Source of the DNA: Nitrospirota bacterium
GTDB lineage: Bacteria > Nitrospirota > UBA9217
Direction: 5' to 3'
NCBI GenBank assembly: GCA_037444505.1
Contig: JBBIMH010000017.1
Span: forward strand, 1,516 to 65,515
Length of the DNA stretch: 64,000 nt
Shown: positions 1 to 64,000 of the stretch, one piece after another
How the letters are laid out: each line of letters starts with the position of its first letter
How positions within the stretch are numbered: position 1 is the first letter of the stretch
The notes under the pieces: generated by a model
Told to the model about the DNA's origin: nothing
Seen by the model: the letters and a program-made list of their open reading frames with translations, nothing else
The model's database searches: none
Translations under genes and position numbers: made by a program

Positions 1-197
1 AGGAGGGCGTTTCGGTCAGCGATAATGAGGTAAATGCCGCAATCCATTCATTCGCGAGGAGCTCCGGCCAGAGCGTCGATGCGATAAGGAGCTACTATGA
101 GTCCCAGGACGAGGGACTCGAAGGTCTCAGGGCATCCATCATGAGGGACAAGACGCTCAACCTCTTGCTTTCCCGCATAGCAAAGAGCTATAATTAA
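1..197 (+). CDS. tig: Trigger factor, C-terminal fragment (5' end lies outside the window)
   Basis: Frame 3 is open from the window edge to TAA at 195-197 (...[59 protein letters not shown]). It sits in the canonical tig-clpP-clpX order. Confidence 0.75.
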
Positions 198-258
198 AGA
201 ACTACAAAGGGAGGAGGATGCAGTCGGGCCGCGATCCCGTGCACACAAAGGAGATACG

Positions 259-864
259 ATGTCACTCATTCCGATTGTCATAGAGCAGACGAGCCGCGGC
301 GAGCGCGCCTATGATATATATTCCAGGCTGCTCAAGGACAGGATAATATTCATCGGCACAGCGATCGACGACGTCGTGGCGAACACTGTCATTGCCCAGC
401 TTTTGTTTCTCGAGGCGGATGACCCGGACAAGGATATATCGCTGTACATAAATTCACCCGGGGGTATCGTGACATCCGGTCTTGCGATATACGATACCAT
501 GAACTACATCAAGTGCCCGGTTTCTACAATATGCATCGGACAGGCGGCGAGCATGGCCGCACTCCTTCTTGCAGCCGGCACCAAGGGCAAGAGGTTCAGC
601 CTACCCAATTCGCGCATCATGATACATCAACCCATCGGCGGATTCCAGGGGCAGGCGACCGATATAGAGATACATGCGAAGGAGATACTGAAACTCAAGG
701 ACACCTTGAACAGGATACTCGCAAACCATACAGGACAGTCGTTGGAGAAGGTACAGGCGGATACGGAGCGCGACTTCTTCATGTCAGGCGATGACGCGAA
801 GGTATATGGAATTATAGACGAGGTCATCATCAAGAAACAGTCACGCAACACGAAGGAGAAGTAA
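259..864 (+). CDS. clpP: ATP-dependent Clp protease proteolytic subunit
   Basis: 201 aa with ClpP family sequence throughout ([24 protein letters not shown]). AAGGAG RBS upstream. Confidence 0.97.
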
Positions 865-882
865 GAGGGAGGGGATATAGAT

Positions 883-2124
883 ATGGCGGAAAAGAAGGAT
901 TCTAAGACATTGCTCAAATGTTCATTCTGCGGCAAGGGTCAGGAAGAGGTGAGAAAGCTCATTGCAGGCCCTTCTGTGTTCATATGCAATGAATGTGTTG
1001 ACCTGTGCAACGAGATAATCGCAGAGGAGTGGGCCGAGACCAAGGAGGCGAAACTGCCGAGGCTTCCGAAGCCGGCGGAGATCAAGCGCACGCTCGATGA
1101 ATATGTAATCGGCCAGGACAGGGCGAAGAAGATACTCTCCGTCGCGGTACATAACCACTACAAACGTATCGGCGTGAAGCACGAGATAGGAGAGGAGGTG
1201 GAGCTTCAGAAGAGCAACATACTCCTGATCGGGCCGACGGGTGTGGGAAAGACGCTCCTCGCTCAGACCCTCGCAAGGATCCTCGATGTGCCGTTCACCA
1301 TCGCAGATGCGACTACGCTCACAGAGGCCGGGTATGTAGGCGAGGACGTCGAAAACATCATCCTGAAACTTCTGCAGAACGCAAACTACGATGTCGAGCG
1401 TGCCCAGCGCGGCATCGTATATATAGATGAGATAGACAAGATCAGCAAAAAGTCGGAGAACCCGTCCATCACCCGCGATGTTTCCGGAGAGGGAGTACAG
1501 CAGGCACTGCTCAAGCTCATAGAGGGGACGATAGCCAGCGTACCTCCGCAGGGGGGGCGAAAGCACCCTCACCAGGAATTCATTCAGGTGGATACGACCA
1601 ATATCCTCTTCATCTGCGGCGGGGCCTTTGTCGGGCTCGACTCCATCATAGCCCAACGCATAGGCAAGAAGACGATGGGCTTCGGCGCCGACATCAAGAG
1701 CAAACAAGAGATGAAGGTGAGCGATCTTCTGCTCAATATCCAGCCCGAGGATTTGCTCGGATACGGCCTCATACCGGAGTTCGTAGGCCGCATGCCGGTG
1801 GTAACGACGCTCGAGGAGCTGGACGAGCAGGCTCTAATAAGCATTTTGACGAAGCCGAAGAACGCCCTCATCAAGCAGTATCAGAAGCTGCTCGCGCTCG
1901 AGGGATGCAAGCTCCGCTTCACCGATGATGCGCTCGAGGCGATAGCCAGGAAGGCGATCAGCCGCAGGACAGGCGCCAGAGGGCTGAGGGCGATCCTCGA
2001 GGACGTGATGCTAGACGTCATGTACGACGTGCCTTCGCAGCCCGGAATACGCGAATGCATAATCAATGCAGAGGTGATCAATGAGGGCGCCGCGCCTATG
2101 CTGATATACGAGAAGATCGCATAG
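883..2124 (+). CDS. clpX: ATP-dependent Clp protease ATP-binding subunit ClpX
   Basis: 413 aa with an N-terminal C4 zinc ribbon (CSFCGK...CNEC), Walker A GPTGVGKT and a MGFGA loop. GGGAGG RBS upstream. Confidence 0.97.
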
Positions 2125-2216
2125 CCGAAAGAATATCAACGGCCACGAATGGGCGAGGGTCTCCATGGATGTACATCCGGAGCGGATGATTTCCATGCGG
2201 CGATTCGAGCGGATTC

Positions 2217-2813
2217 GTGGCTGATTTTTTTATGAAGATCCTATCTGCGGAATTCATCAAGAGCGCCGTGAGGCCAGAGCACTATCCTGCCGACAGAGGG
2301 CCGCAGATTGCATTCGCAGGCCGCTCCAATGTCGGCAAATCTTCCCTCATAAACGCCCTTCTCAATAGGAGGGGTCTCGTCAAGGTGAGCTCTACCCCGG
2401 GCAAGACCCAGACTATCAACTTCTTCCTTATCAACAACCGATTCTATTTTGTGGATCTTCCGGGATATGGATATGCGAAGGTTCCCCGCGTGGTGTTGGA
2501 GGCCTGGCCTATTATGATAGAAGGTTACTTCAAGGCGACGCGGGAGCTGAAGGCGGTGGTCGTTCTCATGGATTCGAGAAGACAGCCCGACCGGAGAGAT
2601 ATTCGTTTGAAGGAGTGGCTCGGCCACTATGGGATACCCGCCGTCTATGTGCTTACAAAGGCCGACAAGCTTTCTCGAGTAGAGTTGCACAAGGCCGTGC
2701 GCGATGCCGAAACGGTGTTCGGGACTGAGCAGCCTATTATTCCTACTTCAGCCGAAACCGGCATGGGACTGAAGGAGCTTTGGAGAGAGATCGAGCTGCG
2801 GCTCGAGTTGTGA
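2217..2813 (+). CDS. engB: Ribosome biogenesis GTP-binding protein EngB/YsxC/YihA
   Basis: Carries GRSNVGKSSLINALL (G1), DLPGYGYAKV and TKADK (G4). The start is ambiguous: GTG at 2217 or ATG at 2232. Confidence 0.9.
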   Translation: MADFFMKILSAEFIKSAVRPEHYPADRGPQIAFAGRSNVGKSSLINALLNRRGLVKVSSTPGKTQTINFFLINNRFYFVDLPGYGYAKVPRVVLEAWPIMIEGYFKATRELKAVVVLMDSRRQPDRRDIRLKEWLGHYGIPAVYVLTKADKLSRVELHKAVRDAETVFGTEQPIIPTSAETGMGLKELWREIELRLEL

Positions 2814-2818
2814 AATTC

Positions 2819-3042
2819 GGCCCATCGAGTATAATAGAGCAAGTTATAATTTCGGATACAGCCTGGCGGGGTGTGCCTTCATGTCTTTTAGAACGCGATG
2901 AATATTATATCTGTGTATTGTGAATATATAACCCTTGGCCTCATGTATTAGCGCTGTGTCTGTTATGCTGATCTTCGCCTAAGGCGCTCTAAAAGTCATT
3001 TCGGCACGCCCCGCCAGCCGGCACCAAAAAACTCCATGGTCC
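2819..3042 (+). mobile_element. MITE copy 1 (224 bp, non-autonomous hairpin element)
   Basis: Terminal inverted repeats are GGCCCATCGAG (left) and GGACCATGGAG (reverse complement of the right end). An exact 8-bp direct repeat TGAAATTC flanks it at 2811-2818 and 3043-3050. It is homologous to 14992-15219 and 22558-22784. It contains a long internal hairpin and no conserved ORF. Confidence 0.85.
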
Positions 3043-3091
3043 TGAAATTCTCGGTCCAGCGGCCTGGGATATGACGCGGTCATTATTTCGC

Positions 3092-3120
3092 TTGATACGC
3101 CCTGTATGAAATAGTATAAT
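3092..3120 (+). promoter_or_regulatory. Sigma-70-type promoter candidate for the redoxin gene
   Basis: TTGATA (3092-3097), 17-nt spacer, TATAAT (3115-3120), about 20 nt upstream of the start codon. Confidence 0.45.
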
Positions 3121-3143
3121 ATAAAATTGTTTTGGAGATGCAG

Positions 3144-3740
3144 ATGCGAGAGGATAAAAAACCCGTCGCAACCGAAACCGCTGATGACGGCGCCCGCAAA
3201 GGCGCGGCGAGGTGGAAGGAGACGACATTGCTCCTCATCCTTGCCGTCTTTATCGTCTTATTCCTCATACTTGTCTTCGGCAAGACGGGCGTTTCGGTCA
3301 AAATTATCAAAGAAGGTGACATCGCCCCTGAATTCAGCCTGCCGGGCGTCGACGGAGGCACAGTAAGGCTTACGGACTATCGAGGCAAAGTGGTGATGCT
3401 GCACTTCTGGGCGACATGGTGCCCTCCGTGCGTGGAGGAGATGCCTGCTCTGGATCATCTCTACAGGATGTTCAGGGGAAAGGACTTCGAGGTCATTACC
3501 GTGAGCGTCGACGAGGGCGGCGCGCCGGCGGTCAAGTCTTTCATGCAGAAGAGGGGGCTCGTTCTACCTGTTGCGCTCGATCCTGACAGGTCTGTGGCAG
3601 CGCAGTATGGGACGTTCAAGTTTCCGGAGACGTATGTAATAGATTATAAAGGCGTGGTTCGGCTGAAGGTCGTAGGCTCTTTGGATTGGACATTCCAGGC
3701 CAATATAGACAGGGTCCGCTCTATCATAGAAAGACGTTGA
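3144..3740 (+). CDS. TlpA/ResA-like thiol:disulfide oxidoreductase (membrane-anchored redoxin)
   Basis: WATWCPPC active site within a thioredoxin fold, with an N-terminal TM helix (LLLILAVFIVLFLILVF). The start is ambiguous among 3132 (TTG), 3138 and 3144; GGAG at 3134-3137 favours 3144. Confidence 0.85.
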   Translation: MREDKKPVATETADDGARKGAARWKETTLLLILAVFIVLFLILVFGKTGVSVKIIKEGDIAPEFSLPGVDGGTVRLTDYRGKVVMLHFWATWCPPCVEEMPALDHLYRMFRGKDFEVITVSVDEGGAPAVKSFMQKRGLVLPVALDPDRSVAAQYGTFKFPETYVIDYKGVVRLKVVGSLDWTFQANIDRVRSIIERR

Positions 3741-3771
3741 TCTCTATTCTTTCCTTTGGGAGGCAGATGAC

Positions 3772-3858
3772 ATGTCCGATCTCGCCGTCTCAGTGCTGGT
3801 ACTCATCGGCATACTCTGCGCCGTGATAAGATTCAATCAAGGCATCGGATGGGGTTGA
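3772..3858 (+). CDS. Candidate 28-aa hydrophobic small protein
   Basis: MSDLAVSVLVLIGILCAVIRFNQGIGWG* with a GGGAGG RBS 8 nt upstream. It is below the ORF-track size cutoff and has no other support. Confidence 0.25.
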   Translation: MSDLAVSVLVLIGILCAVIRFNQGIGWG

Positions 3859-3936
3859 GGCGAGGAACCGGGTGGCCTCTGTGAAGGCGACGGACGCGAT
3901 CATCGCGACAAAGGCGAGGGGAAATAGTGCCGTTCT

Positions 3937-5058
3937 ATGAAACGAAATATACTGCTTGCATCGGCCGGAACAGTTGCGCTCGGCCTTTTTATCTCCATAT
4001 TCTGGGTAGCGCTCATTCTGAAAGATCTCCCGGATGTCTCCGTCCTTAAGCGCTATCGGCCTGCGGCCGCCGCCGAGGTCTTAGACAGCGAGGGCAGGCT
4101 GCTCGGCGTATTTTCAGACCGCTCATTCCGCATATGGGTCCCTCTTTCTTCCCTCTCGGATAATATAGTCAAGGCTGTTGTGACTGCAGAAGACGATACA
4201 TTCTTCGAGCACCAGGGCGTCAACGTCAAGGCGACGTGGGAGGCCTTTATACACGACGTAAAAAAGGGGAGGTTTGCTCGGGGAGGCAGTACGATCACGC
4301 AGCAGATGATCAAGAATGTCCTGCTTTCGCGCGAAAAGACCATATCGAGAAAGGTCAGGGAGGTCATACTCGCCTACCGTGCGGAGAATATACTCACTAA
4401 GCGCCAGATTCTCGAAATATACCTCAATGTGGTCGAATGGGGAGAGAACATATACGGCATTGAGGCGGCGAGCAGGTTCTATTTCGACAAACACGCCTCT
4501 GAACTCAATGTCTCCGAGGCGGCGCTGCTCGCAGGCATGCTGCCCAATCCGCGATATTTCAACCCATTCAAGCGTATGGATAAGGCACGTGAACGACAAC
4601 AGCGGGTCCTGTTCAACATGTTTCAGGCGAAACACCTGACCGAGGAGGAATATGAGGCCGCATTAAGCGAGGATATCCGTCTGAGACAGTGGACTTCGGA
4701 GAGGTTTGGCTTGTGGGGTGCGGAGGACTCGAACGGCAGACCGTGCCACATCAAGGCGCTGGAGCAGGTGCTTCTTTCTATATATGGAGAGCACGGGCTG
4801 TATCGCCAGGGTCTGAAGATAAGGACATCGATAGACAAGGAGCTGCAGGATAATTTCCACTCAGCCGCCCATCTGCCTGATGAGGTAGTCCTCGTCATGG
4901 ACAGGGGCGTGGTCAGGGCCATAGCGTGTACGGATGAAACTACCGTTGGTTCCGTGCTGGACCATCTTGGACCGCCGTATGATGGATATGAATACACGGT
5001 CGTTCCTGTGGAGTCGATAAAACCCGAAGATGTACTGCTCGGCGAGGGCGGGGGATAG
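3937..5058 (+). CDS. mtgA: Monofunctional peptidoglycan glycosyltransferase (GT51) with a C-terminal extension
   Basis: N-terminal TM helix and GT51 motifs (EDDTFFEHQG, GGSTITQQMIKN, RKVREV). No transpeptidase domain. An extra ~130 aa of unknown function follows the GT51 domain. Confidence 0.8.
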   Translation: MKRNILLASAGTVALGLFISIFWVALILKDLPDVSVLKRYRPAAAAEVLDSEGRLLGVFSDRSFRIWVPLSSLSDNIVKAVVTAEDDTFFEHQGVNVKATWEAFIHDVKKGRFARGGSTITQQMIKNVLLSREKTISRKVREVILAYRAENILTKRQILEIYLNVVEWGENIYGIEAASRFYFDKHASELNVSEAALLAGMLPNPRYFNPFKRMDKARERQQRVLFNMFQAKHLTEEEYEAALSEDIRLRQWTSERFGLWGAEDSNGRPCHIKALEQVLLSIYGEHGLYRQGLKIRTSIDKELQDNFHSAAHLPDEVVLVMDRGVVRAIACTDETTVGSVLDHLGPPYDGYEYTVVPVESIKPEDVLLGEGGG

Positions 5059-5078
5059 GACAACGCTCGTCCGCTGCA

Positions 5079-6044
5079 TCAAAATTCTATATTGGGCCTG
5101 AGTATGATCTGGAAGTCGTCGCTTTCTCTACCCGCGGCAAGGGGACCGGAGTACTTCCGGGCCGACTCCCACACGAATCCCATAGCGAATGTGAATGCCA
5201 TCTTCTTCTTTTCGAAAGGCCATTTCTTGTCCACGAAGAAATAGTGTCTGATGGCGCCGAACCCTCTGCGGTTCATATCAAAGGTATATTCGAATCCGCT
5301 GTTGTTGAGTATGGAAGACCGCTCGATTTTATAATCGAGCCTGCTCCTTCTGAGAGAAATATAAATGATGTCCGTGATGTAAGGGTTCTCATGGAGCTTT
5401 GCGCCAACCCGGAAGCTCCAGCTCAGCTTACGCACCGAAGACTTTCTGTCTCCTTTCACCTTCCACTCAAATTCTCGCCAGTCGTCCTTTATCATCTCGT
5501 TGTCCTTGATGTGATAGTTGCCTGCGCTCGCAAGAAATCCGGCATATCCCTTCCCTTTCATGTCGGCGTGTCCCGGGAGGTCGAAGTCGATCACATTGCC
5601 GACGAGCACCGACGCCGCCCAGGGTTCTTCAAATCCGGTCGTGATCGTCTTTACCCAATTGAAACTTCCGGATATTTCTGCATTGTCATAGAACCGCCTA
5701 TGCTCTCTCTTTATATACGTCCCCAGATAGGGTAGGGGGTTTATGCTGGCCTCGAGGACGAGATATCGTGGAAGCAACGACTGCGAAAACAATATTCTGT
5801 ATATCTCCGTTTCAGGCCGCTCTCCAAGGTGCCGGATCGGCTTATCCGTGAGCGAGAAGGTGACGCTCGCATTGGTGTAGTATGCGTCCAGCTCGAGATC
5901 GAACTCTATACGCCTCTGGATTTCATCATCGCTTGCGCCGGCCTCCGCGCCCGGAACGGCTGAGGGTGTAAAAATCATCATTGCGCAGAGCAGTGTCTGC
6001 GCAAGACGTGATAACAGCGCACGTGTACGCGCCGATTGGCACAT
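5079..6044 (-). CDS. Hypothetical outer-membrane beta-barrel protein
   Basis: Signal-peptide-like N-terminus (MCQSARTRALLSRLAQTLLCAMMIFTPSAVPGAEA), alternating beta-strand-like sequence, and a C-terminal ...ILRPNIEF ending in Phe. The start at 6044 was chosen because TATAAT (6051-6056) lies 6 nt upstream; the 6116 start would overlap smc. Confidence 0.6.
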   Translation of the reverse strand: MCQSARTRALLSRLAQTLLCAMMIFTPSAVPGAEAGASDDEIQRRIEFDLELDAYYTNASVTFSLTDKPIRHLGERPETEIYRILFSQSLLPRYLVLEASINPLPYLGTYIKREHRRFYDNAEISGSFNWVKTITTGFEEPWAASVLVGNVIDFDLPGHADMKGKGYAGFLASAGNYHIKDNEMIKDDWREFEWKVKGDRKSSVRKLSWSFRVGAKLHENPYITDIIYISLRRSRLDYKIERSSILNNSGFEYTFDMNRRGFGAIRHYFFVDKKWPFEKKKMAFTFAMGFVWESARKYSGPLAAGRESDDFQIILRPNIEF

Positions 6045-6096
6045 ACTGATATTATATACCATCTGAGCTAAGCTTGCGCCTCTACAGCATATGTCG

Positions 6097-9000
6097 TCAG
6101 GCCATTGCGGCTTCACGGAACCGTACTGACATCACCTTGGAGCATCCTGGCTCTTCCATGGTGATGCCGTAGAGGGCATCGGCGGTCTCCATGGTGCGCT
6201 TGTTGTGGGTGATTACTATGAATTGCGAGCGGCTGCTCATTTCCTTGAGCAGCCTGGTGAACCGAGTGACATTCGCTTCATCGAGCGGCGCATCCACCTC
6301 GTCGAGCAGGCAGAACGGACTTGGCTTGACCAGGAATGCGGCGAAAAGGAGCGCTATCGCGGTGAGGGCCCTTTCCCCACCCGAGAGCAGTGATATGCTC
6401 TGGAGCTTCTTTCCGCGCGGCTGCGCTACGATCTCTATCCCGGACTCGAGGATATTGGATTCATCGAGCAGCACGAGCTCCGCCCTTCCACCATCGAACA
6501 AAAGCGAGAACACGTCCTTGAACTTCTCGTGGATAGAGTGGAATGCGTTCATGAAAAGGTCCTTTGTCTCTTCATCGAGCTTGGCGATGGTCTTTTTCAG
6601 GTTGTCTATGGATTCGTTGATGTCATTCAACTGGCCGCTCAATAGGTCGTGTCGTTCTTTGAGCTCGGCATATTCCTGGAGCGCATCCACATTTATCGGT
6701 CCCATCTGGTCTATCTTCTGCCTGAGCTCATCGAGCCTGGCCTTCGCCTCTTCGATGTTTATCTCGAACTCGCCAAGCTCTGTCACTATCGTTTCGAGGT
6801 CCGTATGATACGACGTACGGATGTTCTCCTTCAGGTGCTCGATTTTCATGCGGAGCTCGGTCCTTTTGACCTCGTTCGCCGACATGCGTTTCTGCGCCGT
6901 TTCGAGTTCATGATGTATCCCACGGGACTCTTCATCGAGCGATTGCAGGGCGGCTGCCATCACTGCATGCTCCTCCTGCTTAGAAATCAGCAGGGTGCGC
7001 TCGGCCTCAAGCGCCTTCATCGTCTCGCGGATGCCCTCTTCGTCCTTGGAGATAGAGGACTCCAGCTCCACGAGCCTCGAAGCGATCGCAGACACCTCCG
7101 ATTCCTTTTTTCTGATGCGCTCCGAAAGCTCTTCCTCGGCCCTCGAGAGGGACAAAAGGCTCCTGCCTATCGCATCGTACTTTTCCTGCAAGGCTGTCAC
7201 CGCCATCCTGAGCTCTGTTATCTCCGCCCTGCTGGATTCGAGCTGGGCCCTTTTGTCGGAGAGTTCACGCTGCATGGCCTCTATACTCTGCTGCGCCCTC
7301 GTCCATCCCTCTTCTATGCCTTCTACGGCCTTCTTCGCCTGCTCGAGTTCGACAGCGAGGCTGTTGCGCTTTCCGCTCCTGACAGATGCCTCTGTCTCGA
7401 GCGCAGTTATCCTATCCCGGGTGCGGGTGATTTCGTCCTTCAGTGTGGAGCGGTCCTTTTCCATGTTTACGATGCCGAGCTCTGCGGCGTGCATTTCCGC
7501 CCTTAATCTTTCTTCGGTTTTCCTGCCGTCTTCTATTGCAGCGTCGAGCTCGTGGGCCTCGGCGTCGAGGTTCGATATGACTGCGCCGAGCTCGGCGACA
7601 TCTTTTTCGAGGTCCTTGATTTCACGGCGCTTGGTGAGCATGCCCGTACCGCTGCTGTCCACGGCGCCGCCTGTCACAGCGCCCCATGGATCTACAATAT
7701 CACCTGACAGGGTGACAAGGGTCTTGTGAAAGCCGTTGTTATGCCATAGATGCAGGGCTGTATCGAGAGTATCTACCACCACCACGTCGCTGAGCAGATA
7801 CTGGGCGATGCTCTTATAGTCCTCCTTGCAGCGGACAACATCGAGCGCGGCTCCGATGACGCCTGAATGGCCGTTCTTCACGAACGGTTCGGTCTTTATC
7901 TCTCTCAGCGACCTGGGGACGAACGTGCCCCTTCCACCGCCCTTGCTCTTTAGGAAGTCTATGGCCTTTATGGAATCACTCTGCGAGTCCACGACTACGT
8001 ATTGCAGTCTGTCTCCGAGCACCGCCTCTATGGCCATTTCGTACATGGGATCGGTCTCTATCATGTCTGCAACGAGCCCATGGATCGCGCCGAGCCTGTC
8101 CGCAGCGGCCTCCTTGCGGGCCGACATGACTGTGCGTACACCCTTTTGATAGCCTTCTAGCCGCTGCTCGAGCTCGAGAAGCGAGCGGAGTCGTGAGCTC
8201 TTTTCTGCGAGTCTGTGCCTGGCTGAGACCCTTGCCTCGTCGAGCTCTTTTTTCCTCGCCGTCTCCTTGTTCAGTCGATCCACGACCTGTGCAAGCTCTC
8301 TCTCTACGGCATCCTTTTTCGCCCTCGCCTCAGAAAGAGACGCCTCTTTCGACGAGAGCGATGACAAAAGGTCTGTCACCGCGGCTGCAAGCCTCTCCGT
8401 CTCGATTCTGTCCTTCTCGTCCTCTTCGTCGAGCTGAGACAGCCTCGCCTGGAGGTTGGACATCTTCGTCTTTTCCGCTGTGGAGCTGTTCATGGCGCTC
8501 ATGGCGCCTGCTCGAACCTTCTCGAGCTCCATCTCCTTTTCCCTGAGCGACTGCTGGAGACGCTCTAATACAGCGGTCTTTTCGGACAGAACCCGGTTCT
8601 TTTCCTCGATCCTGGAGGCTATCGCCTGCGCCTCGGCCTCCAGCGCGGTCTTCTGCTCGATGGACCTTGCGATCTCCTTCCGCAAGTATTCTATGTCCGC
8701 TATGTCCCGCGCCCGCTGTTCATTGAGCGTAGCGATCTGGCTCTTGGACATCTCTATGCGGTGCTCCATCCTGCTTATGGCGGCCTCTGTCTCGTGGAGC
8801 TTATGCCGGAGAGCCGCGAGTTCCCTTTCCTTCGACAGGGCATCCGCCCTCGTCTCTTCTATCCGCGACTCCACCTGGCCGAGCCTTGTATGGAGCTCGG
8901 AGATTTCGTTCTCGAGGGACTTGAATTCTTCTGAGGCGCTTGCCCACTCTATGCCGAGATTGGAATATTCCACCGCTACGAGCCGGAAGTCGAGGTCCTT

Positions 9001-9675
9001 CATCTCCGCCCGCAGCTTCTGATAGCGCTCTGCCTTCTTCGCCTGGCGGTCGAGTGAATTGAGCTGCCTCTTGACCTCTGTCAGGATGTCGTTGACACGA
9101 ACCTGGTTCTGCTGCGTGGATTCGAGCTTGGAGAGGGACTCCTGCCGCCTGGCCTTGTACTTCATTACGCCTGCGACCTCTTCGAACAGGAAACGCCTGT
9201 CCTGCGGCTTGGAGGAGAGTATCTGATCGACCTTCTCCTGCTCAATGATGGCATGGATCCTGGCGCCTACGCCCGCATCCATCATGAGATCCCTTATGTC
9301 CTTGAGTCTGCACGGAATTTTGTTGATGAAATACTCGCTCTCTCCGGAGCGGTAGAGCCTGCGGGTGATCTCTATTTCCTGGTAGTCTCCGAATCCTGAG
9401 GGAAGTTTTCCGGCTACATCAGTGAGCGTGACGGCGACCTCTGCCAAGCCGAGCGGCTTTCTGTTCTCGGTGCCGTTAAATATGACGTCTTCCATCTTAT
9501 CGCCCCGGAGGTGCTTTGCGCTTTGCTCTCCGAGGACCCATCTGACCGCATCAGAGATGTTGCTCTTGCCGCATCCATTGGGACCCACGATGGCGGTCAC
9601 TCCAGGCTGGAAGGAAACTGTGGTCTTGTCTGCGAAGGATTTGAAGCCGAGCATCTCGAGCCGTTTCAGCTGCAT
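6097..9675 (-). CDS. smc: Chromosome partition protein SMC
   Basis: About 1192 aa. N-terminal Walker A GPNGCGKSN, long coiled coils, a hinge, a C-terminal LSGGE signature and Walker B (FCLLDEVDAPLD). GAGGAGG RBS before ATG 9675. Confidence 0.95.
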   Translation of the reverse strand: MQLKRLEMLGFKSFADKTTVSFQPGVTAIVGPNGCGKSNISDAVRWVLGEQSAKHLRGDKMEDVIFNGTENRKPLGLAEVAVTLTDVAGKLPSGFGDYQEIEITRRLYRSGESEYFINKIPCRLKDIRDLMMDAGVGARIHAIIEQEKVDQILSSKPQDRRFLFEEVAGVMKYKARRQESLSKLESTQQNQVRVNDILTEVKRQLNSLDRQAKKAERYQKLRAEMKDLDFRLVAVEYSNLGIEWASASEEFKSLENEISELHTRLGQVESRIEETRADALSKERELAALRHKLHETEAAISRMEHRIEMSKSQIATLNEQRARDIADIEYLRKEIARSIEQKTALEAEAQAIASRIEEKNRVLSEKTAVLERLQQSLREKEMELEKVRAGAMSAMNSSTAEKTKMSNLQARLSQLDEEDEKDRIETERLAAAVTDLLSSLSSKEASLSEARAKKDAVERELAQVVDRLNKETARKKELDEARVSARHRLAEKSSRLRSLLELEQRLEGYQKGVRTVMSARKEAAADRLGAIHGLVADMIETDPMYEMAIEAVLGDRLQYVVVDSQSDSIKAIDFLKSKGGGRGTFVPRSLREIKTEPFVKNGHSGVIGAALDVVRCKEDYKSIAQYLLSDVVVVDTLDTALHLWHNNGFHKTLVTLSGDIVDPWGAVTGGAVDSSGTGMLTKRREIKDLEKDVAELGAVISNLDAEAHELDAAIEDGRKTEERLRAEMHAAELGIVNMEKDRSTLKDEITRTRDRITALETEASVRSGKRNSLAVELEQAKKAVEGIEEGWTRAQQSIEAMQRELSDKRAQLESSRAEITELRMAVTALQEKYDAIGRSLLSLSRAEEELSERIRKKESEVSAIASRLVELESSISKDEEGIRETMKALEAERTLLISKQEEHAVMAAALQSLDEESRGIHHELETAQKRMSANEVKRTELRMKIEHLKENIRTSYHTDLETIVTELGEFEINIEEAKARLDELRQKIDQMGPINVDALQEYAELKERHDLLSGQLNDINESIDNLKKTIAKLDEETKDLFMNAFHSIHEKFKDVFSLLFDGGRAELVLLDESNILESGIEIVAQPRGKKLQSISLLSGGERALTAIALLFAAFLVKPSPFCLLDEVDAPLDEANVTRFTRLLKEMSSRSQFIVITHNKRTMETADALYGITMEEPGCSKVMSVRFREAAMA

Positions 9676-9858
9676 AGGCCTCCTCTGACTGAAGACGGGC
9701 GTTCGGCATATGCTATATGCCGTGGGGTCTTTTCGAGACACGTTTATAGCACAAGAAACATGATTTGTAAAGGACAAAATTACAAGCTAAAGTAGGGGTT
9801 TTTATCGGGCATACAATATATTGTGGTCGATTTTGCTGGGGTTTTGGACCTATTTTAT

Positions 9859-11544
9859 CTATATCTCTCGATTTTCAAGCCTTTTGAGGCCTATTTTGAG
9901 AGGCAGTATTACTGCGATGAGATTGAGAGCGAGTACGAGAGAGAATGAAATAGCGATCCTGATCCAGCCTGCGACTGATATCCTGCTGCCCATCGTCTCC
10001 GCAGTGAATATGCGATATACAGGCCAGGCCTCGAGCACGATCACGAGACCGATGAATATCAGCGAAATGAGCATATACACGATTCCGCCGAATCCAGTCG
10101 GTATCTGCGCTGCGTTTTCATACCGGAAGCGCGGAAACGCCGCACCCATACCGACGCCGAGCGCGGTGATGCCGAAAGTCAGCATGAATATGCTCACTAC
10201 CGAGATCGTCATCATGAAGGGGGTGACCTTCAAGAAAATGTTGGACAAGATGATGAGAGCCTCTGCAAGGACTATGAGTGGTATGAGGCTGCTCCAGAAC
10301 TTCGCAGATAGAAAGTCTTTCAGTGGCAGGGGCGAGGAGCGTATGACCCAGAATGCCTCGCCCTCGAGGCTCACTGCCGGAAAGACGAATCTCACGGACA
10401 CGGCGGATACGATGAACCCGACGAGCCCGAGATTCAGAAATGATATCAGGTTCTGCAGAAAAAAGCTCGGCATCTGTGCCCTCTCGATAGGCAGCAGCCT
10501 GAAGCTGTATAAATAGACGAACATGAGCGCAAAGATGAGAAAGAGCTGGGACCACTGGGTGGTGTCCCTGAAGAAGAGCTTCAAGTCCTTCTCCGCCACG
10601 GTGCGCATCTTGCCGGGAAATGGACGGGACAAGAGTCTGAAAGTCATGTTTGCAATTATAGATCTCGAGATAGGCGCTTTCTTCCCCTCCTGCGAGCGCG
10701 ACCAGCCTGAATAGTATATCCTGCTGCAGATCCATTCCGTTGCAACGAATCCGAACAACGCCGTGCTCCAAAGCATGAGAAAATGGAACAGGTATCCGTC
10801 GGCGCCTCTGAGGAGGGGCGAGAGCGCATCCGCAGCCCAGGAGCTCGGAAGAAGCGGGGACAGGGGGGCGCGCATGGCGGTAAGATATTGTATAAGAGTC
10901 GGAAATGCGTCTGGGTCGACAAGCCTCTCCGGCCTCAGCAGCCGAAACAGTATATACAGTACCACGAAAGACAAGAGTCCCATAAGCACGAGTATGTCCT
11001 TTGCACGTCTGGCGGGAAAGGCATTCACAAGGAGCATGGTTATCGTGATGCCGACGGCTGCGGAGATCATCAAAAAAGGCGGCAGGGCGAGGAGCACGCC
11101 GATGTAGTAGGCAGAAGGCGCCTTGAATACAGCGCCGTATGCGATGAACACGGGGAGGCCGTACACCATCACCATCCATGAAGAATCCATCAATGTCTCA
11201 ATGAATTTGGACCTGAAGATTTCACTGGTTTCCAGCGGCGCTGAGAGCAGTATGAAAAGCTCATCGGAGAGGTAGAAGGTGGAAAGCGCCGTGACGATGT
11301 TGCTGAACAGGAGTATGGAGAAAAACGTAAGCATTATCATCGCGAGGAGCCTAAAGGCGAGGAGGTCGCCCAGGCCTTCGATGCCCCTGAAGTACGAGAG
11401 AACGCGGAAAGAGACGGTGTACATGAAGAGCCAGAAGAGGGCCGCCAGCAGGCCGAGCACGACCGTCCTTACGCCGTCGCCGGGCGCAAGCCTCGATATG
11501 CGGTTTTTGACCGCATAATATCTGGGGCGTAGAAGAAAGAACAT
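9859..11544 (-). CDS. Polytopic membrane protein, putative ABC-exporter permease
   Basis: 561 aa with 12 or more hydrophobic segments, lying in the same strand run as the ABC ATPase at 12466-13197. The start at 11544 (MFFLLRPRYY...) has TATAAT 6 nt upstream. Confidence 0.65.
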   Translation of the reverse strand: MFFLLRPRYYAVKNRISRLAPGDGVRTVVLGLLAALFWLFMYTVSFRVLSYFRGIEGLGDLLAFRLLAMIMLTFFSILLFSNIVTALSTFYLSDELFILLSAPLETSEIFRSKFIETLMDSSWMVMVYGLPVFIAYGAVFKAPSAYYIGVLLALPPFLMISAAVGITITMLLVNAFPARRAKDILVLMGLLSFVVLYILFRLLRPERLVDPDAFPTLIQYLTAMRAPLSPLLPSSWAADALSPLLRGADGYLFHFLMLWSTALFGFVATEWICSRIYYSGWSRSQEGKKAPISRSIIANMTFRLLSRPFPGKMRTVAEKDLKLFFRDTTQWSQLFLIFALMFVYLYSFRLLPIERAQMPSFFLQNLISFLNLGLVGFIVSAVSVRFVFPAVSLEGEAFWVIRSSPLPLKDFLSAKFWSSLIPLIVLAEALIILSNIFLKVTPFMMTISVVSIFMLTFGITALGVGMGAAFPRFRYENAAQIPTGFGGIVYMLISLIFIGLVIVLEAWPVYRIFTAETMGSRISVAGWIRIAISFSLVLALNLIAVILPLKIGLKRLENREI

Positions 11545-11696
11545 ATTGTAATTATACAATAGACAGCGGAGATCCTGCGACAAGCCGGCGGATTTTCTCT
11601 TGCATATCCTGGATTGCTCGATGGGCATGTAGACGGATTACGTAAAGGCTTGGATGAGGCCCGATGGATTTTTCCCATCTGTATCTTTGCAGACGA

Positions 11697-12431
11697 CTAC
11701 CAACCCTCTTCCAGACGCTCCGCGAGACGAAGCGGAAGGCCGGCCTTTACGATCTTATCTCCGCATGCCCTGATGTCGTACTCCACTCGGTAAAATGCCA
11801 CTGTCCGCTCCTTTGTATCATAGATGCAGAATGACGCCCTGGGGTCCCTGTCCCTGGGCTGGCCCACGCTGCCGGGATTTATGAGATATTTTTTATCGTC
11901 CCATATCAGGATGTGGTTCGATGCTTCTATTGCAATGACCCCCCGATAGAGACTGTATGCAGTCTTGACATGAGTATGGCCGAAGAAGCCGATCCTGGGT
12001 GCGCCCGGAAGCCCGTCGAGCATAGAGAAATTGTCCCTCACGTCCTGTATATCGAAGATATATCTGTCCGTATCGTGGATCGAGCCGTGGAAGATGAAAA
12101 AATCCTCGATCTCCATCTCGGATGGAAGGTGCTTGAGAAACTCGACGCCATCATAGGAAAGCCGCTCCCTGGTCCAGAGAATGGCCTCCTTTGCGAGCGG
12201 GCTGAAGTCATCCGGCTCTCTTTCACCCGACGCGACGACATCATGATTGCCTTTGATGCAGACCGCACCTTCGCTTTTTAATATATCCATCACTTCATTC
12301 GGATTCGCATTGTATCCGACGACGTCGCCGAGGCAGAGCATGCGGTCGGTTCTGAGCTGTCTTATCCTGAGCAGCACTGCGGTCAGCGCCTCGAGGTTAG
12401 AATGGATGTCCGAGAGTATTGCGTACCGCAT
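11697..12431 (-). CDS. Metallophosphoesterase (calcineurin-like, YfcE/MJ0936-type)
   Basis: Motifs SDIHSN, GDVVGY, GNHD and GHTH in the canonical order. Confidence 0.85.
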   Translation of the reverse strand: MRYAILSDIHSNLEALTAVLLRIRQLRTDRMLCLGDVVGYNANPNEVMDILKSEGAVCIKGNHDVVASGEREPDDFSPLAKEAILWTRERLSYDGVEFLKHLPSEMEIEDFFIFHGSIHDTDRYIFDIQDVRDNFSMLDGLPGAPRIGFFGHTHVKTAYSLYRGVIAIEASNHILIWDDKKYLINPGSVGQPRDRDPRASFCIYDTKERTVAFYRVEYDIRACGDKIVKAGLPLRLAERLEEGW

Positions 12432-12465
12432 TGGGATCGAATAATAACATCAAGACGGGCGAGAT

Positions 12466-13197
12466 TCACCGAGGGAATTCATATTCCTCTGTGAGCTTGA
12501 GGAATACAGGCTCGAGCCTGCCGCCCTGCATGCGCGCCATGCGGGCGAGGTCTTCTACGCTGCCGTCGGCGATGATTTCGCCCTTGTTGATGATGGCCAC
12601 CCTGTCGCACATCTGCTCCACAATCTCTAAGGTGTGCGTGGACATGAAGACAGTGACCCCTTTCTCCGCCAGGTCCCTGAAAATGTCCTTGACGAGCCTT
12701 GCGCCCCTGGGGTCCAGGCCTACCATAGGCTCATCCACTACGAGCACCTTGGGCTCATGCAGGAGGGCGGAGGCCATGACCAGCCGCTGCTTCATCCCGT
12801 GAGAGAAGTTTTCTACAAGCTCGCCGGCCCAGTCTTCGAGTCCGAACAGCTCCAGAAGACGCTTCGTGCGGCCGACCGCAGCCTGGACATCATACAGCCC
12901 GGCTATGAAACCCATGAACTCTTCTGCAGTCAGTTTGTCGTATATGAACGGTCTGTCTGGTATGAACCCTGTGACGGCCTTTGCCATGATGGGGTCTTTT
13001 ACCACGTCATGACCGCATATCTCGATGCTCCCTGCCGTGGGCATAAGAAGCCCCGCTATCATCTTGATGGTAGTGGTTTTTCCCGCTCCATTTGGTCCGA
13101 GGAAGCCGAAGACCTGACCCGGCGGGACCTCCAGGGTTATGTTGTTGACGGCTGTGAGTTTGCCGTAGACCTTGGTGAGATTGGTGAGTTTTATCAT
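12466..13197 (-). CDS. ABC transporter ATP-binding protein (ABC-2/DrrA-like)
   Basis: Walker A GPNGAGKTT, Q-loop, signature FSHGMKQRL and Walker B VLVVDEP. Confidence 0.93.
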   Translation of the reverse strand: MIKLTNLTKVYGKLTAVNNITLEVPPGQVFGFLGPNGAGKTTTIKMIAGLLMPTAGSIEICGHDVVKDPIMAKAVTGFIPDRPFIYDKLTAEEFMGFIAGLYDVQAAVGRTKRLLELFGLEDWAGELVENFSHGMKQRLVMASALLHEPKVLVVDEPMVGLDPRGARLVKDIFRDLAEKGVTVFMSTHTLEIVEQMCDRVAIINKGEIIADGSVEDLARMARMQGGRLEPVFLKLTEEYEFPR

Positions 13198-13286
13198 TTT
13201 GCTTTTTCCCCGAGAACGGAAACGAAAAACAGATAAATAGACCGGGCGCCTTCATGCAAACGCCTCCATCTGCGACCGGACGGAAT

Positions 13287-14771
13287 CTATCTGTAATCCA
13301 GCACATCCACCTTGAGTTTCCCTACGAGGCCGAGTATATCCGACTGGCGATCGAGGCCGCCAGTCACGAACCTGATGTGAGTGGCGTCCGCCGGAAACTG
13401 ATTGAATGTGGGATCCACAGGCATCCACCGCCCCAGCCATACCTCGGGCCAGGCATGATAGTAGAAACCGTCGTTCATGTAGACAATGCCCGCCGCTATT
13501 CTTGTCGGTATGCCGATTGATCGAGCGAACGCGGTATAGAGCACAGTATGCTCGTTGCAGTCTCCTGTGCGCTGGCTCAGCACCTCCAGGGCGCTCGGAA
13601 TGCTGACCACAGGCTGCTTCCTGATAGAATTATAGGCCCACTCCACCAGCATCCTCGCGGCCCGGACCGCGTCTCTCTCTCCGCCGATGATCCTCTTCGC
13701 CTGCTCCCTTATCCTCTTGTCGCTGCTCTGCACGAAGGCATTGGAAGAGAGGTGCTCGGCCATGTCCTTGCCGGCATATGGAAGTTGATAAGAGTCGACG
13801 GTGGGCTCCGTCGAGATCTCGATTACGTCATCTTTGATTGCCTGTCTGCCGCCCGTCAATTCGAATCTACCCAATGGAACGCCACTGAGCCTGGCCTTCA
13901 GATACACTGTCTTCGCCGGATCTTCTATCTTGCCGGATGGGATCATGGTAAGGCTTATGATATCCACCTTCGGCCCTTCCTTGTCGAGCTTCATCGCCTC
14001 CTGCATGGTTTCCTTGAACAGCACATATCCGAGCGGGCTTTCTTCTTTTATCGTCTCTCCCTCTTCCGTCATCCACGAAAATGCCTCCATCCCCTGGAAG
14101 CTCTCTTTTAGCCTATAAACTGCCTGCTCTCGGTCTCCGACCTTGATCTTCTCCTTAGATTCGATCTTGACGAACGCATCTTCTGTGCTCATTGTGGCGG
14201 GATTAAACATAGGGAATCTGTAACTCCTGCCCTGCTCCAGGCCGCGCAGAAGAAGAGCGGGCTTTATGCTCGGCGAGAGATACGGCTGCTCGGTCAGCCT
14301 TATACTCTCCTTTCTGATCTGGCCTGCTGTAGTGATGTCGAGCGTCAGCTCCTGTCCCACCACAGCGCCTTTTATATTCATATTAGTGAGCTCGGACTTC
14401 ATCGAAAAATCAAAATACTTGAGCAGGAAGTTCTTGGTCGCATAGCTGTTTATCTCGGTCCTTACGCGCTGCCTTGTATTGAGAACGAGGATATCGAGTT
14501 CGGACTCCTCACGGAGGCGATATGTATCCCCTTCTCTCATCACCTGGGTGTGGGCATAGCCGATCTTTCTGCCCTGCTGATAGATGCCGAACCATTCGTC
14601 TCCTGTACGCACGCCCTCTTCGCTCGCCGCATCGAGTGCGATGACGGATGCAGGCCTGATATACGTACGCTCTATGAGCAGCCCGAGCATTACGAGCCAG
14701 GAGACGACAATGCCGGCTTTGACGATGCTCCAGGGCCTCATATTGAACGGCTTACGGTCTCCGGTTTTCAT
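13287..14771 (-). CDS. Transglutaminase-like domain membrane protein
   Basis: N-terminal TM helix and a C-terminal transglutaminase core (TGDCNEHTVLYTAFARSIGIPTR...YHAWPEVW...VDPT, a Cys-His-Asp arrangement). Confidence 0.8.
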   Translation of the reverse strand: MKTGDRKPFNMRPWSIVKAGIVVSWLVMLGLLIERTYIRPASVIALDAASEEGVRTGDEWFGIYQQGRKIGYAHTQVMREGDTYRLREESELDILVLNTRQRVRTEINSYATKNFLLKYFDFSMKSELTNMNIKGAVVGQELTLDITTAGQIRKESIRLTEQPYLSPSIKPALLLRGLEQGRSYRFPMFNPATMSTEDAFVKIESKEKIKVGDREQAVYRLKESFQGMEAFSWMTEEGETIKEESPLGYVLFKETMQEAMKLDKEGPKVDIISLTMIPSGKIEDPAKTVYLKARLSGVPLGRFELTGGRQAIKDDVIEISTEPTVDSYQLPYAGKDMAEHLSSNAFVQSSDKRIREQAKRIIGGERDAVRAARMLVEWAYNSIRKQPVVSIPSALEVLSQRTGDCNEHTVLYTAFARSIGIPTRIAAGIVYMNDGFYYHAWPEVWLGRWMPVDPTFNQFPADATHIRFVTGGLDRQSDILGLVGKLKVDVLDYR

Positions 14772-14845
14772 GTCTTACACCTTGTTCCATTCCCGCCATC
14801 CGGTAAATTTCACTGCATATGCCTTTCTATAAACGACACAATTAT

Positions 14846-14875
14846 ATTATCCATTCATATGTCTGTATTTGTCAA
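14846..14875 (-). promoter_or_regulatory. Sigma-70-type promoter candidate for the transglutaminase/ABC operon
   Basis: On the minus strand: TTGACA (14870-14875), 18-nt spacer, GATAAT (14846-14851), about 75 nt upstream of ATG 14771. Confidence 0.35.
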
Positions 14876-14991
14876 GTGGGTTCGCCTGGATTAGATTAGA
14901 TTATGATAAAATTGAAAAAGGTCGCAATGGAAAAAAATAGATCGCAGGCGCAATGGAAAAAGGTAACCCTTCAAAAGACAGTATTTTTTTA

Positions 14992-15219
14992 GGCTCATTG
15001 CATATAAATGGTGAAAATCATAATTTCAGATAAGGCCCGGCAGGGCATGTCTTCATGACTTTTATAACGCGATGAATATTATATTTGTATATTGTGAATA
15101 TATAACCCTCGGCCTCATGGATCAGCGTTGTGTCTGTTATGCTGATTGCCGTCTAAGGTGTCGCTCTAAAAGGCATTCCGGCACACCCTGCCGGGCTGCA
15201 TCAAAAAACGTGATGAGCC
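14992..15219 (+). mobile_element. MITE copy 2 (228 bp)
   Basis: Termini are GGCTCATTGCA (left) and GGCTCATCACG (reverse complement of the right end). It shares the hairpin and ~90-nt core with copies 1 and 3. The flanks are T-rich and only imperfectly duplicated (TTTTTTTA vs TATTTTTC). Confidence 0.8.
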
Positions 15220-15304
15220 TATTTTTCTCTATCCTACGGTCAAAAGGCTTTTTACGAATACGCTGGGATCATCAAGCATCGCACGCTATTTCAAAGGAGC
15301 CTAT

Positions 15305-15775
15305 ATGAGACGATTCAGACCTGTGTTTCTCTGGACATGCCTGCTTATACTGTCCGTATATCACTTGTCTTGCAGCCGAACGACTGATGAGGACAGGATA
15401 AGGGATGAAATCAGAAAGATAGAAAAGTCGGTCGAGGACAAGAAGATCGCGCAGACGCTCAAATACATCTCGCGCGGCTACCGCGACCCGCAAGGATATG
15501 ACTATGACGGAATTAAAGGGCTTCTGCTCATGTATTTTTATCGTCATCAGCGCATATCAGTGTATATAACAGGGCTGGAGATCAGCTCCACCGGCGATTC
15601 CGCCGTTGCGACCTTCGAGGCGGTTCTTTCAGGTGCGAAGGACATCCAGTCTCCCTCGGACATCCTGCCGGAGGCAATGGGTATATACGGTTTCGAGGTG
15701 GGTTTCAAGAAGGAGGAGGGGGTATGGAAGATCACTTCTGCGAAGTGGGAGAGGCGCGCTCTATCAGCGCCTTGA
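15305..15775 (+). CDS. Hypothetical lipoprotein/secreted protein
   Basis: AAGGAG RBS and a signal peptide with Cys (LLILSVYHLSC). 156 aa, with no recognisable catalytic motif. Confidence 0.6.
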   Translation: MRRFRPVFLWTCLLILSVYHLSCSRTTDEDRIRDEIRKIEKSVEDKKIAQTLKYISRGYRDPQGYDYDGIKGLLLMYFYRHQRISVYITGLEISSTGDSAVATFEAVLSGAKDIQSPSDILPEAMGIYGFEVGFKKEEGVWKITSAKWERRALSAP

Positions 15776-16535
15776 TCTCCGGGATTGCGGTCGTAGCTGC
15801 CTTCCTGCCGCGTCTTATGAGCTCTTTCGCCTTGGACAGGTCATAGACGGCGATTCCCTTTGCATCGACGCGGATCACTTCATCGGCGAGCTTCGCCTCT
15901 TCGCGTGCATTTCTTGATGCATACAGCGCGGAGAGGTGAGCCGCGACCTTGAAGATATTGTCGAAGTCGTCGTACTCCACGGCCCTGTAGTTTACATCGA
16001 CTGCTACGACTATAGAGGCACCGAGCTCTTCCCTGACCGTCCGCACAGGTATCTGGCTCGAGACCCCGCCGTCCACGAGGAGCTTTCTGCCGATTTTGGT
16101 GGGCGTGAATATCACCGGCAGGCTGCAGCTCGCCTGGACGGCCTTCGCAATGGAGCCGGACATTATGCTCACCTTTTCGCCTGTCTTCAGATCTGTTGCG
16201 ACCGCTGCGAACGGTATGGGCATGGAAGAAAACTTCTTCACGGGAAGGTGCTCATCCATGAATTTATAGATGCCTTCGCTCGAGATGATCCCCATCTTGG
16301 GTATGGTGAGCTTGAATACATCCTTCCATCTGGACTTGAGGGCGATGCGCTTGATCTCCGAGAGGGACAGGCCAGCTGCATACAGTGCGCCGACCATGCT
16401 GCCGGCACTCGTGCCGGCGATTGCGTCTATGGGTATGCCTTCTTCCTCCATGACCTCGAGTACGCCGATATGCGCTATGCCGCGCACGACTCCGCCTGAG
16501 AGCGCAAGGCCGATGAGTGGTGACGTCGATGGCAT
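15732..16535 (-). CDS. Patatin-like phospholipase
   Basis: GGVVRG oxyanion motif, GTSAGS nucleophile elbow (GxSxG) and a DGG motif (LLVDGGVS). The start was chosen at MPSTSPLIGLALSGG. Confidence 0.85.
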   Translation of the reverse strand: MPSTSPLIGLALSGGVVRGIAHIGVLEVMEEEGIPIDAIAGTSAGSMVGALYAAGLSLSEIKRIALKSRWKDVFKLTIPKMGIISSEGIYKFMDEHLPVKKFSSMPIPFAAVATDLKTGEKVSIMSGSIAKAVQASCSLPVIFTPTKIGRKLLVDGGVSSQIPVRTVREELGASIVVAVDVNYRAVEYDDFDNIFKVAAHLSALYASRNAREEAKLADEVIRVDAKGIAVYDLSKAKELIRRGRKAATTAIPEIKALIERASPTSQK

Positions 16536-16567
16536 TTTATGCAGCGACCCGTCAGAAGTACCGGCGG

Positions 16568-17170
16568 TTATTTCGCGGAAATCTTTCTTAGGGCGTCTTT
16601 TGTATATGCAGCCAGGTCTTCGAATGCATAGAGGATGCACAGATATGTGGAAGAAGACTTCGGAGAGCACTCGCCAGTGACGAGCCTGTCTTCATGGGCT
16701 GTTGCAAATTCATTGGTCATGCGGATTACAGAGTCGCCTTCCTGCGAGGCTGCTGCGACCAATGCTGGCGTTCCGGTGACAAGGGCCTCCCCCGCCTTCT
16801 TGAGCATGTCCTTGGCCTTTGCTATCATCTGAGACGTTTCCTGATTGGCCTTGTCGCTGAATAGAAGGGCCTCTTTTATCTTGGTCCTCGTGTTGTCCGC
16901 TATCCTCTCGATGCTCGTGGCGGCCTTTTCCACGAGTGCCGGGATCGAAAGGAGCGAGCGGGCCTCGGGATCGGAGGCGGCCAATTTAGCAAGTGCAGCG
17001 GTCAGCTCGTCTTCCTTGGCGTGTATCTCGCGGCTGAGGTCCATTGCCTGGTCGAGCTGCTTCGTCATGTTTTTGGCGAATGCCTCCTCTGACAGCTCGA
17101 GCATCTGCTCCACCTTGTGCATCATGAGATACAGCCCTTTTTTTATCTCCTTGACGGTCTGCGCAGCCAT
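16568..17170 (-). CDS. Hypothetical all-helical protein (possibly PhoU/DUF47-like)
   Basis: 200 aa with helical heptad-like composition. Strong AAGGAGAG RBS before ATG 17170. The family assignment is uncertain. Confidence 0.5.
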   Translation of the reverse strand: MAAQTVKEIKKGLYLMMHKVEQMLELSEEAFAKNMTKQLDQAMDLSREIHAKEDELTAALAKLAASDPEARSLLSIPALVEKAATSIERIADNTRTKIKEALLFSDKANQETSQMIAKAKDMLKKAGEALVTGTPALVAAASQEGDSVIRMTNEFATAHEDRLVTGECSPKSSSTYLCILYAFEDLAAYTKDALRKISAK

Positions 17171-17476
17171 ATATCTCTCCTTGGTCTGTTCTGACAGCTC
17201 ACGATTTGAGCCCGTGTCCGGCGATTCGATACACAGCACTATATCAGAAAAAGCCCCTGCTTACATTTTAATTTTTTTAATATTGCTATTTTAAGGTCTT
17301 ATAGAAGCTGCATTGTATAACCGGATGAGGATTCGTTCGATTCATAGAATTGCACGGAATAAGTGTGTGAAACGATCTTCGAATGTGCCGTTGCATGCAG
17401 AAAGGCTTTTTCCTTGACATGTGCGCCATGAAGGTATAAGTTGGCCTTGTTCTAGCCGTTTTTTGCGGGGTGCGGG

Positions 17477-18742
17477 ATGCCTTTTTTCGCCAGTGAACTG
17501 TTCGTGAGCGAGGTATATAGGAAGCCTGTGCTCGACCAGACGGGCGAGGTTATAGGCAGGCTCAGGGACATCACCGTCTCTATGGGAGAGCCGTATCCTG
17601 CGATAAGCGGCCTTGTCATCGCCTCTGGAAGGAACATCTATACAATACCCTGGGAGTCTGTAAACCTCTTCAATCGAAGAGTCATCTCCATAAACGCATT
17701 GCGGCATAATCTCGTACCTTCTTCTCCGTCCGCCTCCTACATAATGATATTCAGGGACATGCTCGACAAACAGATAGTGGACATCGACGGCGCTAAGCTT
17801 GTCCGTGTCAACGACCTGAGGCTTGCGGACGTGAAGGGAAGCCTCTGCCTGGTTGCGGCGGATATAGGGCTCAGGGGGATACTGAGGCGGCTCGGCCTCG
17901 AGGCGCAGGGCGAGAGGCTCTTCTCTCTGTTCAGGATGAAACTGCCGCATAAGCTCATCGGATGGCACTATCTCCAGGCGGTGGAGCCCAAGGTCGCACG
18001 TCTTACACTCACTGTTTCGAGGCAGAAGGTGTCGCAGATGCACCCGGCGGATCTCGCCGAGATTATAAGCGAGGTCTCTTCTAAGGAGAGGGCCGCCCTG
18101 TTCGGCAGCCTCGATGTGGAGACCGCGGCTGAGGCGCTGCACGAACTCGAGCCGAGCGTACAGGCGGACATCATAGACGACATGACAAGGGAACGCGCCT
18201 CGGACATCCTGGAGCAGATGCCCCCGGACGAGGCGGCGGACGTACTCGGAGATCTGCCGAAGGAGAAGGCGGATGAGCTGATAAAGCTCATGGAAAAGGA
18301 AGAGGCTGAAGACGTACAGGAGCTACTCGAACACGAGGAAGACACGGCAGGAGGGCTCATGACCACCGAGTACCTCGCATTTCCGCCGGACATCACGGTC
18401 GAGGACGCCATAAAGGAGCTGAGGCTCGAGGCGCCTGACGTGGAGACCATATACTATCTCTATGTCGTTGACGATAATGAAAGGCCTGTGGGCGTACTCT
18501 CGCTCAAGAATCTCATACTCGCTCGGCCGCCGGATATGCTGAAGGACATCATGAAGACGCCCGTGAAGACCATTCCGCTCGATGCCGATAAGGATGATGT
18601 GGCCGAATTCATATCGAAGTACAATCTCTTGGCGGCGCCGGTGGTGGACGAGAACAATGTGCTGCGGGGTATTGTCACGGTGGACGACGTAGTGGACTTC
18701 CTCATGCCGCCTGCATCACGCAAGAAGCGCAGGAGGTTGTAG
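17477..18742 (+). CDS. Stand-alone MgtE-type cytosolic sensor protein (PRC-barrel + MgtE_N + tandem CBS), no membrane domain
   Basis: The N-terminal ~75 aa are PRC-barrel-like. An acidic MgtE_N helical region follows (HPADLAEIISEV...DEAADVLGDLPKEKADELI), then two CBS motifs. No TM segments. The stop lies 2 nt before the next gene. Confidence 0.85.
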   Translation: MPFFASELFVSEVYRKPVLDQTGEVIGRLRDITVSMGEPYPAISGLVIASGRNIYTIPWESVNLFNRRVISINALRHNLVPSSPSASYIMIFRDMLDKQIVDIDGAKLVRVNDLRLADVKGSLCLVAADIGLRGILRRLGLEAQGERLFSLFRMKLPHKLIGWHYLQAVEPKVARLTLTVSRQKVSQMHPADLAEIISEVSSKERAALFGSLDVETAAEALHELEPSVQADIIDDMTRERASDILEQMPPDEAADVLGDLPKEKADELIKLMEKEEAEDVQELLEHEEDTAGGLMTTEYLAFPPDITVEDAIKELRLEAPDVETIYYLYVVDDNERPVGVLSLKNLILARPPDMLKDIMKTPVKTIPLDADKDDVAEFISKYNLLAAPVVDENNVLRGIVTVDDVVDFLMPPASRKKRRRL

Positions 18743-18744
18743 CT

Positions 18745-20001
18745 TTGGCGGTGCTGGAGCGGATAAGGTCTTTCATAGAGCGGAGACGGTTTCTCACGTT
18801 CTTGGCGGTCATGGGGCCGGGGCTTATCGCCGGAAACGCCGGCAATGACGCAGGCGGCATCGCCACCTATTCCATTGTAGGCGCTCGGGAGGGATACGGA
18901 CTGTTGTGGGCGCTCATCCTGAACACCGTGGCCCTGGCGGTGGTGCAGGAGATGTCCGCACGTATGGGCGTGGTTACAGGCAAGGGCTTCGGAGACCTCG
19001 TGCGGGAGCGGTTCGGGGTGAGGGTCACCCTGCTTGTGATGTCGCTCTTCATATTCGCCAATCTCACCGTGACGATCGCGGAGTTCGCGGGTATCGCTGC
19101 GGCGCTCGAACTGTTCGGCGTACATAGATACATATCCATGCCGGTGGTCGCCATCATTGTCTGGTTCGTAGTGGTAAAGGGCAATTTCAAACAGGTGGAG
19201 CGCTTCCTTATCGCCATCAGCATGGTCTATCTTACATATGTCGTATCAGGCTTCCTCGCGAACCCGCCGTGGCTGGAGGTGGCCAGACAGATCGTCATGC
19301 CGAGGATCCGTATGGATGGCGGGTACATACTCCTGTTTATAACCATGGTGGGCACCACCATCACCCCGTACATGCAGTTCTACCTCCAATCGGCGATAGT
19401 GGACAAGGGCGTCCGCGTGGAGGAGTACAAATATACAAGGATGGATGTCTACGCAGGCTCTTTCATGACGGGTTTCATCGCATTTTTCATCATACTTGCC
19501 ACGGGGACGACTCTGCACCCGGCCGGGATAGAGGTGCATACCGCTGAAGAGGCCGCCCAGGCCCTGAGGCCGCTCGCCGGCGAATTCGCTTCTCAACTCT
19601 TTGCCATAGGCCTCCTGAACGCCTCGTTTCTCGCCGCGCTCGTACTTCCGCTCGCCACTGCATACGGTCTTGCCGAGGCCTTCGGTTGGGAGTCAGGCAT
19701 CAACAGGACATTCCGCGAGGCCCCCCAATTTCTGGGCATCTACACCCTTTTCATCGTAATCGGCGCCGGTGTCATCACAATCCCGGGCGCTCCGCTCATC
19801 AAGATTATGTTCCTGTCCCAGACCGTCAACGGCGTACTGCTGCCCGCGGTCCTCGTCATAATGCTGAGGCTCGTGAACGACAAGGAGTTGATGGGGGAAT
19901 ATGTGAATTCGAGGCGGATGAATATAATCACCTGGATCACCGTGGTTGTGATCATCCTGCTGGCCGTCGCCATGCTCGCGACGAGTTTTCTGGACGGATG
20001 A
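18745..20001 (+). CDS. NRAMP/SLC11-family transporter, non-canonical metal site (NRMT-like)
   Basis: 418 aa with ~11 TM and NRAMP-like topology and sequence. TM1 reads GNDAGG rather than DPGN. TM6 reads GTTITPYMQFYLQS rather than GAxxMPHNLYLHS. Confidence 0.85.
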   Translation: MAVLERIRSFIERRRFLTFLAVMGPGLIAGNAGNDAGGIATYSIVGAREGYGLLWALILNTVALAVVQEMSARMGVVTGKGFGDLVRERFGVRVTLLVMSLFIFANLTVTIAEFAGIAAALELFGVHRYISMPVVAIIVWFVVVKGNFKQVERFLIAISMVYLTYVVSGFLANPPWLEVARQIVMPRIRMDGGYILLFITMVGTTITPYMQFYLQSAIVDKGVRVEEYKYTRMDVYAGSFMTGFIAFFIILATGTTLHPAGIEVHTAEEAAQALRPLAGEFASQLFAIGLLNASFLAALVLPLATAYGLAEAFGWESGINRTFREAPQFLGIYTLFIVIGAGVITIPGAPLIKIMFLSQTVNGVLLPAVLVIMLRLVNDKELMGEYVNSRRMNIITWITVVVIILLAVAMLATSFLDG

Positions 20002-20005
20002 CAGC

Positions 20006-20707
20006 TCAGGTATCGGACGTCCCAGGCTCGTATGGTATCGGATCCTTCACGCCGGCCTCTCTGAAGCCCTTAAGCCTGAGCAGGCAGCTCTCGCATCTGC
20101 CGCAGGCTCTCTCGCTGTTACGATAGCAGCTCCATGTGAGGTGGAAGGGGGCATGGAGTTCCATGCCTTTTTTCACAATCTCGGATTTCTTAAGATGTAT
20201 GAGCGGGGTGACGATTTCTATCCGCGTCTCGGGCTTCGTTCCGGTCTCGATCGCCTTATTGAAGGCATGATAGAAGACCTCTCTGCAGTCTGGATAGCCT
20301 GAGCTGTCTTCTTCTACAGCGCCTATGAATATCTTCGTCGCTCCGATGACCTCCGCCCAGGAGGTCGCGACAGCCAGCAGGTGGGCGTTTCGGAAAGGGA
20401 CATATGTAACAGGGACTGAATGAGTCCGCAGTTCGTGGTTTTGGGCTCTCGGCTCCGGTACGGGGATGGTTTCATCGGTCAGGGCGGAACCGCCTATCTG
20501 CTTCAGATAGCGGAGGCTCAGGACGAGGCGCCTCCGGACCCCGTATAAATCCGCAATATCATTGAATGAGCGCAGCTCCCTGTCTTCGGTCCTTTGGCCG
20601 TAATTGACATGCAGAAGCGCGAGTTCGTATTTATCATTTGCAATGGCGGCGGTGACGCAACTGTCCATACCGCCGCTCAACAGGACAACGGCAAGCTCCC
20701 TCTTCAT
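20006..20707 (-). CDS. queC: 7-cyano-7-deazaguanine synthase
   Basis: N-terminal PP-loop [10 protein letters not shown] and a C-terminal Zn-binding cluster [10 protein letters not shown]. Confidence 0.93.
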
Positions 20708-20771
20708 GGCCGTAATGTACCACGATCAGGCTGTGCGTTCCATATTTTTATGGGCTGTCTGACTAAAAGGC

Positions 20772-20856
20772 GAAGGATGTCGGCCGTCTGGTCAACCGGG
20801 GGATATGTTCTATATTATCTCTCGAGGGGGATCGGCATCCATGGCCGACATCCTTC
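20772..20856. repeat. Perfect 14-bp inverted repeat enclosing 57 nt
   Basis: GAAGGATGTCGGCC (20772-20785) pairs with GGCCGACATCCTTC (20843-20856). It lies between the stop of the small Zn-ribbon ORF and the queC start. On the minus strand the structure is followed by GCCTTTTAG. Confidence 0.6.
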
Positions 20857-20859
20857 ATA

Positions 20860-20988
20860 TCAGTGGCTGCCGTGTATGAGCATCGGGAGGCAGCGGACGC
20901 AAACTATCTTTTCCCTGCCCTCGTGGTAGCAGGGCATATATACCCTGTTTTTGTCGTCTGCGCCGCAGACGAAGCATTTTATCTCCAT
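20860..20988 (-). CDS. Candidate 42-aa zinc-ribbon small protein
   Basis: MEIKCFVCGADDKNRVYMPCYHEGREKIVCVRCLPMLIHGSH* with CxxC...C...CxxC. Its ATG lies 1 nt after the stop of the upstream DUF1858 gene, with GGAG overlapping that gene's end. It is below the ORF-track cutoff. Confidence 0.4.
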   Translation of the reverse strand: MEIKCFVCGADDKNRVYMPCYHEGREKIVCVRCLPMLIHGSH

Positions 20989-20989
20989 T

Positions 20990-21202
20990 TTACTCCTCCA
21001 GTGCATTTATCTCGTCCACAATCTTGTTCGGATCGATATTGTGCATCATCGAGCCGAAAGATATGGACTCCATGTTGATGCCGGGGCATGTAAAGCAGCC
21101 GTTGCCGAAGTATTTCTGGATGACCTCCTTGGCCTTCGGGTTGTCCTTGATGACCTGTCCGATTATAGAATCCTTCGTCACCTTCTTTTTCTCCGCTATC
21201 AT
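20990..21202 (-). CDS. DUF1858-type small redox protein (hybrid-cluster-protein-associated disulfide protein family)
   Basis: 70 aa: MIAEKKKVTKDSIIGQVIKDNPKAKEVIQKYFGNGCFTCPG...SFGSMMHNIDPNKIVDEINA, matching the DUF1858 pattern with a CxxC. GAGGAGG RBS 6 nt before ATG 21202. Confidence 0.75.
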   Translation of the reverse strand: MIAEKKKVTKDSIIGQVIKDNPKAKEVIQKYFGNGCFTCPGINMESISFGSMMHNIDPNKIVDEINALEE

Positions 21203-21260
21203 GGCTGACCTCCTCATTGGGTTTGTTAGCCTAAGTCTACTAGAATTTAAAGACCCGTGC

Positions 21261-21276
21261 TATGATACATATCATA
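21261..21276. promoter_or_regulatory. Candidate Crp/Fnr-family operator
   Basis: The palindrome TATGATACATATCATA has an ATGAT-N4-ATCAT core with the TTGAT-N4-ATCAA spacing of FNR-type boxes. It lies in the divergent region between the DUF1858 gene and the 21368 membrane gene, 0.5 kb from a crp/fnr-family gene. Confidence 0.4.
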
Positions 21277-21367
21277 ATGCCTTCCCGGCGGCGCATATGA
21301 GCGGGGTCATAGCATTCGGAGTGAGTATGTCTTATAATCGCATCAACATTCTACAGGAGGTGTATCC

Positions 21368-21781
21368 ATGGATAGGTTCGTGAAGGGGTTCATCGTGATG
21401 AGTATCGTGTATCTCGGTATCGCCACGGTCGTGGGAGTGCTGATGCTTTCGAGCGAGACGCTGCTACCGCTCAAGTTCGTGCATTCCCACCTCAACATGC
21501 TGGGCTGGGTCTCGATGATGATCTACGGGGTCGGCTACCATATACTGCCCAGGTTCATGGGAAGGCCGCTCTACAGTATACAACTGGGCCAGCTGCAGTT
21601 CGGCCTGGCAAATATAGGACTCGTTGGCATGCTCTTTTTCTATACCCTGAATATATATTCGCCCGCGGGCATCTACAGGGTGCTTATGGTCCTATTCGGC
21701 GCGGTAGAGGCATTGTCCGTGTTCCTGTTTTTCTATAATATGCTGATGACACTCCTATCTAAGATGGAAGAGGCGCATTGA
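21368..21781 (+). CDS. Hypothetical 4-TM membrane protein with conserved His residues
   Basis: 137 aa with an AGGAGG RBS and four hydrophobic helices. The motif HSHLNMLGWVSMMIYGVGYHILPRF is reminiscent of heme-copper-oxidase/NnrS-like helices, but the family is not established. Confidence 0.6.
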   Translation: MDRFVKGFIVMSIVYLGIATVVGVLMLSSETLLPLKFVHSHLNMLGWVSMMIYGVGYHILPRFMGRPLYSIQLGQLQFGLANIGLVGMLFFYTLNIYSPAGIYRVLMVLFGAVEALSVFLFFYNMLMTLLSKMEEAH

Positions 21782-21838
21782 GCGAATAACATGCAGAAGG
21801 ACGGCGGGCAGTCGGTCGGGCTGTCTGCCGTCCGCCGC

Positions 21839-22510
21839 CTATGACGAAAGAGAGGCCAGCCCCTCTCTGTCCTTTATGACGATCTTTCCGTCGGAGTCGG
21901 AGAGCAGGCCCTGTTTCTTGAACTTGCTGAATGTTCGGATGGAGGTCTCGACGGTGGTGCCCACCATATCGGCCACGTCCTGTTTCGTGAGGCGCATGTC
22001 TATGAGCAGGCCTTCATTCGTCTCGACGCCAACCTTGCCGGCCAGCTTCAAAAGAAGCGCGGCGATACGCGCCTCGACCCGTTCCAGGGCGATGTTCTTC
22101 AGGGACTCGTATGAGCTCTTCATGCGGTCGCCGAGCTGCAGCGCTATGCAGTACATGAGGTTGGGGAAGCGGTCTACGACGCGCATGAGATTCTTCCTCG
22201 ATATCTTGAGCACCTCTGTGTCTTCCATCGCCACCGCATTCGCGGGGTAGGGGAAGTTCTTGAGCACCGCCACTCCGCCGAATATGTCCCCTGGAGAGAT
22301 GATCTCGAGGATCACCTCCTTGCCTTCGTTCGAAAGCCTTGTGATCTTGACCTTGCCTGTAGAAACTATGTAAAACCAGTCCGGCGGGTCTCCTTCGGAG
22401 AAGATATGTTCCCTTTTTTTGTAAGAGGAGGACGTCAGATAGGCCGAGAGCTCCTTTATCTCTTCCTCCGAGAGGTTCTTGAACAGGGCGATATCCTTGA
22501 GGCCTTTCAT
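21839..22510 (-). CDS. Crp/Fnr family transcriptional regulator
   Basis: N-terminal cNMP-binding beta-barrel (FSEGDPPDWFYIVSTGKVKI) and a C-terminal HTH (TKQDVADMVGTTVETSIRTFSKF). It has no N-terminal Cys cluster, so it is not a classical FNR. Confidence 0.92.
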   Translation of the reverse strand: MKGLKDIALFKNLSEEEIKELSAYLTSSSYKKREHIFSEGDPPDWFYIVSTGKVKITRLSNEGKEVILEIISPGDIFGGVAVLKNFPYPANAVAMEDTEVLKISRKNLMRVVDRFPNLMYCIALQLGDRMKSSYESLKNIALERVEARIAALLLKLAGKVGVETNEGLLIDMRLTKQDVADMVGTTVETSIRTFSKFKKQGLLSDSDGKIVIKDREGLASLSS

Positions 22511-22519
22511 AATGGATGG

Positions 22520-22548
22520 ATTATACTAAAAAAGATGGGATTTGGCAA
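22520..22548 (-). promoter_or_regulatory. Near-consensus sigma-70 promoter of the crp/fnr-family gene, leaderless geometry
   Basis: On the minus strand: TTGCCA (22543-22548), 17-nt spacer, TATAAT (22520-22525), then only 9 nt to ATG 22510 with no SD. Confidence 0.5.
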
Positions 22549-22557
22549 AGGACAAAT

Positions 22558-22784
22558 GGCTCATCGCGTATAATAATGCAAATGACAATTTCAGATAGAG
22601 CCTAACAGGGTATGCCTTCATGACTTTTAGAATGAGATAAATATCATATCTGTGTATTGTGAATATAAAACCTTCGGCCTCATGAATCAGCGCTGTGTCT
22701 GTTATGCAGGTCTCTGCCTAAGGTATCGCTCTAAAAGTCATTCCGGCACATCCTGCAGGCCTGCACCAAAAAACGTGATGAGCC
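22558..22784 (+). mobile_element. MITE copy 3 (227 bp)
   Basis: Termini are GGCTCATCGCG (left) and GGCTCATCACG (reverse complement of the right end). An exact 8-bp direct repeat GGACAAAT flanks it at 22550-22557 and 22785-22792. Confidence 0.88.
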
Positions 22785-22804
22785 GGACAAATAGTATCAG
22801 GCGG

Positions 22805-23275
22805 TCACTTCAGCCGCTTCCAGAATATATATTCGGATGCATCCGGTATGATGAGCCCCGGGAGGCTGCCGACCTTTCTGTAGCCTGCCTTTTTGTAGAA
22901 GGCTTGAGCCATGCGGTTGAAGGACGATACGCAGAGGTAGATATTGCCTGCCTTTTTCCCGACAGACTTTTCGACGAACGCGAGGAGCTTCCTCCCGATG
23001 CCCATGCCGCGCACATCCGGCGCTACGGCTATGGCGCGGAGATAACCGCCGCGCGCGAATACCGGTTCGGCGGTAAACAGCGCGAACCCCACGGTTCTCC
23101 CCCCGATGACGCAGACGCGGCATTCCAACCCGCCGCATCTCGAGCGCGATATCGCTTGCGAAAAGTCGACCCCCTCTCCCAGGCTGAGCCATGGTTCGGA
23201 TTCCTCTGCAATCTTTTCGCAGGCCCGGATGTGCGAGCGACGCATAGGCAGGATCTTCAAGCCGGCTCCGTTCAT
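22805..23275 (-). CDS. GNAT family N-acetyltransferase
   Basis: Acetyl-CoA binding motif (AVAPDVRGMGIGRKLL) within a GNAT fold, 156 aa. It overlaps the coaE stop by 4 nt. Confidence 0.85.
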   Translation of the reverse strand: MNGAGLKILPMRRSHIRACEKIAEESEPWLSLGEGVDFSQAISRSRCGGLECRVCVIGGRTVGFALFTAEPVFARGGYLRAIAVAPDVRGMGIGRKLLAFVEKSVGKKAGNIYLCVSSFNRMAQAFYKKAGYRKVGSLPGLIIPDASEYIFWKRLK

Positions 23276-23886
23276 CTCTCCTTGAGCGCCTCCTGCACTA
23301 TCTTTTCATATACATGCCGGGCATACTGCTCTGTCTGCTCTCGCGTGCCGGTATTTTCTATTACATAGTCCGCATGCATCCTCTTCTCAGAAAGAGGCAT
23401 CTGGCTCTCTATTCTCCTTATGGCCTTCTCTCTCGTGAGCCCGTCCCGCAAAACGAGCCGTTCTATCTGCTGCTCCGGTTCCGCATACACCACCACGGTC
23501 TTGTCCATCTTTCTGTGAAAACCGGTCTCTATTAGCAGTGCTGCATCGAAGACGATGATCGCCTCAGGGTATCTCTCGAGTATGCGGTGCACCTGTATGG
23601 TATAGACTTCAAATACCTTCGGATGCAGACAACCATTGAGCCATTGTCTCGCCTGTCGATCATTGAAGATTATCCCCCCGAGTTTTCTGCGGTCTATTGA
23701 GCGGTCCGGCAGCAGGATACCCTCTCCGAAGTGGCCCAATACTTCTTTCCACGCCTCTTCGCCCGGGGAGAGGAGTTCGTGTACAATCTTGTCCGCGTCT
23801 ATTACATGCGCACCAAGGGCCTTGAAGACCCTCGCCACGAGGCTCTTTCCGCTTGCGATGCCGCCTGTAAGCCCAACCTTCAACAT
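23272..23886 (-). CDS. coaE: Dephospho-CoA kinase
   Basis: N-terminal P-loop GLTGGIASGKS and CoaE family sequence throughout, 204 aa. Confidence 0.93.
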   Translation of the reverse strand: MLKVGLTGGIASGKSLVARVFKALGAHVIDADKIVHELLSPGEEAWKEVLGHFGEGILLPDRSIDRRKLGGIIFNDRQARQWLNGCLHPKVFEVYTIQVHRILERYPEAIIVFDAALLIETGFHRKMDKTVVVYAEPEQQIERLVLRDGLTREKAIRRIESQMPLSEKRMHADYVIENTGTREQTEQYARHVYEKIVQEALKER

Positions 23887-24560
23887 TATCTTACCAGTAA
23901 TGAGTATGCCTTGTAGAACAGCGACACTGAGACGGAGATTGAATCCATTATACCATCTCTCAGGAAAAGGAGGAAGCTCATGTTACGTGCGAGCAGTATG
24001 CTCATGATGAGGCCGAAGAAGAGCACATTGAACAGGTAAATCAGCGGGTAGGAAAAGACCGCGCCGAGCTCCTTTATGTCGTCCTGATCCGCCCTCAGAA
24101 AAGAGAACGTGAGTATTACATGAAAAGCATAGGTAGAGCCGGAAATAGCTGTGAGCCAGCCGTCCGCATCCTTGACCTCCGCCGTCTTCGCTGCGGCGTA
24201 AAGCGCAAGGGCGATGAACGTATATATAGGGAAGAAGTACGGGGCGAGGGTGATTACGAAATTGGATTTCGTAATCACTACCCTGCCGCCCCGCTCGCTC
24301 GCATGGAACGACTTGACAGAGCCGCCGAACAGCATGGCGAATAGGGCATGGGTGAGCTCATGCCCGAATACATAGGTGAGGATAGGCCTCCGGAACATGA
24401 GGTGTATGACCGCATAGGCGGAGCATCCCAAAAGAAAATAATACGGCGCAGCGTCGCGGTATGAGACTGTTGCAACGGTCTCCGCGAGTCTTATGGTGAA
24501 ACCTATGCAAAAAGGCAGGAGGGCGAGACCGGCGGATGTCCTCAATATCCTCCTTATCAT
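23886..24560 (-). CDS. Membrane protein with HExxH zinc-metalloprotease motif (M50B/DUF3267-like)
   Basis: Six or more TM helices and the motif FGHELTHALFAMLFGG. The start was chosen at MIRRILRTSAG, 8 nt after the lptG stop. Confidence 0.6.
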   Translation of the reverse strand: MIRRILRTSAGLALLPFCIGFTIRLAETVATVSYRDAAPYYFLLGCSAYAVIHLMFRRPILTYVFGHELTHALFAMLFGGSVKSFHASERGGRVVITKSNFVITLAPYFFPIYTFIALALYAAAKTAEVKDADGWLTAISGSTYAFHVILTFSFLRADQDDIKELGAVFSYPLIYLFNVLFFGLIMSILLARNMSFLLFLRDGIMDSISVSVSLFYKAYSLLVR

Positions 24561-24568
24561 TACAACGG

Positions 24569-25654
24569 CTACCTCTCCCTGTGCAGTCTGAACAACACGT
24601 ATCCTGATGCGATCGCGAATACGGCGTTTGCAAGCCATGCGGCAGGCATGGCCGGGATCGCGCCTGAGCGTCCCATGGCAGCACCTATGCTCATCAAGGC
24701 CCAGTATGCGAATGCAATGAGCACGGCCATGGCGATGCCCCAGCCGGCGCCGCCGCTCCGAATGCGTTGGAGAGACAAGGGGGTCGCAATCAGTATCATG
24801 AGGAGACTCGAGAGGGGGAATGAAATCTTGCCGTGCAGGTCCACATCATACCTTGCGGTATTGTAACCGCTCGCCCTGAGCCTGCGGATATACTCCCAGA
24901 GCTCTCCAAAGCTCATCTCTTCGGAACTTCTTACGACCATACCGAGGCTTTCCGGGCTCTCCACGACATTGTATATCTCGTTTTCCGCGCTGCGGACTGT
25001 AACGATGTCTCCGACCAGGCTGAACTTCCTACTCTCTTTGAGACGCCATGCTCCATCCTCCCAGATCAGCCTGCCTGCTGTTATCCTCTCCCTCACAGAA
25101 AAGTCAGGGTTCAGCTTGTATATATTGATGCCGTACATCTCGTTCCTGTTCGGAGAGACGATGTCTATGTTCGCTATGCTGTTGTCGGGTTCGCGCAGCC
25201 AGAGCTTCTGCTGCCTGAAGACCACCACCTGCTTCTTTTTTTCCACTTCCACCTTGCGGATATACAACGCCCTTGCGGCGTATTCCGGCATTATCAGCTC
25301 GTTGTTTATGAATCCCAGAGCGGATATCAATATCCCACCGATAATGACGGGCGCGATAATCCTCCCCAGGCTCGCGCCGCCTGCCCTCATTGCGATAATC
25401 TCATTGTGGCGCGAGAGATTGCCGAGGGAGATAAGCGTCGCCACGAGAGCGGCTATGGGTATCGAGGGCGTTGCAATGGCCGGCAGGCTGTAGAGGAAAT
25501 ACCTTGCTGTCTGTCCGAAGTGGGCGCCGTGCCTTATGAAGTCGTCCGCCTTCTGGAGAAAATCCACGCACAGATACACGCTCAAGATGCCTATGAGTGC
25601 GGCGAGGAAGAGCCGGATGAACTCCCTGAATATATACCTGCCGAGAATGGTCAC
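24569..25654 (-). CDS. lptG: LPS export ABC permease LptG (YjgP/YjgQ family)
   Basis: N-terminal ILGRYIFREF motif, TM helices flanking a periplasmic beta-jellyroll region, and a GTG start with an AAGGAGG RBS. Confidence 0.85.
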   Translation of the reverse strand: MTILGRYIFREFIRLFLAALIGILSVYLCVDFLQKADDFIRHGAHFGQTARYFLYSLPAIATPSIPIAALVATLISLGNLSRHNEIIAMRAGGASLGRIIAPVIIGGILISALGFINNELIMPEYAARALYIRKVEVEKKKQVVVFRQQKLWLREPDNSIANIDIVSPNRNEMYGINIYKLNPDFSVRERITAGRLIWEDGAWRLKESRKFSLVGDIVTVRSAENEIYNVVESPESLGMVVRSSEEMSFGELWEYIRRLRASGYNTARYDVDLHGKISFPLSSLLMILIATPLSLQRIRSGGAGWGIAMAVLIAFAYWALMSIGAAMGRSGAIPAMPAAWLANAVFAIASGYVLFRLHRER

Positions 25655-25667
25655 TTGAAGAGCCTCC

Positions 25668-26846
25668 TTATGAAGGCAGCCTGCCTCTATTTCTCATGCC
25701 GCGGAAGAACTCGATGACGCTGCGCATGATGCCCATGTCTATTTCATGACCCCTGATGAACACCGTCGCAATTGCGGCGACCGTCATGATGGCATTAGGT
25801 ATCCAGTAGGCGGCGGCCGGAGAGAGGGTGCCCGCCTCTGCGAGGCTCTTTCCCGCCCCGAGCAGTACATAGTATGCCAGAAACACTCCGAGGGAGATCG
25901 TTATCCCTACGGACTTCGCTGTTCGGCTGCGCCGTATCCCGAGCGGTGCACCCATGACACCGAACAGCAAGCAGGCGAACGGCACGGAGAGCCTTGTCTG
26001 GAGTTCTCCTTCAATTTGGATTGAAGGCCGCCCTTCTTTCTTGAGCCTTCTTGCGTCACGCATCAGTCTCAGCGTATCCGTCTCTTTATAGTCTTTATCA
26101 ATCGTACCATTAAGCAGCAAGGCCTTGCTGATATCGAGATACAGTCTGCCCCTGTCGAAGTGCGACAGGCTGTATGAATCTCCGTCCTTCGCCTGGGCGT
26201 GTATGTCGCCCTCTTCCATGGAAAGAGTCACGCTCAATGCACCCGGATCTGCGATGAGCCTTCCGCGTTTCGCGGTGATAACGAGCGGCGAAGATTTCAC
26301 GCGTTCGTCGGATATGAAGATGCCTTCCATATTATCGAGAGACTTTATCCTGTCCACGTATATGACGATGCCGTCGAAGGTGTTGGTAAACACGCCTTCT
26401 TCTATGCCCACCAGGGCGCGTGACCTGACCATGGCGAACAGGTGCTCTTTCGTGGCGCGGTTGGCATCGGGAAGTATTACGAGCGATATGACCGCCGTGA
26501 GCAGAAACGTGAACAGCGAGAATACGACCACGGGCCTGAGCATGGAGTATAGGCTTATCCTCGAGGCCTTCATCGCTATGACCTCCGCATCGGATGACAA
26601 CCTCCCGAATGCGGAAACCGATGCGATAAGCGTCGCCATAGGGATGGTGATGATGAGGAAGCCGGGCATGATATATAGAAAGAGCTTGAGCGTCGAATAG
26701 AGAGTGGCGCCCTTGGACACCACTAGCTCTGCGAGCCTGAACATCTTCTGTATGAAGAATACGAGGGTGAGGGTGGCCAACGAGAGCAAAAACGGTACGA
26801 CTAGCTCTCTGAGGATATATCTATCGAGTATCCTGAACTTGAACAT
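25668..26846 (-). CDS. lptF: LPS export ABC permease LptF (YjgP/YjgQ family)
   Basis: N-terminal ILDRYILRELVVPF motif with the same architecture as lptG. ATG 26846 abuts the stop (26848-26850) of the upstream gene. Confidence 0.85.
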   Translation of the reverse strand: MFKFRILDRYILRELVVPFLLSLATLTLVFFIQKMFRLAELVVSKGATLYSTLKLFLYIMPGFLIITIPMATLIASVSAFGRLSSDAEVIAMKASRISLYSMLRPVVVFSLFTFLLTAVISLVILPDANRATKEHLFAMVRSRALVGIEEGVFTNTFDGIVIYVDRIKSLDNMEGIFISDERVKSSPLVITAKRGRLIADPGALSVTLSMEEGDIHAQAKDGDSYSLSHFDRGRLYLDISKALLLNGTIDKDYKETDTLRLMRDARRLKKEGRPSIQIEGELQTRLSVPFACLLFGVMGAPLGIRRSRTAKSVGITISLGVFLAYYVLLGAGKSLAEAGTLSPAAAYWIPNAIMTVAAIATVFIRGHEIDMGIMRSVIEFFRGMRNRGRLPS

Positions 26847-26847
26847 T

Positions 26848-28668
26848 CTACTTCCTGAGTTCCTCGAGGATGTCCGAGTCAATCCTGTTCATGTCGAAGT
26901 ATTCGCGCTCCAGCTCTTCCACATAGAACCTGTCGAGCCCGCTGTTCGCAAGAAAATCCTCGCGCACTCGGCTGTCGCGGGACACGATGATGTGCGGCAG
27001 AAGGTTGTTTAGATAGAAGGCCTCCTTCCTGATATCGAGGATGATCTCTTCGAATACTGCATGGGGTATGGGGCCCTGCACAAGGCCCCTGGATTGGAGC
27101 TCGCGGGTGAGGTCCTGGATGAATATCTCCTGATCCTCCTTGGAGTTCAGCTCTATGTAGATGCTCTTGAACCGCTCCTTTACATAGCGATGGATCGCTG
27201 CGTATAACTTCTCGACCTCGTTTATCTTCGCAAGGTCCGCAGCCACTTCCTTGTAGGTGGCGTCGCCCGATTTTATTCGCTCGAGCCCGGCGAAGAGGGT
27301 GTCCACCTTCTTCCTTCCGTATCGGGTCAAGTATCTGTTTTCGCGCAGTGGGTCGTAGAACAGCTCCCTGAAGAGATTCGGCCTGACTGTGTCGAACACC
27401 TCCCTGTTTCCGGAAAGGCTTCTGATATTGTCCTCGGTCAGGGTGGAGTTCTCCATGAAGGCGAGGTTATTTATCATCGTGCCTGCGCTGTCGTATCTGT
27501 CTAAAAAAGTGAGCACATAGCTCATGGCCTCGAGCACGGCCATTTCGTTCGTGTCTCTTGCATGCTCGTCGCAGGCGCGTACCGTGTCGAGCAGGATGCT
27601 CTCGAACGCAGGGTCCCTCAGCTCGGTCGACTTCTGCTTGGCCTTGAGCAGCTTGACGAGGTCCTCGTCGGCGATATGGCCCCTGAGCTTGTCCGTCCTC
27701 AGGAAGAACCCCTCGCAAATCGCCCTTGTGTCTCTTATATAGTCCGGCTCCTCGAGCTCCACGATGTGCATGTCCTTGAGGAGCAGTTCGTCGAGGGTGT
27801 CGAACAGGGTATGCGGGATGTTGAGCCTCAGGCTCAATGTCCTGAGGCGGGACAGCTTGGCGAGCTCCGAGGGGCTCACCTCACCCTTTTCAGATACGCC
27901 GATGAGAATGTCCTTATATTCGTCCACGACCTTCTTGTTCTCGGGGAGCTTGTACATTCCGTCTATTTTGATCCGCTCCTGCTGGTAGGGTGGTATGGAA
28001 TGTCTTTTCGCAAGTTCGTCCAGCATGGCTGCGTCTTCGTCCCTCAGTGCTTTGCGCTCGCTGTACAGGCTCTTGAAAGCATTGAAATACTCTTCGGTTT
28101 TCCTGTTTATCAGCCGGAACAGGAAGACCAAGGCCTTGGTATCTCCGATGCTGTCGAATATCTCTCTGCAGAGCCTGCTGTCGTCAGCTGCGCCAACGGC
28201 ATCCGTCCTCTTGAGCTGTTTGCCGACGTTTTTGAGGACCTCCTTCTGGATGTCCTTTATTTCGCCCTTTTGTGCGGTGTGCACGAAGAAATAGCAGTTG
28301 GTCACGGCATGCCCGGTGAAGAACACCCCTTCGAATGTCTCCTCTCCGGCTGTATTGTTCGTGAATGTGATATTGTCGGAGTCGTCGTAGTATGCGCCGA
28401 ACATCACGAGTCTGTTCGAGACGTCCTTTCTCAGGAGGTCTTTCAGGGGAAGGTCCACGCCGAACATATATTCGCAGAGGCTGCCGCCGGTGCCCATGAA
28501 CTTCACGCCGTGCGGCATGATGATGAATTCATTGCCCCCTGAGAAGAACCTGTCGCCTTCTGGAAGGGACTCGTAGAAGTACCGGCTGCTGATATCGGCG
28601 CCGGTGACCGTGACGCAGTAGTCAAGGCTGTTGTTGGCACTGCCATGGAGCCTGATCTCTTTTATCAT
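26848..28668 (-). CDS. Uncharacterised 606-aa cytoplasmic protein (beta-rich N-domain + long helical region)
   Basis: Long uninterrupted ORF with no TM helix or signal peptide and no catalytic motif I can recognise. It is translationally juxtaposed to lptF. The start is at MIKEIRLHG. Confidence 0.7.
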   Translation of the reverse strand: MIKEIRLHGSANNSLDYCVTVTGADISSRYFYESLPEGDRFFSGGNEFIIMPHGVKFMGTGGSLCEYMFGVDLPLKDLLRKDVSNRLVMFGAYYDDSDNITFTNNTAGEETFEGVFFTGHAVTNCYFFVHTAQKGEIKDIQKEVLKNVGKQLKRTDAVGAADDSRLCREIFDSIGDTKALVFLFRLINRKTEEYFNAFKSLYSERKALRDEDAAMLDELAKRHSIPPYQQERIKIDGMYKLPENKKVVDEYKDILIGVSEKGEVSPSELAKLSRLRTLSLRLNIPHTLFDTLDELLLKDMHIVELEEPDYIRDTRAICEGFFLRTDKLRGHIADEDLVKLLKAKQKSTELRDPAFESILLDTVRACDEHARDTNEMAVLEAMSYVLTFLDRYDSAGTMINNLAFMENSTLTEDNIRSLSGNREVFDTVRPNLFRELFYDPLRENRYLTRYGRKKVDTLFAGLERIKSGDATYKEVAADLAKINEVEKLYAAIHRYVKERFKSIYIELNSKEDQEIFIQDLTRELQSRGLVQGPIPHAVFEEIILDIRKEAFYLNNLLPHIIVSRDSRVREDFLANSGLDRFYVEELEREYFDMNRIDSDILEELRK

Positions 28669-28678
28669 ATCAAAGCCT

Positions 28679-28706
28679 ATTATATCAGACCGGACGGGAT
28701 TTTCAA
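28679..28706 (-). promoter_or_regulatory. Sigma-70 promoter candidate, near-leaderless geometry
   Basis: On the minus strand: TTGAAA (28701-28706), 16-nt spacer, TATAAT (28679-28684), then 10 nt to ATG 28668 with no SD. Confidence 0.45.
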
Positions 28707-28770
28707 AGTCAAAGTATATTCGGCATCGGCTAAGCAACCCGCCCGCCTAAAAAATATAACCGTCTTTTTG

Positions 28771-28799
28771 TTGACCAACGGCCGCGTTCTTGCTATATT
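28771..28799 (+). promoter_or_regulatory. Sigma-70 promoter candidate for the small membrane protein gene
   Basis: TTGACC (28771-28776), 17-nt spacer, TATATT (28794-28799). Confidence 0.4.
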
Positions 28800-28851
28800 C
28801 ATCGCCGGTCGATTCTCGACGATACGCTAAAACAGGAAGGGGGTGATATCG

Positions 28852-29187
28852 ATGTCGGAAAAGAAGGTGGTACGTATTACAGGAATCCTCCGCACCATCG
28901 GGATACTGCTCATACTCACAGGCGCCACTGCTGTACGAGAGGGTTCTCTGGCCTTTTTCTTCATGGGACTTGCGCTTCTGGCTTTCAGGACCTTCGACAT
29001 AAAGGGCCTGCAGCCCGAAAGGCTTCTCATCGCTGAGATTGTATTGTCCGCTTCTCTGACCGTTGCCGCGATCTCCCAGCTCATACTTTCCAAGGGGTTT
29101 CGTGCGCCGCAGGTGTTTCTGATAGTGACCGTCATAGGCGGCCTCCTCATGGTTGTGGAGGCGGTCAGGGAATACGCCGAGCTTTGA
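28852..29187 (+). CDS. Hypothetical small membrane protein (3-4 TM)
   Basis: 111 aa with a GGAAGGGGG RBS, hydrophobic helices and a terminator immediately downstream. Confidence 0.55.
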   Translation: MSEKKVVRITGILRTIGILLILTGATAVREGSLAFFFMGLALLAFRTFDIKGLQPERLLIAEIVLSASLTVAAISQLILSKGFRAPQVFLIVTVIGGLLMVVEAVREYAEL

Positions 29188-29197
29188 TGTCCATTGT

Positions 29198-29227
29198 CAG
29201 GGCCGGTCCTTCCGGCCCTGTATTTCT
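29198..29227 (+). terminator. Rho-independent terminator
   Basis: 9-bp GC-rich stem CAGGGCCGG / CCGGCCCTG with loop TCCTT, followed by TATTTCT. Confidence 0.65.
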
Positions 29228-29345
29228 ATATGCCCCTCATCAATGCTGCCTCAACAGCACTGCTTCTGGATTTTTTCTCTGGAGTCTGGTATAGTACAGC
29301 TTGCGCGGCAAGACTGCCGCAATGCTTATCTTCGGTTTATATGTC

Positions 29346-30293
29346 ATGAGCGTGTCCGTAATCACAAGAAACGCCGTCCAGAGGCCTTACAATGCCTTCG
29401 GGCCGTACATGAAGTCCCTCTTCGGCATGCCTGTCTACAAGGTGAACGTGGATGCGGGTTTCACATGCCCTAACAGGGATGGAAGCATTTCCACGGGCGG
29501 CTGTATATATTGCAATAATGCAAGCTTCAGGCCTGCGGCATGCGACAGGAGGCTGTCGGTAAAGGAGCAGGTGGCCAGGGGCATACCGTATCTCAGGACG
29601 CGCTATGGAGCGGAGAAGTTCCTCGTCTATTTCCAGCCGTATACAAACACATACGCGCCTGTTGATGAGCTCGAGCGCATCTACAACGAGGCCCTGGAGC
29701 ATCCGGGTGTGATAGGGCTTGCCATAGGCACTCGGCCTGACTGCGTTGACGAGGAAAAAATAGAGCTGCTCGCATCTATTGCTGAGAAATATTTCATCCT
29801 CGTCGAATACGGCCTGCAGTCCATATACGACAAGACCCTCGAGTTCGTGAATAGGGGACATGACTACGCGTGCTTCAAGAACGCCATCAGGTTCACGACG
29901 GGGAGGGGCATAAAGATAGGTGCGCATATCATCCTCGGTTTCCCGACAGAGACGCGGGAAGAGATGCTCGCTATGGCGGACGAGATATCCGGCCTGCCCG
30001 TGGAATTCTTGAAGATACATCAGCTCCAGGTCATAAGAGGCACGCGGCTTGCCGAGATATACGCTGAAAGTCCGTTCCAGACGCTGGACTATGAGGGATA
30101 TATTGCGCTCGTATCTGAGTTTCTTAAGCGGCTCTCTCCGGACATTGTGATTCAGAGGCTGTTCGCCTCCGCGCCTTCGGATATCCTTATAGCACCTGTG
30201 TGGGACAGGACGCGCAGCCGCTTTCTGCACGACCTCGAGCAGTACATGAGGCAGCATGAGATCCATCAGGGCAAGGACAGGAGGCGACTGTAG
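29346..30293 (+). CDS. Radical SAM protein, YhcC/TIGR01212-like
   Basis: The motif VDAGFTCPNRDGSISTGGCIYCNN is characteristic of this family, followed by a TIM-barrel radical SAM core. The start is uncertain among 29301 (TTG), 29322 and 29346. Confidence 0.85.
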   Translation: MSVSVITRNAVQRPYNAFGPYMKSLFGMPVYKVNVDAGFTCPNRDGSISTGGCIYCNNASFRPAACDRRLSVKEQVARGIPYLRTRYGAEKFLVYFQPYTNTYAPVDELERIYNEALEHPGVIGLAIGTRPDCVDEEKIELLASIAEKYFILVEYGLQSIYDKTLEFVNRGHDYACFKNAIRFTTGRGIKIGAHIILGFPTETREEMLAMADEISGLPVEFLKIHQLQVIRGTRLAEIYAESPFQTLDYEGYIALVSEFLKRLSPDIVIQRLFASAPSDILIAPVWDRTRSRFLHDLEQYMRQHEIHQGKDRRRL

Positions 30294-30469
30294 GGGCAGG
30301 TGAAGGTTATATCGATTATAGTGTCGATTGATTTGTAAAAGCCGGGATTCGTCACGTAGTACTCGGGGCCGATGCATTGAAATCCCAATTGGCTTTCGCA
30401 GGGGCCTCATGAGTCCTGTAGTAGATTCCGGCTTCTTGCGAATCCGTCGATACCGATAAAAGGAGATCC

Positions 30470-31135
30470 ATGATAGACCTCCATACTCATTCCATATTTA
30501 GCGACGGCGTCCTCGTGCCGTCTGAGCTCGTCCGCAGGGCGGCCATGAAGGGCTATGAGGTAATAGCAATCACGGACCATGCGGATGCGTCCAATATAGA
30601 TTTCATCATCCCTCGGGTCTCTGCTGCATGCAGGGAGCTGACCAGGCGATGGAAGATATTCGCCATACCCGGTATAGAGCTGACGCACATACCTCCGGAT
30701 ATGTTCGGAGAACTCGTAGAGCGCGGCCGCGCCCTTGGAGCAGCCATTGTGGTGGCGCATGGTGAGACGCTCGTCGAGCCAGTGCATCCAGGTACGAACC
30801 GTGCAGCGATAGAGGCGGGTGTCGATATTCTTGCGCATCCAGGCCTTATTACGAAGGAAGAGGCCGAGCTGGCGCGTGCAAATGGTGTCTATTTGGAGAT
30901 AACGTCGCGCAAGGGCCACAGCCTCTCCAACGGACATGTGGCGAAAATCACTGCTGATACGGGTGCGAGACTCGTGCTCGATACGGACAGCCATGAGCCC
31001 GGAGATCTGATTACAGATGAATTCGGTCGCGATATACTTTTGGGAGCGGGTCTGAGCGAGGCTGCGGCGGAAGAGGTGCTCAAGAATTCCAGAGTCCTGG
31101 CCGAGACTGCAAAGAGGCGGCTCGGCTGGCCATAA
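30470..31135 (+). CDS. PHP-domain metal-dependent phosphoesterase
   Basis: N-terminal MIDLHTHSIFSDG, then ITDHAD and later His/Asp motifs. AAGGAG RBS upstream. Confidence 0.85.
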   Translation: MIDLHTHSIFSDGVLVPSELVRRAAMKGYEVIAITDHADASNIDFIIPRVSAACRELTRRWKIFAIPGIELTHIPPDMFGELVERGRALGAAIVVAHGETLVEPVHPGTNRAAIEAGVDILAHPGLITKEEAELARANGVYLEITSRKGHSLSNGHVAKITADTGARLVLDTDSHEPGDLITDEFGRDILLGAGLSEAAAEEVLKNSRVLAETAKRRLGWP

Positions 31136-31155
31136 ACACGTGGGAGGGTCGGGAT

Positions 31156-31866
31156 ATGTATGCTATCAAGAAAAAGGGGCTTGCATCCGCAAGACCTGCA
31201 GAGACAAGGATCAAGGGGCTTTATGAGAAAGCGGCGGAGTATATACAGGCCCGGAGGAGCAAGGTGGTTCCGGCTGCTGTTGCCGTGGTCTTGGGCGCGC
31301 TCATTGCGGCATCGTATGCGTTTGTACACACGGCAAGGGACTCGAAGGCCTCGGCTCTGCTGTCTCAAGCGCTCGAATATTACAGTCCCACGACGGGCAT
31401 CCCGGCTGACTATTCCAAATCCCTCGAGTTGTTCAGGGACATAGCAAAGTCCTACTCCGGCACCACGAGCGGGGCGATCGCCGAATACTATGCAGCAGCG
31501 AGCCTCGCCGCCATGGAAAGAATTGACGAGGCGCTCTCCGAATATCAGGCTCTCGTGAGCAGGCATTCGTCAAAGAGGTTTATAGCAGGCCTCGCATATC
31601 AGCGCATGGGGTATCTATATGCCTCCAAGGGCAATACCGCTGGTGCGATCAAGGCCTTCGAGCAGGCGGACAGGCTCTTAGGCGCAGGGCTTGCCACGAT
31701 AGAGCTGGCGAGGCTTTATGAAAAGACAGGGGATGCAGAAAAATCGCAGAAGATGTATAGGGTGGTGTCTGAAAAGCTGCCTGGTACGCAGTGGGCATTC
31801 GAGGCCATGACTAAACTGCCGCCTCCAGTGCAGAAACAGGAACAGCACGCGCCTGAAAAAAAATAA
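31156..31866 (+). CDS. Membrane-anchored TPR-repeat protein (YfgM-like)
   Basis: One TM helix (VVPAAVAVVLGALIAASYAF) followed by TPR-like helical repeats. Confidence 0.7.
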   Translation: MYAIKKKGLASARPAETRIKGLYEKAAEYIQARRSKVVPAAVAVVLGALIAASYAFVHTARDSKASALLSQALEYYSPTTGIPADYSKSLELFRDIAKSYSGTTSGAIAEYYAAASLAAMERIDEALSEYQALVSRHSSKRFIAGLAYQRMGYLYASKGNTAGAIKAFEQADRLLGAGLATIELARLYEKTGDAEKSQKMYRVVSEKLPGTQWAFEAMTKLPPPVQKQEQHAPEKK

Positions 31867-31893
31867 ACCACCTGGAGGCATCGGAGAGAGCGC

Positions 31894-33234
31894 TCAAATC
31901 TGATCTATATTTACCAGCAGTCTTATCTTCTGCCCTTGCCGGAGCGTGTTACCGATGCCCTTGTTCCATTCACGGATATCTGTTACGCTCACATTGTGGT
32001 CTCTGGCTATCTTCCAGAGCGTCTCGCCCCGTTTGACCCTGTAGAGTATCATTTCCTTCCTGCCTGTTTCCGGCGCTATCATATTTTTGTCAGGAGAAGA
32101 TCCGGCTATGCCAACTGGAATAAGCAGGTGCTTGCCCGGAGAGAGCTTGACCCTGCCGAGGCCGTTCACCTCGCGTATGGCCTCACGGGTCGAGCCGAAC
32201 TTCGCCGCCACTTTGGCGAGCGTGTCTCCACGCATTACTTCATAGCGCTCCCATTTTATCTTCTGCTCGGGCGGAATCGCCGCGAAGTTCTCGAGGAATT
32301 TCTCCTTAGAGCCCTTCGGGATCCTGAGCGTATAGCTCGATATGTCCGGCGGGATGATCCAGCGCTTGAGTTCAGGGTTCAGCTCCTTGATCTTTTCGTA
32401 GCTCGTTTCAGCGCAGCGGGCTATGAGCCTCAGGTCAATGGTCTCTGCTATCTCTACTTCGTCATACTCGAAAGGCTCGACCTCTGGGACCGTGAAGCCG
32501 TATGCCGCCGGGTTCTTCGCTATTATGGTTGCTGCCATGTACTTCGGGACATAGTTCTTTGTCTCTCTCCGGATGTAACGGGAGGCCTTCAAATCCCAGA
32601 AGTCTTCAGACCTTGTTCTGAGCACGGCCCTCTGGACCTTTCCGGCCCCTGCATTGTACGACGCCAGCGCGAGAGGCCATGAGCCGAAGAGATTATGCAG
32701 GTCCTTCAGGTGCTCCGCCGCTGCATACGTGGACTTAATAGGGTCCTTGCGCTCATCTATCCACCAGTTTATCTTTAGACCGTACTTCGCTCCCGTAGCA
32801 GGCATGAACTGCCAGGGACCGACCGCTTTCGCCCACGAAACTGCATATGGATTGAATCCGCTTTCTATCATCGCTACATAGACGAGGTCTTCAGGCAGGT
32901 TCTTCTCTTTGAATATCTGCTTCATCATGGGGATGTATCTTGCGGATCTTTCTAGCCAGCGCTGGAACAAGTCTCTTCCCCTGGTCTTGAAATATTCGAG
33001 ATGGCTTTCTACACTGTCATTGAGTATTACAGGGATGTGATACGGTCTCTCATCCTCAGAATCCTCTATGACCTCCTCGATGTCCGCAAGGTCTTCTTTG
33101 GGCGGCGCGAATTCTGATGGTATGCCGACATTAATGGTGTGTTGCTGGGCAGCGGCCTGGCCAAAAGCAGGCACCGGCATAAACCCAATGAGCATGCCAA
33201 CTATCGGAAAAACAAGGAAATTACTGCGTAACAT
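31894..33234 (-). CDS. Lytic murein transglycosylase with three LysM domains (MltD-like)
   Basis: Signal peptide, SLT catalytic region (AMIESGFNP...GPWQFMPATG) and C-terminal LysM repeats (YEVMRGDTLAKVAAKFG, YRVKRGETLWKIARDHN). AGGAGG RBS upstream. Confidence 0.9.
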   Translation of the reverse strand: MLRSNFLVFPIVGMLIGFMPVPAFGQAAAQQHTINVGIPSEFAPPKEDLADIEEVIEDSEDERPYHIPVILNDSVESHLEYFKTRGRDLFQRWLERSARYIPMMKQIFKEKNLPEDLVYVAMIESGFNPYAVSWAKAVGPWQFMPATGAKYGLKINWWIDERKDPIKSTYAAAEHLKDLHNLFGSWPLALASYNAGAGKVQRAVLRTRSEDFWDLKASRYIRRETKNYVPKYMAATIIAKNPAAYGFTVPEVEPFEYDEVEIAETIDLRLIARCAETSYEKIKELNPELKRWIIPPDISSYTLRIPKGSKEKFLENFAAIPPEQKIKWERYEVMRGDTLAKVAAKFGSTREAIREVNGLGRVKLSPGKHLLIPVGIAGSSPDKNMIAPETGRKEMILYRVKRGETLWKIARDHNVSVTDIREWNKGIGNTLRQGQKIRLLVNIDQI

Positions 33235-33421
33235 GGCTCCTCCTACTAATTGCTTATAGGTTATCGAATCAAGACGGCTTTGTCAAGAAAAATCTGAAAA
33301 AAATTTTTTGTATATACACATTTTTATTTGTTGCAGCATGATGCACAATCTTTCACCATGAGCTACTTCTTTAGGCCCATTGCCCCTTGACCGCGTCTTT
33401 CCAAAAGTCTATTATGGCCTC

Positions 33422-34159
33422 ATGCCCGCCGCCTATATCGAGGAGATATTCTCGTCTGTTCAGGGTGAAGGTCCATATGTCGGGACAAGGCATGTGTTCG
33501 TGCGGTTTTCAGGTTGCGACATAAGGTGCAGGTATTGCGACACGCCTGCTGCACATCGCTCGAACATCATATGCCGTGTGCAGAAGTACATCAGCTCTTT
33601 AGAGTACTATGAAATACAGAATCCTGTTTCCGATGATGACCTGTACCGCTGCTGCAGGGGATTGAGTCCGGCAGGCCCCGGCAGGCCCTGGCTCAGTCTA
33701 ACAGGCGGGGAGCCGCTTCTCCAGAAGGACTTTCTCGTTTCATGGCTGTCCCGTATCAGACCTGATCTCCAAATATATCTCGAGACGAGCGGCATACATC
33801 ATCAGGCGATGAGCGAGGTAAGGGAGTTCATCGACACAGTAAGCATGGATTTCAAGCTGCCCTCTGCAACAGGCCTGAGACCGTTCTGGAAGGAACACGA
33901 GCGGTTTCTTGAGGCATCCATCGGCAGAGATGTATTCGTGAAGGCGGTTGTTACAGCAGACACTCTCGACTCGGACATTGATCGCTGTATAAGGCTCATC
34001 TCCGAGATAGACGATTCCGTCCCTCTCATAATTCAGCCTGCATCAGGCAGGCTTGCGCCTTCACCCCAAAGACTGCTCAGTATGCAGGAGTCGGGGCTCA
34101 GGCATCTCAAGGATGTAAGGGTCATTCCACAGATACATAAGATATTGGAGATGCCTTGA
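33422..34159 (+). CDS. queE: 7-carboxy-7-deazaguanine synthase (radical SAM)
   Basis: EIFSSVQGEGPYVGTRHVFVRFSGCDIRCRYCDT is the QueE signature with the CxxxCxxC cluster. Confidence 0.85.
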   Translation: MPAAYIEEIFSSVQGEGPYVGTRHVFVRFSGCDIRCRYCDTPAAHRSNIICRVQKYISSLEYYEIQNPVSDDDLYRCCRGLSPAGPGRPWLSLTGGEPLLQKDFLVSWLSRIRPDLQIYLETSGIHHQAMSEVREFIDTVSMDFKLPSATGLRPFWKEHERFLEASIGRDVFVKAVVTADTLDSDIDRCIRLISEIDDSVPLIIQPASGRLAPSPQRLLSMQESGLRHLKDVRVIPQIHKILEMP

Positions 34160-34302
34160 GGTATTACGATTCATGACCCACCAGCGTACGATGGATAACG
34201 ATGACCGATGTTGCGTCGAGTCTGTTGGAAATTCGCTTATATTGGCTTGCAACGCGTGATTGTTCTTTTGCGACCCCATCAACACGGTTGTGGAGAAGAT
34301 GC

Positions 34303-35787
34303 ATGGACATGAATCTATTGAAACAGGTAGTAGGGGAGCTTTCCGCCCTGCTTCCAGGCAGCATAGTCGAGCGCATATATGAGGGCACGGACCGCGCGTT
34401 ATATCTTTCCCTCAGAAAGCAGCGGCTCGACCTCGTGTTGCTGATGTCGCCTGACCGCTCCCTGCCGAGGATGCATCTCGTATCGAACAGGCCTCCTTCC
34501 GCAGGGAAGATGTCCGCCTTTGCGCAATATCTCAAGAGCAGGATATCGGCCTCGCGGATAGAGCGCATCTCCCTCCTTGGAGTGGACAGACTGGTGGAGA
34601 TAATGTTCTCTGGAATGGATGCTGATTATTGTCTCGTCTTCGAGCTTTTCGGTTCGAGGGCGAACATGCTGCTGCTCGATTCGTCATCCAAGATAATTTC
34701 TGTATATTACTCATCCGGAATCTCAGGCTCCAGCAAGAGGATACTCGCCCCTGGATTCTTGTACGAACCGCCTGAGAAGACGACGGGAGCAGAGCCGGAT
34801 CCAGATAAGACCGAGACGAGCCGAACAATAAGGTGTTTTGCTCTTGCGCCTGCAGGTCAGGGGACGGATATCTCTGCCAACAGGAGGGCGGAGCAACACT
34901 ACAATAGGCTGCTCGACGAACAAAAGTTTTCTGCGATGCGCAGGCGTGTCATAGCCCATGCCAAAAGACTGATCGCCAAGGCAGAGAGGAAAATACGGGC
35001 GATCTCCTCAGACCTCGAACAGTCTCATAAGGCGGAAGAGTACAGGCGCATGGGTGAGATGCTCCTCGCGCATATCAAAGATGTGGCGCCTGGTGCAGAG
35101 AGATTCGAATTCATAGATGAATCAGGAAGAAATATCGTTGCACCTCTCGACCCGAGCCTCTCGCCGGCGTCGAATGCAGGGCTTTATTTCAAGAAATACA
35201 AAAAGGCGAAGGCGGGTCGTGATGTTATCATCGCGAGACTCGATATTGCAAGGCAGGAGGAGGAAGGACTCAGGTCTCTCTTGAGAGAGATAGAGAAGGC
35301 AAGAGACGCGAATGCGCTGGAGCGCATTGTCGACAGGTCTGTCCTGACTCGGGCCGTATGCCCGGATAGCGGGAAAGAGCAGACCCGGCAGGAAAAGAAA
35401 GATCGCCTGCCAGGCGTAAAAAGGATAAACTTCAAAGGCTGGGAGATGCTTGTAGGCAAGAGCGCGGCAGGCAATGACCATATATGCACGAAAATCGCCA
35501 TGCCGGATGACATATGGCTGCATGCAGAGGGCATGCCGGGCTCTCATGTGCTCATCAAAAACATCAAGAGGGTGGATGTCCCTGAAGAGGTAATCCTCAA
35601 GGCCGCATCCATAGCCGCGTACTACAGCAAGGGTAGGAATTCCACGAAGGTCCCTGTTACATATACAAAGGCAGTTCATGTGAAGAAGCCTAAAGGCGCG
35701 AGACCTGGCAGCGTCACGCTGACCGAGCGCAGAACTATAATGGTGCAGCCGGAAAGCGGTGCGGACGCGATGTCCATTGACAAATAA
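34303..35787 (+). CDS. NFACT-family protein (FbpA/RqcH-like ribosome quality-control factor)
   Basis: NFACT-N-like N-terminus, a central coiled coil, and a C-terminal NFACT-R/DUF814 motif (GWEMLVGKSAAGNDHI...WLHAEGMPGSHVLIKN). Confidence 0.85.
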   Translation: MDMNLLKQVVGELSALLPGSIVERIYEGTDRALYLSLRKQRLDLVLLMSPDRSLPRMHLVSNRPPSAGKMSAFAQYLKSRISASRIERISLLGVDRLVEIMFSGMDADYCLVFELFGSRANMLLLDSSSKIISVYYSSGISGSSKRILAPGFLYEPPEKTTGAEPDPDKTETSRTIRCFALAPAGQGTDISANRRAEQHYNRLLDEQKFSAMRRRVIAHAKRLIAKAERKIRAISSDLEQSHKAEEYRRMGEMLLAHIKDVAPGAERFEFIDESGRNIVAPLDPSLSPASNAGLYFKKYKKAKAGRDVIIARLDIARQEEEGLRSLLREIEKARDANALERIVDRSVLTRAVCPDSGKEQTRQEKKDRLPGVKRINFKGWEMLVGKSAAGNDHICTKIAMPDDIWLHAEGMPGSHVLIKNIKRVDVPEEVILKAASIAAYYSKGRNSTKVPVTYTKAVHVKKPKGARPGSVTLTERRTIMVQPESGADAMSIDK

Positions 35788-35866
35788 ATTTTGGCATCAT
35801 ATAATCATCCGAATTCAAAAAATCCCGTCCGCATGTCTCTCTGACTGCGCAATGAGAGTGTCAAAA

Positions 35867-36319
35867 ATGGATAACCTACAGGTTCTCAAAAGCACAGCCC
35901 TTTTCAGAGAGAGCTCTAATGAAGAGCTCGAGCTTTGTATAGGGCTGTTTCAGGAAAGGCTCGTGAAGCCCAATGTGACCATCTTCACGGAGAAGACGCC
36001 TGCAGAGGCCTTGTATATAATAAAGAGCGGCAGTGTGAGGATCAGCATGACAGGGCCGGACGGCCGCGAAAAGGGGCTGCTCTTGCTCGGTCCGGGCGAT
36101 TACTTCGGCGAGTTCGCTCTCATAAGGGAAGAGCCGAGGCAGGTAAATGCGAGGACGGAATCTCCGGCAGAGCTTTTGATCCTGACGCGCAAGGACTTTC
36201 AGGCACTCATGGATCTCGACCCGCGCACAGGTGTGAGGGTGATTGCCGCAATTGCGAAGTCGCTCGCAGCCCGCATCAACGACTATGTGCCCAGGCTCAG
36301 GGAAATGCTCCTGGAATGA
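35867..36319 (+). CDS. Cyclic-nucleotide-binding domain protein
   Basis: 150 aa comprising a single cNMP-binding beta-barrel (GDYFGEFALI...). Its stop overlaps the next gene's start (ATGA at 36316-36319). Confidence 0.8.
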   Translation: MDNLQVLKSTALFRESSNEELELCIGLFQERLVKPNVTIFTEKTPAEALYIIKSGSVRISMTGPDGREKGLLLLGPGDYFGEFALIREEPRQVNARTESPAELLILTRKDFQALMDLDPRTGVRVIAAIAKSLAARINDYVPRLREMLLE

Positions 36320-37242
36320 TACTTGCGGGCATAGATATCGGAACCAATACCATCCGCCTGCTCATTTCGGAAGTACAGGAGAGCTGTATCCGCCAACTTT
36401 ATTCAGACAGACGTACGACCCGACTCGGCCAGGACCTCGAGAAGAACGGTGCGCTTTCATCCGACGCGGAAGACCGCTCCATTAAAGTGCTCGCTGAGTT
36501 CGGGGGGATGATAAGAGATTTCGGATCTGAAGCCGTCTATGCCGTCGGAACGAGCGCCTTGCGCAGGGCCTCCAATGCAGCGGGTTTCACGGCCAGGGTG
36601 AAGGAGGTGACAGGCATCGAGATAAATGTCGTAGACGGAGAGGAAGAGGCCCGGCTCACCATTCTCGGCGTATCAGCCTCGCTCGGCGGCATCGAAGACT
36701 CCATGGTCATAGACATAGGAGGGGGGAGCACCGAGATCATCATTGCGAGCGGGCATGGGCCTCCACGCGCAAAGAGCCTCCAGCTCGGTGCAGTATATCT
36801 CACAGAGGCGTACATTCGGCATGACCCGCCGGGAGATGATGAGCTGAACGCACTGAGAAACTTCGTACGAGAGGGGCTCGCATCATTTGACAGCTTGGTC
36901 GGCTCTCGTCCGCCCGGTAGCCTCATCGGCACGGCAGGCACCGTAACCACCCTCGCGGCAATGGACCAGGGGCTTGCATGCTATGAGCCGGACAGGATAA
37001 ACAACTATATACTCACGCGGGAGGCGATAGGCCATATGGTGTCAGAGCTCGGTCGCATGACCCTGGCGGACAGACGCGGTATCAAAGGTCTCGAGCCCGG
37101 GAGAGAGGATATAATACTTGCCGGCGGGCTTGTCGTCCATGAGATAATGCAGAGATACGGATATGACAAGATGAAGGTGAGCGACTGGGGGCTTCGCGAG
37201 GGCATCGTCCTCGCTTTGTACCATAGGATGACGAGGGGCTGA
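36316..37242 (+). CDS. Ppx/GppA family phosphatase (short, two-domain form)
   Basis: N-terminal ILAGIDIGTNTIRLLISEV and the ASKHA-fold motifs DIGGGSTE and GTAGTVTT. 308 aa. Confidence 0.88.
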   Translation: MILAGIDIGTNTIRLLISEVQESCIRQLYSDRRTTRLGQDLEKNGALSSDAEDRSIKVLAEFGGMIRDFGSEAVYAVGTSALRRASNAAGFTARVKEVTGIEINVVDGEEEARLTILGVSASLGGIEDSMVIDIGGGSTEIIIASGHGPPRAKSLQLGAVYLTEAYIRHDPPGDDELNALRNFVREGLASFDSLVGSRPPGSLIGTAGTVTTLAAMDQGLACYEPDRINNYILTREAIGHMVSELGRMTLADRRGIKGLEPGREDIILAGGLVVHEIMQRYGYDKMKVSDWGLREGIVLALYHRMTRG

Positions 37243-37273
37243 GCGCGAGGTCATTGTTCGGGGGCGGATAGAT

Positions 37274-38644
37274 ATGGAGCAGGCGCGTGTATTGATAATG
37301 GACGACGAGGCAGGGGAGCGCCAGAGAATCGGCGGATACCTTGAAGCAAAGGGCCACGAGGTAGTGGGTGTAGGCTCTGTGGAGGAGGCGGTTGCGGCGA
37401 TACGCCGGGAGCGATTCGATGTCTTTCTTACGGACTGCAATATTCCGGGAGTGGATGCCCTGCGTACTTCTGAGGATGCGCGGAGGATAAATCCGGATAT
37501 GGCGGTGATCATCATGACCGCCTACGGGACCATAGAGACTGCTGTGAAGGCCATAAAGGCAGGGGCGTATGATTATCTCCCGAAACCCGTGGATCCCGAG
37601 CAGGTGGCGCTGCTTATAGAGCGCATTACCGAGCGCAGAAATCTCATAAGCGAGAACCGGCTTCTTAAGGAGCAGCTCAAGGACAGATACAAGTTCGAAG
37701 AGATAGTGAGCGCGAGCCGAGCAATGGAGGACGTCTTGAACGTTGTGGGCAGGGTGGCGGGCAGCAACGCCACCGTGCTTTTGCGTGGGGAGAGCGGAAC
37801 AGGAAAGGAGCTTATAGCAAAGGCCGTTCATTATCACAGCCCCAGGGCAGGCTATCCGCTCATAAAGGTGAACTGCGCCGCATTGCCGGAGACCTTGCTC
37901 GAGAGCGAGCTCTTCGGCCATGAAAAAGGCGCCTTTACCGGCGCGGCCTTTCGGCGGATAGGGAGATTCGAGGCGGCGGACAAAGGGACCATATTACTCG
38001 ACGAGATCGGTGATCTCACCTTAGGCATGCAGGTGAAACTTCTGCGCGTATTGCAGGAGAAGGAATTCGAAAGGCTGGGCGGAAACCATACTATAAGGGT
38101 GGACGTGCGCGTCATAGCGGCGACGAACAGGGACCTCGAAAAGGCGATGAAGGAAGGAAAATTCAGGGATGATCTGTACTATCGTCTCAATGTAGTGTCC
38201 GTGGTCATCCCGCCGCTACGCGAAAGGAAAGAAGACATACCGGCGCTCATCGACTATTTCATAAAGAAATACGGTGAAGAGAACAGCAAAAAGATATCGG
38301 GCCTGACGCTTGAGGCCAGGGACATGCTCATGCGCTACGACTACCCCGGAAATGTCAGGGAACTCGAGAATATAATAGAAAGGGCAGTCGTGCTTTCGAA
38401 GGGAGGGACCATCTCCGTCTCTGACCTGCCCATTCATATGCGGGTGCCTGCAAGAGATGTCTCGATGGATTTTAGGTCATCGGAAGGCAACCTCAACAAG
38501 ACGCTGGAGACCATAGAGCGCAGGCTCATACTCGAGGCGCTCAAAGAGACGGGCGGTGTCCAGACCCGGGCCGCAGAGAGGCTCGGCATCAGCGAGCGCG
38601 TGCTCAGATACAAGCTCAAGAAGTACAGGATAAAAGACCAGTAG
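37274..38644 (+). CDS. Sigma-54-dependent response regulator (NtrC family)
   Basis: Receiver domain (DDE...FLTD...KP), AAA+ domain with Walker A GESGTGKE and the GAFTGA loop, and a C-terminal Fis-type HTH. No adjacent histidine kinase. Confidence 0.95.
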   Translation: MEQARVLIMDDEAGERQRIGGYLEAKGHEVVGVGSVEEAVAAIRRERFDVFLTDCNIPGVDALRTSEDARRINPDMAVIIMTAYGTIETAVKAIKAGAYDYLPKPVDPEQVALLIERITERRNLISENRLLKEQLKDRYKFEEIVSASRAMEDVLNVVGRVAGSNATVLLRGESGTGKELIAKAVHYHSPRAGYPLIKVNCAALPETLLESELFGHEKGAFTGAAFRRIGRFEAADKGTILLDEIGDLTLGMQVKLLRVLQEKEFERLGGNHTIRVDVRVIAATNRDLEKAMKEGKFRDDLYYRLNVVSVVIPPLRERKEDIPALIDYFIKKYGEENSKKISGLTLEARDMLMRYDYPGNVRELENIIERAVVLSKGGTISVSDLPIHMRVPARDVSMDFRSSEGNLNKTLETIERRLILEALKETGGVQTRAAERLGISERVLRYKLKKYRIKDQ

Positions 38645-38710
38645 TAGTGTTCAGCGGCGCATCCGGGAGATCATACGCCCGCCGATTTCTGTCCTTTGCC
38701 CCCGCGCATT

Positions 38711-39022
38711 CTATTCCTGATGGCACTTCGAGCAGTTTTCCCGCAATTTCAGATCGAAGGCCTCCTTCCCGTTATGGCACTTGCCGCAGAAATCCCCTTT
38801 GGTAAGGGCTTGCATGTTCATCTTATACGATTTTGCAGCGGTCTGGAAGAGGTGGAAGTGGCAGTTGGTGCACTTCTGGCCCTTGAGATTGACATGGTAT
38901 TCGTGCCGGAAGATGACAGGGCTGGCGTTCTTCGGCTTGTACTTGATGTCTCCACCGCCTATCTTTGCAAAGACGAGCACAGGACAGATAAAAAGAAGGA
39001 CGACGATGAGTCTCATCTTCAT
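38711..39022 (-). CDS. Periplasmic triheme c-type cytochrome (c7/c3 family), paralog A
   Basis: Signal peptide and three CxxCH motifs (CTNCH, CGKCH, CSKCH). 103 aa. Confidence 0.88.
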   Translation of the reverse strand: MKMRLIVVLLFICPVLVFAKIGGGDIKYKPKNASPVIFRHEYHVNLKGQKCTNCHFHLFQTAAKSYKMNMQALTKGDFCGKCHNGKEAFDLKLRENCSKCHQE

Positions 39023-39171
39023 ACGAACATCCTTCGTTTATGGGTATATCGTCAAAAACAAGCCGCACACAGAGCATTTTATTGATTTGATGCGGTTCCT
39101 CGGTGGGCTCTGTGGTTTACTCTCTTTTTTCATGAAACTTTCGACATTACCTTATCTCTGCGCTATAGATA

Positions 39172-39480
39172 TTATTTTCTCTTGTGGCAGCGCGCGCAGT
39201 TTTTGGTGTTCTGCGCGTCGAATGCCTTCATCCCGTTGTGACAATACGTGCAGAAGTCCATCTTTGTGAGCTTCTCGCGCTTCATCTGGTAACTGCTGCC
39301 GACCTTTTCGAACACGTGGAAATGGCAGGCTCCGCATCTCACCCCCCTTGCCTTGGTATGGAAATCGTGACTGAAAAAGACAGGATCCATATTGGGAGGG
39401 TTGAATTGTATGTCGCCATCCGAGGCATATACACTGGCGGCCGTCAGGATGGCAATGAGCAGAACTATAGAGCGTTTCAT
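39172..39480 (-). CDS. Periplasmic triheme c-type cytochrome, paralog B
   Basis: Signal peptide and CGACH, CTYCH, CARCH motifs. Its start lies 10 nt downstream of the paralog C stop. Confidence 0.88.
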   Translation of the reverse strand: MKRSIVLLIAILTAASVYASDGDIQFNPPNMDPVFFSHDFHTKARGVRCGACHFHVFEKVGSSYQMKREKLTKMDFCTYCHNGMKAFDAQNTKNCARCHKRK

Positions 39481-39490
39481 GATATTCTCC

Positions 39491-39808
39491 CTATTTGTGA
39501 CATTTCGCGCACTGGGTTGTATCCTTTACATCGAATGCCTTTTCGCCGTTGTGGCATTTACCGCAGAATTCGCCTTTCGATATCTTGGACATGTCCATCT
39601 TGTAAGAGTTCTTGGCCATTGGAAAGAGTTGATAATGGCATCCGGTGCACTTGAGCCCTTTTTCATTCACATGTTTCTCATGGCTGAACAGAACGGGGCC
39701 TGCATTCTTGGGCTTGAACTGGATGTCCCCGCCGCCTACGCTGCCTGCATATAAAACGAACGGCAAAGCCACTAACACCGAGATAAAAAAATACGTCGGG
39801 ACCTTCAT
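39491..39808 (-). CDS. Periplasmic triheme c-type cytochrome, paralog C
   Basis: Signal peptide and CTGCH, CGKCH, CAKCH motifs. AAGGAGG RBS 8 nt before ATG 39808; the TTG at 39814 is less likely. Confidence 0.88.
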   Translation of the reverse strand: MKVPTYFFISVLVALPFVLYAGSVGGGDIQFKPKNAGPVLFSHEKHVNEKGLKCTGCHYQLFPMAKNSYKMDMSKISKGEFCGKCHNGEKAFDVKDTTQCAKCHK

Positions 39809-39853
39809 AGGCAAGTCCTCCTTTTGGGTTTCTGTATCGCATCCATCCTGCTC

Positions 39854-39881
39854 ATTATATCATTAATAGGGATCAATTCAA
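39854..39881 (-). promoter_or_regulatory. Sigma-70 promoter candidate for the cytochrome cluster
   Basis: On the minus strand: TTGAAT (39876-39881), 16-nt spacer, TATAAT (39854-39859), 45 nt upstream of ATG 39808. Confidence 0.4.
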
Positions 39882-39991
39882 GTTTTTTGTATTCAATACA
39901 GACATGAAATGATATAATCAAAAAGGGGGTTGCACTGCCTCTGAAGCGCTCTTTTCTTGGGTCGCTAATTCATCTGTTTAGGAGTTATGAA

Positions 39992-40765
39992 ATGATCAGA
40001 GCCGAATACTTGGAAATGATAAAGACTTCCGTCGCCGGGCTCAGGCGTCCGGTGAGGCTCGCGGCCTTTACAAAGGAGTTGGGCTGCGATGGTTGCCCCG
40101 TGATGCTCGAACTTGTGCGTGAGATAAGGGCACATTCGTCGAAAATCGCATTCGAACATTATGATCTCACGATGGACCGCGACAAGGTGGAGTTGTACGG
40201 AATAGGATCGGTCCCTTCCATTGTTATTCAGGGCGGGGACGGGAGGTACGTCGTATTCTCAGGTACCGTCGAGGATGTGTTCCTCGGCGTGATGCTCGAT
40301 ACCATCGTTGCGGTATCGCAGGGAAAGGTCTGGTTTCCGGAGAGGATACGCGAGACGCTGAAGCTGCTCTCAAACGATGTGCACATCCAGGTATTCGTCG
40401 ACACGGACTGCCCTATGTGCAAACCAGTAGCGGAGACCGCCATAGGCCTTGCGCTCGAGAGCGACATGGTCTTCACCAAAATAGTGATAGCGAGCGATTT
40501 TCCGGAGCTCATCAAAAACTACTCGATAAAGACCCTTCCGAAGACTATCTTCGGAACGAATATACATATGGACGGCCATGTCTCCGAGAGCCAGTTCTTG
40601 GAGCTCATATTCAAGGCCGAGGGTCTGCGGCCGGGGATGGGAAAGAACTGTCTCATCTGCGGAAGGCCTGCGCAGGACATAATCTGCACTGCGTGCAAGA
40701 CGAAGATACAGGCAGAAGCAGTAGAACACAAGACGCGGGTGGAGAAGGGGCTCAAGACCGCGTGA
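39992..40765 (+). CDS. Two-domain thioredoxin-fold protein (glutaredoxin-like/PDO-type) with C-terminal zinc ribbon
   Basis: Two CxxC sites in separate thioredoxin-like units (CDGC, CPMC), plus a C-terminal CLICG...CTAC. AGGAG RBS upstream. Confidence 0.75.
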   Translation: MIRAEYLEMIKTSVAGLRRPVRLAAFTKELGCDGCPVMLELVREIRAHSSKIAFEHYDLTMDRDKVELYGIGSVPSIVIQGGDGRYVVFSGTVEDVFLGVMLDTIVAVSQGKVWFPERIRETLKLLSNDVHIQVFVDTDCPMCKPVAETAIGLALESDMVFTKIVIASDFPELIKNYSIKTLPKTIFGTNIHMDGHVSESQFLELIFKAEGLRPGMGKNCLICGRPAQDIICTACKTKIQAEAVEHKTRVEKGLKTA

Positions 40766-40780
40766 AAAGACGGTGCTGCC

Positions 40781-41791
40781 ATGAAGACGGCGATGTTCCA
40801 GCGGTTGGAAGCGGGAAAGAAGGTCAGGTGCGGTCTCTGCAGCCACAGATGCCTCATCCAGGACGGCAGGAGAGGGTTATGCGGCGTCCGCGAGAACCGT
40901 GACGGCGTGCTATATACCCTCGTTTACGACAAGCTCATTGCGAGAAACATAGACCCTATAGAGAAAAAGCCGCTCTTTCATTTTTTTCCGTCAAGCCTCT
41001 CGTATTCGATTGCAACACCCGGCTGCAACTTCAGGTGTCTGCACTGCCAGAATGCAGACATCTCACAGCTTCCGCGCGACACAGGCGGAACTATCGTTGG
41101 AGAGGCAGTGTCGCCCGGCCAGATAGTCGCAGCTGCGAAGGCTGCGCGGTGCGCAAGCATCTCATATACATATACAGAGCCGACGATATACTTCGAGCTT
41201 GCATATGACACGGCCAGGCTGGCTTCGGAGGGCGGTCTCAAGAACGTCTTCGTGACCAACGGTTATATTACGCCGGAGGCCTTGAAGGAGATGAGGCCTT
41301 ATCTCCATGCGGCGAACATAGACCTAAAGGGGTTTACGGAGGACTTCTACCGACGGGTCTGCGGTGCCAGGCTTGAGCCTGTGCTCGACTCCATCAGGCT
41401 TTACAAGGAGCTCGGCATATGGATAGAGATCACGACTCTCGTCATCCCAGGGCTCAATGATTCCGACGATGAGCTCAAGGCGATTGCGGGGTTCGTAAGG
41501 TCTTTGGGAGACGACGTGCCCTGGCATGTCACACGCTTTCATCCCACCTACAGACTCACGGACAGGCCGAGGACTCCGCTCGACACCTTGAGCAGGGCAA
41601 GGGAGATCGGCTTTGAGGCAGGACTCAAATATGTATATGAAGGCAATATCCCCGGGGAGGGCGAGGACACGTCATGCCCTTCGTGCCGCAAGGTCCTTGT
41701 CAGGAGAACAGGTTTTTTCGTGGAGCAGAATATCATCAAAGATGGTAAATGTCCCTATTGCAGTACATCGATCCCGGGCGTGTGGGGATAG
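40781..41791 (+). CDS. AmmeMemoRadiSam-system-type radical SAM enzyme (PflA-like activase fold)
   Basis: N-terminal CGLCSHRC...GLCGVREN, DPIEKKPLFHF, the radical SAM cluster GCNFRCLHCQN, and a C-terminal Cys pair. Confidence 0.82.
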   Translation: MKTAMFQRLEAGKKVRCGLCSHRCLIQDGRRGLCGVRENRDGVLYTLVYDKLIARNIDPIEKKPLFHFFPSSLSYSIATPGCNFRCLHCQNADISQLPRDTGGTIVGEAVSPGQIVAAAKAARCASISYTYTEPTIYFELAYDTARLASEGGLKNVFVTNGYITPEALKEMRPYLHAANIDLKGFTEDFYRRVCGARLEPVLDSIRLYKELGIWIEITTLVIPGLNDSDDELKAIAGFVRSLGDDVPWHVTRFHPTYRLTDRPRTPLDTLSRAREIGFEAGLKYVYEGNIPGEGEDTSCPSCRKVLVRRTGFFVEQNIIKDGKCPYCSTSIPGVWG

Positions 41792-41963
41792 CCTATAACG
41801 AGGAGATCATCAGGATGTTCGAAGCCGAAGATTCAGCGCGGATGATGATCATCCTCTCCCGGCTCAAGTGATCAAACAATTGAATCATTCGCGATAGCAG
41901 CGAGTCCGTCCTGTTAATCTTCTGCACGACATATGACTGCATAGGGCTTAGGGGTACCAAAGA

Positions 41964-42380
41964 GTGGATATACAGTACGAGACATTCGAGCACGAGGCGG
42001 ATATAGGCATCCGCGGATTCGGGGAAACGATAGAGGAGGCCTTTTCGAATGCCGCCCGTGCGATGTATTCTGTGATGTTCGATATTTCCAGCATCAGGCC
42101 GGTGGTGGAGCGGACCGTCACTGTTGCTGCACCGGACACTGACCTGCTGCTCATAGAGTGGCTGAATGCGCTCCTTGCACTGTCCGACATAGAGCGGATG
42201 GTATTTTCCGAATTCGAGGTGAAGATATACGGCGGCAGACTCCAGGGTAGGGCGATGGGGGAGCCGCTCGACAGAAAGCGGCACGGAGCTGTCGTAGAGG
42301 TGAAGGCCGCTACGCTCCATATGCTCAAGGTGGAGAGGATAGACGGTGGGTATGTTGCGCAGTGCGTTGTAGATGTGTAA
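41964..42380 (+). CDS. Archease (RtcB activator)
   Basis: GTG start, then YETFEHEADIGIRGFG... and a C-terminal KAATLHML motif typical of archease. It lies directly upstream of rtcB. Confidence 0.85.
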   Translation: MDIQYETFEHEADIGIRGFGETIEEAFSNAARAMYSVMFDISSIRPVVERTVTVAAPDTDLLLIEWLNALLALSDIERMVFSEFEVKIYGGRLQGRAMGEPLDRKRHGAVVEVKAATLHMLKVERIDGGYVAQCVVDV

Positions 42381-42478
42381 TATGAATAGGGCCGGCCATG
42401 TCGATGCAAAGGAAGGACGCGGCATAGTTTGACATGTCCAGAGGACGAGACGTTCGACCCTATCCTGAGGAGTCGCCT

Positions 42479-43909
42479 ATGGACCTGAAATCGCTGAATA
42501 AGATAAACGACTATGTATGGGAGATCCCTAAAACGGGAGAGATGCGCGTGCCTGGCAGGATATTCGCAAGCGAGAGGCTCGTCTCGGATATGGACGAAAA
42601 GGTGCGCGAACAGGTTATGAATGTGGCCATGCTCCCAGGCATACAGACAGCCTCTCTAGCAATGCCGGATGCCCATTGGGGCTACGGTTTCCCTATCGGA
42701 GGCGTTGCGGCCTTCGATCCCAAAGAAGGCGGCATCATTTCCATGGGCGGAGTCGGGTTCGACATATCATGCGGAGTGCGGACGATGAAGACGGGCATGA
42801 CGAGGGAAGAGATAATGCCGAATCTGGCGAAGCTCGTTGATGAACTCTTCCGCAGGGTACCGGCGGGCGTCGGCTCAGAAGGTTTGATCCGGCTCACACC
42901 ATCCCAGATAGACGAGATGCTTTTGGGAGGCGCTGCGTGGGCAGTGCAGAATGGCTACGGTGTCGAAGAAGACCTGGAGTATATAGAGGAGCACGGAAGG
43001 GTGGAGGGTGCGGATCCATCGGCAGTCTCCGAAACCGCAAAGAAAAGACAGTACAGGGAGACAGGCACGCTCGGCTCGGGCAACCACTATCTTGAGGTCC
43101 AGGTAGTGGCGGAGATATACGATGAACAGGCTGCGCAGGCCATGGGGCTCAAGAAAGAAGATGTAGTGATATCTATCCACTGCGGCTCCCGCGGGCTCGG
43201 CCACCAGATCGGCACCGACTACATAAGGGCACTCGCAGATGCGGCCCAGAGGTACAATCTTCCTATACGAGACAGAGAGCTTGCATCCGCACCCATAGAT
43301 TCAGAAGAGGGCAGGAGATATTTCGGCGCCATGAGCGCGGGCATAAACTGTGCGCTTGCCAACCGCCAGGTCATCACGCATCTCGTGCGCGAGGTCTTCC
43401 TGGATGTCTATCCAGAGGCGCGGATAAAGATGCTCTATGACATCAGCCACAATACATGTAAGGTCGAGACGCATACTATCGATGGAAAGAAGAAGCGCCT
43501 CTATGTACATCGCAAAGGCTCCACACGGGCCTGGGGCCCGGGCAGGATGGAACTTCCCATGGAATACCGCAATATCGGGCAGCCTGTCCTTATTGGCGGG
43601 ACCATGGGCACTGCGTCATATATTTTGATCGGGACGGAAGAAGGCATGAGGCAGGCCTTCGGCTCCGCCTGCCACGGCGCAGGCCGCGCCATGTCGCGTA
43701 CACAGGCCAAGAAAAGGCTGCACGGCAGGGAAGTCATAAAGGCCCTTGCAGAGCAGGGGATAATAGTCAGAGGGCATTCATACTCCGGCATCGCCGAAGA
43801 GGCGCCGGAGGCATACAAGGACGTGACAGAAGTCGTGGAGGCCACGCACCAGGCGCGCCTCGCCCGCAAGGTCGCGAAGGTAAAACCATTGGCATGCGTA
43901 AAGGGATAA
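42479..43909 (+). CDS. rtcB: RNA 3'-phosphate ligase RtcB
   Basis: RtcB motifs PDAHWGYGFPIGGV, GFDISCG, GSGNHYLE and HCGSRGLGHQ, and the nucleophile region GSACHGAGR. GAGGAG RBS upstream. Confidence 0.95.
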   Translation: MDLKSLNKINDYVWEIPKTGEMRVPGRIFASERLVSDMDEKVREQVMNVAMLPGIQTASLAMPDAHWGYGFPIGGVAAFDPKEGGIISMGGVGFDISCGVRTMKTGMTREEIMPNLAKLVDELFRRVPAGVGSEGLIRLTPSQIDEMLLGGAAWAVQNGYGVEEDLEYIEEHGRVEGADPSAVSETAKKRQYRETGTLGSGNHYLEVQVVAEIYDEQAAQAMGLKKEDVVISIHCGSRGLGHQIGTDYIRALADAAQRYNLPIRDRELASAPIDSEEGRRYFGAMSAGINCALANRQVITHLVREVFLDVYPEARIKMLYDISHNTCKVETHTIDGKKKRLYVHRKGSTRAWGPGRMELPMEYRNIGQPVLIGGTMGTASYILIGTEEGMRQAFGSACHGAGRAMSRTQAKKRLHGREVIKALAEQGIIVRGHSYSGIAEEAPEAYKDVTEVVEATHQARLARKVAKVKPLACVKG

Positions 43910-43952
43910 TCTTCGGATCCTTTAGATCCTGCTGAATTATTCGGATTACTTC

Positions 43953-45380
43953 CTATTTCGCTTCGAGAGACCTGCCTTCGCCCACACGATGGAGCTTCAA
44001 CATGTTCGTGCTTCCAGGAACGCCTACCGGAACGCCTGCTGTTATTACTATGATGTCGCCCTTTCTCACAAGGCGCCTGGCGAGCATTGCGGCCTCCACC
44101 GCCTTGATCATGTCGTCTGTTGTGTGTTTGGTCCTCAATATCAGCGGCGCAACTCCCCAGTAGAGAGAGACCTTTCTTGCTACAACCTCTGACGGGGTTG
44201 CAGCGATCACCGGCACGGAGGGCCTGTGTTTCGAGACGAGGAGCGCTGTCGCACCGGACTGAGTGAAGGCCACGATGGCCTTTGCGCCCTGCTCCTCAGC
44301 CGCGCGGCAGGCTGCATGCGCCACGCTTTCTCCCAGGCCTGCGATATGCGCGTCGGACTCGCGCGGCCTTATTGCGGCCTCGGCCTCTTCCGCTATTCGA
44401 GCCATGAATTCCACCGCCTGCACCGGATACTTTCCGACGGCGGTCTCTCCGGAGAGCATCACGCAGTCGGTCCCGTCGAGTATTGCATTCGCGACATCCG
44501 ATGCCTCTGCGCGTGTGGGCTGGGGGTTTTCTATCATGCTCTCGAGCATCTGCGTGGCTGTAATTACGGGTTTCTCGGCCTTGTTGCACGCCTCGATGAT
44601 CCTTTTCTGGAGTAGCGGGACCTTCTCTGCGGACATCTCCACTCCAAGATCTCCGCGTGCGACCATCACCCCGTCGGCGGCATGGATGATTTCATCGAGA
44701 TTGTCTATGGCCTCCGGCTTTTCTATCTTCGCTATCACAGGGACCTGGACGTCGAAATTGCCTATGTATTTCTTCAGGTTCAGAATATCCCGTGCAGTTC
44801 TCACAAAAGAGAGGGCGATGTAGTCGATGCCGTGTTCGAGCCCGAAGAGGACGTCTTGTTTGTCTTTGTCGGTCAGGGCAGGGATGGAGAGCCTCGCACC
44901 CGGCAGGTTCACACCTTTTCTGCTTTTCAACACGCCTCCGCGGATCGTCCGAGCGATCATGCCGTCCGCGGTCTTTTTTACTATTTTCAACTCTATCTTC
45001 CCGTCGTCCAGAAGCACCCTATCTCCTTTTTTCAAGTCCCTGACGATGAATGAATATGTGACCGGGATGAGAGAGGATGTCCCAAGAACGTCTCTCGATG
45101 TTATCGTGACCTTGTCTCCAACCCTCAGGAGCACTGAATCGTTTTCTATCATCCCTACCCTTATCTTGGGCCCCTGGAGGTCCTGGATGATTGCAATATG
45201 CCTTCCTGCGGATTTAGACGCCTGTCTGATCCGCTTGATCCGCTTTTCGTGCTCTCTATACTCTCCGTGCGAAAAGTTGAGCCTGGCGGCGTCAATGCCC
45301 GCCTTAATCATTTTAGATATGACCGAGGGCTTGCTCGAGTTCGGGCCTATCGTCGCAATTATCTTTGTACGCTTGGGCAT
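43953..45380 (-). CDS. pyk: Pyruvate kinase
   Basis: MPKRTKIIATIGP, the MVARGDLGVE motif and a C-terminal regulatory domain. TGGAGG RBS upstream. Confidence 0.95.
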   Translation of the reverse strand: MPKRTKIIATIGPNSSKPSVISKMIKAGIDAARLNFSHGEYREHEKRIKRIRQASKSAGRHIAIIQDLQGPKIRVGMIENDSVLLRVGDKVTITSRDVLGTSSLIPVTYSFIVRDLKKGDRVLLDDGKIELKIVKKTADGMIARTIRGGVLKSRKGVNLPGARLSIPALTDKDKQDVLFGLEHGIDYIALSFVRTARDILNLKKYIGNFDVQVPVIAKIEKPEAIDNLDEIIHAADGVMVARGDLGVEMSAEKVPLLQKRIIEACNKAEKPVITATQMLESMIENPQPTRAEASDVANAILDGTDCVMLSGETAVGKYPVQAVEFMARIAEEAEAAIRPRESDAHIAGLGESVAHAACRAAEEQGAKAIVAFTQSGATALLVSKHRPSVPVIAATPSEVVARKVSLYWGVAPLILRTKHTTDDMIKAVEAAMLARRLVRKGDIIVITAGVPVGVPGSTNMLKLHRVGEGRSLEAK

Positions 45381-45418
45381 GGATGCCTCCATAAAAAATC
45401 GAGAGCCGCGGGGATAGG

Positions 45419-46543
45419 TCACGGTTCCACCGTGATAAGCTCATACTGTCTTGTGCCGAGGCCGAGCCGCTCCGCCTCCTCTATCTGTATATGCATCGGT
45501 CTCGGATTGAGCTTGAAGAGCACATCATCGCCAGGCTTGGCATCGTGTCCATCCAGGGCTGACTGACCGAGGGGAGCGGCCTTCTTTAGCATGTCGAGCG
45601 AGGCCTGCTCGATTGCGACAAGGTCGTCCGAGACCATGATGCCCTGGTCCTGAAGCACGGGCACGTCCGCTACTGGCATGCAGTCGCATTCAGGCTGTAT
45701 TTCCATGAGGAAGTTTATATAGACCACCTTCCCCCGTTCGAATGTAGAGAGCACAGCCTTTGCCGCCTCTGCAAGGCTCTTCTGGAACAGCTCATCGTCC
45801 TGAGGAAGCACGAGTGCACCTTCCTGGCAGACCCTGCTGCATCTCCCGCAGTGCCAGCACAGCTCTTCATCATAGGAGAATACCCCTTCCCTGAGCTCTA
45901 TGGAGCCGAGGGGGCAGACATTCTCGCACTGGCCGCAGAATATGCAGCGCTCCGCATCCCATCTCAAGGACATCTCTCCATGACAGTGCATTCCGCCGCG
46001 GCCCTTCTGCCATCCGAATTCCCTGTGCCTGGAGCTCACGCATCCCATTGCAAGGTTCTTGATGGCGCCGGCATAGCCCGCGTTTATATGGCCTTTCGTA
46101 TGGGTGCAGACGACCATAGCAGGTGCGTCATGGATGGCGGAGGCGACAGCTATTCCGCCCATTATGGGGCCAGACTCGACTATGATGCTGTCCTTTCCGT
46201 ACAGGCCGTCTGCGAGTACAACAGGCGCGCCTATAGAGAGATGGTTCAGGCCGTTCTGGTTCGCTACCTCGAGATAATCGAGGCCCAGTATGCGGACTGT
46301 ATCGGTAACGAACGGCTTTGCCCCCGTCTTCTTAACAGCCTCGACGACCTTCCGGATGAAGACAGAAGGAATGATCCTGAACGCGCCGTGCGAGCCCCAG
46401 TGAGTCTTGACAGCGACCCAGTCCTCCTTCGAAAACCTCCTGCCGAGCTCGAGCATTTCGAGAAGGCGCTCCAGCTTTCCAGGCATGCTGTACCGATAGT
46501 CCCATCGAAGCGTGCGTGCGGAAGAGAAATATACCTTAGACAT
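45419..46543 (-). CDS. DUF362 domain protein with 2x[4Fe-4S] ferredoxin insert
   Basis: DUF362-like N-terminus (VAVKTHWGSHG...FVTDT) and two CxxCxxCxxxCP motifs (CIFCGQCENVCP, CWHCGRCSRVC). AGGAGG RBS upstream. Confidence 0.85.
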   Translation of the reverse strand: MSKVYFSSARTLRWDYRYSMPGKLERLLEMLELGRRFSKEDWVAVKTHWGSHGAFRIIPSVFIRKVVEAVKKTGAKPFVTDTVRILGLDYLEVANQNGLNHLSIGAPVVLADGLYGKDSIIVESGPIMGGIAVASAIHDAPAMVVCTHTKGHINAGYAGAIKNLAMGCVSSRHREFGWQKGRGGMHCHGEMSLRWDAERCIFCGQCENVCPLGSIELREGVFSYDEELCWHCGRCSRVCQEGALVLPQDDELFQKSLAEAAKAVLSTFERGKVVYINFLMEIQPECDCMPVADVPVLQDQGIMVSDDLVAIEQASLDMLKKAAPLGQSALDGHDAKPGDDVLFKLNPRPMHIQIEEAERLGLGTRQYELITVEP

Positions 46544-46977
46544 AAACCTCCTGCAACAGTATCAGTATCGTCAATAACAAACCACAAAGCCCTCAAAGAA
46601 GGACATGAATGAAGGAGCAAAACCCCTCTGTGTCCTCATTACCCATCTGCTACCTTTCATCACCGACTCCGTATGTTTTTGTCATGTATTTAACCTCATG
46701 AGGACACCGGCATTTTATTGAAATTCCTCTGTGCTGTCAGTGGTTTTATCTCTTTATTTCATGAAACGTTTGACAATACCCGGTATCACGACATGTCAAA
46801 TTCCATGTACTGAGCTTGTCTGATGCAACGCCTCGCTCAGTATTAGGCTCAATTATAAAGGATTTACCTTCATAGTCAACATCCGGTTGTGCCTTTCATG
46901 GACAATAGCTGAGCCGCCTGCGCGACCCCTGCCTTCGAGTTGCGATGCCGGGTTCTTAATGCCTGTATTCCCGCTAT

Positions 46978-46992
46978 TGACAAAATTTGTCA
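46978..46992. promoter_or_regulatory. Candidate enhancer-binding-protein site (UAS) for the pilA sigma-54 promoter
   Basis: The palindrome TGACA-AAATT-TGTCA lies about 75-90 bp upstream of the -24 element. A related pair, TTTGACA (46769-46775) and TGTCAAA (46794-46800), lies further upstream. Confidence 0.3.
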
Positions 46993-47065
46993 CCATGGCC
47001 TGACGTAATCGGCCCATTTCGACACTATCTCTAATATAACTATTCTAAATTAAATACTTTTTTTC

Positions 47066-47081
47066 TGGCATGCAATCTGCA
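47066..47081 (+). promoter_or_regulatory. Sigma-54 (-24/-12) promoter of pilA
   Basis: TGGCAT-GCAAT-CTGCA matches TGGCAC-N5-TTGCA with exact GG/GC spacing. It lies 154 nt upstream of the pilA ATG. Confidence 0.6.
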
Positions 47082-47234
47082 TAATAGACAGACGAAAAGC
47101 CCGGGGCATGGAAGGAGGTGAGACAACCCATAAGAAGCCCTGGGTCAAACACGCCATGGATAGGGTTCAAGACGGGTTCACTATACAAAAATAAACCGTG
47201 GCGGAAAATTTGATAATTTTTATGGGAGGATAAA

Positions 47235-47918
47235 ATGTTTAAGAAGATCAAAAACAAAAAAGGTTTCACACTCATCGAACTGCTCATCGTGATCGCCATC
47301 ATCGCGATCCTCGCAGCCATCGCCATCCCGCAGTTCTCAGCGTATCGGGTGAAGGCATATAATGCATCAGCACAGTCAGATCTAAGAAACACAGGTGTCT
47401 CACAGGCCGCTATGGGCCAGGATTTTTCCAGTTATGGAATTACCGAGTCAGGTACTTTACCAGGCTCCGGACTTAGCGGAACAGGAGTAGTTGATGGCGC
47501 TCCACTACTTGGACCACTTGGCGGCGCCACGACGGCAATACCGGGTGCTATGCTTACAACTAATGATTTGACGGAAGCCAATGCTGTCAGAGGCATTCCT
47601 ACCGGTGTTGGAAGCAGCGTGGGCATCTTAGCGCGTGTAAATGCTATTCAATCTTCAATTGGTTCAAATACTAATGTTATTACGGCGAATGCATATACTA
47701 TGGTAACAAAGCATACACTGGGCACGCAGGCATACGGAATGGATTCTGATACTACAGCGATGTTTGTATGCACAAACGAAACATCCGCATTTCTTGGCGC
47801 TCCTATCCAGAATGCTACTACCCCCGTTACAATTCCGGTCCCCACAAATGGTGTAAACGATTTTGGAAGTGTCGCGTGCAATGGTGATGCAGCTAATCCT
47901 AACTGGGTAGCCAGGTAA
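47235..47918 (+). CDS. pilA: Type IVa pilin
   Basis: Prepilin leader MFKKIKNKKG followed by FTLIELLIVIAIIAILAAIAIPQF (the class III signal), and a C-terminal Cys pair (FVCTNE...VACNG). GGGAGG RBS upstream. Confidence 0.92.
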   Translation: MFKKIKNKKGFTLIELLIVIAIIAILAAIAIPQFSAYRVKAYNASAQSDLRNTGVSQAAMGQDFSSYGITESGTLPGSGLSGTGVVDGAPLLGPLGGATTAIPGAMLTTNDLTEANAVRGIPTGVGSSVGILARVNAIQSSIGSNTNVITANAYTMVTKHTLGTQAYGMDSDTTAMFVCTNETSAFLGAPIQNATTPVTIPVPTNGVNDFGSVACNGDAANPNWVAR

Positions 47919-47951
47919 ATATGAAGTAATTTGATGGTCCTTTCAATAATG

Positions 47952-47989
47952 AAGAAGACAGGCCGGTTGAAGAGCTGGCCTGTCTTCTT
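47952..47989 (+). terminator. Stem-loop downstream of pilA (possible terminator/attenuator)
   Basis: 13-bp perfect stem AAGAAGACAGGCC / GGCCTGTCTTCTT with a 12-nt loop. No clear U-tract follows. Confidence 0.4.
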
Positions 47990-48174
47990 GAATGGGCTGT
48001 TGAGAAAATAGTACTTTCAGACAGAGATATAGCATGGGGCGGGCGCAGATAGGGTCAGCACACCGAAAGGCATGTGATGTATAAATTTTTATTTAGCTAA
48101 CATTCACTATGATATAAATATTTTTGGTTGATATGGCCACTGGTGTGGCGGACTGAACGGAAATATGAATCGAA

Positions 48175-49020
48175 ATGATGAAAGCTTGCAACCCTATGAA
48201 CGCACTTGATAATAAAAAAAACATCTTATCTATCGCACATATAACCATTAAAGGGAGTAGAATAGAAAAAATCTATTATCTGCTTTTTTTTACAGTAGTT
48301 ATCGTTTTATTATTAACTCCATATTTTGCATCAATGTCTCCCCGACAGGGCAAACAGGTGGCGCTCGATTTTATTCTTTCTACTCAGTCTTTCACAGGTC
48401 TTATTATAGCTACTTTCGTCGGCAGCGGACTTATAGCGCGGGATGTAGATAAAAAGGTTATCTACAGCGTAATTACCAAGTCGGTTTCTCGAAGCCAATA
48501 CGTTATAGGTAGATTCTTGGGGATAGCATTAATTCTTCTTTTAGCCATCATATTGATGTCTTTTTTTGGTATCCTATCATATTATGCTACCCTCTGGATG
48601 TTTATTACTTTAGGTGATGCACCGAATTGGTATGTATATTGGTTGAATGCAATTTTTTTATACCTAAAATTGTTGATTATTGTGGCTGTAGCTTTTTTGT
48701 TTTCATCTTTTTCCACTAGTACCATATTCCCTCTTGCAGTAACTATTGGAGTCTATATTGCCGGCGCATCTGCCATAAAGGTGAAGAGTTATCTCGAAAC
48801 TCTTTCGGGTGCTAATTGGGGCATTGGTTTTAAACTCTTAGTCAATTCAGCTTTTTATTTATTTCCAAATCTATCAGCTTTTGATCTGAAGGCTCAAGCA
48901 GCCTATGGCTTGTCTGTGAACAGTCTCAATCTTATATTTGTTGCACTATATGGTTTGCTTTATATTTCTGTAATGCTGTTTGTAACAGTAGTGATCTTTA
49001 ACAGACGGGACTTGATATGA
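48175..49020 (+). CDS. ABC-2-type transporter permease (AT-rich gene)
   Basis: About six TM helices in ABC-2-like organisation. Its stop overlaps the next start (ATGA at 49017-49020). Visibly AT-rich codon usage. The start is uncertain (48175 or 48196). Confidence 0.7.
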   Translation: MMKACNPMNALDNKKNILSIAHITIKGSRIEKIYYLLFFTVVIVLLLTPYFASMSPRQGKQVALDFILSTQSFTGLIIATFVGSGLIARDVDKKVIYSVITKSVSRSQYVIGRFLGIALILLLAIILMSFFGILSYYATLWMFITLGDAPNWYVYWLNAIFLYLKLLIIVAVAFLFSSFSTSTIFPLAVTIGVYIAGASAIKVKSYLETLSGANWGIGFKLLVNSAFYLFPNLSAFDLKAQAAYGLSVNSLNLIFVALYGLLYISVMLFVTVVIFNRRDLI

Positions 49021-49838
49021 AGTTATTTCTGAATATCATTGTGCTAATAACATACATTCTGCTTATCAATCCGGTGGAAAAATTCTCCAAATCTAAGATG
49101 ACTACAGAGAGCACAACTGCTGTTCCGGATGTTGAGGTCGTCGATATATTTGCACTGGAATTCAAAAATTTGGTGAGCGACATCCTTTTTTTTGATGCGA
49201 TTACATTTATAGGGGGCAAGAAAACGTTTCGATTAGAAATGCAAGAAGGCGAGCAACTTTATTCCTTGCTGAACGCGTCATCTTTTCTTAATCCTTATAA
49301 TGTGGATCCATACTACCTCGGGCAATCCATTTTAACATGGGAAACAAAGATGTATGACCGTGCAAATATCTTATTGAAGCGTGGTATGCAGTATAGGAAC
49401 AAAGAATGGGTGTTCCCTTTTTTTATTGCATATAACTATTTTTATTTTATGAACGACACTCTGCGCGGTGCGGAGTACATGAAAGTTGCCATTGAAAGGC
49501 CTGGCTCTCCTACTCTGGTGCTTACTACATTGGCGTCGCGGCTTTATTATCGTTCCGGACGGACAGAGGTAGGGATTTTGCTTTTAAAGGATGCAGAGGC
49601 GCATGAGGCAGATGAAGGTGTAAAGAAAATTTACAGGAAAAGAATTAAGGCAATGGAAGGGGTTTTGGTGATAGAGAAAGCAATTGAGGTGTATAAAAAT
49701 AAATATTCGAGGAAACCAGCTAATATTGATATGCTTATTAAAGCAGGTTTATTAAAGAGCCGGCCGCATGATCCTTATGGCGGACAATATTACATAGATA
49801 AAGAAGGAAATGTCAAAAGCACGAGTGATTTTAGGTAG
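49017..49838 (+). CDS. Membrane-anchored hypothetical protein with GspG-like C-terminal motif
   Basis: N-terminal TM helix and a helical-repeat middle region. The C-terminus IEKAIEVYKNKYSRKPANIDMLIKAGLLKSRPHDPYGGQYYID resembles the T2SS major pseudopilin G domain pattern (Y...G.YP..L..L...YL...P.DPWG..Y.Y). Confidence 0.6.
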   Translation: MKLFLNIIVLITYILLINPVEKFSKSKMTTESTTAVPDVEVVDIFALEFKNLVSDILFFDAITFIGGKKTFRLEMQEGEQLYSLLNASSFLNPYNVDPYYLGQSILTWETKMYDRANILLKRGMQYRNKEWVFPFFIAYNYFYFMNDTLRGAEYMKVAIERPGSPTLVLTTLASRLYYRSGRTEVGILLLKDAEAHEADEGVKKIYRKRIKAMEGVLVIEKAIEVYKNKYSRKPANIDMLIKAGLLKSRPHDPYGGQYYIDKEGNVKSTSDFR

Positions 49839-49888
49839 CGTGCATATTACATAGGTATTTTGTCTAAAAGAACAAGGAAAGACTGACA

Positions 49889-50839
49889 ATGCATGTATTA
49901 AGGATTGAGAAGTTGACAAAGATTTATAAACTGGCGGGGCACACATTTACCGCCCTGTCTGCTTTGGACTTAAGCATCGAACAAGGCGAGGTGTTCGGCT
50001 TTCTCGGGCCGAACGGAGCGGGCAAAACTACGACAATAAAAATTCTTGTCAATCTGATATTCCCTACAAGCGGTAAGGCTTGGATATTTGGTGATGATTG
50101 CTCTCTGCCTGAAGCGAGGAGAAGAATAGGTTTCTTGCCTGAGATGCCAATGTTTTACGATTATCTTACATTAGAGGAATTACTGCGGTTCGGGGGTGAA
50201 ACGGCGGGTTTAAGTAAGGCGCTTATAAAAACAAGGATAGATCATCTACTCGTTCTGCTCGACATGGAGCGGGCGCGGAATTTGAGGATAAGGAAGTTTT
50301 CAAAGGGCATGCAGCAGCGGGCCGGTCTGGCCTATGCGCTTATGGGTGACCCCGATGTCTTGATCCTGGATGAGCCCATGAGCGGGCTCGATCCTATAGG
50401 CAGGAAGGATTTCGTTGATCTTATTAGAAAGCTCAAGGCCGAAGGCAAAACGATTTTCTTCAGCTCGCATGTGCTTTCAGATATTGAGAACCTATGCGAC
50501 CGCGTCGGAATCCTGGTCAAAGGTGAGCTTAAAAAGGTAGGCAATGTCTCGGAGCTGCTGAGAGCCGAGGATGGATTCCTGGTCAGGGTAAGCGGATTGG
50601 ATGGTGGAGGAAAGGAATATTTAGAGCAACTGGGCGTCCATGTCTCGGTCGATGGAAATGCGCTCTCCCTCCGTGTCACAAGGGATAAGGTCATGGATGT
50701 CATGGATATTATTAAGGCACGAAAGGCTTCGATCGCTTCGATCGATACCATGCGCAAGTCTCTCGAAGATATATTTATGGAAGTAGTTCAACAGAATCAA
50801 TCATCAGTCAGTCCTACCCCCTCTTCTCCTCATGCCTGA
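49889..50839 (+). CDS. ABC transporter ATP-binding protein
   Basis: Walker A GPNGAGKTT, signature FSKGMQQR and Walker B VLILDEP, plus a C-terminal accessory domain. Confidence 0.92.
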   Translation: MHVLRIEKLTKIYKLAGHTFTALSALDLSIEQGEVFGFLGPNGAGKTTTIKILVNLIFPTSGKAWIFGDDCSLPEARRRIGFLPEMPMFYDYLTLEELLRFGGETAGLSKALIKTRIDHLLVLLDMERARNLRIRKFSKGMQQRAGLAYALMGDPDVLILDEPMSGLDPIGRKDFVDLIRKLKAEGKTIFFSSHVLSDIENLCDRVGILVKGELKKVGNVSELLRAEDGFLVRVSGLDGGGKEYLEQLGVHVSVDGNALSLRVTRDKVMDVMDIIKARKASIASIDTMRKSLEDIFMEVVQQNQSSVSPTPSSPHA

Positions 50840-50860
50840 TGTCGAGGCGTTTCAGGCTCT
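50820..50860 (+). repeat. Direct repeat A (relic copy of the 3' end of gene 51721-52140)
   Basis: CCTCTTCTCCTCATGCCTGATGTCGAGGCGTTTCAGGCTCT matches 51733-51772 at about 36 of 41 positions. Read on the minus strand it encodes ...RLDIRHEEKRG*. Confidence 0.8.
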
Positions 50861-51106
50861 GTTTGGTTCATGTTTCAGGGGGGTCTATATTCCAGGGCTT
50901 ATCAGTGGAGGCACTGACCCGGGCAGTGAGGATATAGTAATAATCCTTACATTGCTTTCTTAATTGTATGTTACAGGCCTATTTATGAAATTTCGGTGCA
51001 CTTTTCTTGGACCGGGCCGGGGGCACGACTCTCATGGTCTGTGGAGATGCCGCGTTAAAATGGCTTGAAATCAATTGCATAGTTATACCCGACTTTCAAT
51101 ATTCAG

Positions 51107-51134
51107 TTGCGATAAACTTGGATTTTGATATAAT
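51107..51134 (+). promoter_or_regulatory. Sigma-70 promoter candidate (extended -10) for the Uma2 gene
   Basis: TTGCGA (51107-51112), 16-nt spacer, TGaTATAAT (51126-51134). Confidence 0.45.
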
Positions 51135-51163
51135 TTGAGTGTGATATGAGGGAGGTGATTTTC

Positions 51164-51718
51164 ATGGGGGCGACAGCGACTGCTGGTGGCAGGCGATATA
51201 CCTATGCTGATTATGAAAAACTTCCAGAGGGCGCCCCGTACCAGCTGATTGGAGGAGAACTCGTCATGACGCCCGCACCGACGCCTTATCATCAGAGGAT
51301 TTTAAGGAAGATCGGATATGCGCTCGTAACGTTTATTGAGGCAAAGGGCCTGGGAGAAATTCTGTACGCTCCTATAGATGTCTATCTTTCAGAGACTGAA
51401 ACCTATCAGCCGGATATAATATTCATTTCAAAGGAGAGGGCAGGTATAATAGGTGAAAAAAAGATAGAGGGCGCTCCCGATCTGGTAGTAGAAATACTCT
51501 CTCCTGCAACCGCCTATTATGATTTGCGGCAGAAGATGCATGTGTATGAAGGCTTCGGGGTGAGGGAATACTGGATCGTTGATCCGATTGAAAAGGCAGT
51601 TGATATCTATGAAAATCCGGGGCGGGAATTCAGGCTGTTCGGCGCAGCACGTGAAACCGGAGTAATCCGTTCGAAGCTGCTTTCAGGCTTTGAGATAGAT
51701 TTGGCTACGATATTCTGA
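51164..51718 (+). CDS. Uma2 family endonuclease (DUF820, PD-(D/E)xK-like)
   Basis: YTYADYEKLPEGAPYQLIGGELVMTPAPTPYHQ...PDIIFIS...APDLVVEILSP...D...K...Y...GVREYWIVDP is the typical Uma2 pattern. GGGAGG RBS 8 nt before ATG 51164. Confidence 0.88.
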   Translation: MGATATAGGRRYTYADYEKLPEGAPYQLIGGELVMTPAPTPYHQRILRKIGYALVTFIEAKGLGEILYAPIDVYLSETETYQPDIIFISKERAGIIGEKKIEGAPDLVVEILSPATAYYDLRQKMHVYEGFGVREYWIVDPIEKAVDIYENPGREFRLFGAARETGVIRSKLLSGFEIDLATIF

Positions 51719-51720
51719 TC

Positions 51721-52140
51721 TCACCTCCTCTTCCTCTTCTCCTCGTGCCTGATGTCGAGTCGATTGAGCTCTTCTATATTTTTGCTGAGGCGTTCTATCG
51801 TTTTGAGTGCCTGGCGCCATGTTTTCGCCTCTTCCGCCTTTTCGTGGGTCGGATACAGTCTTAGGAATTCTTCGAATTCCTGCAATGCCTTGGGGTAGTC
51901 GGCCTGGGGGTTGTCGTAGGCGACGAGGGTATAGGCGAGCCGGAACCTCGCCTCTGCGGAAATATCCGGATCGGAATTGTTTTTGATAATAGCCATGTAG
52001 GCTGATACTGCCTCGGTGTATTTCTTTTCAGATGCGAGTTTGTCTGCGGCCGTGAGCTCGCTGACAGGATGTGTCAGAGATGCGCAGCCTGTGCCGAGGA
52101 TGGTCACTGCAAATAGTATGGAAACAACAGCCTTAGACAT
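51721..52140 (-). CDS. TPR-like lipoprotein (BamD/YbgF-like fold)
   Basis: Signal peptide ending in ILGTGC, TPR-like helices (YTEAVSAYMAII, ARFRLAYTLVAY, ALQEFEEFLRLYP) and a basic C-terminal tail. The start is uncertain (52140 or 52185). Confidence 0.65.
   Translation of the reverse strand: MSKAVVSILFAVTILGTGCASLTHPVSELTAADKLASEKKYTEAVSAYMAIIKNNSDPDISAEARFRLAYTLVAYDNPQADYPKALQEFEEFLRLYPTHEKAEEAKTWRQALKTIERLSKNIEELNRLDIRHEEKRKRR
51733..51772 (+). repeat. Direct repeat B (within the 3' end of the lipoprotein gene)
   Basis: CCTCTTCTCCTCGTGCCTGATGTCGAGTCGATTGAGCTCT is the partner of repeat A, 913 bp away. Confidence 0.8.
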
Positions 52141-52376
52141 TGCATTCTTCAGGCCGACCACTGAGTCTGATAAGATAAATGACATATTATGACTTACCTT
52201 TCGCTGATAAAATGATTTAGGTTTAATCTGTGCTCATCCGTTTTTCCGTGTTCTGTGCATTCTATCCCTTCCAGGCTTCCTGCTCCAGTCTCTCAGTCTC
52301 TTCTCTTACCCATGCATGACACCATGCCGCTCGGCTGCTGATTTCATTCGCTCCATCCTCCTATGCCTGTGCTATC

Positions 52377-53777
52377 TTAAACGCTTCTTCTTTGGTCAAC
52401 GACGAATACGCTCTTGGGGATCGTCTTTGCATAGTCCTTGAGCTCTGTTGCTATCTCGGAAGCCTCGAGGGGATCCTTCAATTTGCGCCTCTCGTTGGTG
52501 ACGATGGCGATGGATATCGTCATCAAGGGGAAATTCATGGGTACGCCCTGCCTCGTCTTTCCCCGTATATAGCCCCGCTGTCTGTCCTCGGGGGAGTAGA
52601 ACTGCGGTATGCGCTCGTCGAACTTCGCTATGATTTCATTGCATACGTCGCGCATTCTGTCCGGTGTGGTGATGATGACGAAGTCGTCTCCGCCCACATG
52701 ACCGATGAAGTCGTCAGGCCCTCCCTTCGCCTTAACCGCTTCCTCGATGATTCTGGCGGTCTCCTTTATCACCTCGCTTCCGTGCGCATATCCGTATCTG
52801 TCGTTAAACGCCTTGAAATTGTCGAGGTCGACTACGCAGAACGCCATTAACTGGTCCGCTGCAAGCCTCTTCTTAAGGACATTTTCGATTGCTATTCCGC
52901 CGGGCAGTCTGGTGAGCGGGCTTGCATCGAGGTACATCTCCTCGAGCTGCTTGAGACGCCTGCCCATGGCGAGGAATGCATGCGCGAGACCGCCTATTTC
53001 GTCGCTGGCTCTTATCTCAGGGTCGTAGTCGAATTTCCCTTCTGCGATGCGCTCTGTGGCGACCTTGAGCTTGTGAATGGACGACGCGATATGATGTGTG
53101 ATGACAAGACCCGCAACCGCACCCACGACGATGCTGACGACGAAGAGCATGACCGTTGTCATGAATGCACGCGGGCCGATGCTTCCAATGAGCTGCATCT
53201 TTTTTTCCTGTGATTTCTTCGCATTTAACGCCATAGTCCTTATTCTGTCAGTGAGGTGGTCCATGATCTTTTTGAGCGCTCCATTGGATATCTCTCTAGC
53301 CTGGTCCGAGTTTCCCTCCTGCACGAGCCTCACCTCGCGGGCGAAGGTCTCCATGTATTTCTTGTGAAGCCCCTCTATCTCATCGAGAGGGAGGTCTGAT
53401 GTCTCCGGAAGTTTTTTGAGCGATTCGATCCACGAACGGAATTCATCTCCTCTCTTCCTGAACAGTGCGCGCATGTCCTTGCTATTAAGTATCAAATATC
53501 TCTTCTCATAGGTGTCCTGGGCGAGGATTGCATCGAGCATCTTGTCGGAGGCCTCCCGGACTGTGATGTCTATCGTGATGATGTCTTCATTCAGCCTGTT
53601 CAGCCTCTGGAGGTTTACGAGCGCATGTACAACGACCATTATCGTGAGCACGACGAGTACTGCATACCCGAGCAGCATCTTTTTTGCGATGGTGAGGCGT
53701 GAGAAAAGGGCGTGAGGAACCAGCTTTTTGAGCAGCGGCGACGGCTTGAAATCGTTTTTCGCAATGCTATGGCTCAT
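52377..53777 (-). CDS. Membrane sensor with HAMP and a non-canonical GGDEF domain (GGDDF)
   Basis: Two TM helices flank a ~150-aa periplasmic/helical sensor region, followed by HAMP (AEGKFDYDPEIRASDEIGGLAHAFLAM) and a GGDEF-fold domain with DLDNFKAFNDRYGYAHGSEV and GHVGGDDFVII. Confidence 0.88.
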   Translation of the reverse strand: MSHSIAKNDFKPSPLLKKLVPHALFSRLTIAKKMLLGYAVLVVLTIMVVVHALVNLQRLNRLNEDIITIDITVREASDKMLDAILAQDTYEKRYLILNSKDMRALFRKRGDEFRSWIESLKKLPETSDLPLDEIEGLHKKYMETFAREVRLVQEGNSDQAREISNGALKKIMDHLTDRIRTMALNAKKSQEKKMQLIGSIGPRAFMTTVMLFVVSIVVGAVAGLVITHHIASSIHKLKVATERIAEGKFDYDPEIRASDEIGGLAHAFLAMGRRLKQLEEMYLDASPLTRLPGGIAIENVLKKRLAADQLMAFCVVDLDNFKAFNDRYGYAHGSEVIKETARIIEEAVKAKGGPDDFIGHVGGDDFVIITTPDRMRDVCNEIIAKFDERIPQFYSPEDRQRGYIRGKTRQGVPMNFPLMTISIAIVTNERRKLKDPLEASEIATELKDYAKTIPKSVFVVDQRRSV

Positions 53778-53783
53778 AGGAGA

Positions 53784-53812
53784 AGGTTATCAAATTAGCG
53801 CGGCATTGTCAA
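53784..53812 (-). promoter_or_regulatory. Sigma-70 promoter candidate, leaderless geometry
   Basis: On the minus strand: TTGACA (53807-53812), 17-nt spacer, TAACCT (53784-53789), then 6 nt to ATG 53777 with no SD. Confidence 0.45.
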
Positions 53813-53814
53813 TG

Positions 53815-55821
53815 CTACTCTGGGGATTCATCCTTGATCTCCGGCGCATATGGAGGTGCGCCCTCCTCTTCGCAATATCTGCGCGGCTCAGTGCCGGGGA
53901 TGTACGCCTCTCGGATACTCCGGCTGCAGTTCTCGGTCGCCAAGAGGCCTGTCCTGGGGTCTATTTGCTTGAATATAATGCCCTCCGGCGGCGAGAAATC
54001 CTCCGGCTCCGTGTCCTTTAGAGCCTTTTTCATGAACTCGAGCCATATGGGAAGGGCTGCGCGCGCACCTGTCTCGCGCGGCCCGATGCTCCTGTTGTCG
54101 TCATATCCCACCCATACGCCTGCTACGAGAGAGGGGACGTAACCGATAAACCAGGCGTCCCTGTAATCATTCGTGGTGCCCGTCTTTCCGGCCACAGGCC
54201 TTCCGAGCTCTCTCGCCTTCCAGCCTGTGCCGCGCTCTACGACTCCTTTCAGCAGGTATGTGATAAGGAAAGCGGTCTCCTGGCTCGTTACTATCTGTGG
54301 AGTCGAGGCATTCGTATATAGAATGCGTCCGCTGCTATCCGTGATCGTGAGTATGGCGGCAGGGTCTATCCTCGAGCCTTGATTTGCGAAGACCGCATAG
54401 GCAGACGTGATCTCGAGCAGTGTCAAGTCGGCAGTGCCGAGGGCGAGGGGTAGATATGGTTGCAGACGGCTTCTGATGCCGAGCCTTTCGGCGTATTCTA
54501 CGGCTTTATCAACGCCCACTTTTTCGAGCAGCCGAACCGTCGGCACATTCAGAGACTGCTCAAGAGCCCTTCTGAGCGTCACCTTTTCCTGATATGTATT
54601 GGTGAAGTTCCGCGGCGTCCATGTGTTATTACGGTCTATTTTGAATGTCACAGGCGAGTCGTCTAACATGTCAGATGGGCCGATCCCGCGCTCTATTGCA
54701 GCCGCGAATATAATGGGCTTGAAGGCCGAGCCCGGCTGGCGGTATGCCTGCCATGCGCGGTTGAATTGGCTCAGGCTGAAGTCCCTTCCCCCTACCATCG
54801 CCCTGATATGTCCGGTGCCGGGCTCTATCGCAACCAGTGCGGCCTGTAGGGGGGGGAGGTCCTTGAGCTTCTTTCCGCGCCGCGCCTCTATCTTGGAAAG
54901 CCCGGCTCTTACAGCGGCCTCTGCATATGACTGGAGCTCTTCGTTTATGCTTGTGTAGATGTTTATCCCTCCGGCATAGAGTATGCCGGATCCGAACTTC
55001 TCCTCCACCTTCTGGCGTATATACTCCACGAAGTACGGCGCGGCTTCACGTGCTACGACATCCGGCTCAGAGGGCAGGGGCTCCTTCTTCGCCTCCTCCG
55101 CCTCTTGTCGGCTGATCATGTTCAGCGCGACCATCCTGTTCAAGACATATGCACGCCTGCCCAGCGCGTTCTCGGGCTCTTTGAAGGGTGAGTATCTCTT
55201 CGGAGAGCGGGGCAGACCTGCGAGTAGCGCGCATTCTCCGAGGGTAAGCTCCTTTGCCGCCTTTCTGAAGTACGTCCTTGCAGCGGACTCTATGCCGTAG
55301 GCACCGCTCCCGAAGTATATCTGGTTGAGATAGAGCGAGAGTATTTCCTTCTTCGTGTATCGCTGCTCTATTCTTAGGGCGAGGGCCATTTCCTTCAGTT
55401 TTCTGTGTATGCTCCTCTCCGGCGTGAGGAAGAGGACTTTAGAAAGCTGCTGTGTCAGGGTGCTGCCTCCCTCCACCACCCTGCCGGCCCTGATGTTTCT
55501 GTACAATGCCCGGGCGATGCCCCGGATGTCCAAGCCTTTGTGTTGATAGAACCTTGCGTCTTCCGTCGCGATGAGAGCTTGAATAAACCTCTCCGGAACA
55601 TCCTCGAGCCTTACAGGGGTGCGGTTCTCCACATAGAACTCCGCAAGGAGCCTGCCTGAATCGGAATAGACCCGAGAGGTGACGCTGGGCCTGTATTCTT
55701 CCAGCGCCTGTACCTCGGGCAGATCCCAGACCGAAAAAAGAAAGAAACCGACTGACCCTCCTGTGAGAACCGCGGTGAGGACCAAAAACAGATAGAGCAG
55801 GATGCCTTTTTCTCTGAACAT
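53815..55821 (-). CDS. mrcA: Class A penicillin-binding protein 1A (glycosyltransferase + transpeptidase)
   Basis: GT51 motifs (EDARFYQHKG, GGSTLTQQL, RKLKE) and transpeptidase motifs (SAFKP, SLN, KTGTT). Confidence 0.95.
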   Translation of the reverse strand: MFREKGILLYLFLVLTAVLTGGSVGFFLFSVWDLPEVQALEEYRPSVTSRVYSDSGRLLAEFYVENRTPVRLEDVPERFIQALIATEDARFYQHKGLDIRGIARALYRNIRAGRVVEGGSTLTQQLSKVLFLTPERSIHRKLKEMALALRIEQRYTKKEILSLYLNQIYFGSGAYGIESAARTYFRKAAKELTLGECALLAGLPRSPKRYSPFKEPENALGRRAYVLNRMVALNMISRQEAEEAKKEPLPSEPDVVAREAAPYFVEYIRQKVEEKFGSGILYAGGINIYTSINEELQSYAEAAVRAGLSKIEARRGKKLKDLPPLQAALVAIEPGTGHIRAMVGGRDFSLSQFNRAWQAYRQPGSAFKPIIFAAAIERGIGPSDMLDDSPVTFKIDRNNTWTPRNFTNTYQEKVTLRRALEQSLNVPTVRLLEKVGVDKAVEYAERLGIRSRLQPYLPLALGTADLTLLEITSAYAVFANQGSRIDPAAILTITDSSGRILYTNASTPQIVTSQETAFLITYLLKGVVERGTGWKARELGRPVAGKTGTTNDYRDAWFIGYVPSLVAGVWVGYDDNRSIGPRETGARAALPIWLEFMKKALKDTEPEDFSPPEGIIFKQIDPRTGLLATENCSRSIREAYIPGTEPRRYCEEEGAPPYAPEIKDESPE

Positions 55822-55829
55822 TATCTGAT

Positions 55830-55858
55830 ATTATAAACCCGTGAGTTGCGGAAGTAAA
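55830..55858 (-). promoter_or_regulatory. Sigma-70 promoter candidate, leaderless geometry
   Basis: On the minus strand: TTTACT (55853-55858), 17-nt spacer, TATAAT (55830-55835), then 8 nt to ATG 55821 with no SD. Confidence 0.4.
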
Positions 55859-55973
55859 CCCTCTGTCTCGTTCCTTGCTGTCGTTTGCGCCTCATATCTG
55901 TTTGCGTCTGTTGAGCAGGCCTTATCTCTGCCTCTTCAGGGGCTGCCGCCTTCCGGTATTTTTCGGCGTCCTG

Positions 55974-58661
55974 CTAAAAATCAAAGCCGACCGAAAAATA
56001 GACCTGGAATCTGCCGGACTCGGCAAGGCCCAAGTCGAGCCTCACCGGGCCTATGAGCGTGTCTGCATGGACGCCGATGCCGCCGCCTTTCTTCAGGTCT
56101 TTGGCGGACATCTCGTCTCTGGCATTCCAGACATTGGCGGCTTGGGCAGTTAACTGTAGATAGACTGCTCTCAAGAACTTTAGCTGATATTCGGCGGCCT
56201 TCCATCTATACGCAGCCGTGAAGGCGAGCATGTTGGAGCCCAGGAATTCGCGACGTTTGTAGCCCAAGAGGGGATAAGAAATCAGATAGTCAACTCCTCC
56301 CAGACCGAATTTTTCAAAGAAAGGGATTGCGCCGCTACCGAGTCCTCCTGCGGCTTCGATGACCGCTGTGTGGCGGGCTGCAAGCGGTATATTCGCCTGC
56401 CCCATGAGCTCCGTCTTTCTATAGTTTATATCGCTTCCATAACCCTCCGCCGCTGTTTCGTACGAGCCCTTGAACAGAAAACCTTTGTGTGCGAACGGAT
56501 GGCTGTCGAGGGTGTCTATCGTGGAGAGGACGGCCCAACTGCCTATATGTCGGTCTTCTTTTGGAAGACCTCCGAAGACAGTGGTTGTTCGGTCCGATTC
56601 ATACCTGTATCTGATATATGTATCCCCGAACCGCAACCACTGGAGTCCTAAAGAGACATGAAGGCCTATGCGTGCGACCTCCGCTTCCGCAGTCTTTTCT
56701 TCGTCTTCGTAGATAAAGTAATTTCTTCTGTTGTAGAAACCTTCAATGCTGTGGACAAGGGGTGAGCGGAGAAATACAGGCGAGTGATAGCCCAGGGCGA
56801 TGTCGGTATAATTTCCATATCGGGTGTTCAGGTATAGTTTTATTCCGCGGCCTGTGATATTGTCTATTACTATATCCGTAAGCCCTGTGAATGAGTCCTC
56901 GAGGTCGAATCTCATGCCGAGCCTGACCGTGCCTTTCGGCTTCTCCTTAATGTTGATGGTGAGCAAGACACCGTTATCTCTACTCTCCGACAGCCCCACG
57001 TTCAACGATTCGAAGTATCCTAGCGCGTACAGGCGCTGTATGTCTGCGCTCAGGGTATTTATGTTCAGCGGTTGACCGATTGCGGTTTCTATCTCGCGCC
57101 TGATCAGAGAAAGCCTGGTCTTCTTTTGGCCCCTGATGCCTATGGCCTCCACCCTGCCCTCGAACAAGGATATATGCAAGAGGCCGTCTTTGATCTCAGC
57201 CCTGTCTACGTGGACGAGGGGGTAACCCTTCCTCCGCCACTTTTCTACGAGCCTTCCGAGTCCTTCGATCAGCCTTGCGGCATTCAACGGCCTGCCTGTT
57301 TGCTGCCCGATTTCCGTCAAGATGTCTGAAGAGGGAATGAGGTCATTGCCAGTGATTTCGATTCCAGTGAGCACAGGGTTTTCCGTTACCCTCAGGATCC
57401 CAGTGTGTCTGTTGACCGGCCCCTCGAGTTCGAGGGAAATATCCCAAAAAAAACCGAGTCTGAACAGCTCGGCAAGACCGCGTTCGATCTCTCCAGCCGA
57501 GACCTCTCGGCCTGTTATGGATGCATCGATTATCCGCCTGATGAATTCTTCCGGCACGACCTTGTTCCCGGCTATCACAATATCCTCGATCATGTATCTC
57601 TCTTTGTCGGTCTTTCCGGCCTTTCGTCCGACCATCTCCTTTATCTTCCGGACTGCGGCCTCTGCCGCCTTTTCTCCTATGAGTATTATCTCTTTTATCT
57701 GCGGAAAGTCGGCGAAGGAATATGCGGATGTATCCGGGGAAATGACTATGTCCGCCATTGCTGCCTGGCGCAGGGTCTCTTTCTGAGTATTTAGCGTTAC
57801 CGACTGATCCATGACGTCGAAGAGCGTCTTGAGCCTGTCTCTTTTGAAAGGTCTGGCCGAGGGATCTATGGCAATGACTATTTCAGCGCCCATATCCCTT
57901 GCTACATCGACAGGGAGGTTCTTGGTCATCCCTCCGTCCACATAGAGCCTGTTATGTATCTCCACCGGCTGGAAGATGAAAGGGATGGCAGCGCTCGCCC
58001 GCATTGCATCCTGGAGTAGCCCTTTACCGATGGCCTCAGGCTCGCCTGTTTCGAGATTCGTTGCTATCGCCCTAAAAGGTATAGGCAGCCTGTCGAAGTC
58101 CTGGCGCGCCTCGAACGAGGCCGCAAGGGTCTTTATCTGGAGCAGATTTGCAAGTTTCTGGCCGGCAGAGAGGCCGGTAGGGGGGGTGAACCTGCCGCCT
58201 CTGATGTTGAACTCGAGCAGATGCCTGCCTGCGGACTGTTTCTGCTCTTGCGTTTGGAATGCGCGGCCGGGCGAATCGCGGAACATGTCGTTCCAGTCAT
58301 TCGAAATGAGTATCTGCTCGATCTCATCCGGCGAATATCCTGCTGCATATAGACCGCCGATGAGAGCGCCCATGCTTGTGCCTGTTATGACGGACGGCGT
58401 CACGCCCTCCCTATGCAGGACCTTGAGCACCCCGACGGATGCAGCGGCCCTTGCGCCTCCTCCTGCGAGGGCGATGCCTATCTTGGGCATACCCTTTTGC
58501 TCGACCGGTAGAATCGTTCTCAGCCCGCTGTAGACGGTCGTATAATCGAGTGTGAAGCGGATGGGTCTTTTGCGGGCGGTCTGCTCTGCAAAAAGGCCCG
58601 GCTCACCTGGTGCGAGCAGGGATATGGCAAGCGCTGTCATCAAGACAAATCGGGTCTTCAT
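55974..58661 (-). CDS. Patatin-POTRA-Omp85 barrel protein (PlpD-like, type Vd secretion architecture)
   Basis: Signal peptide, patatin motifs (GGGARAAA, GTSMGA, DGG), POTRA-like middle segments and a C-terminal surface-antigen (D15/BamA-type) beta-barrel ending in ...VYFSVGFDF. Confidence 0.88.
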   Translation of the reverse strand: MKTRFVLMTALAISLLAPGEPGLFAEQTARKRPIRFTLDYTTVYSGLRTILPVEQKGMPKIGIALAGGGARAAASVGVLKVLHREGVTPSVITGTSMGALIGGLYAAGYSPDEIEQILISNDWNDMFRDSPGRAFQTQEQKQSAGRHLLEFNIRGGRFTPPTGLSAGQKLANLLQIKTLAASFEARQDFDRLPIPFRAIATNLETGEPEAIGKGLLQDAMRASAAIPFIFQPVEIHNRLYVDGGMTKNLPVDVARDMGAEIVIAIDPSARPFKRDRLKTLFDVMDQSVTLNTQKETLRQAAMADIVISPDTSAYSFADFPQIKEIILIGEKAAEAAVRKIKEMVGRKAGKTDKERYMIEDIVIAGNKVVPEEFIRRIIDASITGREVSAGEIERGLAELFRLGFFWDISLELEGPVNRHTGILRVTENPVLTGIEITGNDLIPSSDILTEIGQQTGRPLNAARLIEGLGRLVEKWRRKGYPLVHVDRAEIKDGLLHISLFEGRVEAIGIRGQKKTRLSLIRREIETAIGQPLNINTLSADIQRLYALGYFESLNVGLSESRDNGVLLTINIKEKPKGTVRLGMRFDLEDSFTGLTDIVIDNITGRGIKLYLNTRYGNYTDIALGYHSPVFLRSPLVHSIEGFYNRRNYFIYEDEEKTAEAEVARIGLHVSLGLQWLRFGDTYIRYRYESDRTTTVFGGLPKEDRHIGSWAVLSTIDTLDSHPFAHKGFLFKGSYETAAEGYGSDINYRKTELMGQANIPLAARHTAVIEAAGGLGSGAIPFFEKFGLGGVDYLISYPLLGYKRREFLGSNMLAFTAAYRWKAAEYQLKFLRAVYLQLTAQAANVWNARDEMSAKDLKKGGGIGVHADTLIGPVRLDLGLAESGRFQVYFSVGFDF

Positions 58662-58671
58662 ACTGGAAATG

Positions 58672-58680
58672 AGTATATCA
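58672..58680 (-). promoter_or_regulatory. Extended -10 promoter candidate
   Basis: On the minus strand: TGaTATACT, then 10 nt to ATG 58661 with no SD. Confidence 0.35.
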
Positions 58681-58818
58681 TATCGGCCTGCGGCATATGA
58701 TTTCAGATTCTATTCTTTTTGACATCAGTGGGATTTTAGGTTAATCTTACCAAGGGTCGATAAGAAGTCATTAGACGATTAGCAAAGGATAGTCAGCCCT
58801 TTTCGAGATTAAGCAGCT

Positions 58819-59517
58819 ATGGCCATATTGGGTATAGAGACATCTACAAAGACCGGCAGTGTGGCGATCATAAGCCGAGATAGGCTTATCTGCCAATATA
58901 CGCTCTCCATAGACATAACCCATTCCGAGAGGCTCATGGCCACGGTGGATCGTGTGCTGAAGGATGCGAGGATGTCGCTCAAGGACATAGAGGGGTTTGC
59001 CATATCCATCGGCCCCGGTTCTTTTACAGGACTGCGCGTCGGTATCGCTACTGTCAAGGGCCTGGCCTTCGCGACCGACCTGCCTGTCGCTGCGGTGCCT
59101 ACGCTCAAGGCCCTCGCGTGGAACTTGTATTATTCTTCGTATCCAATCTGTCCGTTGCAGGACGCAAAGAAAAAAGAGGTGTATGCAGCTCTCTACAGGT
59201 TCGAAGGCACCACCCTCGTTCAGACAATGGATGAAAGGGCAATCTCCATAGTCGAGCTGTCCAGGATGATGACAGGGCCTGTTGTATTCACCGGTGAGGC
59301 GTCTGTAGTATTTCGTCCGGAAATAGAAAGCGTCTTCGGCACGAGGGCGAATTTTGCACCCATCAGCCACTGCCTGCCTTCTGCCGCGAGTGTGGCCGAT
59401 ATCGGGCTCAATATGATCTCCGAGGGACGGACGACATCCCCTGATGATCTCGTGCCTATGTATGTCCGAAGGCCGGAGGCAGAAGTAGTATGGGAGAAGA
59501 GGCAGAGTTCGTCATAG
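58819..59517 (+). CDS. tsaB: tRNA t6A biosynthesis protein TsaB (YeaZ)
   Basis: MAILGIETSTKTGSVAI..., GPGSFTGLRVG, and tsaB-rimI synteny. Confidence 0.9.
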   Translation: MAILGIETSTKTGSVAIISRDRLICQYTLSIDITHSERLMATVDRVLKDARMSLKDIEGFAISIGPGSFTGLRVGIATVKGLAFATDLPVAAVPTLKALAWNLYYSSYPICPLQDAKKKEVYAALYRFEGTTLVQTMDERAISIVELSRMMTGPVVFTGEASVVFRPEIESVFGTRANFAPISHCLPSAASVADIGLNMISEGRTTSPDDLVPMYVRRPEAEVVWEKRQSSS

Positions 59518-60002
59518 ACAGGCTGAGGCCCGAAGACCTCGAACAAGTGCTGGCGATAGAGCAGGCGTCATTCAGTCAGCCCTGGACGAGGAAGATGTTC
59601 GAGAACGAGCCCAAGCGTTCGGTGGTCTCCACATCGCTTGCTGCATATGCGAAGGCAGGGCAGGAGGGTAAAGGCCGCACAGTCGTCGGCTATATAGTTT
59701 TCTGGGTGGTTGCAGACGAGATGCATATATTGAACCTCGCCGTAGCGCCGAGCCATAGAAGAAAGGGCATCGGAACGAAGCTGGTGCATGCCGCCCTGAG
59801 GCAGGCATACCGCCTCGGTGCCCGGCGCGCCTTTCTCGAGGTCAGGGCATCCAATGAGGCGGCCCGGATGTTGTACGCCTCTCTCGGCTTCGCGGGGATA
59901 GGGCTCAGGCGGGGATACTACAGCATGCCTCCGGAAGATGCTGTAGTCATGTCGCTCAGCGGAGAGGCGTTCGGCGCCGTTGTGAAACGCACACCTGCCT
60001 GA
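59490..60002 (+). CDS. rimI: Ribosomal-protein-alanine N-acetyltransferase
   Basis: GNAT motif (LAVAPSHRRKGIGTKLV) within a RimI-like sequence. It overlaps the tsaB 3' end by 28 nt. Confidence 0.88.
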   Translation: MGEEAEFVIDRLRPEDLEQVLAIEQASFSQPWTRKMFENEPKRSVVSTSLAAYAKAGQEGKGRTVVGYIVFWVVADEMHILNLAVAPSHRRKGIGTKLVHAALRQAYRLGARRAFLEVRASNEAARMLYASLGFAGIGLRRGYYSMPPEDAVVMSLSGEAFGAVVKRTPA

Positions 60003-60104
60003 AACTATGCACTTGCCTTTTTCGGGGCAGTATGCTACAGTTATCTCAGCATTCATAATGGTCCTGTCCGGACGAATCCGGTTAATATTAAGGAGGGCTG
60101 CAAT

Positions 60105-60344
60105 ATGAATGTCCAGGATGTACGTGAAGAAGCGGTTTTGGAGCGGCTCAGGGTGGAGAATCCGGAGTTCAGGAAGTGGGAGGAAGAGCACAGCGAGCTG
60201 GAGAACAGGTTGAGAAGCATGGATTCCCACGTATATCTCACCCCTGAGGAAGAGATCGAGCGGAAGAGGCTTCAAAAGCTCAAACTGCTTGCAAAGGACC
60301 GTATGATGGAGATACTCAGGCGCCACAGAGCAGGAAACGCCTGA
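60105..60344 (+). CDS. DUF465 (YdcH-like) small coiled-coil protein
   Basis: 79 aa with LRVENPEFRKWEEEHSELENRL...LTPEEEIERKRLQKLKLLAKDRMMEIL, matching the DUF465 pattern. Confidence 0.75.
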   Translation: MNVQDVREEAVLERLRVENPEFRKWEEEHSELENRLRSMDSHVYLTPEEEIERKRLQKLKLLAKDRMMEILRRHRAGNA

Positions 60345-60407
60345 GACTTTGAGCGGCGAGGAAAACACCTCGCCTTTCGCGTTTATATGGGATGAAAATC
60401 GGTGGAA

Positions 60408-60444
60408 CCCCCTCTGTGTTGGGTGGCAGAGGGGGCTTTTTTTT
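60408..60444 (+). terminator. Rho-independent terminator
   Basis: Stem CCCCCTCTG / CAGAGGGGG with a 10-nt loop, followed by a run of eight T. Confidence 0.8.
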
Positions 60445-60515
60445 ATTGACTCTATCTGTTTATCTATGTTAAAAATAATGAAATTTTAAGCCGTCATCTG
60501 ATGATCGGAGCTATT

Positions 60516-62165
60516 ATGAACAGCGACAGGATCAAGAAGGGCGTCGAACGCGCGCCGCACAGGGCGCTGCTTCATGCCACAGGCATCCCCAGGGCAGGAC
60601 TCGGCATGCCCATGATAGGCGTTGCTACGAGCTTTACGGATCTGATTCCGGGCCATATCAGCATGCGCGACCTGGAGAGGTTTATCGAGAAGGGTGTCCA
60701 TGCGGCCGGCGGATGGCCGCTCTTCTTCGGCCTGCCCGGTATATGTGACGGCATTGCAATGGGACACAAAGGCATGCACTATTCTCTTCCGTCAAGGGAG
60801 CTTATTGCGGATATCGTCGAGTCCATAGCGACGGCCCATGCCTTCGACGGCCTTGTGCTGCTCACGAATTGCGACAAGATCACACCCGGCATGCTCATGG
60901 CGGCGGCCAGGCTTGATATCCCGTCTATCGTCGTGACCGCAGGGCCGATGTACGCCGGACGTTTTCGCGGGGCCAGAGTTAATCTCATCAGCGCGTTCGA
61001 GGCCGTGGGGAAGGTGAAAAAGGGTGAGATGTCCGAGGACGACCTTTCTATGCTCGAAGAGTGCGCGTGTCCGGGTCCGGGCTCTTGCCAGGGCATGTTC
61101 ACAGCCAATACCATGGCCTGCGTCACAGAGGCGCTGGGCATGAGCCTTCCGGGCACTGCAACATCCCTTGCCGTATCTTCTGAGAAGCGGAGGCTTGCAT
61201 TCGAGGCGGGCAGGAGGGCGGTGGAGCTCGTGAAAGAGGGCCTCACCCCGCGCAAGATAATGACCAAAGCCGCATTCGAGAATGCAATCATGATCGACAT
61301 GGCGCTCGGCGGCTCAACGAATACAGCGCTCCACATACCGGCTGTGGCGCACGAGGCAGGGGTGGACATTTCTCTCGATACATTCGACGCGATCAGCCGG
61401 AGGACGCCGCATTTGTGCAACATGCTCCCAGGCGGACCGCACTATCTGGAGGACCTCGATGCAGCAGGAGGAATTCCCGGTGTGATGCGCCGTCTGGTCT
61501 CCAACCTCCATGATTCGCATAGTGTGAGCGGCAGGTCTATTCTGGATATTGCAAGGGCTGCGGACGTCATCGACGAAGACGTAATCAGACCGATAGACAG
61601 ACCGTACCATGCCGAAGGCGGGATAGCGGTCCTCAGAGGAAACCTTGCACCGGACGGCTCTGTCGTCAAGCAGACCGCTGTCGGAGAGAAGATGATGCGC
61701 TTCGAGGGAGAGGCGGTGGTATTCGATTCGGAAGAGGACGCGATGAAGGCTATCATGGCGGGAAGGATAAGACCCGGTCATGTGGTCGTCATACGTTATG
61801 AAGGCCCTAAAGGCGGGCCCGGCATGAGAGAGATGCTCTCGCCCACCTCCGCCATATCAGGCATGGGGCTGGGAGATTCCGTGGCGCTTTTGACCGACGG
61901 CAGGTTCTCCGGCGGAACGCGCGGTCCATGCATAGGCCATATCTCGCCCGAAGCTGCGGAGGGAGGGGCGATCGCGGTGGTGCAGGACGGAGACAGGATA
62001 CTTCTCGATATACCGAATAGAAAGCTCGAGCTCAGGCTTTCGGATGCCGAGATAAAGAAACGGCTTTCTTCATGGAGGCCCAAGGAGCCGAAGATAAAGT
62101 CCGGCTGGCTCGGAAGATATACCAAGGCAGTGACATCAGCGAACACAGGCGCTGTGTTGAAATAA
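60516..62165 (+). CDS. ilvD: Dihydroxy-acid dehydratase
   Basis: IlvD/Edd family sequence throughout ([31 protein letters not shown]). GGAG RBS before ATG 60516. Confidence 0.96.
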
Positions 62166-62189
62166 ATCAACTCTAATACGGATGCGATT

Positions 62190-63929
62190 ATGTCCAACAA
62201 ACAATTGACAGGTGCGGAAATATTTCTCGAGTGTCTCAAGCGTGAGAAGGTGGACACTATCTTCGCCTATCCAGGCGGCGTGGTGCTCAAGATATTCGAT
62301 GTACTGTATGATCAAAAGGACATCAGGGTGATACTGCCCCGGCACGAGCAGGGCGGCGTGCATATGGCTGACGGATATGCACGCTCGACTGGAAAGCCGG
62401 GTGTCGCCTTGGTCACATCCGGACCAGGTGCTACGAACACTGTGACCGGCATCGCGACTGCATTCATGGACTCCATACCTCTCGTGGTGTTCACGGGCCA
62501 GGTGCCGACTGCCCTCATAGGCAATGATGCGTTCCAGGAGGCGGACATAGTAGGCATTACGAGGCCCTGCACGAAGTACAACTATCTTGTGAAGGATGTG
62601 AAAGACCTCGCAAGGACGATCCGTGAAGCGTTTTATATAGCAATGAGCGGAAGGCCTGGGCCTGTACTTGTGGATCTGCCGAGAGATGTGGTGACGGGGA
62701 AGGCGGAATTCCATTGGCCGGATAAGGTGGAGATAAGGAGCTATAAGCCCTCTCTCTACGGCAACAAGTGGCAGATAAAACAGGCTGTGGAAGCTATTAC
62801 AAAGGCGAAGAAGCCTGTTGCATACATCGGCGGCGGTGTAATAAGCTCTGGTGCCGCGGATGAGATAAGGGAGTTTGCAGAGCTGACGCATATCCCTGTT
62901 ACCCATACATTGATGGGCATAGGTGGATTTCCAGGGACGCACCCCTTGTCTCTCGGCATGCTCGGAATGCACGGCACATACTATGCCAACATGGCCATAC
63001 ATAATTCGGATCTGATCATCGCGATCGGCGCACGGTTCGACGACAGGGTCACGGGCAGGGTGGAGGCATTTGCTCCGGATGCCAAGATAATACATATCGA
63101 TATCGATCCGACCTCGATCCGCAAGAACGTGCGCGTTGATATCCCTATAGTCGGAGATGTCAGGAGCGTGATGAGCGACCTCAACAAGGAACTCAGGCAC
63201 AGCAAGGAGCCATGGGACGCGATCCGCAAGAACTGGCTCAAGCAGATCGAGGCTTGGAAGCAAGAGAGGCCGATGCACTATGAATATTCGGATGAGGTCA
63301 TCAAGCCTCAATTCGTAATAGAGAAGATGTACGAGCTCACTGGAGGGGATGCAATCATCGTGACCGACGTTGGCCAGCACCAGATGTGGGCTGCGCAGTT
63401 CTTCAAGATAGACAGGCCGCGCACCTTCCTCTCATCCGGCGGGCTCGGCACGATGGGTTATGGATTCCCGGCAGCCATAGGCGCAAAGGTGGCACATCCA
63501 GAAAAGACCGTGTTCAGCATCTCCGGTGACGGCAGCATCCAGATGAACATACAGGAGCTCGCAACCTCTGTTGAGAACAACATACCTGTCAAGGTCGTGA
63601 TAATGAACAACCGCTACCTGGGGATGGTGAGGCAGTGGCAGGAGCTGTTCTACTCGGAGAGATATTCTTCTTCCGACTTGGGCAGCACGCCTGATTTCGT
63701 GAAGGTGGCGGAGGCCTACGGCGCGATCGGGCTCCGTGCAGAGAAGCCGTCCGAGGTCGTGGCGGTGCTGATGGAGGGCCTCAAGGCGAAGAAGACCGTA
63801 TTCATGGACTTCGTCATCGACAGATACGAAAAGGTGTTCCCGATGGTCCCTGCAGGCGCGGCCATCAACGAGATGATATTCGGCGAGGAAAAGAAGAAAG
63901 AAGAGAAGAAGCTCAAGGCGGTGAAATAG
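62190..63929 (+). CDS. ilvB: Acetolactate synthase large subunit
   Basis: ThDP-enzyme motifs ([38 protein letters not shown]...NN). Confidence 0.96.
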
Positions 63930-63990
63930 AAGCGGCTTGATTATGAACACGGAAAGAGTTTTATCGTTATTAAATTAAAGGGATGATGCC

Positions 63991-64000
63991 ATGAAACATA
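63991..64000 (+). CDS. Probable start of acetolactate synthase small subunit (truncated by the window edge)
   Basis: Only ATGAAACATA (MKH...) is visible. The call rests on position after ilvB and a typical small-subunit N-terminus. Confidence 0.35.

Follow-up and report, generated by a model that had tools for sequence, protein, structure and literature searches.

A probable ISL3-related MITE family in a 64-kb stretch of an uncultivated Nitrospirota genome

The 64-kb stretch of Nitrospirota DNA analysed here (referred to as the window) contains three intergenic segments that resemble one another, which raises the question of whether they are copies of a mobile element or a conserved non-mobile feature, such as a regulatory RNA, that looks like one. 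[quoted passage not shown] The direct observations are a multi-copy family, imperfect terminal inverted repeats, 8-bp duplications, empty and filled sites in relatives, ISL3-like termini and no coding capacity.

The three segments had been described in the initial annotation as homologous, in the same orientation and 224–228 bp long, and this is confirmed by reading of the sequence, by a MAFFT alignment and by nhmmer and blastn searches. All of them are intergenic and lie on the + strand:

2819 to 3042, + strand: MITE copy 1, 224 bp, preceded by the engB stop codon and followed by the promoter of a tlpA/AhpC-like gene.
14992 to 15219, + strand: MITE copy 2, 228 bp, between two divergent genes, a transglutaminase-like one (- strand) and a hypothetical one (+ strand).
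22558 to 22784, + strand: MITE copy 3, 227 bp, between the stop codon of a GNAT gene (- strand) and the promoter of a Crp/Fnr-family gene (- strand).

A profile built from the three copies recovers each of them in the 64-kb window with nhmmer E-values of 1e-77 to 1e-79, and its other matches in the window are the reverse-complement self-match of each copy, which results from the internal inverted symmetry of the element. No fourth copy or fragment was detected in the 64-kb window by nhmmer, blastn or a repeat finder, and the latter gave no second repeat family of comparable kind in the window. The pairwise identity of the copies is 80–83% (about 82% overall, about 83% by blastn), and it varies along the element: the left arm has 78%, the right arm 81% and the central 58 columns 90%. 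The core identity of 85–90% first estimated by eye is therefore right for these central columns (about 90%) and too high for the element as a whole.

Elsewhere in the window, a 36-nt direct repeat (50820–50855 and 51733–51768, 89% identical, with a spacing of 913 nt) brackets the gene of a putative restriction endonuclease of the Uma2 family (51146–51718); this bracketing suggests that a gene end was duplicated when the small Uma2 cassette was inserted.

Every copy starts with GGC(T/C)CAT and finishes with ATG(A/G)(G/T)CC, so the shared terminal inverted repeats with GGCYCAT ends are as they had been described. The left and right termini are GGCCCATCGAG and GGACCATGGAG in copy 1, GGCTCATTGCA and GGCTCATCACG in copy 2, and GGCTCATCGCG and GGCTCATCACG in copy 3, whose two ends agree with each other at 17 of 23 positions when read from the sequence. 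The terminal helix, which consists of 12 pairs, is 91.7% paired. The TATAAT/TATAAA hexamer pointed out earlier inside the left terminus occupies positions 12–17 of the element in all three copies. Each element comprises two arms, the left one of about 80 bp and the right one of about 60–80 bp, which are imperfect inverted copies of each other, and between them a non-palindromic core of about 60–85 bp. The parts of the element are given here for copy 3:

22558 to 22581, + strand: left terminal inverted repeat, GGCTCATCGCGTATAATAATGCAA, ISL3-like, which matches the right inverted repeat (IRR) of the insertion sequence ISArsp7 at 16 of 24 positions in fixed register.
22599 to 22638, + strand: left subterminal hairpin arm (alignment columns 43–82), from RNAalifold and pair counts.
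22651 to 22708, + strand: non-palindromic central core, TGTGTATTGTGAATATA...GTGTCTGTTATGC (alignment columns 95–152), the best-conserved part.
22725 to 22762, + strand: right subterminal hairpin arm (alignment columns 169–206), from RNAalifold and pair counts.
22761 to 22784, - strand: right terminal inverted repeat, which reads inward GGCTCATCACGTTTTTTGGTGCAG and matches the ISArsp7 IRR at 18 of 24 positions.

The long subterminal hairpin that had been proposed does exist: in copy 1 the main helix pairs 2860–2877 with 3003–3020, and in the alignment the pairing of the 48 outer pairs amounts to 91.5% and drops to 35–40% when the partner is slid by 1–3 columns, which shows that the inverted symmetry is real. 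Since the arms are imperfect inverted copies of each other, either strand can form the hairpin. As a matter of fact, each strand folds into one long hairpin, with minimum free energies of -73 and -79.5 kcal/mol (z = -4.7 and -5.9), and the consensus folds of the two strands have similar energies (-63.9 and -70.7). We attempted to assign the element to a strand on the basis of fold energies or wobble pairs and rejected the approach: both strands fold and neither is favoured. An arm–core–arm layout of this kind is expected of an internally deleted insertion sequence or of a MITE, and no RNA function is needed to account for it.

The flanks of copies 1 and 3 (two copies out of three) consist of exact 8-bp duplications:

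2811 to 2818, no strand assigned: left target-site duplicate of copy 1, TGAAATTC, which includes the engB stop codon TGA (2811–2813).
3043 to 3050, no strand assigned: right target-site duplicate of copy 1, TGAAATTC; this 8-mer also follows the element in the relative L084.
22550 to 22557, no strand assigned: left target-site duplicate of copy 3, GGACAAAT, from reading of the sequence.
22785 to 22792, no strand assigned: right target-site duplicate of copy 3, GGACAAAT, from reading of the sequence.

The exact duplications first attributed to the family are thus found at copies 1 and 3 and not at copy 2, whose flanks (TTTTTTTA at 14984–14991 and TATTTTTC at 15220–15227) agree at 6 of 8 positions in T-rich DNA, which is not informative. 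That the duplicated target of copy 1 takes in the engB stop codon had been recognised from the start; this copy lies directly 3' of that codon, and the tlpA-like promoter follows 50 nt downstream of it. Copy 3 is located 13 nt past the stop codon of the GNAT gene and 2 nt from the -35 element of the promoter of the Crp/Fnr-family gene (the promoter-like site, 22548–22520 on the - strand, begins 2 nt from the left duplicate). The gene contexts of the three copies are unrelated, their orientation relative to the neighbouring genes is inconsistent, and the occurrence of three copies out of three on one chromosomal strand is not significant. All three insertions, located at the ends of genes or close outside promoters, appear to be tolerated.

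The transposon-like appearance of these segments might still be misleading if they were a conserved non-mobile intergenic element, such as a REP-like repeat or a cis-regulatory RNA, and the relatives of the organism bear on this directly. They were reached through the proteins encoded on either side of copy 1, EngB and the TlpA/AhpC-like protein; in GTDB representative genomes, the EngB relatives are at most 54% identical among the matches listed and gave no useful orthologous sites. The organism names borne by proteins of moderate similarity indicate Nitrospirota. The initial annotation had suggested looking for empty sites, and these were found. In the relatives L002 and L003 (EngB 88% and 87% identical, respectively), the engB–tlpA site contains no element: a single copy of the target 8-mer, TGACATCC in L002 and TGAAATGC in L003, directly follows engB, and the sequence then continues into the TTGATA-17-TATAAT promoter region as it does after copy 1 in the window. 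L085, which is more distantly related, also has an empty site. The element is present at the orthologous engB site in a closer relative (sample SRR24079446, EngB 93% identical): contig L001 stops after the first 50 nt of the element, and contig L084 opens within the right part of the element and goes on with CATGGGCC, the 8-mer TGAAATTC and tcggtccagc, as in the window. That the two contigs break inside the element is the effect expected of a dispersed repeat on short-read assembly.

Contig L084 also contains, at positions 2141–2169, 29 nt of an extra left end, GGCTCATCGCGTATAATGGTGCAAATTAT, 3' of a transglycosylase gene, and the contig stops there; the counterpart of this site in the window, the spacer 5059–5100, has no element. 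The extra end could be that of another MITE or that of the autonomous parent. Among 90 relative loci (1.3 Mb), the nhmmer model of the element matches L001 and L084 only, and no member of the family was found in the DNA retrieved from the more distant relatives L086–L090. In all, the family is described here from three complete copies and two or three incomplete ones.

A non-mobile element would agree with the fact that all copies are intergenic and on one strand and that the engB site is filled in one relative. It is already contradicted by the sites of L002, L003 and L085, which are empty and hold one 8-mer, and it does not predict the exact 8-bp duplications, the three unrelated gene contexts, the extra insertion in a relative or the terminal inverted repeats that resemble those of a transposon family. 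We regard this explanation as extremely improbable.

Regarding the neighbourhood of copy 1, we note that the tlpA/AhpC-like gene is preceded by a near-consensus sigma-70-type promoter, TTGATA-17-TATAAT (11 of 12 positions, window 3092–3120), which is kept in L002, L003 and L084, with or without the MITE. Gene content seems to have changed repeatedly at the engB 3' junction, since in the distant relative L088 (sample SRR23969305, positions 4534–5332) a toxin–antitoxin pair, HepT-like and Polbeta (MNT) nucleotidyltransferase, lies downstream of engB.

The MITE reading implies that the transposition functions are supplied by another element. Pfam scans of the 56 open reading frames of at least 100 amino acids in the window revealed no transposase or integrase domain, in agreement with the initial statement that the window holds no transposase. 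The element itself has no conserved open reading frame, as had also been stated. Copies 2 and 3 have a frame that crosses the core and that is stopped in copy 1; it is indeed open in both of the copies for which it was first described, but its supposed start ATGAATATT reads ATAAATATC in copy 3, which has no ATG. Translated as a pseudo-protein, the open frame of the core has no homologue among 5.8 billion protein clusters. Since there is no conserved open reading frame, no homologue of the open frame and no transposase in the window, the element is non-autonomous.

The conserved core, used as an exact pattern, has no match in the genome contig collection, and none in metagenome contigs either, where a relaxed gapped pattern was used as well. 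The exact patterns of the core and of the left end have no match in viral contigs, and copy 3 gives no blastn match with PLSDB plasmids. Judging from these pattern searches, the family is apparently absent from the collections of genome, metagenome and viral contigs that were scanned, or too diverged in them. The longest stretch of the window without open reading frames measures 691 nt (46544–47234) and precedes a type IV pilin-like (N_methyl) gene.

Which transposase could move the element? A resemblance to ISL3 had been put forward in the initial annotation, and we compared the element ends, at fixed register, with the published inverted repeats of 9 families (15 ends). ISArsp7 is an ISL3-family insertion sequence of Arthrobacter plasmids, of 1,451 bp, with its own transposase, an 8-bp direct repeat and the inverted repeats GGCTCTTCGCGGTTGGTGGTGAAT (IRL) and GGCTCTTCGCGTTTCGTGGTGAAT (IRR) (PMC6305408); the ISL3 elements of PMC6305408 and PMC11448079 have 8-bp repeats. 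The comparison supports the proposed resemblance: the mean identity of the element ends with those of ISArsp7 is 60–64% over 24 nt, with 8.3 of 11 positions at the tip. The corresponding values are 49% and 3.6 of 11 for IS256, while ISPst2, the second ISL3 element, reaches 41–48% and the remaining families of the panel have a mean identity of at most 41%; no non-ISL3 family exceeds 4.7 of 11 at the tip. The best-preserved ends, for example the right end of copy 3, GGCTCATCACGTTTTTTGGTGCAG, and the extra left end of L084, GGCTCATCGCGTATAATGGTGCAA, match the ISArsp7 repeats at 16–18 of 24 positions. When all 127,952 24-mers of the window are scanned with the ISArsp7 IRR, the right end of copy 3 comes first (18 of 24) and the right end of copy 2 is tied second (17 of 24), both in the exact terminal register, and two of the three top-ranking windows are element ends. 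Both ends of the element display the ISL3-like pattern GGCTC.TC.CG...TGGTG; position 6 of the terminus is A, where GGCTCTT-type ISL3 ends (ISArsp7 and the Microcystis MITE) have T. The affiliation to ISL3 is well supported as far as the ends and the duplication length can tell, and it is these two features that carry the assignment, since no autonomous partner with matching ends was found.

The same scan returns, inside an lptF/lptG-like gene (26237–26280), two abutting 24-mers in opposite orientation, GGCTCATCGCAGATCCGGGTGCAT (- strand) and AGCCTTCCGCGTTTCGCGGTGATA (+ strand), each of which matches an ISArsp7 inverted repeat at 17 of 24 positions. These are the only matches outside the MITEs at the 17 of 24 level, and they are probably due to chance.

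It may be that the copies are MITEs but are moved by another family that duplicates 8 bp, such as IS256, the IS1595 groups, IS66 or others. Duplications of 8 bp are not unique to ISL3, those of the IS256 family measure 8–9 bp, and no partner element was found in the window. Besides, the left end of the element shares an internal stretch, CGTATAAT.GTG, with the IS256 terminus GATAAAGTCCGTATAATTGTG (13 of 21 positions). However, the terminal 9 nt of IS256 are unrelated to those of the element: its terminal 11 nt fit ISArsp7 at 8–10 positions and IS256 at 3–4. The right end has no IS256-like stretch, contrary to the pattern GGCTC.TC.CG...TGGTG, which is present at both ends. This makes a mover other than ISL3 unlikely in our opinion. 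IS200/IS605, IS110 and TnpB-associated elements lack terminal inverted repeats and 8-bp duplications; both are present here, and an origin as one of these elements, or as a TnpB-associated RNA, was set aside.

If the copies are MITEs of ISL3 type, it may nevertheless be asked whether they have acquired a function in the host. The initial annotation envisaged that the element is transcribed into a structured RNA, starting from the TATAAT hexamer. This hexamer would need a -35 element in the flanking DNA, which differs between copies (a chance -35, TTGTGA, beside copy 1 is not conserved), and the hypothesis of an intrinsic promoter at this position was rejected. A weak site, ATGACT-16-TATTAT/TATCAT (9 of 12 positions), is present inside copies 2 and 3, just upstream of the core, but promoter-like sites are no commoner inside the element than in shuffled sequence. 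We also rejected a terminator function: a single weak site was detected, on the - strand of copy 2, and it is not conserved.

Covariation, which had been suggested as a check on the hairpin, does not support the RNA either. Four stem pairs are changed on both sides, a number that is reached by 67 of 500 column shuffles, and the three-copy alignment contains no double-sided change in the predicted core helices, so that the maintenance of the hairpin does not exceed chance. The single orthologous comparison available, between copy 1 of the window and its counterpart in the relative, gives identities of 87% for the arms, 85.6% for engB third codon positions and 95.5% for the neighbouring spacer with the promoter; the rate at which the arms diverge is therefore approximately that of third codon positions. 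No Rfam 15 family matches the whole window at the gathering score, and none matches copy 3 at E <= 1. Taken together, the lack of a -35 element proper to TATAAT, covariation at chance level, arms that drift like engB third positions and the absence of an Rfam match leave the transcribed structured RNA without support. The core is a different matter: 8 of its 58 columns (95–152) are variable, compared with 53 of the other 170 (p = 0.01 in Fisher's test, the boundaries having been chosen post hoc), and this lower variability is not predicted by pure neutrality.

A domesticated MITE, in which the core or the hairpin would work as a small RNA, as a processing site (of RNase III or terminator-like) or as a site of protein binding, with effects on the neighbouring genes, could explain the lower variability of the core. 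The weak internal site upstream of it in copies 2 and 3, the z-scores of the folds, the four stem pairs changed on both sides and the fact that copies 1 and 3 adjoin promoters may be read in the same way, and effects on neighbouring genes have been proposed for Correia and ERIC elements. Against this, the covariation of the stem is matched by shuffling and the core has none, the divergence of the arms is close to that of third positions in engB, the two strands fold with similar ease, a property of any inverted repeat, and the promoter-like sites score 9 of 12 and do not exceed the frequency of shuffled sequence. Neither the absence of Rfam matches, even at E <= 1, nor the inconsistent orientation relative to neighbouring genes favours such a role, which we find improbable. 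A more specific proposal is that the asymmetric 58-nt core, whose columns vary at about half the frequency of those in the arms, is a functional cargo, either a small RNA expressed from ATGACT-N16-TATTAT or a binding site for a host factor or a transposase accessory. If this were true, the element would spread its cargo to gene ends and promoters in the lineage; we give this proposal little credence too.

The reading as an ISL3-derived MITE suggests a mechanism. The transposase would bind the two ends of about 24 bp (GGCTCATCGCG-N5-TGGTG) and cut the target with an 8-bp stagger, and repair of the gaps would produce the 8-bp duplication. The autonomous ISL3 partner would carry ends of the form GGCTCATCGCG...CGTGATGAGCC. 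The copies are old, since they are about 82% identical (about 18% divergence) and copy 1 predates the species-level split from the relative whose EngB is 93% identical, and the family may no longer be mobile or active.

This is real but ordinary mobile DNA, and a MITE linked to ISL3 is already known in Microcystis; our knowledge of how such elements work is unchanged. The present analysis adds an undescribed MITE family, apparently derived from ISL3, in a poorly sampled lineage of uncultivated Nitrospirota. It explains why the assemblies of close relatives break at these loci, and it indicates that the three intergenic segments should not be annotated as genes or as regulatory RNAs. The insertions can also be used as dated markers for strain comparison, copy 1 being common to one relative and absent from two.

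No MITE of this kind was found for this lineage in the literature searched. The closest known case is a MITE of Microcystis aeruginosa, of 187 nt, with GGCTCTTCG inverted repeats and 8-nt direct repeats, which is attributed to ISL3 transposases; an ISL3 element with matching ends was identified as its partner in that genome (PMC11448079). Like the element described here, it is short and non-coding, it has imperfect terminal inverted repeats (which start with GGCTCTTCG, compared to GGCTCATCG here, 8 of 9 positions), 8-nt direct repeats and a stem–loop fold, and many copies are inserted near genes. However, there is no detectable sequence similarity past the tips, the host belongs to another phylum, and the length of 187 nt differs from the 224–228 nt of the present element with its distinct asymmetric core. 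The MaeMITEb family (PMC2779907) has the same length as the Microcystis ISL3 MITE (PMC11448079).

The repeats of ISArsp7, GGCTCTTCGCG(G/T)TT(G/C)GTGGTGAAT, match the element ends at up to 18 of 24 positions, and both have an 8-bp direct repeat. On the contrary, ISArsp7 measures 1,451 bp and encodes a transposase, whereas the present element is non-coding and of about 225 bp; position 6 is T in the former and A in the latter, and the interior of the left end is GGTTGG and TATAAT, respectively.

The other elements to which this family can be compared are classical bacterial MITEs with a hairpin fold, the Correia elements of Neisseria, the ERIC elements of enterobacteria and the RUP elements of pneumococci, which are small, palindromic, intergenic and multi-copy, as is the element described here, and which can be co-transcribed with their neighbours. 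The effects of Correia, ERIC and RUP elements on RNA processing and promoters have experimental support. The duplications that they make are TA or otherwise short, and the transposases to which they are related are of other lineages, unlike the Nitrospirota element with its 8-bp duplications and ISL3-like ends.

What the first reader, a model, noticed from the sequence alone, without database searches (positions are those of the whole stretch)
17477..20001. Split Mg2+-sensor/transporter pair: soluble PRC-MgtE_N-CBS protein coupled to an NRAMP-like carrier lacking the transition-metal site
Seen directly: gene 1 contains the complete cytosolic regulatory module of MgtE (the acidic N-domain plus a CBS pair), preceded by a PRC-barrel-like domain, but has no TM domain. 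Its stop lies 2 nt before gene 2. Gene 2 has the NRAMP fold, but TM1 reads AGNDAGG where canonical NRAMPs have DPGN. TM6 reads GTTITPYMQFYLQS where canonical NRAMPs have GAxxMPHNLYLHS, so the Asn and the soft Met ligand are missing. Established knowledge: the MgtE N/CBS domains sense cytosolic Mg2+ and gate the channel. NRAMP-related Mg2+ transporters (NRMTs) are distinguished from Mn/Fe NRAMPs by loss of the Met and Asn ligands. Inference: this is a two-polypeptide system in which an MgtE-type Mg2+ sensor regulates an NRMT-like transporter in trans, a combination of modules from two unrelated Mg2+ transport families.
Basis: partly seen in the sequence, partly recalled or inferred. Interest (0 to 1): 0.6.

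Follow-up and report, generated by a model that had tools for sequence, protein, structure and literature searches.

The report
Known NRMT magnesium transporter with MgtE-like partner
This is a Nitrospirota copy of an operon first described in 2014, in which an NRAMP-related Mg2+/Mn2+ transporter sits next to a soluble protein derived from the Mg2+-sensing part of the MgtE channel; the pairing is real and ancient, but what the partner does is still untested.

Summary
Gene 1 (17477-18742) is a soluble PRC + MgtE_N + 2xCBS protein. Gene 2 (18745-20001) is a full-length SLC11-fold carrier that starts 2 nt after gene 1's stop.

Gene 2 is a clear NRMT. It matches the solved Eggerthella NRMT at 1e-114, against about 1e-27 for MntH, and keeps all NRMT binding-site residues.

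The pairing is not new. Shin et al. 2014 (PLoS Genet) reported that most NrmT genes sit beside an MgtE-cytoplasmic-domain gene and proposed feedback regulation.

I confirmed the linkage in both directions and across about ten phyla: 66/80, 68/72 and 78/80 loci.

New details:
- The partner has a second, cryptic PRC-barrel with an invariant RR motif.
- It keeps the MgtE N/CBS-interface Mg2+ ligands.
- It lacks the plug helix and the ATP-site Phe, and ends in a basic tail.
- This copy has no M-box riboswitch.

There is no direct evidence of a physical complex: no natural fusions and no co-variation.

Best reading: an in-trans Mg2+ feedback sensor for an uncoupled Mg2+/Mn2+ carrier (about 0.5). 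Modest interest.

The parts
17240..17476 (+). Intergenic leader and promoter region shared with the divergent PhoU-like gene; no riboswitch
   Evidence: There is no Rfam match at the gathering threshold in the window, and no M-box even at E<=1 in 16400-20200. By eye, TTGACA at 17414-17419 and TAAGTT at 17437-17442 (17-nt spacer) could be a weak sigma-70 promoter. The consensus scan did not flag it, so this is inference only.
17477..18742 (+). Gene 1: soluble NRMT-associated MgtE-like protein (421 aa), PRC1 - PRC2 - MgtE_N - CBS pair - basic tail
   Evidence: ORF. Pfam PRC, MgtE_N and CBS. T. thermophilus MgtE cytosolic domain 2YVY at E 6e-42. No TM segment. More than 7,900 database homologues, and all 120 listed share this architecture.
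17495..17686 (+). PRC-barrel 1 (residues 7-70)
   Evidence: Pfam PF05239, E 1.6e-7, 31.7 bits against a cut-off of 21.2. The AF2 model shows a beta-barrel at pLDDT about 81-93.
17747..17980 (+). Cryptic PRC-barrel 2 (residues about 91-168) with a two-helix insertion (132-151) carrying the invariant R137-R138 (LRRLG in gene 1; consensus GxLRRLG). It holds a dense cluster of the family's near-invariant positions and is net +8.
   Evidence: Invariant positions D97 Q99 D102 G105 R110 V111 N112 D113 R137 R138 W163. Sub-threshold PRC hits in 7 of 10 members, with PRC as the only family hit. hhalign of the middle region against PRC1 gives E 8.8e-5, probability 60%. In the AF2 model, strands 99-129 and 160-168 mirror PRC1, with helices 132-151 inserted, at pLDDT about 82-88. 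Charge.
18038..18343 (+). MgtE_N domain (residues 188-289), acidic (net -24), carrying E219, D251 and D255, which correspond to TtMgtE E59 (Mg7), D91 (Mg4) and D95 (Mg6)
   Evidence: Pfam. Alignment to 2YVY. Ligand identities from PMC5882242. Conservation: D251 in 62/63, D255 in 63/63, E219 is E or D in 60/63.
18359..18703 (+). CBS pair (residues about 295-409) with D404 (TtMgtE D247, Mg4) invariant. The Mg5 site is degenerate (N383, D407). The ATP-site residues are not kept (K344, N345, K360, L384).
   Evidence: ATP-site residues from PMC5529423. Foldseek matches to MgtE cytosolic domains at E about 1e-19 to 1e-20.
18719..18739 (+). Basic C-terminal tail RKKRRRL (residues 415-421), in the place of the acidic MgtE plug helix
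   Evidence: Sequence. The net charge of the last 12 residues is +5.9 in Nitrospirota orthologues and averages +2.9 in distant ones.
18731..18736 (+). Shine-Dalgarno AGGAGG for gene 2, inside the end of gene 1 (translational coupling)
   Evidence: It lies 8 nt upstream of the TTG at 18745, and the gene 1 stop is at 18740-18742.
18745..20001 (+). Gene 2: NRMT (NRAMP-related Mg2+ transporter), 418 aa, about 11 TM segments
   Evidence: Pfam Nramp, E 2e-95. PDB 7QIA EleNRMT at E 1.1e-114 (387 bits), against 102 bits or less for MntH/DMT. 46% identity to EleNRMT. Hydropathy.
18832..18858 (+). TM1 metal-site motif GNAGNDAGG (D35, G38 correspond to EleNRMT D55, G58; canonical NRAMP has DPGN)
   Evidence: D and G are present in all 125 NRMTs examined.
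19351..19392 (+). TM6 metal-site motif GTTITPYMQFYLQS. T204 corresponds to EleNRMT T224. T207 replaces the NRAMP Met. Y209 and L214 replace the NRAMP histidines.

Best explanation
The locus is a two-gene, translationally coupled operon of a type already described.

Gene 2 is an NRMT. It is an SLC11-fold carrier whose enlarged D-A-G-G / T-T-x-T site takes largely hydrated Mg2+, and also Mn2+, without H+ coupling.

Gene 1 is the family's conserved soluble partner. It has two PRC-barrels followed by an MgtE-type N domain and a CBS pair.

Proposed mechanism (inferred, not shown). When cytosolic Mg2+ rises, it bridges the acidic N domain to the CBS pair through the conserved Mg4, Mg6 and Mg7-type carboxylates (E219, D251, D255, D404), as it does in MgtE. 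This compacts the sensor. The PRC-barrels and the basic tail, which replace the MgtE plug helix, then dock on the conserved cytoplasmic face of the NRMT and slow or block transport. That would give feedback control to a carrier that is otherwise driven only by the membrane potential and the ion gradient.

This Nitrospirota copy has no M-box riboswitch, so this would be its only Mg2+-responsive control.
For: Identity (shown):
- Gene 2 matches EleNRMT at 1e-114, against about 1e-27 for MntH.
- It keeps D35, G38, E113, T204 and Q359, and lacks the alpha6b histidines.
- EleNRMT transports Mg2+ and Mn2+, not Ca2+, and is not H+-coupled (PMC8806188).
- Gene 1 matches the MgtE cytosolic domain at 6e-42 and Foldseek gives about 1e-19 to 1e-20.

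Linkage (shown):
- 66/80 NRMT loci have a gene-1 orthologue next door; in 65 it lies directly upstream on the same strand and in L054 downstream (63 give a full-length ORF).
- 68/72 informative loci found through the partner-specific N-terminal motif have an adjacent NRMT.
- 78/80 loci of the EleNRMT clade have the partner.
- The loci span Nitrospirota, Bacillota, Acidobacteriota, Chloroflexota, Desulfobacterota/Geobacterales, Actinomycetota, Omnitrophota, Saganbacteria, Methylomirabilota and a Methanosarcinales MAG.
- An SD lies inside gene 1 and the gap is 2 nt.

Sensor kept (shown by sequence): D251 in 62/63, D255 in 63/63, D404 in 63/63, and E219 is E or D in 60/63. These are the residues whose mutation stops Mg2+-dependent closure of MgtE (PMC5882242).

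Link to Mg2+: an M-box riboswitch lies upstream of the partner gene in 9/17 diverse loci.

The same hypothesis was raised by Shin et al. 2014.

The partner is not needed for transport as such: EleNRMT and the Clostridium NrmTs work alone. This fits a regulatory role.
Against: - No physical interaction has been shown.
- No partner-NRMT fusion occurs among the 150 best NRMT representatives; the longest is 562 aa.
- In one syntenic Nitrospirota locus the NRMT is either about 77% or about 53% identical to gene 2, yet none of the 421 partner positions tracks this.
- Co-expression of the A. capsulatum pair in B. subtilis did not change Mg2+ rescue, and that transporter rescued Mn2+ uptake (PMC4072509).
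- 14 of 68 linked loci have the NRMT convergent rather than co-transcribed, and 4 partners are orphans.
- The plug helix, which is the actual gate-closing element of MgtE, is missing.
- The AF2 domain arrangement is uncertain, pTM 0.42.
Confidence: 0.5

Rival explanations
1. The architecture is the same, but in this lineage the physiological substrate and signal is Mn2+ (or another divalent ion) rather than Mg2+. The partner would then sense that ion.
For: The A. capsulatum NrmT-like protein has an adjacent partner and no M-box, and it rescued Mn2+ but only weakly Mg2+ uptake (PMC4072509). EleNRMT also transports Mn2+. The window has no M-box.
Against: All residues shown to matter for Mg2+ in EleNRMT are present (T204, G38, D35, Q359). 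The sensor keeps the MgtE Mg2+ carboxylates. Orthologous operons in Bacillota and Geobacterales are under M-box control.
Confidence: 0.2
2. The partner is a cytosolic metal chaperone or buffer. It accepts ions released by the NRMT rather than gating it.
For: Shin et al. offered this as an alternative. The N and CBS regions are very acidic, net -36. The lack of co-variation with the NRMT fits a loose or transient contact.
Against: Free Mg2+ is millimolar, so a stoichiometric chaperone is hard to justify. The conserved residues are the low-affinity inter-domain bridging sites of a conformational sensor. The PRC2 module is conserved far more strongly than a buffer would need.
Confidence: 0.1
3. 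The partner is a free-standing Mg2+-responsive effector. Its basic tandem PRC-barrels act on a different target, for example ribosomes or RNA as in the PRC-barrel protein RimM, and it is merely co-expressed with a Mg2+ importer.
For: Orphan partner genes occur without a nearby NRMT. Convergent arrangements exist. There is no co-variation with the NRMT type and there are no fusions. PRC2 and the tail are basic. From general knowledge, PRC-barrels occur in RNA-metabolism proteins.
Against: Adjacency to an NRMT holds in 94% of informative loci across phyla. In the listed hits of the N-terminal-module search, no Pfam domain other than PRC, MgtE_N and the overlapping FliG_M hit appears alongside the module; many hits are partial and a few have no Pfam annotation. 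PRC-barrels also cap membrane proteins, as in the reaction-centre H subunit (general knowledge).
Confidence: 0.12
4. Gene 1 is a decaying remnant of an MgtE gene and has no function.
For: It lacks the TM domain and scores below the NCBIfam mgtE cut-off (202.5 against 232.75).
Against: Intact orthologues of about 410-425 aa occur across about ten phyla, with 27 invariant positions in the 46-sequence alignment A1 and extra conserved domains that MgtE does not have.
Confidence: 0.02

Closest known systems
mgtE-like fragment + nrmT operon (Shin et al. 2014, PLoS Genet; C. acetobutylicum Ca_c0685 operon, A. capsulatum Acp2976/Acp2977)
   Same: The gene pair and order are the same: a soluble homologue of the MgtE cytoplasmic domain lies immediately upstream of an NRAMP-related transporter. 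The same feedback hypothesis was proposed there.
   Different: This copy has no M-box. It is a single unsplit partner gene, whereas the Ca_c0685 partner is split. The paper does not mention the PRC-barrels. The tandem-PRC module, the pattern of kept and lost MgtE sites and the basic tail are described here.
EleNRMT (Eggerthella lenta NRMT; PDB 7QIA/7QIC; Ramanadane et al. 2022)
   Same: Same clade: E 1e-114 and 46% identity. The TM1 AGNDAGG motif is identical, and T224, Q379, D55, G58 and E133 are all conserved. By homology it should transport Mg2+ and Mn2+ without H+ coupling.
   Different: The position of the NRAMP Met is Thr here and Ala in EleNRMT. The alpha6b positions are Y/L here and W/N there. 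EleNRMT was studied without its operon partner, although 78/80 loci of its clade encode one.
MgtE Mg2+ channel (T. thermophilus; 2YVX/2ZY9)
   Same: The N domain and CBS pair are homologous (6e-42). The carboxylates of the Mg4, Mg6 and Mg7 sites, which clamp the N domain to the CBS pair, are conserved.
   Different: There is no 5-TM pore domain and no plug helix, so the Mg2 and Mg3 ligands are absent. The Mg5 site is degenerate. The ATP-binding Phe227 is Leu. There are two extra N-terminal PRC-barrels. Gene 1 is not an MgtE.
Soluble regulatory subunits that gate transporters in trans (e.g. KtrA/TrkA RCK rings on KtrB/TrkH) and CBS-regulated Mg2+ transporters (CorC/CNNM)
   Same: The logic is analogous: a cytosolic ligand-sensing module controls a membrane transporter. 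CBS pairs serve as the regulatory element of Mg2+ transporters (Foldseek hits to CorC/CorB CBS domains). The KtrA/TrkA comparison rests on general knowledge.
   Different: The folds and families are unrelated. Here the sensor comes from a channel family (MgtE) and the target is a LeuT-fold carrier. No complex has been demonstrated.
PRC-barrel domain (PF05239; reaction-centre H subunit, RimM, YlmC/YmxH, archaeal PRC-barrel proteins such as 8QZO)
   Same: PRC1 passes the Pfam threshold. PRC2 is a divergent copy.
   Different: No solved structure or paper in the searched library combines PRC-barrels with MgtE_N-CBS. PRC2 carries a family-specific helical insertion with an invariant RR.

Membership tests
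NRMT (NRAMP-related Mg2+ transporters, SLC11 outgroup clade) | SLC11/NRAMP fold over the full length | tested here: met
   Pfam PF01566, model positions 1-357 of 357, E 2e-95. About 11 hydrophobic segments.
NRMT (NRAMP-related Mg2+ transporters, SLC11 outgroup clade) | Closer to a characterised NRMT than to MntH/DMT clades | tested here: met
   387 bits to EleNRMT 7QIA, against 102 bits or less to any MntH, DMT, NRAT or human NRAMP chain. No formal tree was built; the score gap is decisive.
NRMT (NRAMP-related Mg2+ transporters, SLC11 outgroup clade) | TM1 D-A-G-G instead of D-P-G-N (Asn replaced by Gly) | tested here: met
   D35-A36-G37-G38. D, A and the final G are present in all 125 NRMTs examined.
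NRMT (NRAMP-related Mg2+ transporters, SLC11 outgroup clade) | TM6 Thr in place of the NRAMP Ala (EleNRMT T224, needed for Mg2+), and the Met ligand replaced by a small residue | tested here: met
   T204 is present. The Met position is T207; across the family it is T or A.
NRMT (NRAMP-related Mg2+ transporters, SLC11 outgroup clade) | Alpha10 Gln (EleNRMT Q379) kept; H+-pathway histidines on alpha6b lost | tested here: met
   Q359 is present. The positions of the NRAMP histidines are Y209 and L214. The alpha3 and alpha9 pathway residues were not mapped.
NRMT (NRAMP-related Mg2+ transporters, SLC11 outgroup clade) | Transports Mg2+ (and Mn2+) without H+ coupling | not testable with these tools
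   Inferred from EleNRMT and the C. acetobutylicum NrmTs. The A. capsulatum relative favoured Mn2+.
MgtE channel (TIGR00400) | C-terminal 5-TM pore domain with the Mg1 Asp (D432) | tested here: not met
   Gene 1 ends right after CBS2. It has no hydrophobic segment. NCBIfam mgtE matches only model positions 23-252 of 450 and scores 202.5, below the 232.75 cut-off.
MgtE channel (TIGR00400) | N domain + CBS pair with inter-domain Mg2+ carboxylates | tested here: met
   E219, D251, D255 and D404 are conserved. The Mg5 site is degenerate and the plug-helix sites are absent.
NrmT-associated MgtE-like protein (Shin et al. 2014) | Soluble protein homologous to the MgtE N-terminal cytoplasmic domain | tested here: met
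NrmT-associated MgtE-like protein (Shin et al. 2014) | Encoded immediately next to an nrmT gene | tested here: met
   A 2-nt gap in the window. The linkage holds in 66/80, 68/72 and 78/80 loci.
NrmT-associated MgtE-like protein (Shin et al. 2014) | Operon under an M-box riboswitch (frequent, not universal) | tested here: not met
   None in the window. Present in 9/17 diverse orthologous loci. This is not a defining feature: A. capsulatum also lacks it.

The most novel reading that the evidence does not exclude
The tandem-PRC / MgtE_N / CBS protein may not be a gate of the NRMT at all. It could be an ancient, free-standing cytosolic Mg2+ sensor whose basic PRC-barrel module acts on another target, such as ribosomes, RNA or another membrane complex, with the importer merely co-expressed. 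That would make it a new class of soluble bacterial Mg2+-responsive effector. The evidence does not exclude this: there is no co-variation with swapped NRMT types, there are no fusions, and orphan and convergent arrangements exist.
Probability: 0.12. Interest if true: 0.65.

Novelty: new member of a known kind. Interest (0 to 1): 0.3.

Why it matters
NRMTs are the fourth class of bacterial Mg2+ importer, and unlike CorA and MgtE they have no built-in cytosolic sensor.

If the conserved partner supplies that sensor in trans, it would be the first case of a LeuT-fold carrier regulated by a module borrowed from an unrelated channel family. It would also explain how an uncoupled Mg2+ carrier avoids overloading the cell.

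The question has been open since 2014. The only biochemical and structural work on an NRMT was done without the partner, even though that organism's clade encodes one.

The details found here give concrete mutational targets:
- the tandem PRC-barrels and the invariant RR insertion;
- which MgtE Mg2+ sites are kept and which are lost;
- the basic tail that replaces the plug helix.

As a discovery in this window, however, it is a further orthologue of a known operon.

Tried and rejected
1. M-box or other riboswitch in the leader: none at the gathering threshold or at E<=1.
3. Structure prediction with a shallow alignment of close homologues: poor, pLDDT 66, with the middle region below 50. A deeper alignment gave pLDDT 78 but pTM 0.42, so the domain packing is not interpretable.
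5. Rosetta-stone fusions of partner and NRMT: none among the 150 best NRMT representatives. In the listed hits of the N-terminal-module search, no Pfam domain other than PRC, MgtE_N and the overlapping FliG_M hit appears alongside the module; many hits are partial and a few have no Pfam annotation.
6. Co-variation test using the natural swap of NRMT types in Nitrospirota: 0 discriminating partner positions.
7. NRMT cytoplasmic loops as partner-specific docking sites: loops 2-3 and 8-9 are conserved, but equally so in partner-less NRMTs.
8. The PhoU-like neighbour as a functional partner: it is conserved only within the close Nitrospirota clade, which is ordinary synteny.
9. Alternative transporter next to orphan partner genes: none. 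The neighbours are a menaquinone-biosynthesis gene and a cupin gene.
10. A programmed -1 frameshift fusing the two genes: rejected. There is no slippery site at the junction, and the spacing in relatives varies from about -15 to more than 500 nt.
11. RNA-seq support for co-transcription: only DNA runs from subsurface and hot-spring metagenomes hold the locus.
12. Profile search of the N-terminal module against PDB sequences: only marginal PRC-barrel hits.
13. Promoter and terminator scans: at chance level.
Full report
OBSERVATION

Gene 1 is 17477..18742 (+), 421 aa. Gene 2 is 18745..20001 (+), 418 aa, with a TTG start.

Pfam finds four things in gene 1: a PRC-barrel (residues 7-70, E 1.6e-7, above the gathering score), MgtE_N (188-289, 5e-30), two CBS domains (3.6e-20), and nothing membrane-like. 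The maximum 19-residue hydropathy is 1.26, so there is no TM segment.

Gene 2 matches the Pfam Nramp model end to end (E 2e-95).

Gene 1's TAG stop (18740-18742) lies 2 nt before gene 2's TTG. A perfect AGGAGG sits inside the end of gene 1, 8 nt before that TTG. The two genes are therefore almost certainly co-translated.

The pair is flanked by genes on the other strand: a PhoU-like gene (divergent) and queC (convergent). It is a self-contained bicistron.

The quoted motifs AGNDAGG and GTTITPYMQFYLQS are present.

The window belongs to an uncultured Nitrospirota lineage. The best related loci are 75-80% identical, and the sequence is held by a subsurface metagenome.

WHAT GENE 2 IS

Against all PDB sequences, gene 2 hits the Eggerthella lenta NRMT (7QIA) at E 1.1e-114 (387 bits). 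The best canonical MntH/DMT chains reach only about 100 bits, and the plant NRAT and human NRAMPs score far less.

Residues that Ramanadane et al. 2022 showed to define and operate the NRMT site are all present:

| EleNRMT | Gene 2 |
|---|---|
| D55 | D35 |
| G58 | G38 |
| E133 | E113 |
| T224 | T204 |
| Q379 | Q359 |

The NRAMP Met position is T207. The two alpha6b histidines of proton-coupled NRAMPs are Y209 and L214.

That test fails, so gene 2 is an NRMT. By homology it should carry Mg2+ and Mn2+, not Ca2+, without H+ coupling (PMC8806188). This is inference, not shown for this protein.

WHAT GENE 1 IS

Residues 181-414 align with the T. thermophilus MgtE cytosolic domain (2YVY, E 6e-42). 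The AF2 model's C-terminal half matches MgtE cytosolic-domain structures by Foldseek at about 1e-19 to 1e-20.

It is not an MgtE. It has no pore domain, and it scores below the NCBIfam mgtE cut-off.

I mapped the published MgtE ligands (PMC5882242; PMC5529423) onto 63 orthologues from many phyla:

| TtMgtE site | Gene 1 | Status across the 63 orthologues |
|---|---|---|
| Mg4: D91 / D247 | D251 / D404 | 62/63 and 63/63 |
| Mg6: D95 | D255 | 63/63 |
| Mg7: E59 | E219 | E or D in 60/63 |
| Mg5: D226 / D250 | N383 / D407 | Degenerate: Asn in 51/63; second position variable |
| Mg2, Mg3: E258, D259 (plug helix) | none | The protein ends just after CBS2 |
| ATP site: F227 (adenine stacking) | L384 | Leu in 59/63; R187, D188 and N203 also not kept |

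So the carboxylates that clamp the N domain to the CBS pair are kept. The plug helix is replaced by a basic tail, RKKRRRL. Its net charge over the last 12 residues is about +6 in Nitrospirota and about +3 on average elsewhere.

A SECOND, UNANNOTATED PRC-BARREL

Residues 76-185 have no Pfam hit in the window protein. Yet they are as conserved as the MgtE_N and CBS domains and hold a dense cluster of the family's near-invariant positions: D97 Q99 D102 G105 R110 V111 N112 D113 R137 R138 W163 are invariant across phyla.

Three lines of evidence point to a second PRC-barrel:
- Seven of ten family members give a sub-threshold PRC hit there, with PRC as the only family hit.
- hhalign of this region against PRC1 gives E 8.8e-5 and 60% probability.
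- With a deep alignment, AF2 (mean pLDDT 78, this region about 82-88) builds a second beta-barrel that mirrors PRC1. A two-helix insertion (132-151) carries the invariant RR (LRRLG in gene 1; consensus GxLRRLG).

The first, shallow-alignment model was uninformative. pTM is 0.42, so I do not interpret the inter-domain packing.

PRC2 is net +8 and the tail +6. MgtE_N is -24 and the CBS pair -12.

No solved structure and no paper in the searched library combines PRC-barrels with MgtE_N-CBS.

LINKAGE

From the NRMT side, 66 of the 80 best NRMT loci in one-genome-per-species contigs have a gene-1 orthologue that includes the PRC region. In 65 it lies directly upstream on the same strand, and in one (L054) downstream. 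63 of these give a full-length ORF. The 14 loci without it are mostly Clostridium-type paralogues.

From the partner side, I searched with the partner-specific N-terminal profile (motif DKQIVD). Of 72 loci with enough downstream sequence, 68 have an adjacent NRMT: 54 co-directional and 14 convergent. The convergent case was verified in L120 and L130. The four exceptions are orphans in one Thermodesulfovibrionales group, lying between a menaquinone-biosynthesis gene and a cupin gene.

In the clade of the structurally characterised EleNRMT, 78 of 80 loci carry the partner, and the other two are cut by contig ends.

These sets are each a 'best 80' by similarity and overlap in part. The fractions are descriptive, not independent samples.

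An M-box riboswitch precedes the partner gene in 9 of 17 diverse linked loci (Bacillota, Geobacterales). It is present in 1 of 14 partner-less loci and absent from the window.

WHAT IS ALREADY KNOWN

Shin et al. 2014 (PMC4072509) named NrmT and reported the following:
- 'Most group members' have an adjacent gene homologous to the MgtE N-terminal cytoplasmic domain. It is split in two in the C. acetobutylicum Ca_c0685 operon.
- They speculated that it provides cytoplasmic feedback regulation or a chaperone function.
- The partner was not needed for complementation.
- Co-expression of the A. capsulatum pair changed nothing, and that transporter rescued Mn2+ uptake.

They do not mention PRC-barrels. 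Later SLC11 work (Ramanadane 2022; Cellier 2022) does not discuss the partner at all.

MECHANISM

Shown:
- The identity of both proteins.
- Ancient two-way linkage.
- Translational coupling in this copy.
- Retention of the N/CBS clamp carboxylates.
- M-box control of orthologous operons.

Inferred:
- Mg2+ compacts the sensor as it does in MgtE.
- The PRC-barrels and the basic tail dock on the NRMT's cytoplasmic face to throttle a carrier that, being uncoupled, needs feedback control.

Evidence that weakens the inference:
- No fusions among the 150 best NRMT representatives.
- Within one syntenic Nitrospirota locus the NRMT is either about 77% or about 53% identical to gene 2, while the partner stays about 75% identical. 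No partner position tracks the change.
- Conserved cytoplasmic NRMT loops exist, but they are equally conserved in partner-less NRMTs.
- The negative B. subtilis co-expression result.

I put the gating model at about 0.5. The rivals are a Mn2+-centred version, a chaperone or buffer role, and action on another target through the PRC-barrels.

VERDICT

This is a new (Nitrospirota, riboswitch-less) member of a known operon type. The useful additions are the fuller anatomy of the partner, the quantitative linkage, and the fact that the EleNRMT clade encodes the partner. Interest is modest (0.3).

Noticed in passing
L081-L084, L091, L098, L101 versus L001-L028 (same synteny as window 15732-20707): In the same patatin / PhoU-like / partner / NRMT / queC locus of related Nitrospirota, the NRMT is either about 77% or only about 53% identical to gene 2. 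The partner stays about 75% identical throughout, and no partner position tracks the swap. It looks like replacement of the transporter gene alone.
   Followed up: partly
L116, L120, L122-L124, L126-L128, L130, L131, L133, L135, L140, L144: In Deltaproteobacteria-type, Deferrimicrobiaceae and Actinomycetota MAGs the partner and the NRMT are convergent (tail to tail), with stops about 4 nt apart in L120 and L130. Adjacency is kept without co-transcription.
   Followed up: partly
L112, L118, L119, L139: One Thermodesulfovibrionales group has orphan partner genes of full architecture with no NRMT within 0.8-3.3 kb. In L118 and L139 they lie between a menaquinone-biosynthesis (VitK2_biosynth) gene and a small cupin gene. 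Whether an NRMT lies elsewhere in these genomes was not checked.
   Followed up: partly
P0146-P0148, P0173, P0176, P0191, P0200, P0240: These proteins are only 230-320 aa (PRC with or without MgtE_N, no CBS) and sit on long contigs of 0.13-2.9 Mb. They are probably true split partner genes, as reported for C. acetobutylicum, rather than contig-end fragments.
   Followed up: no
window 16568-17239 (-): A PhoU-domain protein of 223 aa is transcribed divergently from the pair. Its listed ORF overlaps the end of the patatin-like gene (15732-16670) by about 100 nt, so its true start is probably further downstream. It is a conserved neighbour only within the close Nitrospirota clade.
   Followed up: partly
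window 48001-50000: G+C drops sharply to 0.38, against about 0.53 elsewhere. The dip covers an ABC-2 type permease gene (48175-49020) and an ORF with no Pfam match (49017-49838); an ABC ATPase gene follows at 49889-50839 and a gene with a type IV pilin-like N-methylation motif lies upstream at 47235-47918. Possibly a horizontally acquired segment.
   Followed up: no
window 20990-22510: A small cluster: a DUF1858 protein (-), a 137-aa membrane protein with weak similarity to a COX1 fragment (+), and a Crp/Fnr-family regulator (-). Possibly a redox or gas-sensing unit, unrelated to the finding.
   Followed up: no
L035 3606-3771: One partner-less Clostridium NRMT paralogue has an M-box directly upstream of the transporter, while 13 other partner-less loci have none. 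Riboswitch control and partner control are not simply alternatives.
   Followed up: no

Follow-up and report, generated by a model that had tools for sequence, protein, structure and literature searches.

To our knowledge, no mechanism has been proposed for PilGHI, although its necessity for the pili of Myxococcus has been recognized since 1998; a search of the type IV pilus literature found PilGHI mentioned in passing only. In M. xanthus, PilG, PilH, and PilI correspond to MXAN_5782–5780, and their genes follow pilA (Wu et al. 1998, as cited in PMC3724824 and PMC3546991). MXAN_5780–5783 form a single operon, in which PilG is annotated as "ABC transporter accessory factor" (PMC3546991), and mutants deleted for pilG, pilH, or pilI are placed, together with other pil deletions, in the non-piliated (T4P−) group (PMC3724824). 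Published gene labels give the order PilA-PilG-PilH-PilI in myxobacteria, with no domain in PilG, ABC_tran in PilH, and ABC2_membrane_2 in PilI (PMC6060248 supplement), and the orders PilH-PilI-PilG in Pelobacter carbinolicus and PilI-PilG-PilH in Geobacter sulfurreducens (Sharma et al. 2018, PMC6060248 supplement). By position, G. sulfurreducens PilH appears to be GSU1501, i.e., xapD, the numbering GSU1499–GSU1501 being inferred from consecutive accessions. PilA is undetectable in a Geobacter xapD mutant (bioRxiv 10.1101/114900). The pilGHI genes of M. xanthus and the xap genes of Geobacter, both cited as examples in a first-pass annotation of the DNA studied here, are according to these gene labels (PMC6060248) the same system.

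A comparable trio occurs in the window, by which is meant the whole 64-kb stretch of Nitrospirota DNA that was analysed; it derives from an uncultured organism of a subsurface metagenome. Three open reading frames (ORFs) lie in a row at 48175–49020 (281 aa), 49017–49838 (273 aa), and 49889–50839 (316 aa), all on the forward (+) strand, as are all further features located below; the ORF list reproduces the coordinates originally given for them. The trio (48175–50839) stands immediately downstream of pilA (47235–47918) and comprises a linked ABC_tran ATPase, an ABC2_membrane_2 permease, and a domain-less accessory protein. With a probability that we put at roughly 0.7, these are PilI (ABC-2 permease), PilG (accessory protein), and PilH (ATPase), dedicated to the upstream major type IV pilin. 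The first-pass annotation had proposed a pilus-associated ABC module like pilGHI or xap, and this is supported by synteny, profile searches, and published gene tables alike. The trio is another member of a known, mechanistically unexplained pilus-biogenesis ABC system; the domain assignment of PilG is new.

M. xanthus has the same three components in the same place, directly after pilA, but their order is G-H-I there and I-G-H here, and the module here, unlike that in the M. xanthus pil locus, is set apart from the remaining pil genes (no further pil gene was found near it within this window). The closest Myxococcota members of the middle-protein family are approximately 25%–30% identical to the protein of the window. 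A search with the N terminus of M. xanthus PilA (PDB 8tj2) as query retrieved nothing but pilins of ≤100 aa, none of them from M. xanthus; the putative link to M. xanthus PilG (MXAN_5782) runs through gene position in Myxococcota metagenome-assembled genomes (MAGs) and another group's homology assignment. In G. sulfurreducens, GSU1499–GSU1501 lie downstream of the pilin in a permease-accessory-ATPase order identical to that of the window, PilI-PilG-PilH in the published labels, and the pilin N terminus is approximately 88% identical to the window's PilA over the first 42 mature residues. Unlike the window, G. sulfurreducens has a split pilin (PilA-N plus PilA-C), an extra small gene before the trio, and polysaccharide genes after it. 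The middle-protein family fills the PilG slot in the pil clusters of Myxococcota, Desulfuromonadales, and Geobacter.

The window's PilA is a 227-aa type IVa prepilin (N_methyl E = 2e-10) with a geopilin-like N terminus and a large C-terminal domain containing two cysteines; among solved structures it is closest to Geobacter PilA-N (7tgg, E = 3e-21), followed by M. xanthus PilA (8tj2, E = 1e-6). Expression of pilA in Myxococcus and Geobacter is sigma-54/PilR-dependent. A possible sigma-54 (−24/−12) promoter, TGGCATGCAATCTGCA, is found at 47066–47081, approximately 150 bp upstream of pilA, and is the single match in the 64-kb window to TGGCAY-N5-TTGCW with one mismatch; given that approximately 3.9 such matches are expected by chance, the site is suggestive only. 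Directly 3′ of the pilA stop, and before the ABC genes, a 16-bp GC-rich hairpin occupies 47953–47988. The RNA at 47915–48010 folds with −41.1 kcal/mol (z = −7.8), which none of 200 shuffles equalled, and the hairpin is likely to act there as a terminator or attenuator. It was absent from the output of a simple terminator scan. An Rfam scan of 45.5–52.5 kb gave no matches.

Base composition sets this region apart. The permease gene has a GC of 0.359 (GC3 0.33) and the middle gene a GC of 0.391 (GC3 0.41), against 0.544 ± 0.022 (GC3 0.658 ± 0.061) for the 48 ORFs of the window that lie outside the low-GC island. Four other hydrophobic proteins of the window have a GC3 of 0.64–0.76, so that both genes fall outside the window's range with such proteins included, and the amino-acid composition of membrane proteins does not explain the dip. 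The AT-richness that had been attributed to these two genes is thus large and real, but the island is wider than first described and also takes in pilA (GC3 0.42), the ATPase gene (0.53), and a downstream Uma2 gene (0.48). Among the closest relatives (71%–73% identity), pilA-permease-accessory-ATPase is kept while the flanking genes are different. Pilin gene and trio probably constitute a compositionally foreign island that was acquired as a unit; the earlier suspicion of horizontal acquisition fits both the GC3 anomaly and the recurrence of this four-gene unit between different neighbours. The tfpO gene and the tfpW-Z group of Pseudomonas aeruginosa are pilin-specific accessory genes that accompany pilA alleles. 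They resemble the present case in being pilin-dedicated genes immediately downstream of pilA that move as a compositionally distinct unit; the P. aeruginosa accessories are, however, glycosyltransferases or small accessory proteins and are unrelated to the ABC trio.

Conservation of the arrangement was assessed across 57 related loci (47 untruncated and 10 truncated) from approximately ten phyla. A same-strand prepilin gene lies ≤4.5 kb upstream in 42 of the 57; among the 47 untruncated loci, 42 have this upstream same-strand prepilin, two have a pilin nearby, and three have none, and the linkage of pilA to the ABC genes is hence conserved well beyond the window. Three gene orders occur across the loci, with the trio staying together in every one of them, and a 4-nt overlap between permease and accessory genes recurs in at least 23 loci. 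In Desulfuromonadales and Myxococcota, the trio belongs to the core pil cluster, where pilA and pilD flank it. Malonomonas rubra, for example, carries pilR-pilA-pilAC-Wzy_C-ATPase-permease-accessory-pilD-pilM..pilQ, and the cluster of a Myxococcota MAG contains pilB/T/C/S/R, three copies of pilA, accessory-ATPase-permease, and pilD. Permease, accessory protein, and ATPase form one conserved unit, usually with the 4-nt overlap, travelling with a prepilin gene.

The PilI-type permease (48175–49020) matches ABC2_membrane_2 above the Pfam cut-off (E = 4e-7), and the sole match of its family profile to solved structures is NosY (7o0y_D, E = 2e-7, full length). The 281-aa product of this ORF differs from the called protein; because homologues begin downstream of 48175 in N-terminal alignments, the true start probably lies some 7–22 codons further on, near 48196–48240. 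The PilH-type ATPase (49889–50839) matches ABC_tran (E = 5e-26) and DrrA1-3_C and retains intact Walker A (GPNGAGKT), signature, Walker B (LILDEP), and H-loop motifs. Against NCBIfam it is DrrA/GldA-like (TIGR01188 drrA, E = 9e-69), and its first solved homologues are the nucleotide-binding domains of eukaryotic ABCA proteins, with NosF (E = 1e-47) the closest bacterial one.

The middle gene (49017–49838) encodes the PilG-type accessory protein of 273 aa and is translationally coupled to the permease gene through an ATGA overlap, noted before, of its ATG with the TGA of the permease gene. The protein matches no Pfam or NCBIfam family, and a word-indexed search gave six relatives; that it is an orphan was rejected when an exhaustive profile search revealed a family of thousands (2657 representatives with E ≤ 1e-3). 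Longer family members, considered as possible domain fusions, contain pieces of enzymes with no relation to the family (MoCoBD, radical SAM) and seem to be chimeras of genome assembly. An AlphaFold2 model built from 76 sequences (pLDDT 95.1, pTM 0.86) was used in place of an earlier one from seven sequences (pLDDT 64). In the later model, a hydrophobic N-terminal helix (residues 2–30; 49020–49106) is followed by a TPR-like helical repeat domain of ten helices (residues 39–195; 49131–49601), and some relatives match Pfam TPR families.

The N terminus reads MKLFLNIIVLITYILLINPVEKF. Of the 76 family members, 75 have one hydrophobic segment from approximately residue 6, behind a short basic, acid-free n-region, and the helix is accordingly predicted to be a signal anchor and not a prepilin leader. 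The first-pass annotation had already seen no prepilin leader, and the protein contains no G-F-T-L-x-E motif and has no N_methyl or TIGR02532 match. PilF/PilW pilotins are outer-membrane lipoproteins (lipobox Cys) made of TPR repeats only. A relationship to these was considered and rejected: PilW (2vq2) is a weak, generic TPR match (E = 6e-3, TM 0.35–0.42), and the middle protein lacks a lipobox, its hydrophobic anchor looks uncleaved, and it carries an additional domain at its C terminus.

This C-terminal domain (residues 200–268; 49614–49820) is GspG-like in profile matches and consists in the model of a long helix, a short helix, the sequence P-x-DPYGG, and two short strands. Within the motif, P250 is invariant across 76 sequences and P253 and G255 are nearly so. 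On its own, the last 73-residue segment of the protein has T2SSG as its sole Pfam match, with an E value of 0.064 and a score of 13.8 bits against a cut-off of 21. A profile of 42 C termini, searched against PDB sequences, places GspG first (3g20, E = 8e-5; 29jd, E = 1e-4), followed more weakly by six further GspG chains and ComGC; T2SSG is likewise the top Pfam family, matched by 18 of the 42 members (best 1.7e-4, all under the Pfam gathering score), with the next family matched by five. The pseudopilin-like C-terminal pattern described in the first-pass annotation is borne out by this profile and by the 18 T2SSG matches. T2SSG stays below threshold and, as the TPR part dominates, Foldseek gave weak TPR matches alone for both models (for the whole later model against the PDB, PilW 2vq2, MamA, and consensus TPRs, E ≥ 5e-3), so that the likeness to GspG rests on sequence profiles. 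The head of GspG (T2SSG; PDB 3g20, 1t92, and 3fu1) shares with the approximately 70 C-terminal residues of the middle protein a helix, a loop, and a "P-x-DP(W/Y)G-x-x-Y" strand pattern. Unlike GspG, the middle protein lacks a prepilin leader and a hydrophobic alpha1-N, its loop is approximately 13–16 residues shorter, its domain has a helix and two strands with neither a third strand nor a calcium site, and the head-like part forms the C-terminal end of a TPR protein. The resemblance to a pseudopilin head, as judged by profiles, is a remote one.

The same motif and profile matches might suggest that the middle protein becomes part of a type II secretion or type IV filament, as a pseudopilin or minor pilin. 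This is scarcely credible, since the protein has no prepilin cleavage motif, no conserved Glu5-type N-terminal helix, and no N_methyl match, but rather a plain hydrophobic anchor followed by approximately 160 residues of TPR repeats, and its GspG-like part is cut to two strands. That pilA lies by chance beside a common ABC-2 pump for efflux or resistance (DrrA, NatA, or lantibiotic-immunity type), with an unrelated TPR membrane protein between the pump genes, would agree with the lack of other pil genes nearby in the window and with the top scores of the ATPase, which fall to generic models for DrrA, GldA, and lantibiotic protection, although all of these scores are below curated cut-offs. The accessory gene, however, is never missing from the unit, and in many loci it overlaps the permease gene; prepilin adjacency in 42 of 47 untruncated loci, in distant phyla and three gene orders, rules out chance, leaving this very improbable explanation effectively refuted.

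A further alternative is that the trio exports a glycan, either an undecaprenyl-linked sugar for pilin glycosylation or part of a matrix polysaccharide, in which case linkage to pilA would reflect pilin modification or pilus-matrix coupling and not pilin handling. ABC-2 systems do include the Wzm/Wzt glycan exporters. Geobacter workers read XapD as a polysaccharide (EPS) exporter (PMC5585712, PMC4974642), and the xapD mutant is reported to make approximately 50% less exopolysaccharide (bioRxiv 10.1101/114900). All Desulfuromonadales and Myxococcota loci have a Wzy_C/O-antigen-ligase-like or TMEM260-like gene between pilA and the trio, and glycosyltransferases lie downstream of the trio in one surveyed locus (L057) and in G. 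sulfurreducens. Beside the module in the window, in the closest relatives, and in most Nitrospirota and Desulfobacterales loci, on the other hand, there is no glycosyltransferase or ligase gene, and no glycosyltransferase was found among the genes scanned around the module. Membership of the Wzm/Wzt exporters was rejected, as the permease matches ABC2_membrane_2 only, being NosY-like and outside the Wzm family, and the C terminus of the ATPase is DrrA1-3_C-like and not Wzt_C; G. sulfurreducens has a separate downstream pair of Wzm (ABC2_membrane) and Wzt (ABC_tran plus Wzt_C). The domains of the accessory protein are of protein-binding type (TPR, pilin-head-like), with no sugar-binding domain. 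EPS falls in M. xanthus when pili are lost (PMC3724824), an effect that could explain the EPS defect of xapD indirectly; in M. xanthus pilGHI mutants, EPS returns with a pilB gain-of-function background (PMC3724824). Glycan export is hence considered unlikely, and the "matrix" exporter of the first-pass annotation is the weaker reading beside a pilus-associated module.

For a PilI-PilG-PilH system, the closest solved relative of the permease (NosY) and, among bacterial proteins, of the ATPase (NosF) is NosDFY (PDB 7o0y). NosDFY serves in nitrous oxide reductase maturation: a periplasmic partner docks on the permease, and an extracytoplasmic protein is matured with no solute being pumped. This relationship suggests a mechanotransducer rather than an exporter. 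The sequence similarity is remote, and NosDFY is a mechanistic analogue of which the trio is not a member: no NosD or nos-family match was found among the flanking ORFs scanned, the partner of NosDFY is the beta-helix NosD where here it is a TM-anchored TPR and pilin-head-like protein, and the client is a copper enzyme where here it would be the pilin.

As to how PilI-PilG-PilH works, we infer that PilI2-PilH2 would assemble in the inner membrane into an ABC core resembling NosFY, and that the N-terminal helix of PilG would hold PilG in this membrane. The signal-anchor-like N terminus and the location of GspG heads, rather than the flanking charges, point to a periplasmic orientation of PilG, which would thereby have its TPR scaffold and its leaderless pseudopilin-head-like domain exposed in the periplasm. 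ATP hydrolysis by PilH would be relayed via PilI to PilG, and PilG would bind membrane-embedded pilin or a pilin-handling platform, such that pilin stays stable and assembly-competent; the system would act as a chaperone or mechanotransducer and not as a small-solute exporter. A more specific version, proposed tentatively and with the odds against it, is that PilG is a pilin mimic whose leaderless GspG-like head, carried on a TPR arm, would dock on membrane-embedded pilins or the assembly platform, with the NosFY-like PilI-PilH core using ATP to load, extract, or protect pilins.

For the window, the assignment would give three poorly named genes their correct functional annotation. For the family, it provides a confident PilG architecture of membrane anchor, TPR repeats, and pseudopilin-head-like end, specific residues for mutation in the almost invariant P-x-DPYGG motif, a solved analogue for PilI-PilH in NosFY, and evidence that a pilin and its ABC partner are transferred together from genome to genome. 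The apparent identity of XapD with PilH also bears on the long dispute as to whether xapD phenotypes arise from a conductive polysaccharide matrix or from pilus loss. Should PilG prove to be a pilin mimic, a second ATP-driven pilin-handling machine would exist beside PilB/PilC and would be widespread in Desulfobacterota, Myxococcota, Nitrospirota, Nitrospinota, and Aquificota; the Geobacter "XapD" would then be a pilin-biogenesis ATPase, and the phenotypes that its mutant shows in EPS and electron transfer would be secondary to pilin loss.

The pilA gene of the window (47235–47918, + strand; Pfam N_methyl) encodes a 227-aa prepilin and precedes, on the same strand, three genes of an ATP-binding cassette module. 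These encode a polytopic 281-aa permease (48175–49020, +; Pfam ABC2_membrane_2, E = 4e-7, above the cut-off), a 273-aa accessory protein with no match in Pfam or NCBIfam (49017–49838, +), and a 316-aa ATPase (49889–50839, +; Pfam ABC_tran plus a DrrA-type C-terminal domain) in which the full set of catalytic motifs is readable. The ORF list and the sequence bear out the frames called in the first-pass annotation, their position downstream of pilA, and the overlap of the accessory ATG with the permease stop as ATGA. The pilin combines two types: over its first ~42 residues, counted in the mature protein, it shares ~88% identity with the short Geobacter PilA-N 'geopilin' (PDB 7tgg, E = 3e-21), and the ~170-residue C-terminal domain, rich in Gly, Thr, and Ser and with two Cys near its end, recalls the long pilins of Myxococcus.

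A 16-bp hairpin (47953–47988; −41 kcal/mol, z = −7.8) lies just past the pilA stop, and ~600 bp of AT-rich non-coding DNA (46620–47234; GC 0.43–0.45), without a match in Rfam, lie 5′ of the gene. This stretch holds the only −24/−12 match in the window, a sigma-54-like TGGCAT-N5-CTGCA 150 bp 5′ of pilA; chance alone predicts that many matches, and the site is therefore only suggestive as a promoter. A sigma-54-dependent, PilR-like response regulator (37274–38644, +; E = 3e-136 against Malonomonas rubra PilR) is encoded 9 kb upstream of pilA, with no PilS-like kinase gene seen adjoining it, and no further pilus genes were found within ~10 kb of the module.

Linkage of pilA to the module recurs across phyla. 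Scanning a single genome for each GTDB species yielded 52 loci, from Nitrospirota, Nitrospinota, Geobacteraceae, other Desulfuromonadales, Desulfobacterales, Myxococcota, Bdellovibrionota, Aquificota, Hydrothermota, Betaproteobacteria, and Thermithiobacillus, to which contig look-ups added five. The accessory gene lies beside permease and/or ATPase homologues wherever the contig permits, and a prepilin gene is found on the same strand within 4.5 kb upstream in 42 of the 57 loci. In two, the pilin is somewhat further off or on the opposite strand; three have none, and ten contigs are too short to judge. Gene order is ATPase–permease–accessory in 33 loci, permease–accessory–ATPase, as in the window, in 11, and accessory–ATPase–permease (the Myxococcota type) in four; the 4-nt permease/accessory overlap is present in at least 23.

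Apart from the three loci without a pilin gene, no neighbour of the trio other than this gene is universal. A large membrane protein gene of Wzy_C (O-antigen-ligase-like) or TMEM260-like type adjoins pilA and the trio in two clades only, Desulfuromonadales (loci L020, L022–L025, L027, L029, and L030) and Myxococcota (L045, L050, L056, and L057). It intervenes between pilA and the trio in the former and in L045 and L050, and lies on the far side of pilA in L056 and L057; its product is a candidate pilin O-glycosylation enzyme. One contig labelled as a Pedobacter sp. MAG (L017, JBFWJC010000004.1) carries the Desulfuromonadales arrangement, pilR–pilA(short)–pilAC–Wzy_C–ATPase–permease–accessory, and may be mis-binned or mislabelled.

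Gene position and published labels together identify the trio as a member of PilGHI, in which the accessory protein would correspond to PilG of M. xanthus. Malonomonas rubra has the trio between pilA and pilD, as part of pilR–pilA…pilD–pilM..pilQ; that of a Myxococcota MAG comes after three copies of pilA and adjoins pilD, with pilB/T/C/S/R at its other side within ~10 kb, which is the pil layout of M. xanthus. Sharma et al. 2018 (PMC6060248) give in their supplement PilA–PilG ('hypothetical', no domain)–PilH (ABC_tran)–PilI (ABC2_membrane_2) in myxobacteria and Bacteriovorax, PilH–PilI–PilG–PilD in Pelobacter carbinolicus, and, in G. sulfurreducens, PilA, two small genes, and PilI–PilG–PilH, the window's order, with a separate Wzm/Wzt pair downstream. 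Counted in consecutive accessions from pilA (GSU1496), G. sulfurreducens PilH would be GSU1501, that is, XapD. The parallels to M. xanthus pilGHI and Geobacter xap drawn in the first-pass annotation agree with cluster positions and published labels, for xap by way of this numbering. In M. xanthus, pilA-G-H-I form a single operon, and PilG carries the annotation of an ABC accessory factor (PMC3546991). Deletions of pilG, pilH, and pilI are grouped with other non-piliated pil deletions, and a pilB allele suppresses the EPS defect that they cause, as it does that of a pilA deletion (PMC3724824); in a xapD mutant, PilA is undetectable (bioRxiv 10.1101/114900).

The AT-richness noted earlier for the first two module genes is substantial: GC is 0.359 in the permease gene and 0.391 in the accessory gene (GC3 0.33 and 0.41), against 0.544 ± 0.022 (GC3 0.658 ± 0.061) in 48 non-overlapping ORFs outside the region. 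pilA and the ATPase gene both stand at GC 0.48 (GC3 0.42 and 0.53). Four other hydrophobic proteins of the window stay at GC3 0.64–0.76, which rules out membrane-protein composition as the cause. In 46–48 related loci, the mean deficit against the surroundings is only 3.8 GC points for the permease gene and 2.4 for the accessory gene, and the 14–18 point drop is therefore specific to the window's lineage. The gene directly 3′ of the trio, for a putative Uma2-family endonuclease (51146–51718, +; PF05685, E = 1e-32; GC 0.48), has a similarly low GC3 (0.48 versus 0.66 in the background), so that the compositional island spans ~46.6 to 51.7 kb. The closest relatives (71%–73% identity in the accessory protein, 75%–77% in pilA, permease, and ATPase) show a 10-point drop and keep pilA plus trio between entirely different flanking genes. 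These four genes appear to have been acquired together from a donor of lower GC, and not recently, in line with the horizontal origin mooted earlier. On the closest-relative contig (L001), pilA is preceded by a gene for a 691-aa multihaem-cytochrome-like protein with weak or faint Pfam matches (3752–5827, +) and, before it, an NHL-repeat protein gene, neither of which occupies the corresponding position in the window.

A word-indexed search with PilG finds six relatives; an exhaustive profile search finds 2657 cluster representatives at E ≤ 1e-3 (1335 at E ≤ 1e-10), nearly all ~270–300 aa and named, where at all, 'TPR repeat protein' or 'hypothetical'. Two (P0096 and P0144) are rejected as real fusions: a truncated PilG-like part precedes unrelated fragments (molybdopterin-binding domain, radical SAM), and they are most likely chimeras of metagenome assembly or gene calling. 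Family members open with a short n-region that is basic and free of acidic residues; the single hydrophobic segment that follows it, at the N-terminus, looks like a signal anchor. The AlphaFold2 model (76 diverse sequences; pTM 0.86) has a helix at residues 2–30, ten further helices up to residue 195, a 31-residue helix (200–230), a short helix (237–242), and two short strands (258–260 and 266–268). Structure prediction of the protein alone is confident (pLDDT 95.1); Foldseek against the PDB returns only weak matches, all to TPR proteins.

The GspG-like C-terminal motif noted in the first-pass annotation is the most conserved stretch of the family, with P250 invariant and P253 and G255 nearly so. 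T2SSG is the sole Pfam family matched by the last 73 residues, but below threshold (E = 0.064); scanned individually, 18 of 42 C-termini match it (best 1.7e-4; next family, 5 of 42). A profile of these 42 ranks GspG first among all PDB sequences (3g20, E = 8e-5; 29jd, E = 1e-4), with six further GspG chains and ComGC lower, and the alignment starts in the long helix, in its soluble portion, and continues over the loop to the first strand; GspG has a 13–16-residue insertion by comparison. On these matches, the sequence of the domain marks it as truncated and remotely related to the pseudopilin head. PilG itself is not a pseudopilin: as stated earlier it has no prepilin motif or leader, and it lacks alpha1-N and the third strand.

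Against solved structures, the permease profile finds NosY only (E = 2e-7, full length), and the ATPase finds NosF best after eukaryotic ABCA domains (E = 1e-47). NosFY, with a periplasmic partner, matures a periplasmic enzyme and pumps no solute. The main rival is that the trio exports a lipid-linked glycan, either to glycosylate the pilin or for matrix polysaccharide, as the Geobacter literature and, in two clades, the ligase-like neighbours would favour; most loci, the window's included, nevertheless lack such neighbours, Geobacter has its separate Wzm/Wzt pair, and the protein-binding-type modules of PilG also speak against export. Given the NosFY analogy, the two such modules in PilG, and the pilin loss in the Geobacter mutant, we infer instead that PilI2–PilH2 would pass ATP-driven movements on to PilG. 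The TPR arm and pilin-head-like domain of PilG might hold the membrane-anchored pilin, or the platform receiving it, and the pilin would thereby be kept stable and assembly-competent.

As far as literature searches show, the domain architecture of PilG, the relationship of PilI/PilH to NosFY, and the breadth of pilin linkage beyond the former Deltaproteobacteria are new. The equation of XapD with PilH is already implicit in the published supplement (PMC6060248), with no discussion found in the Geobacter literature searched. The module is a further member of the known PilGHI kind.
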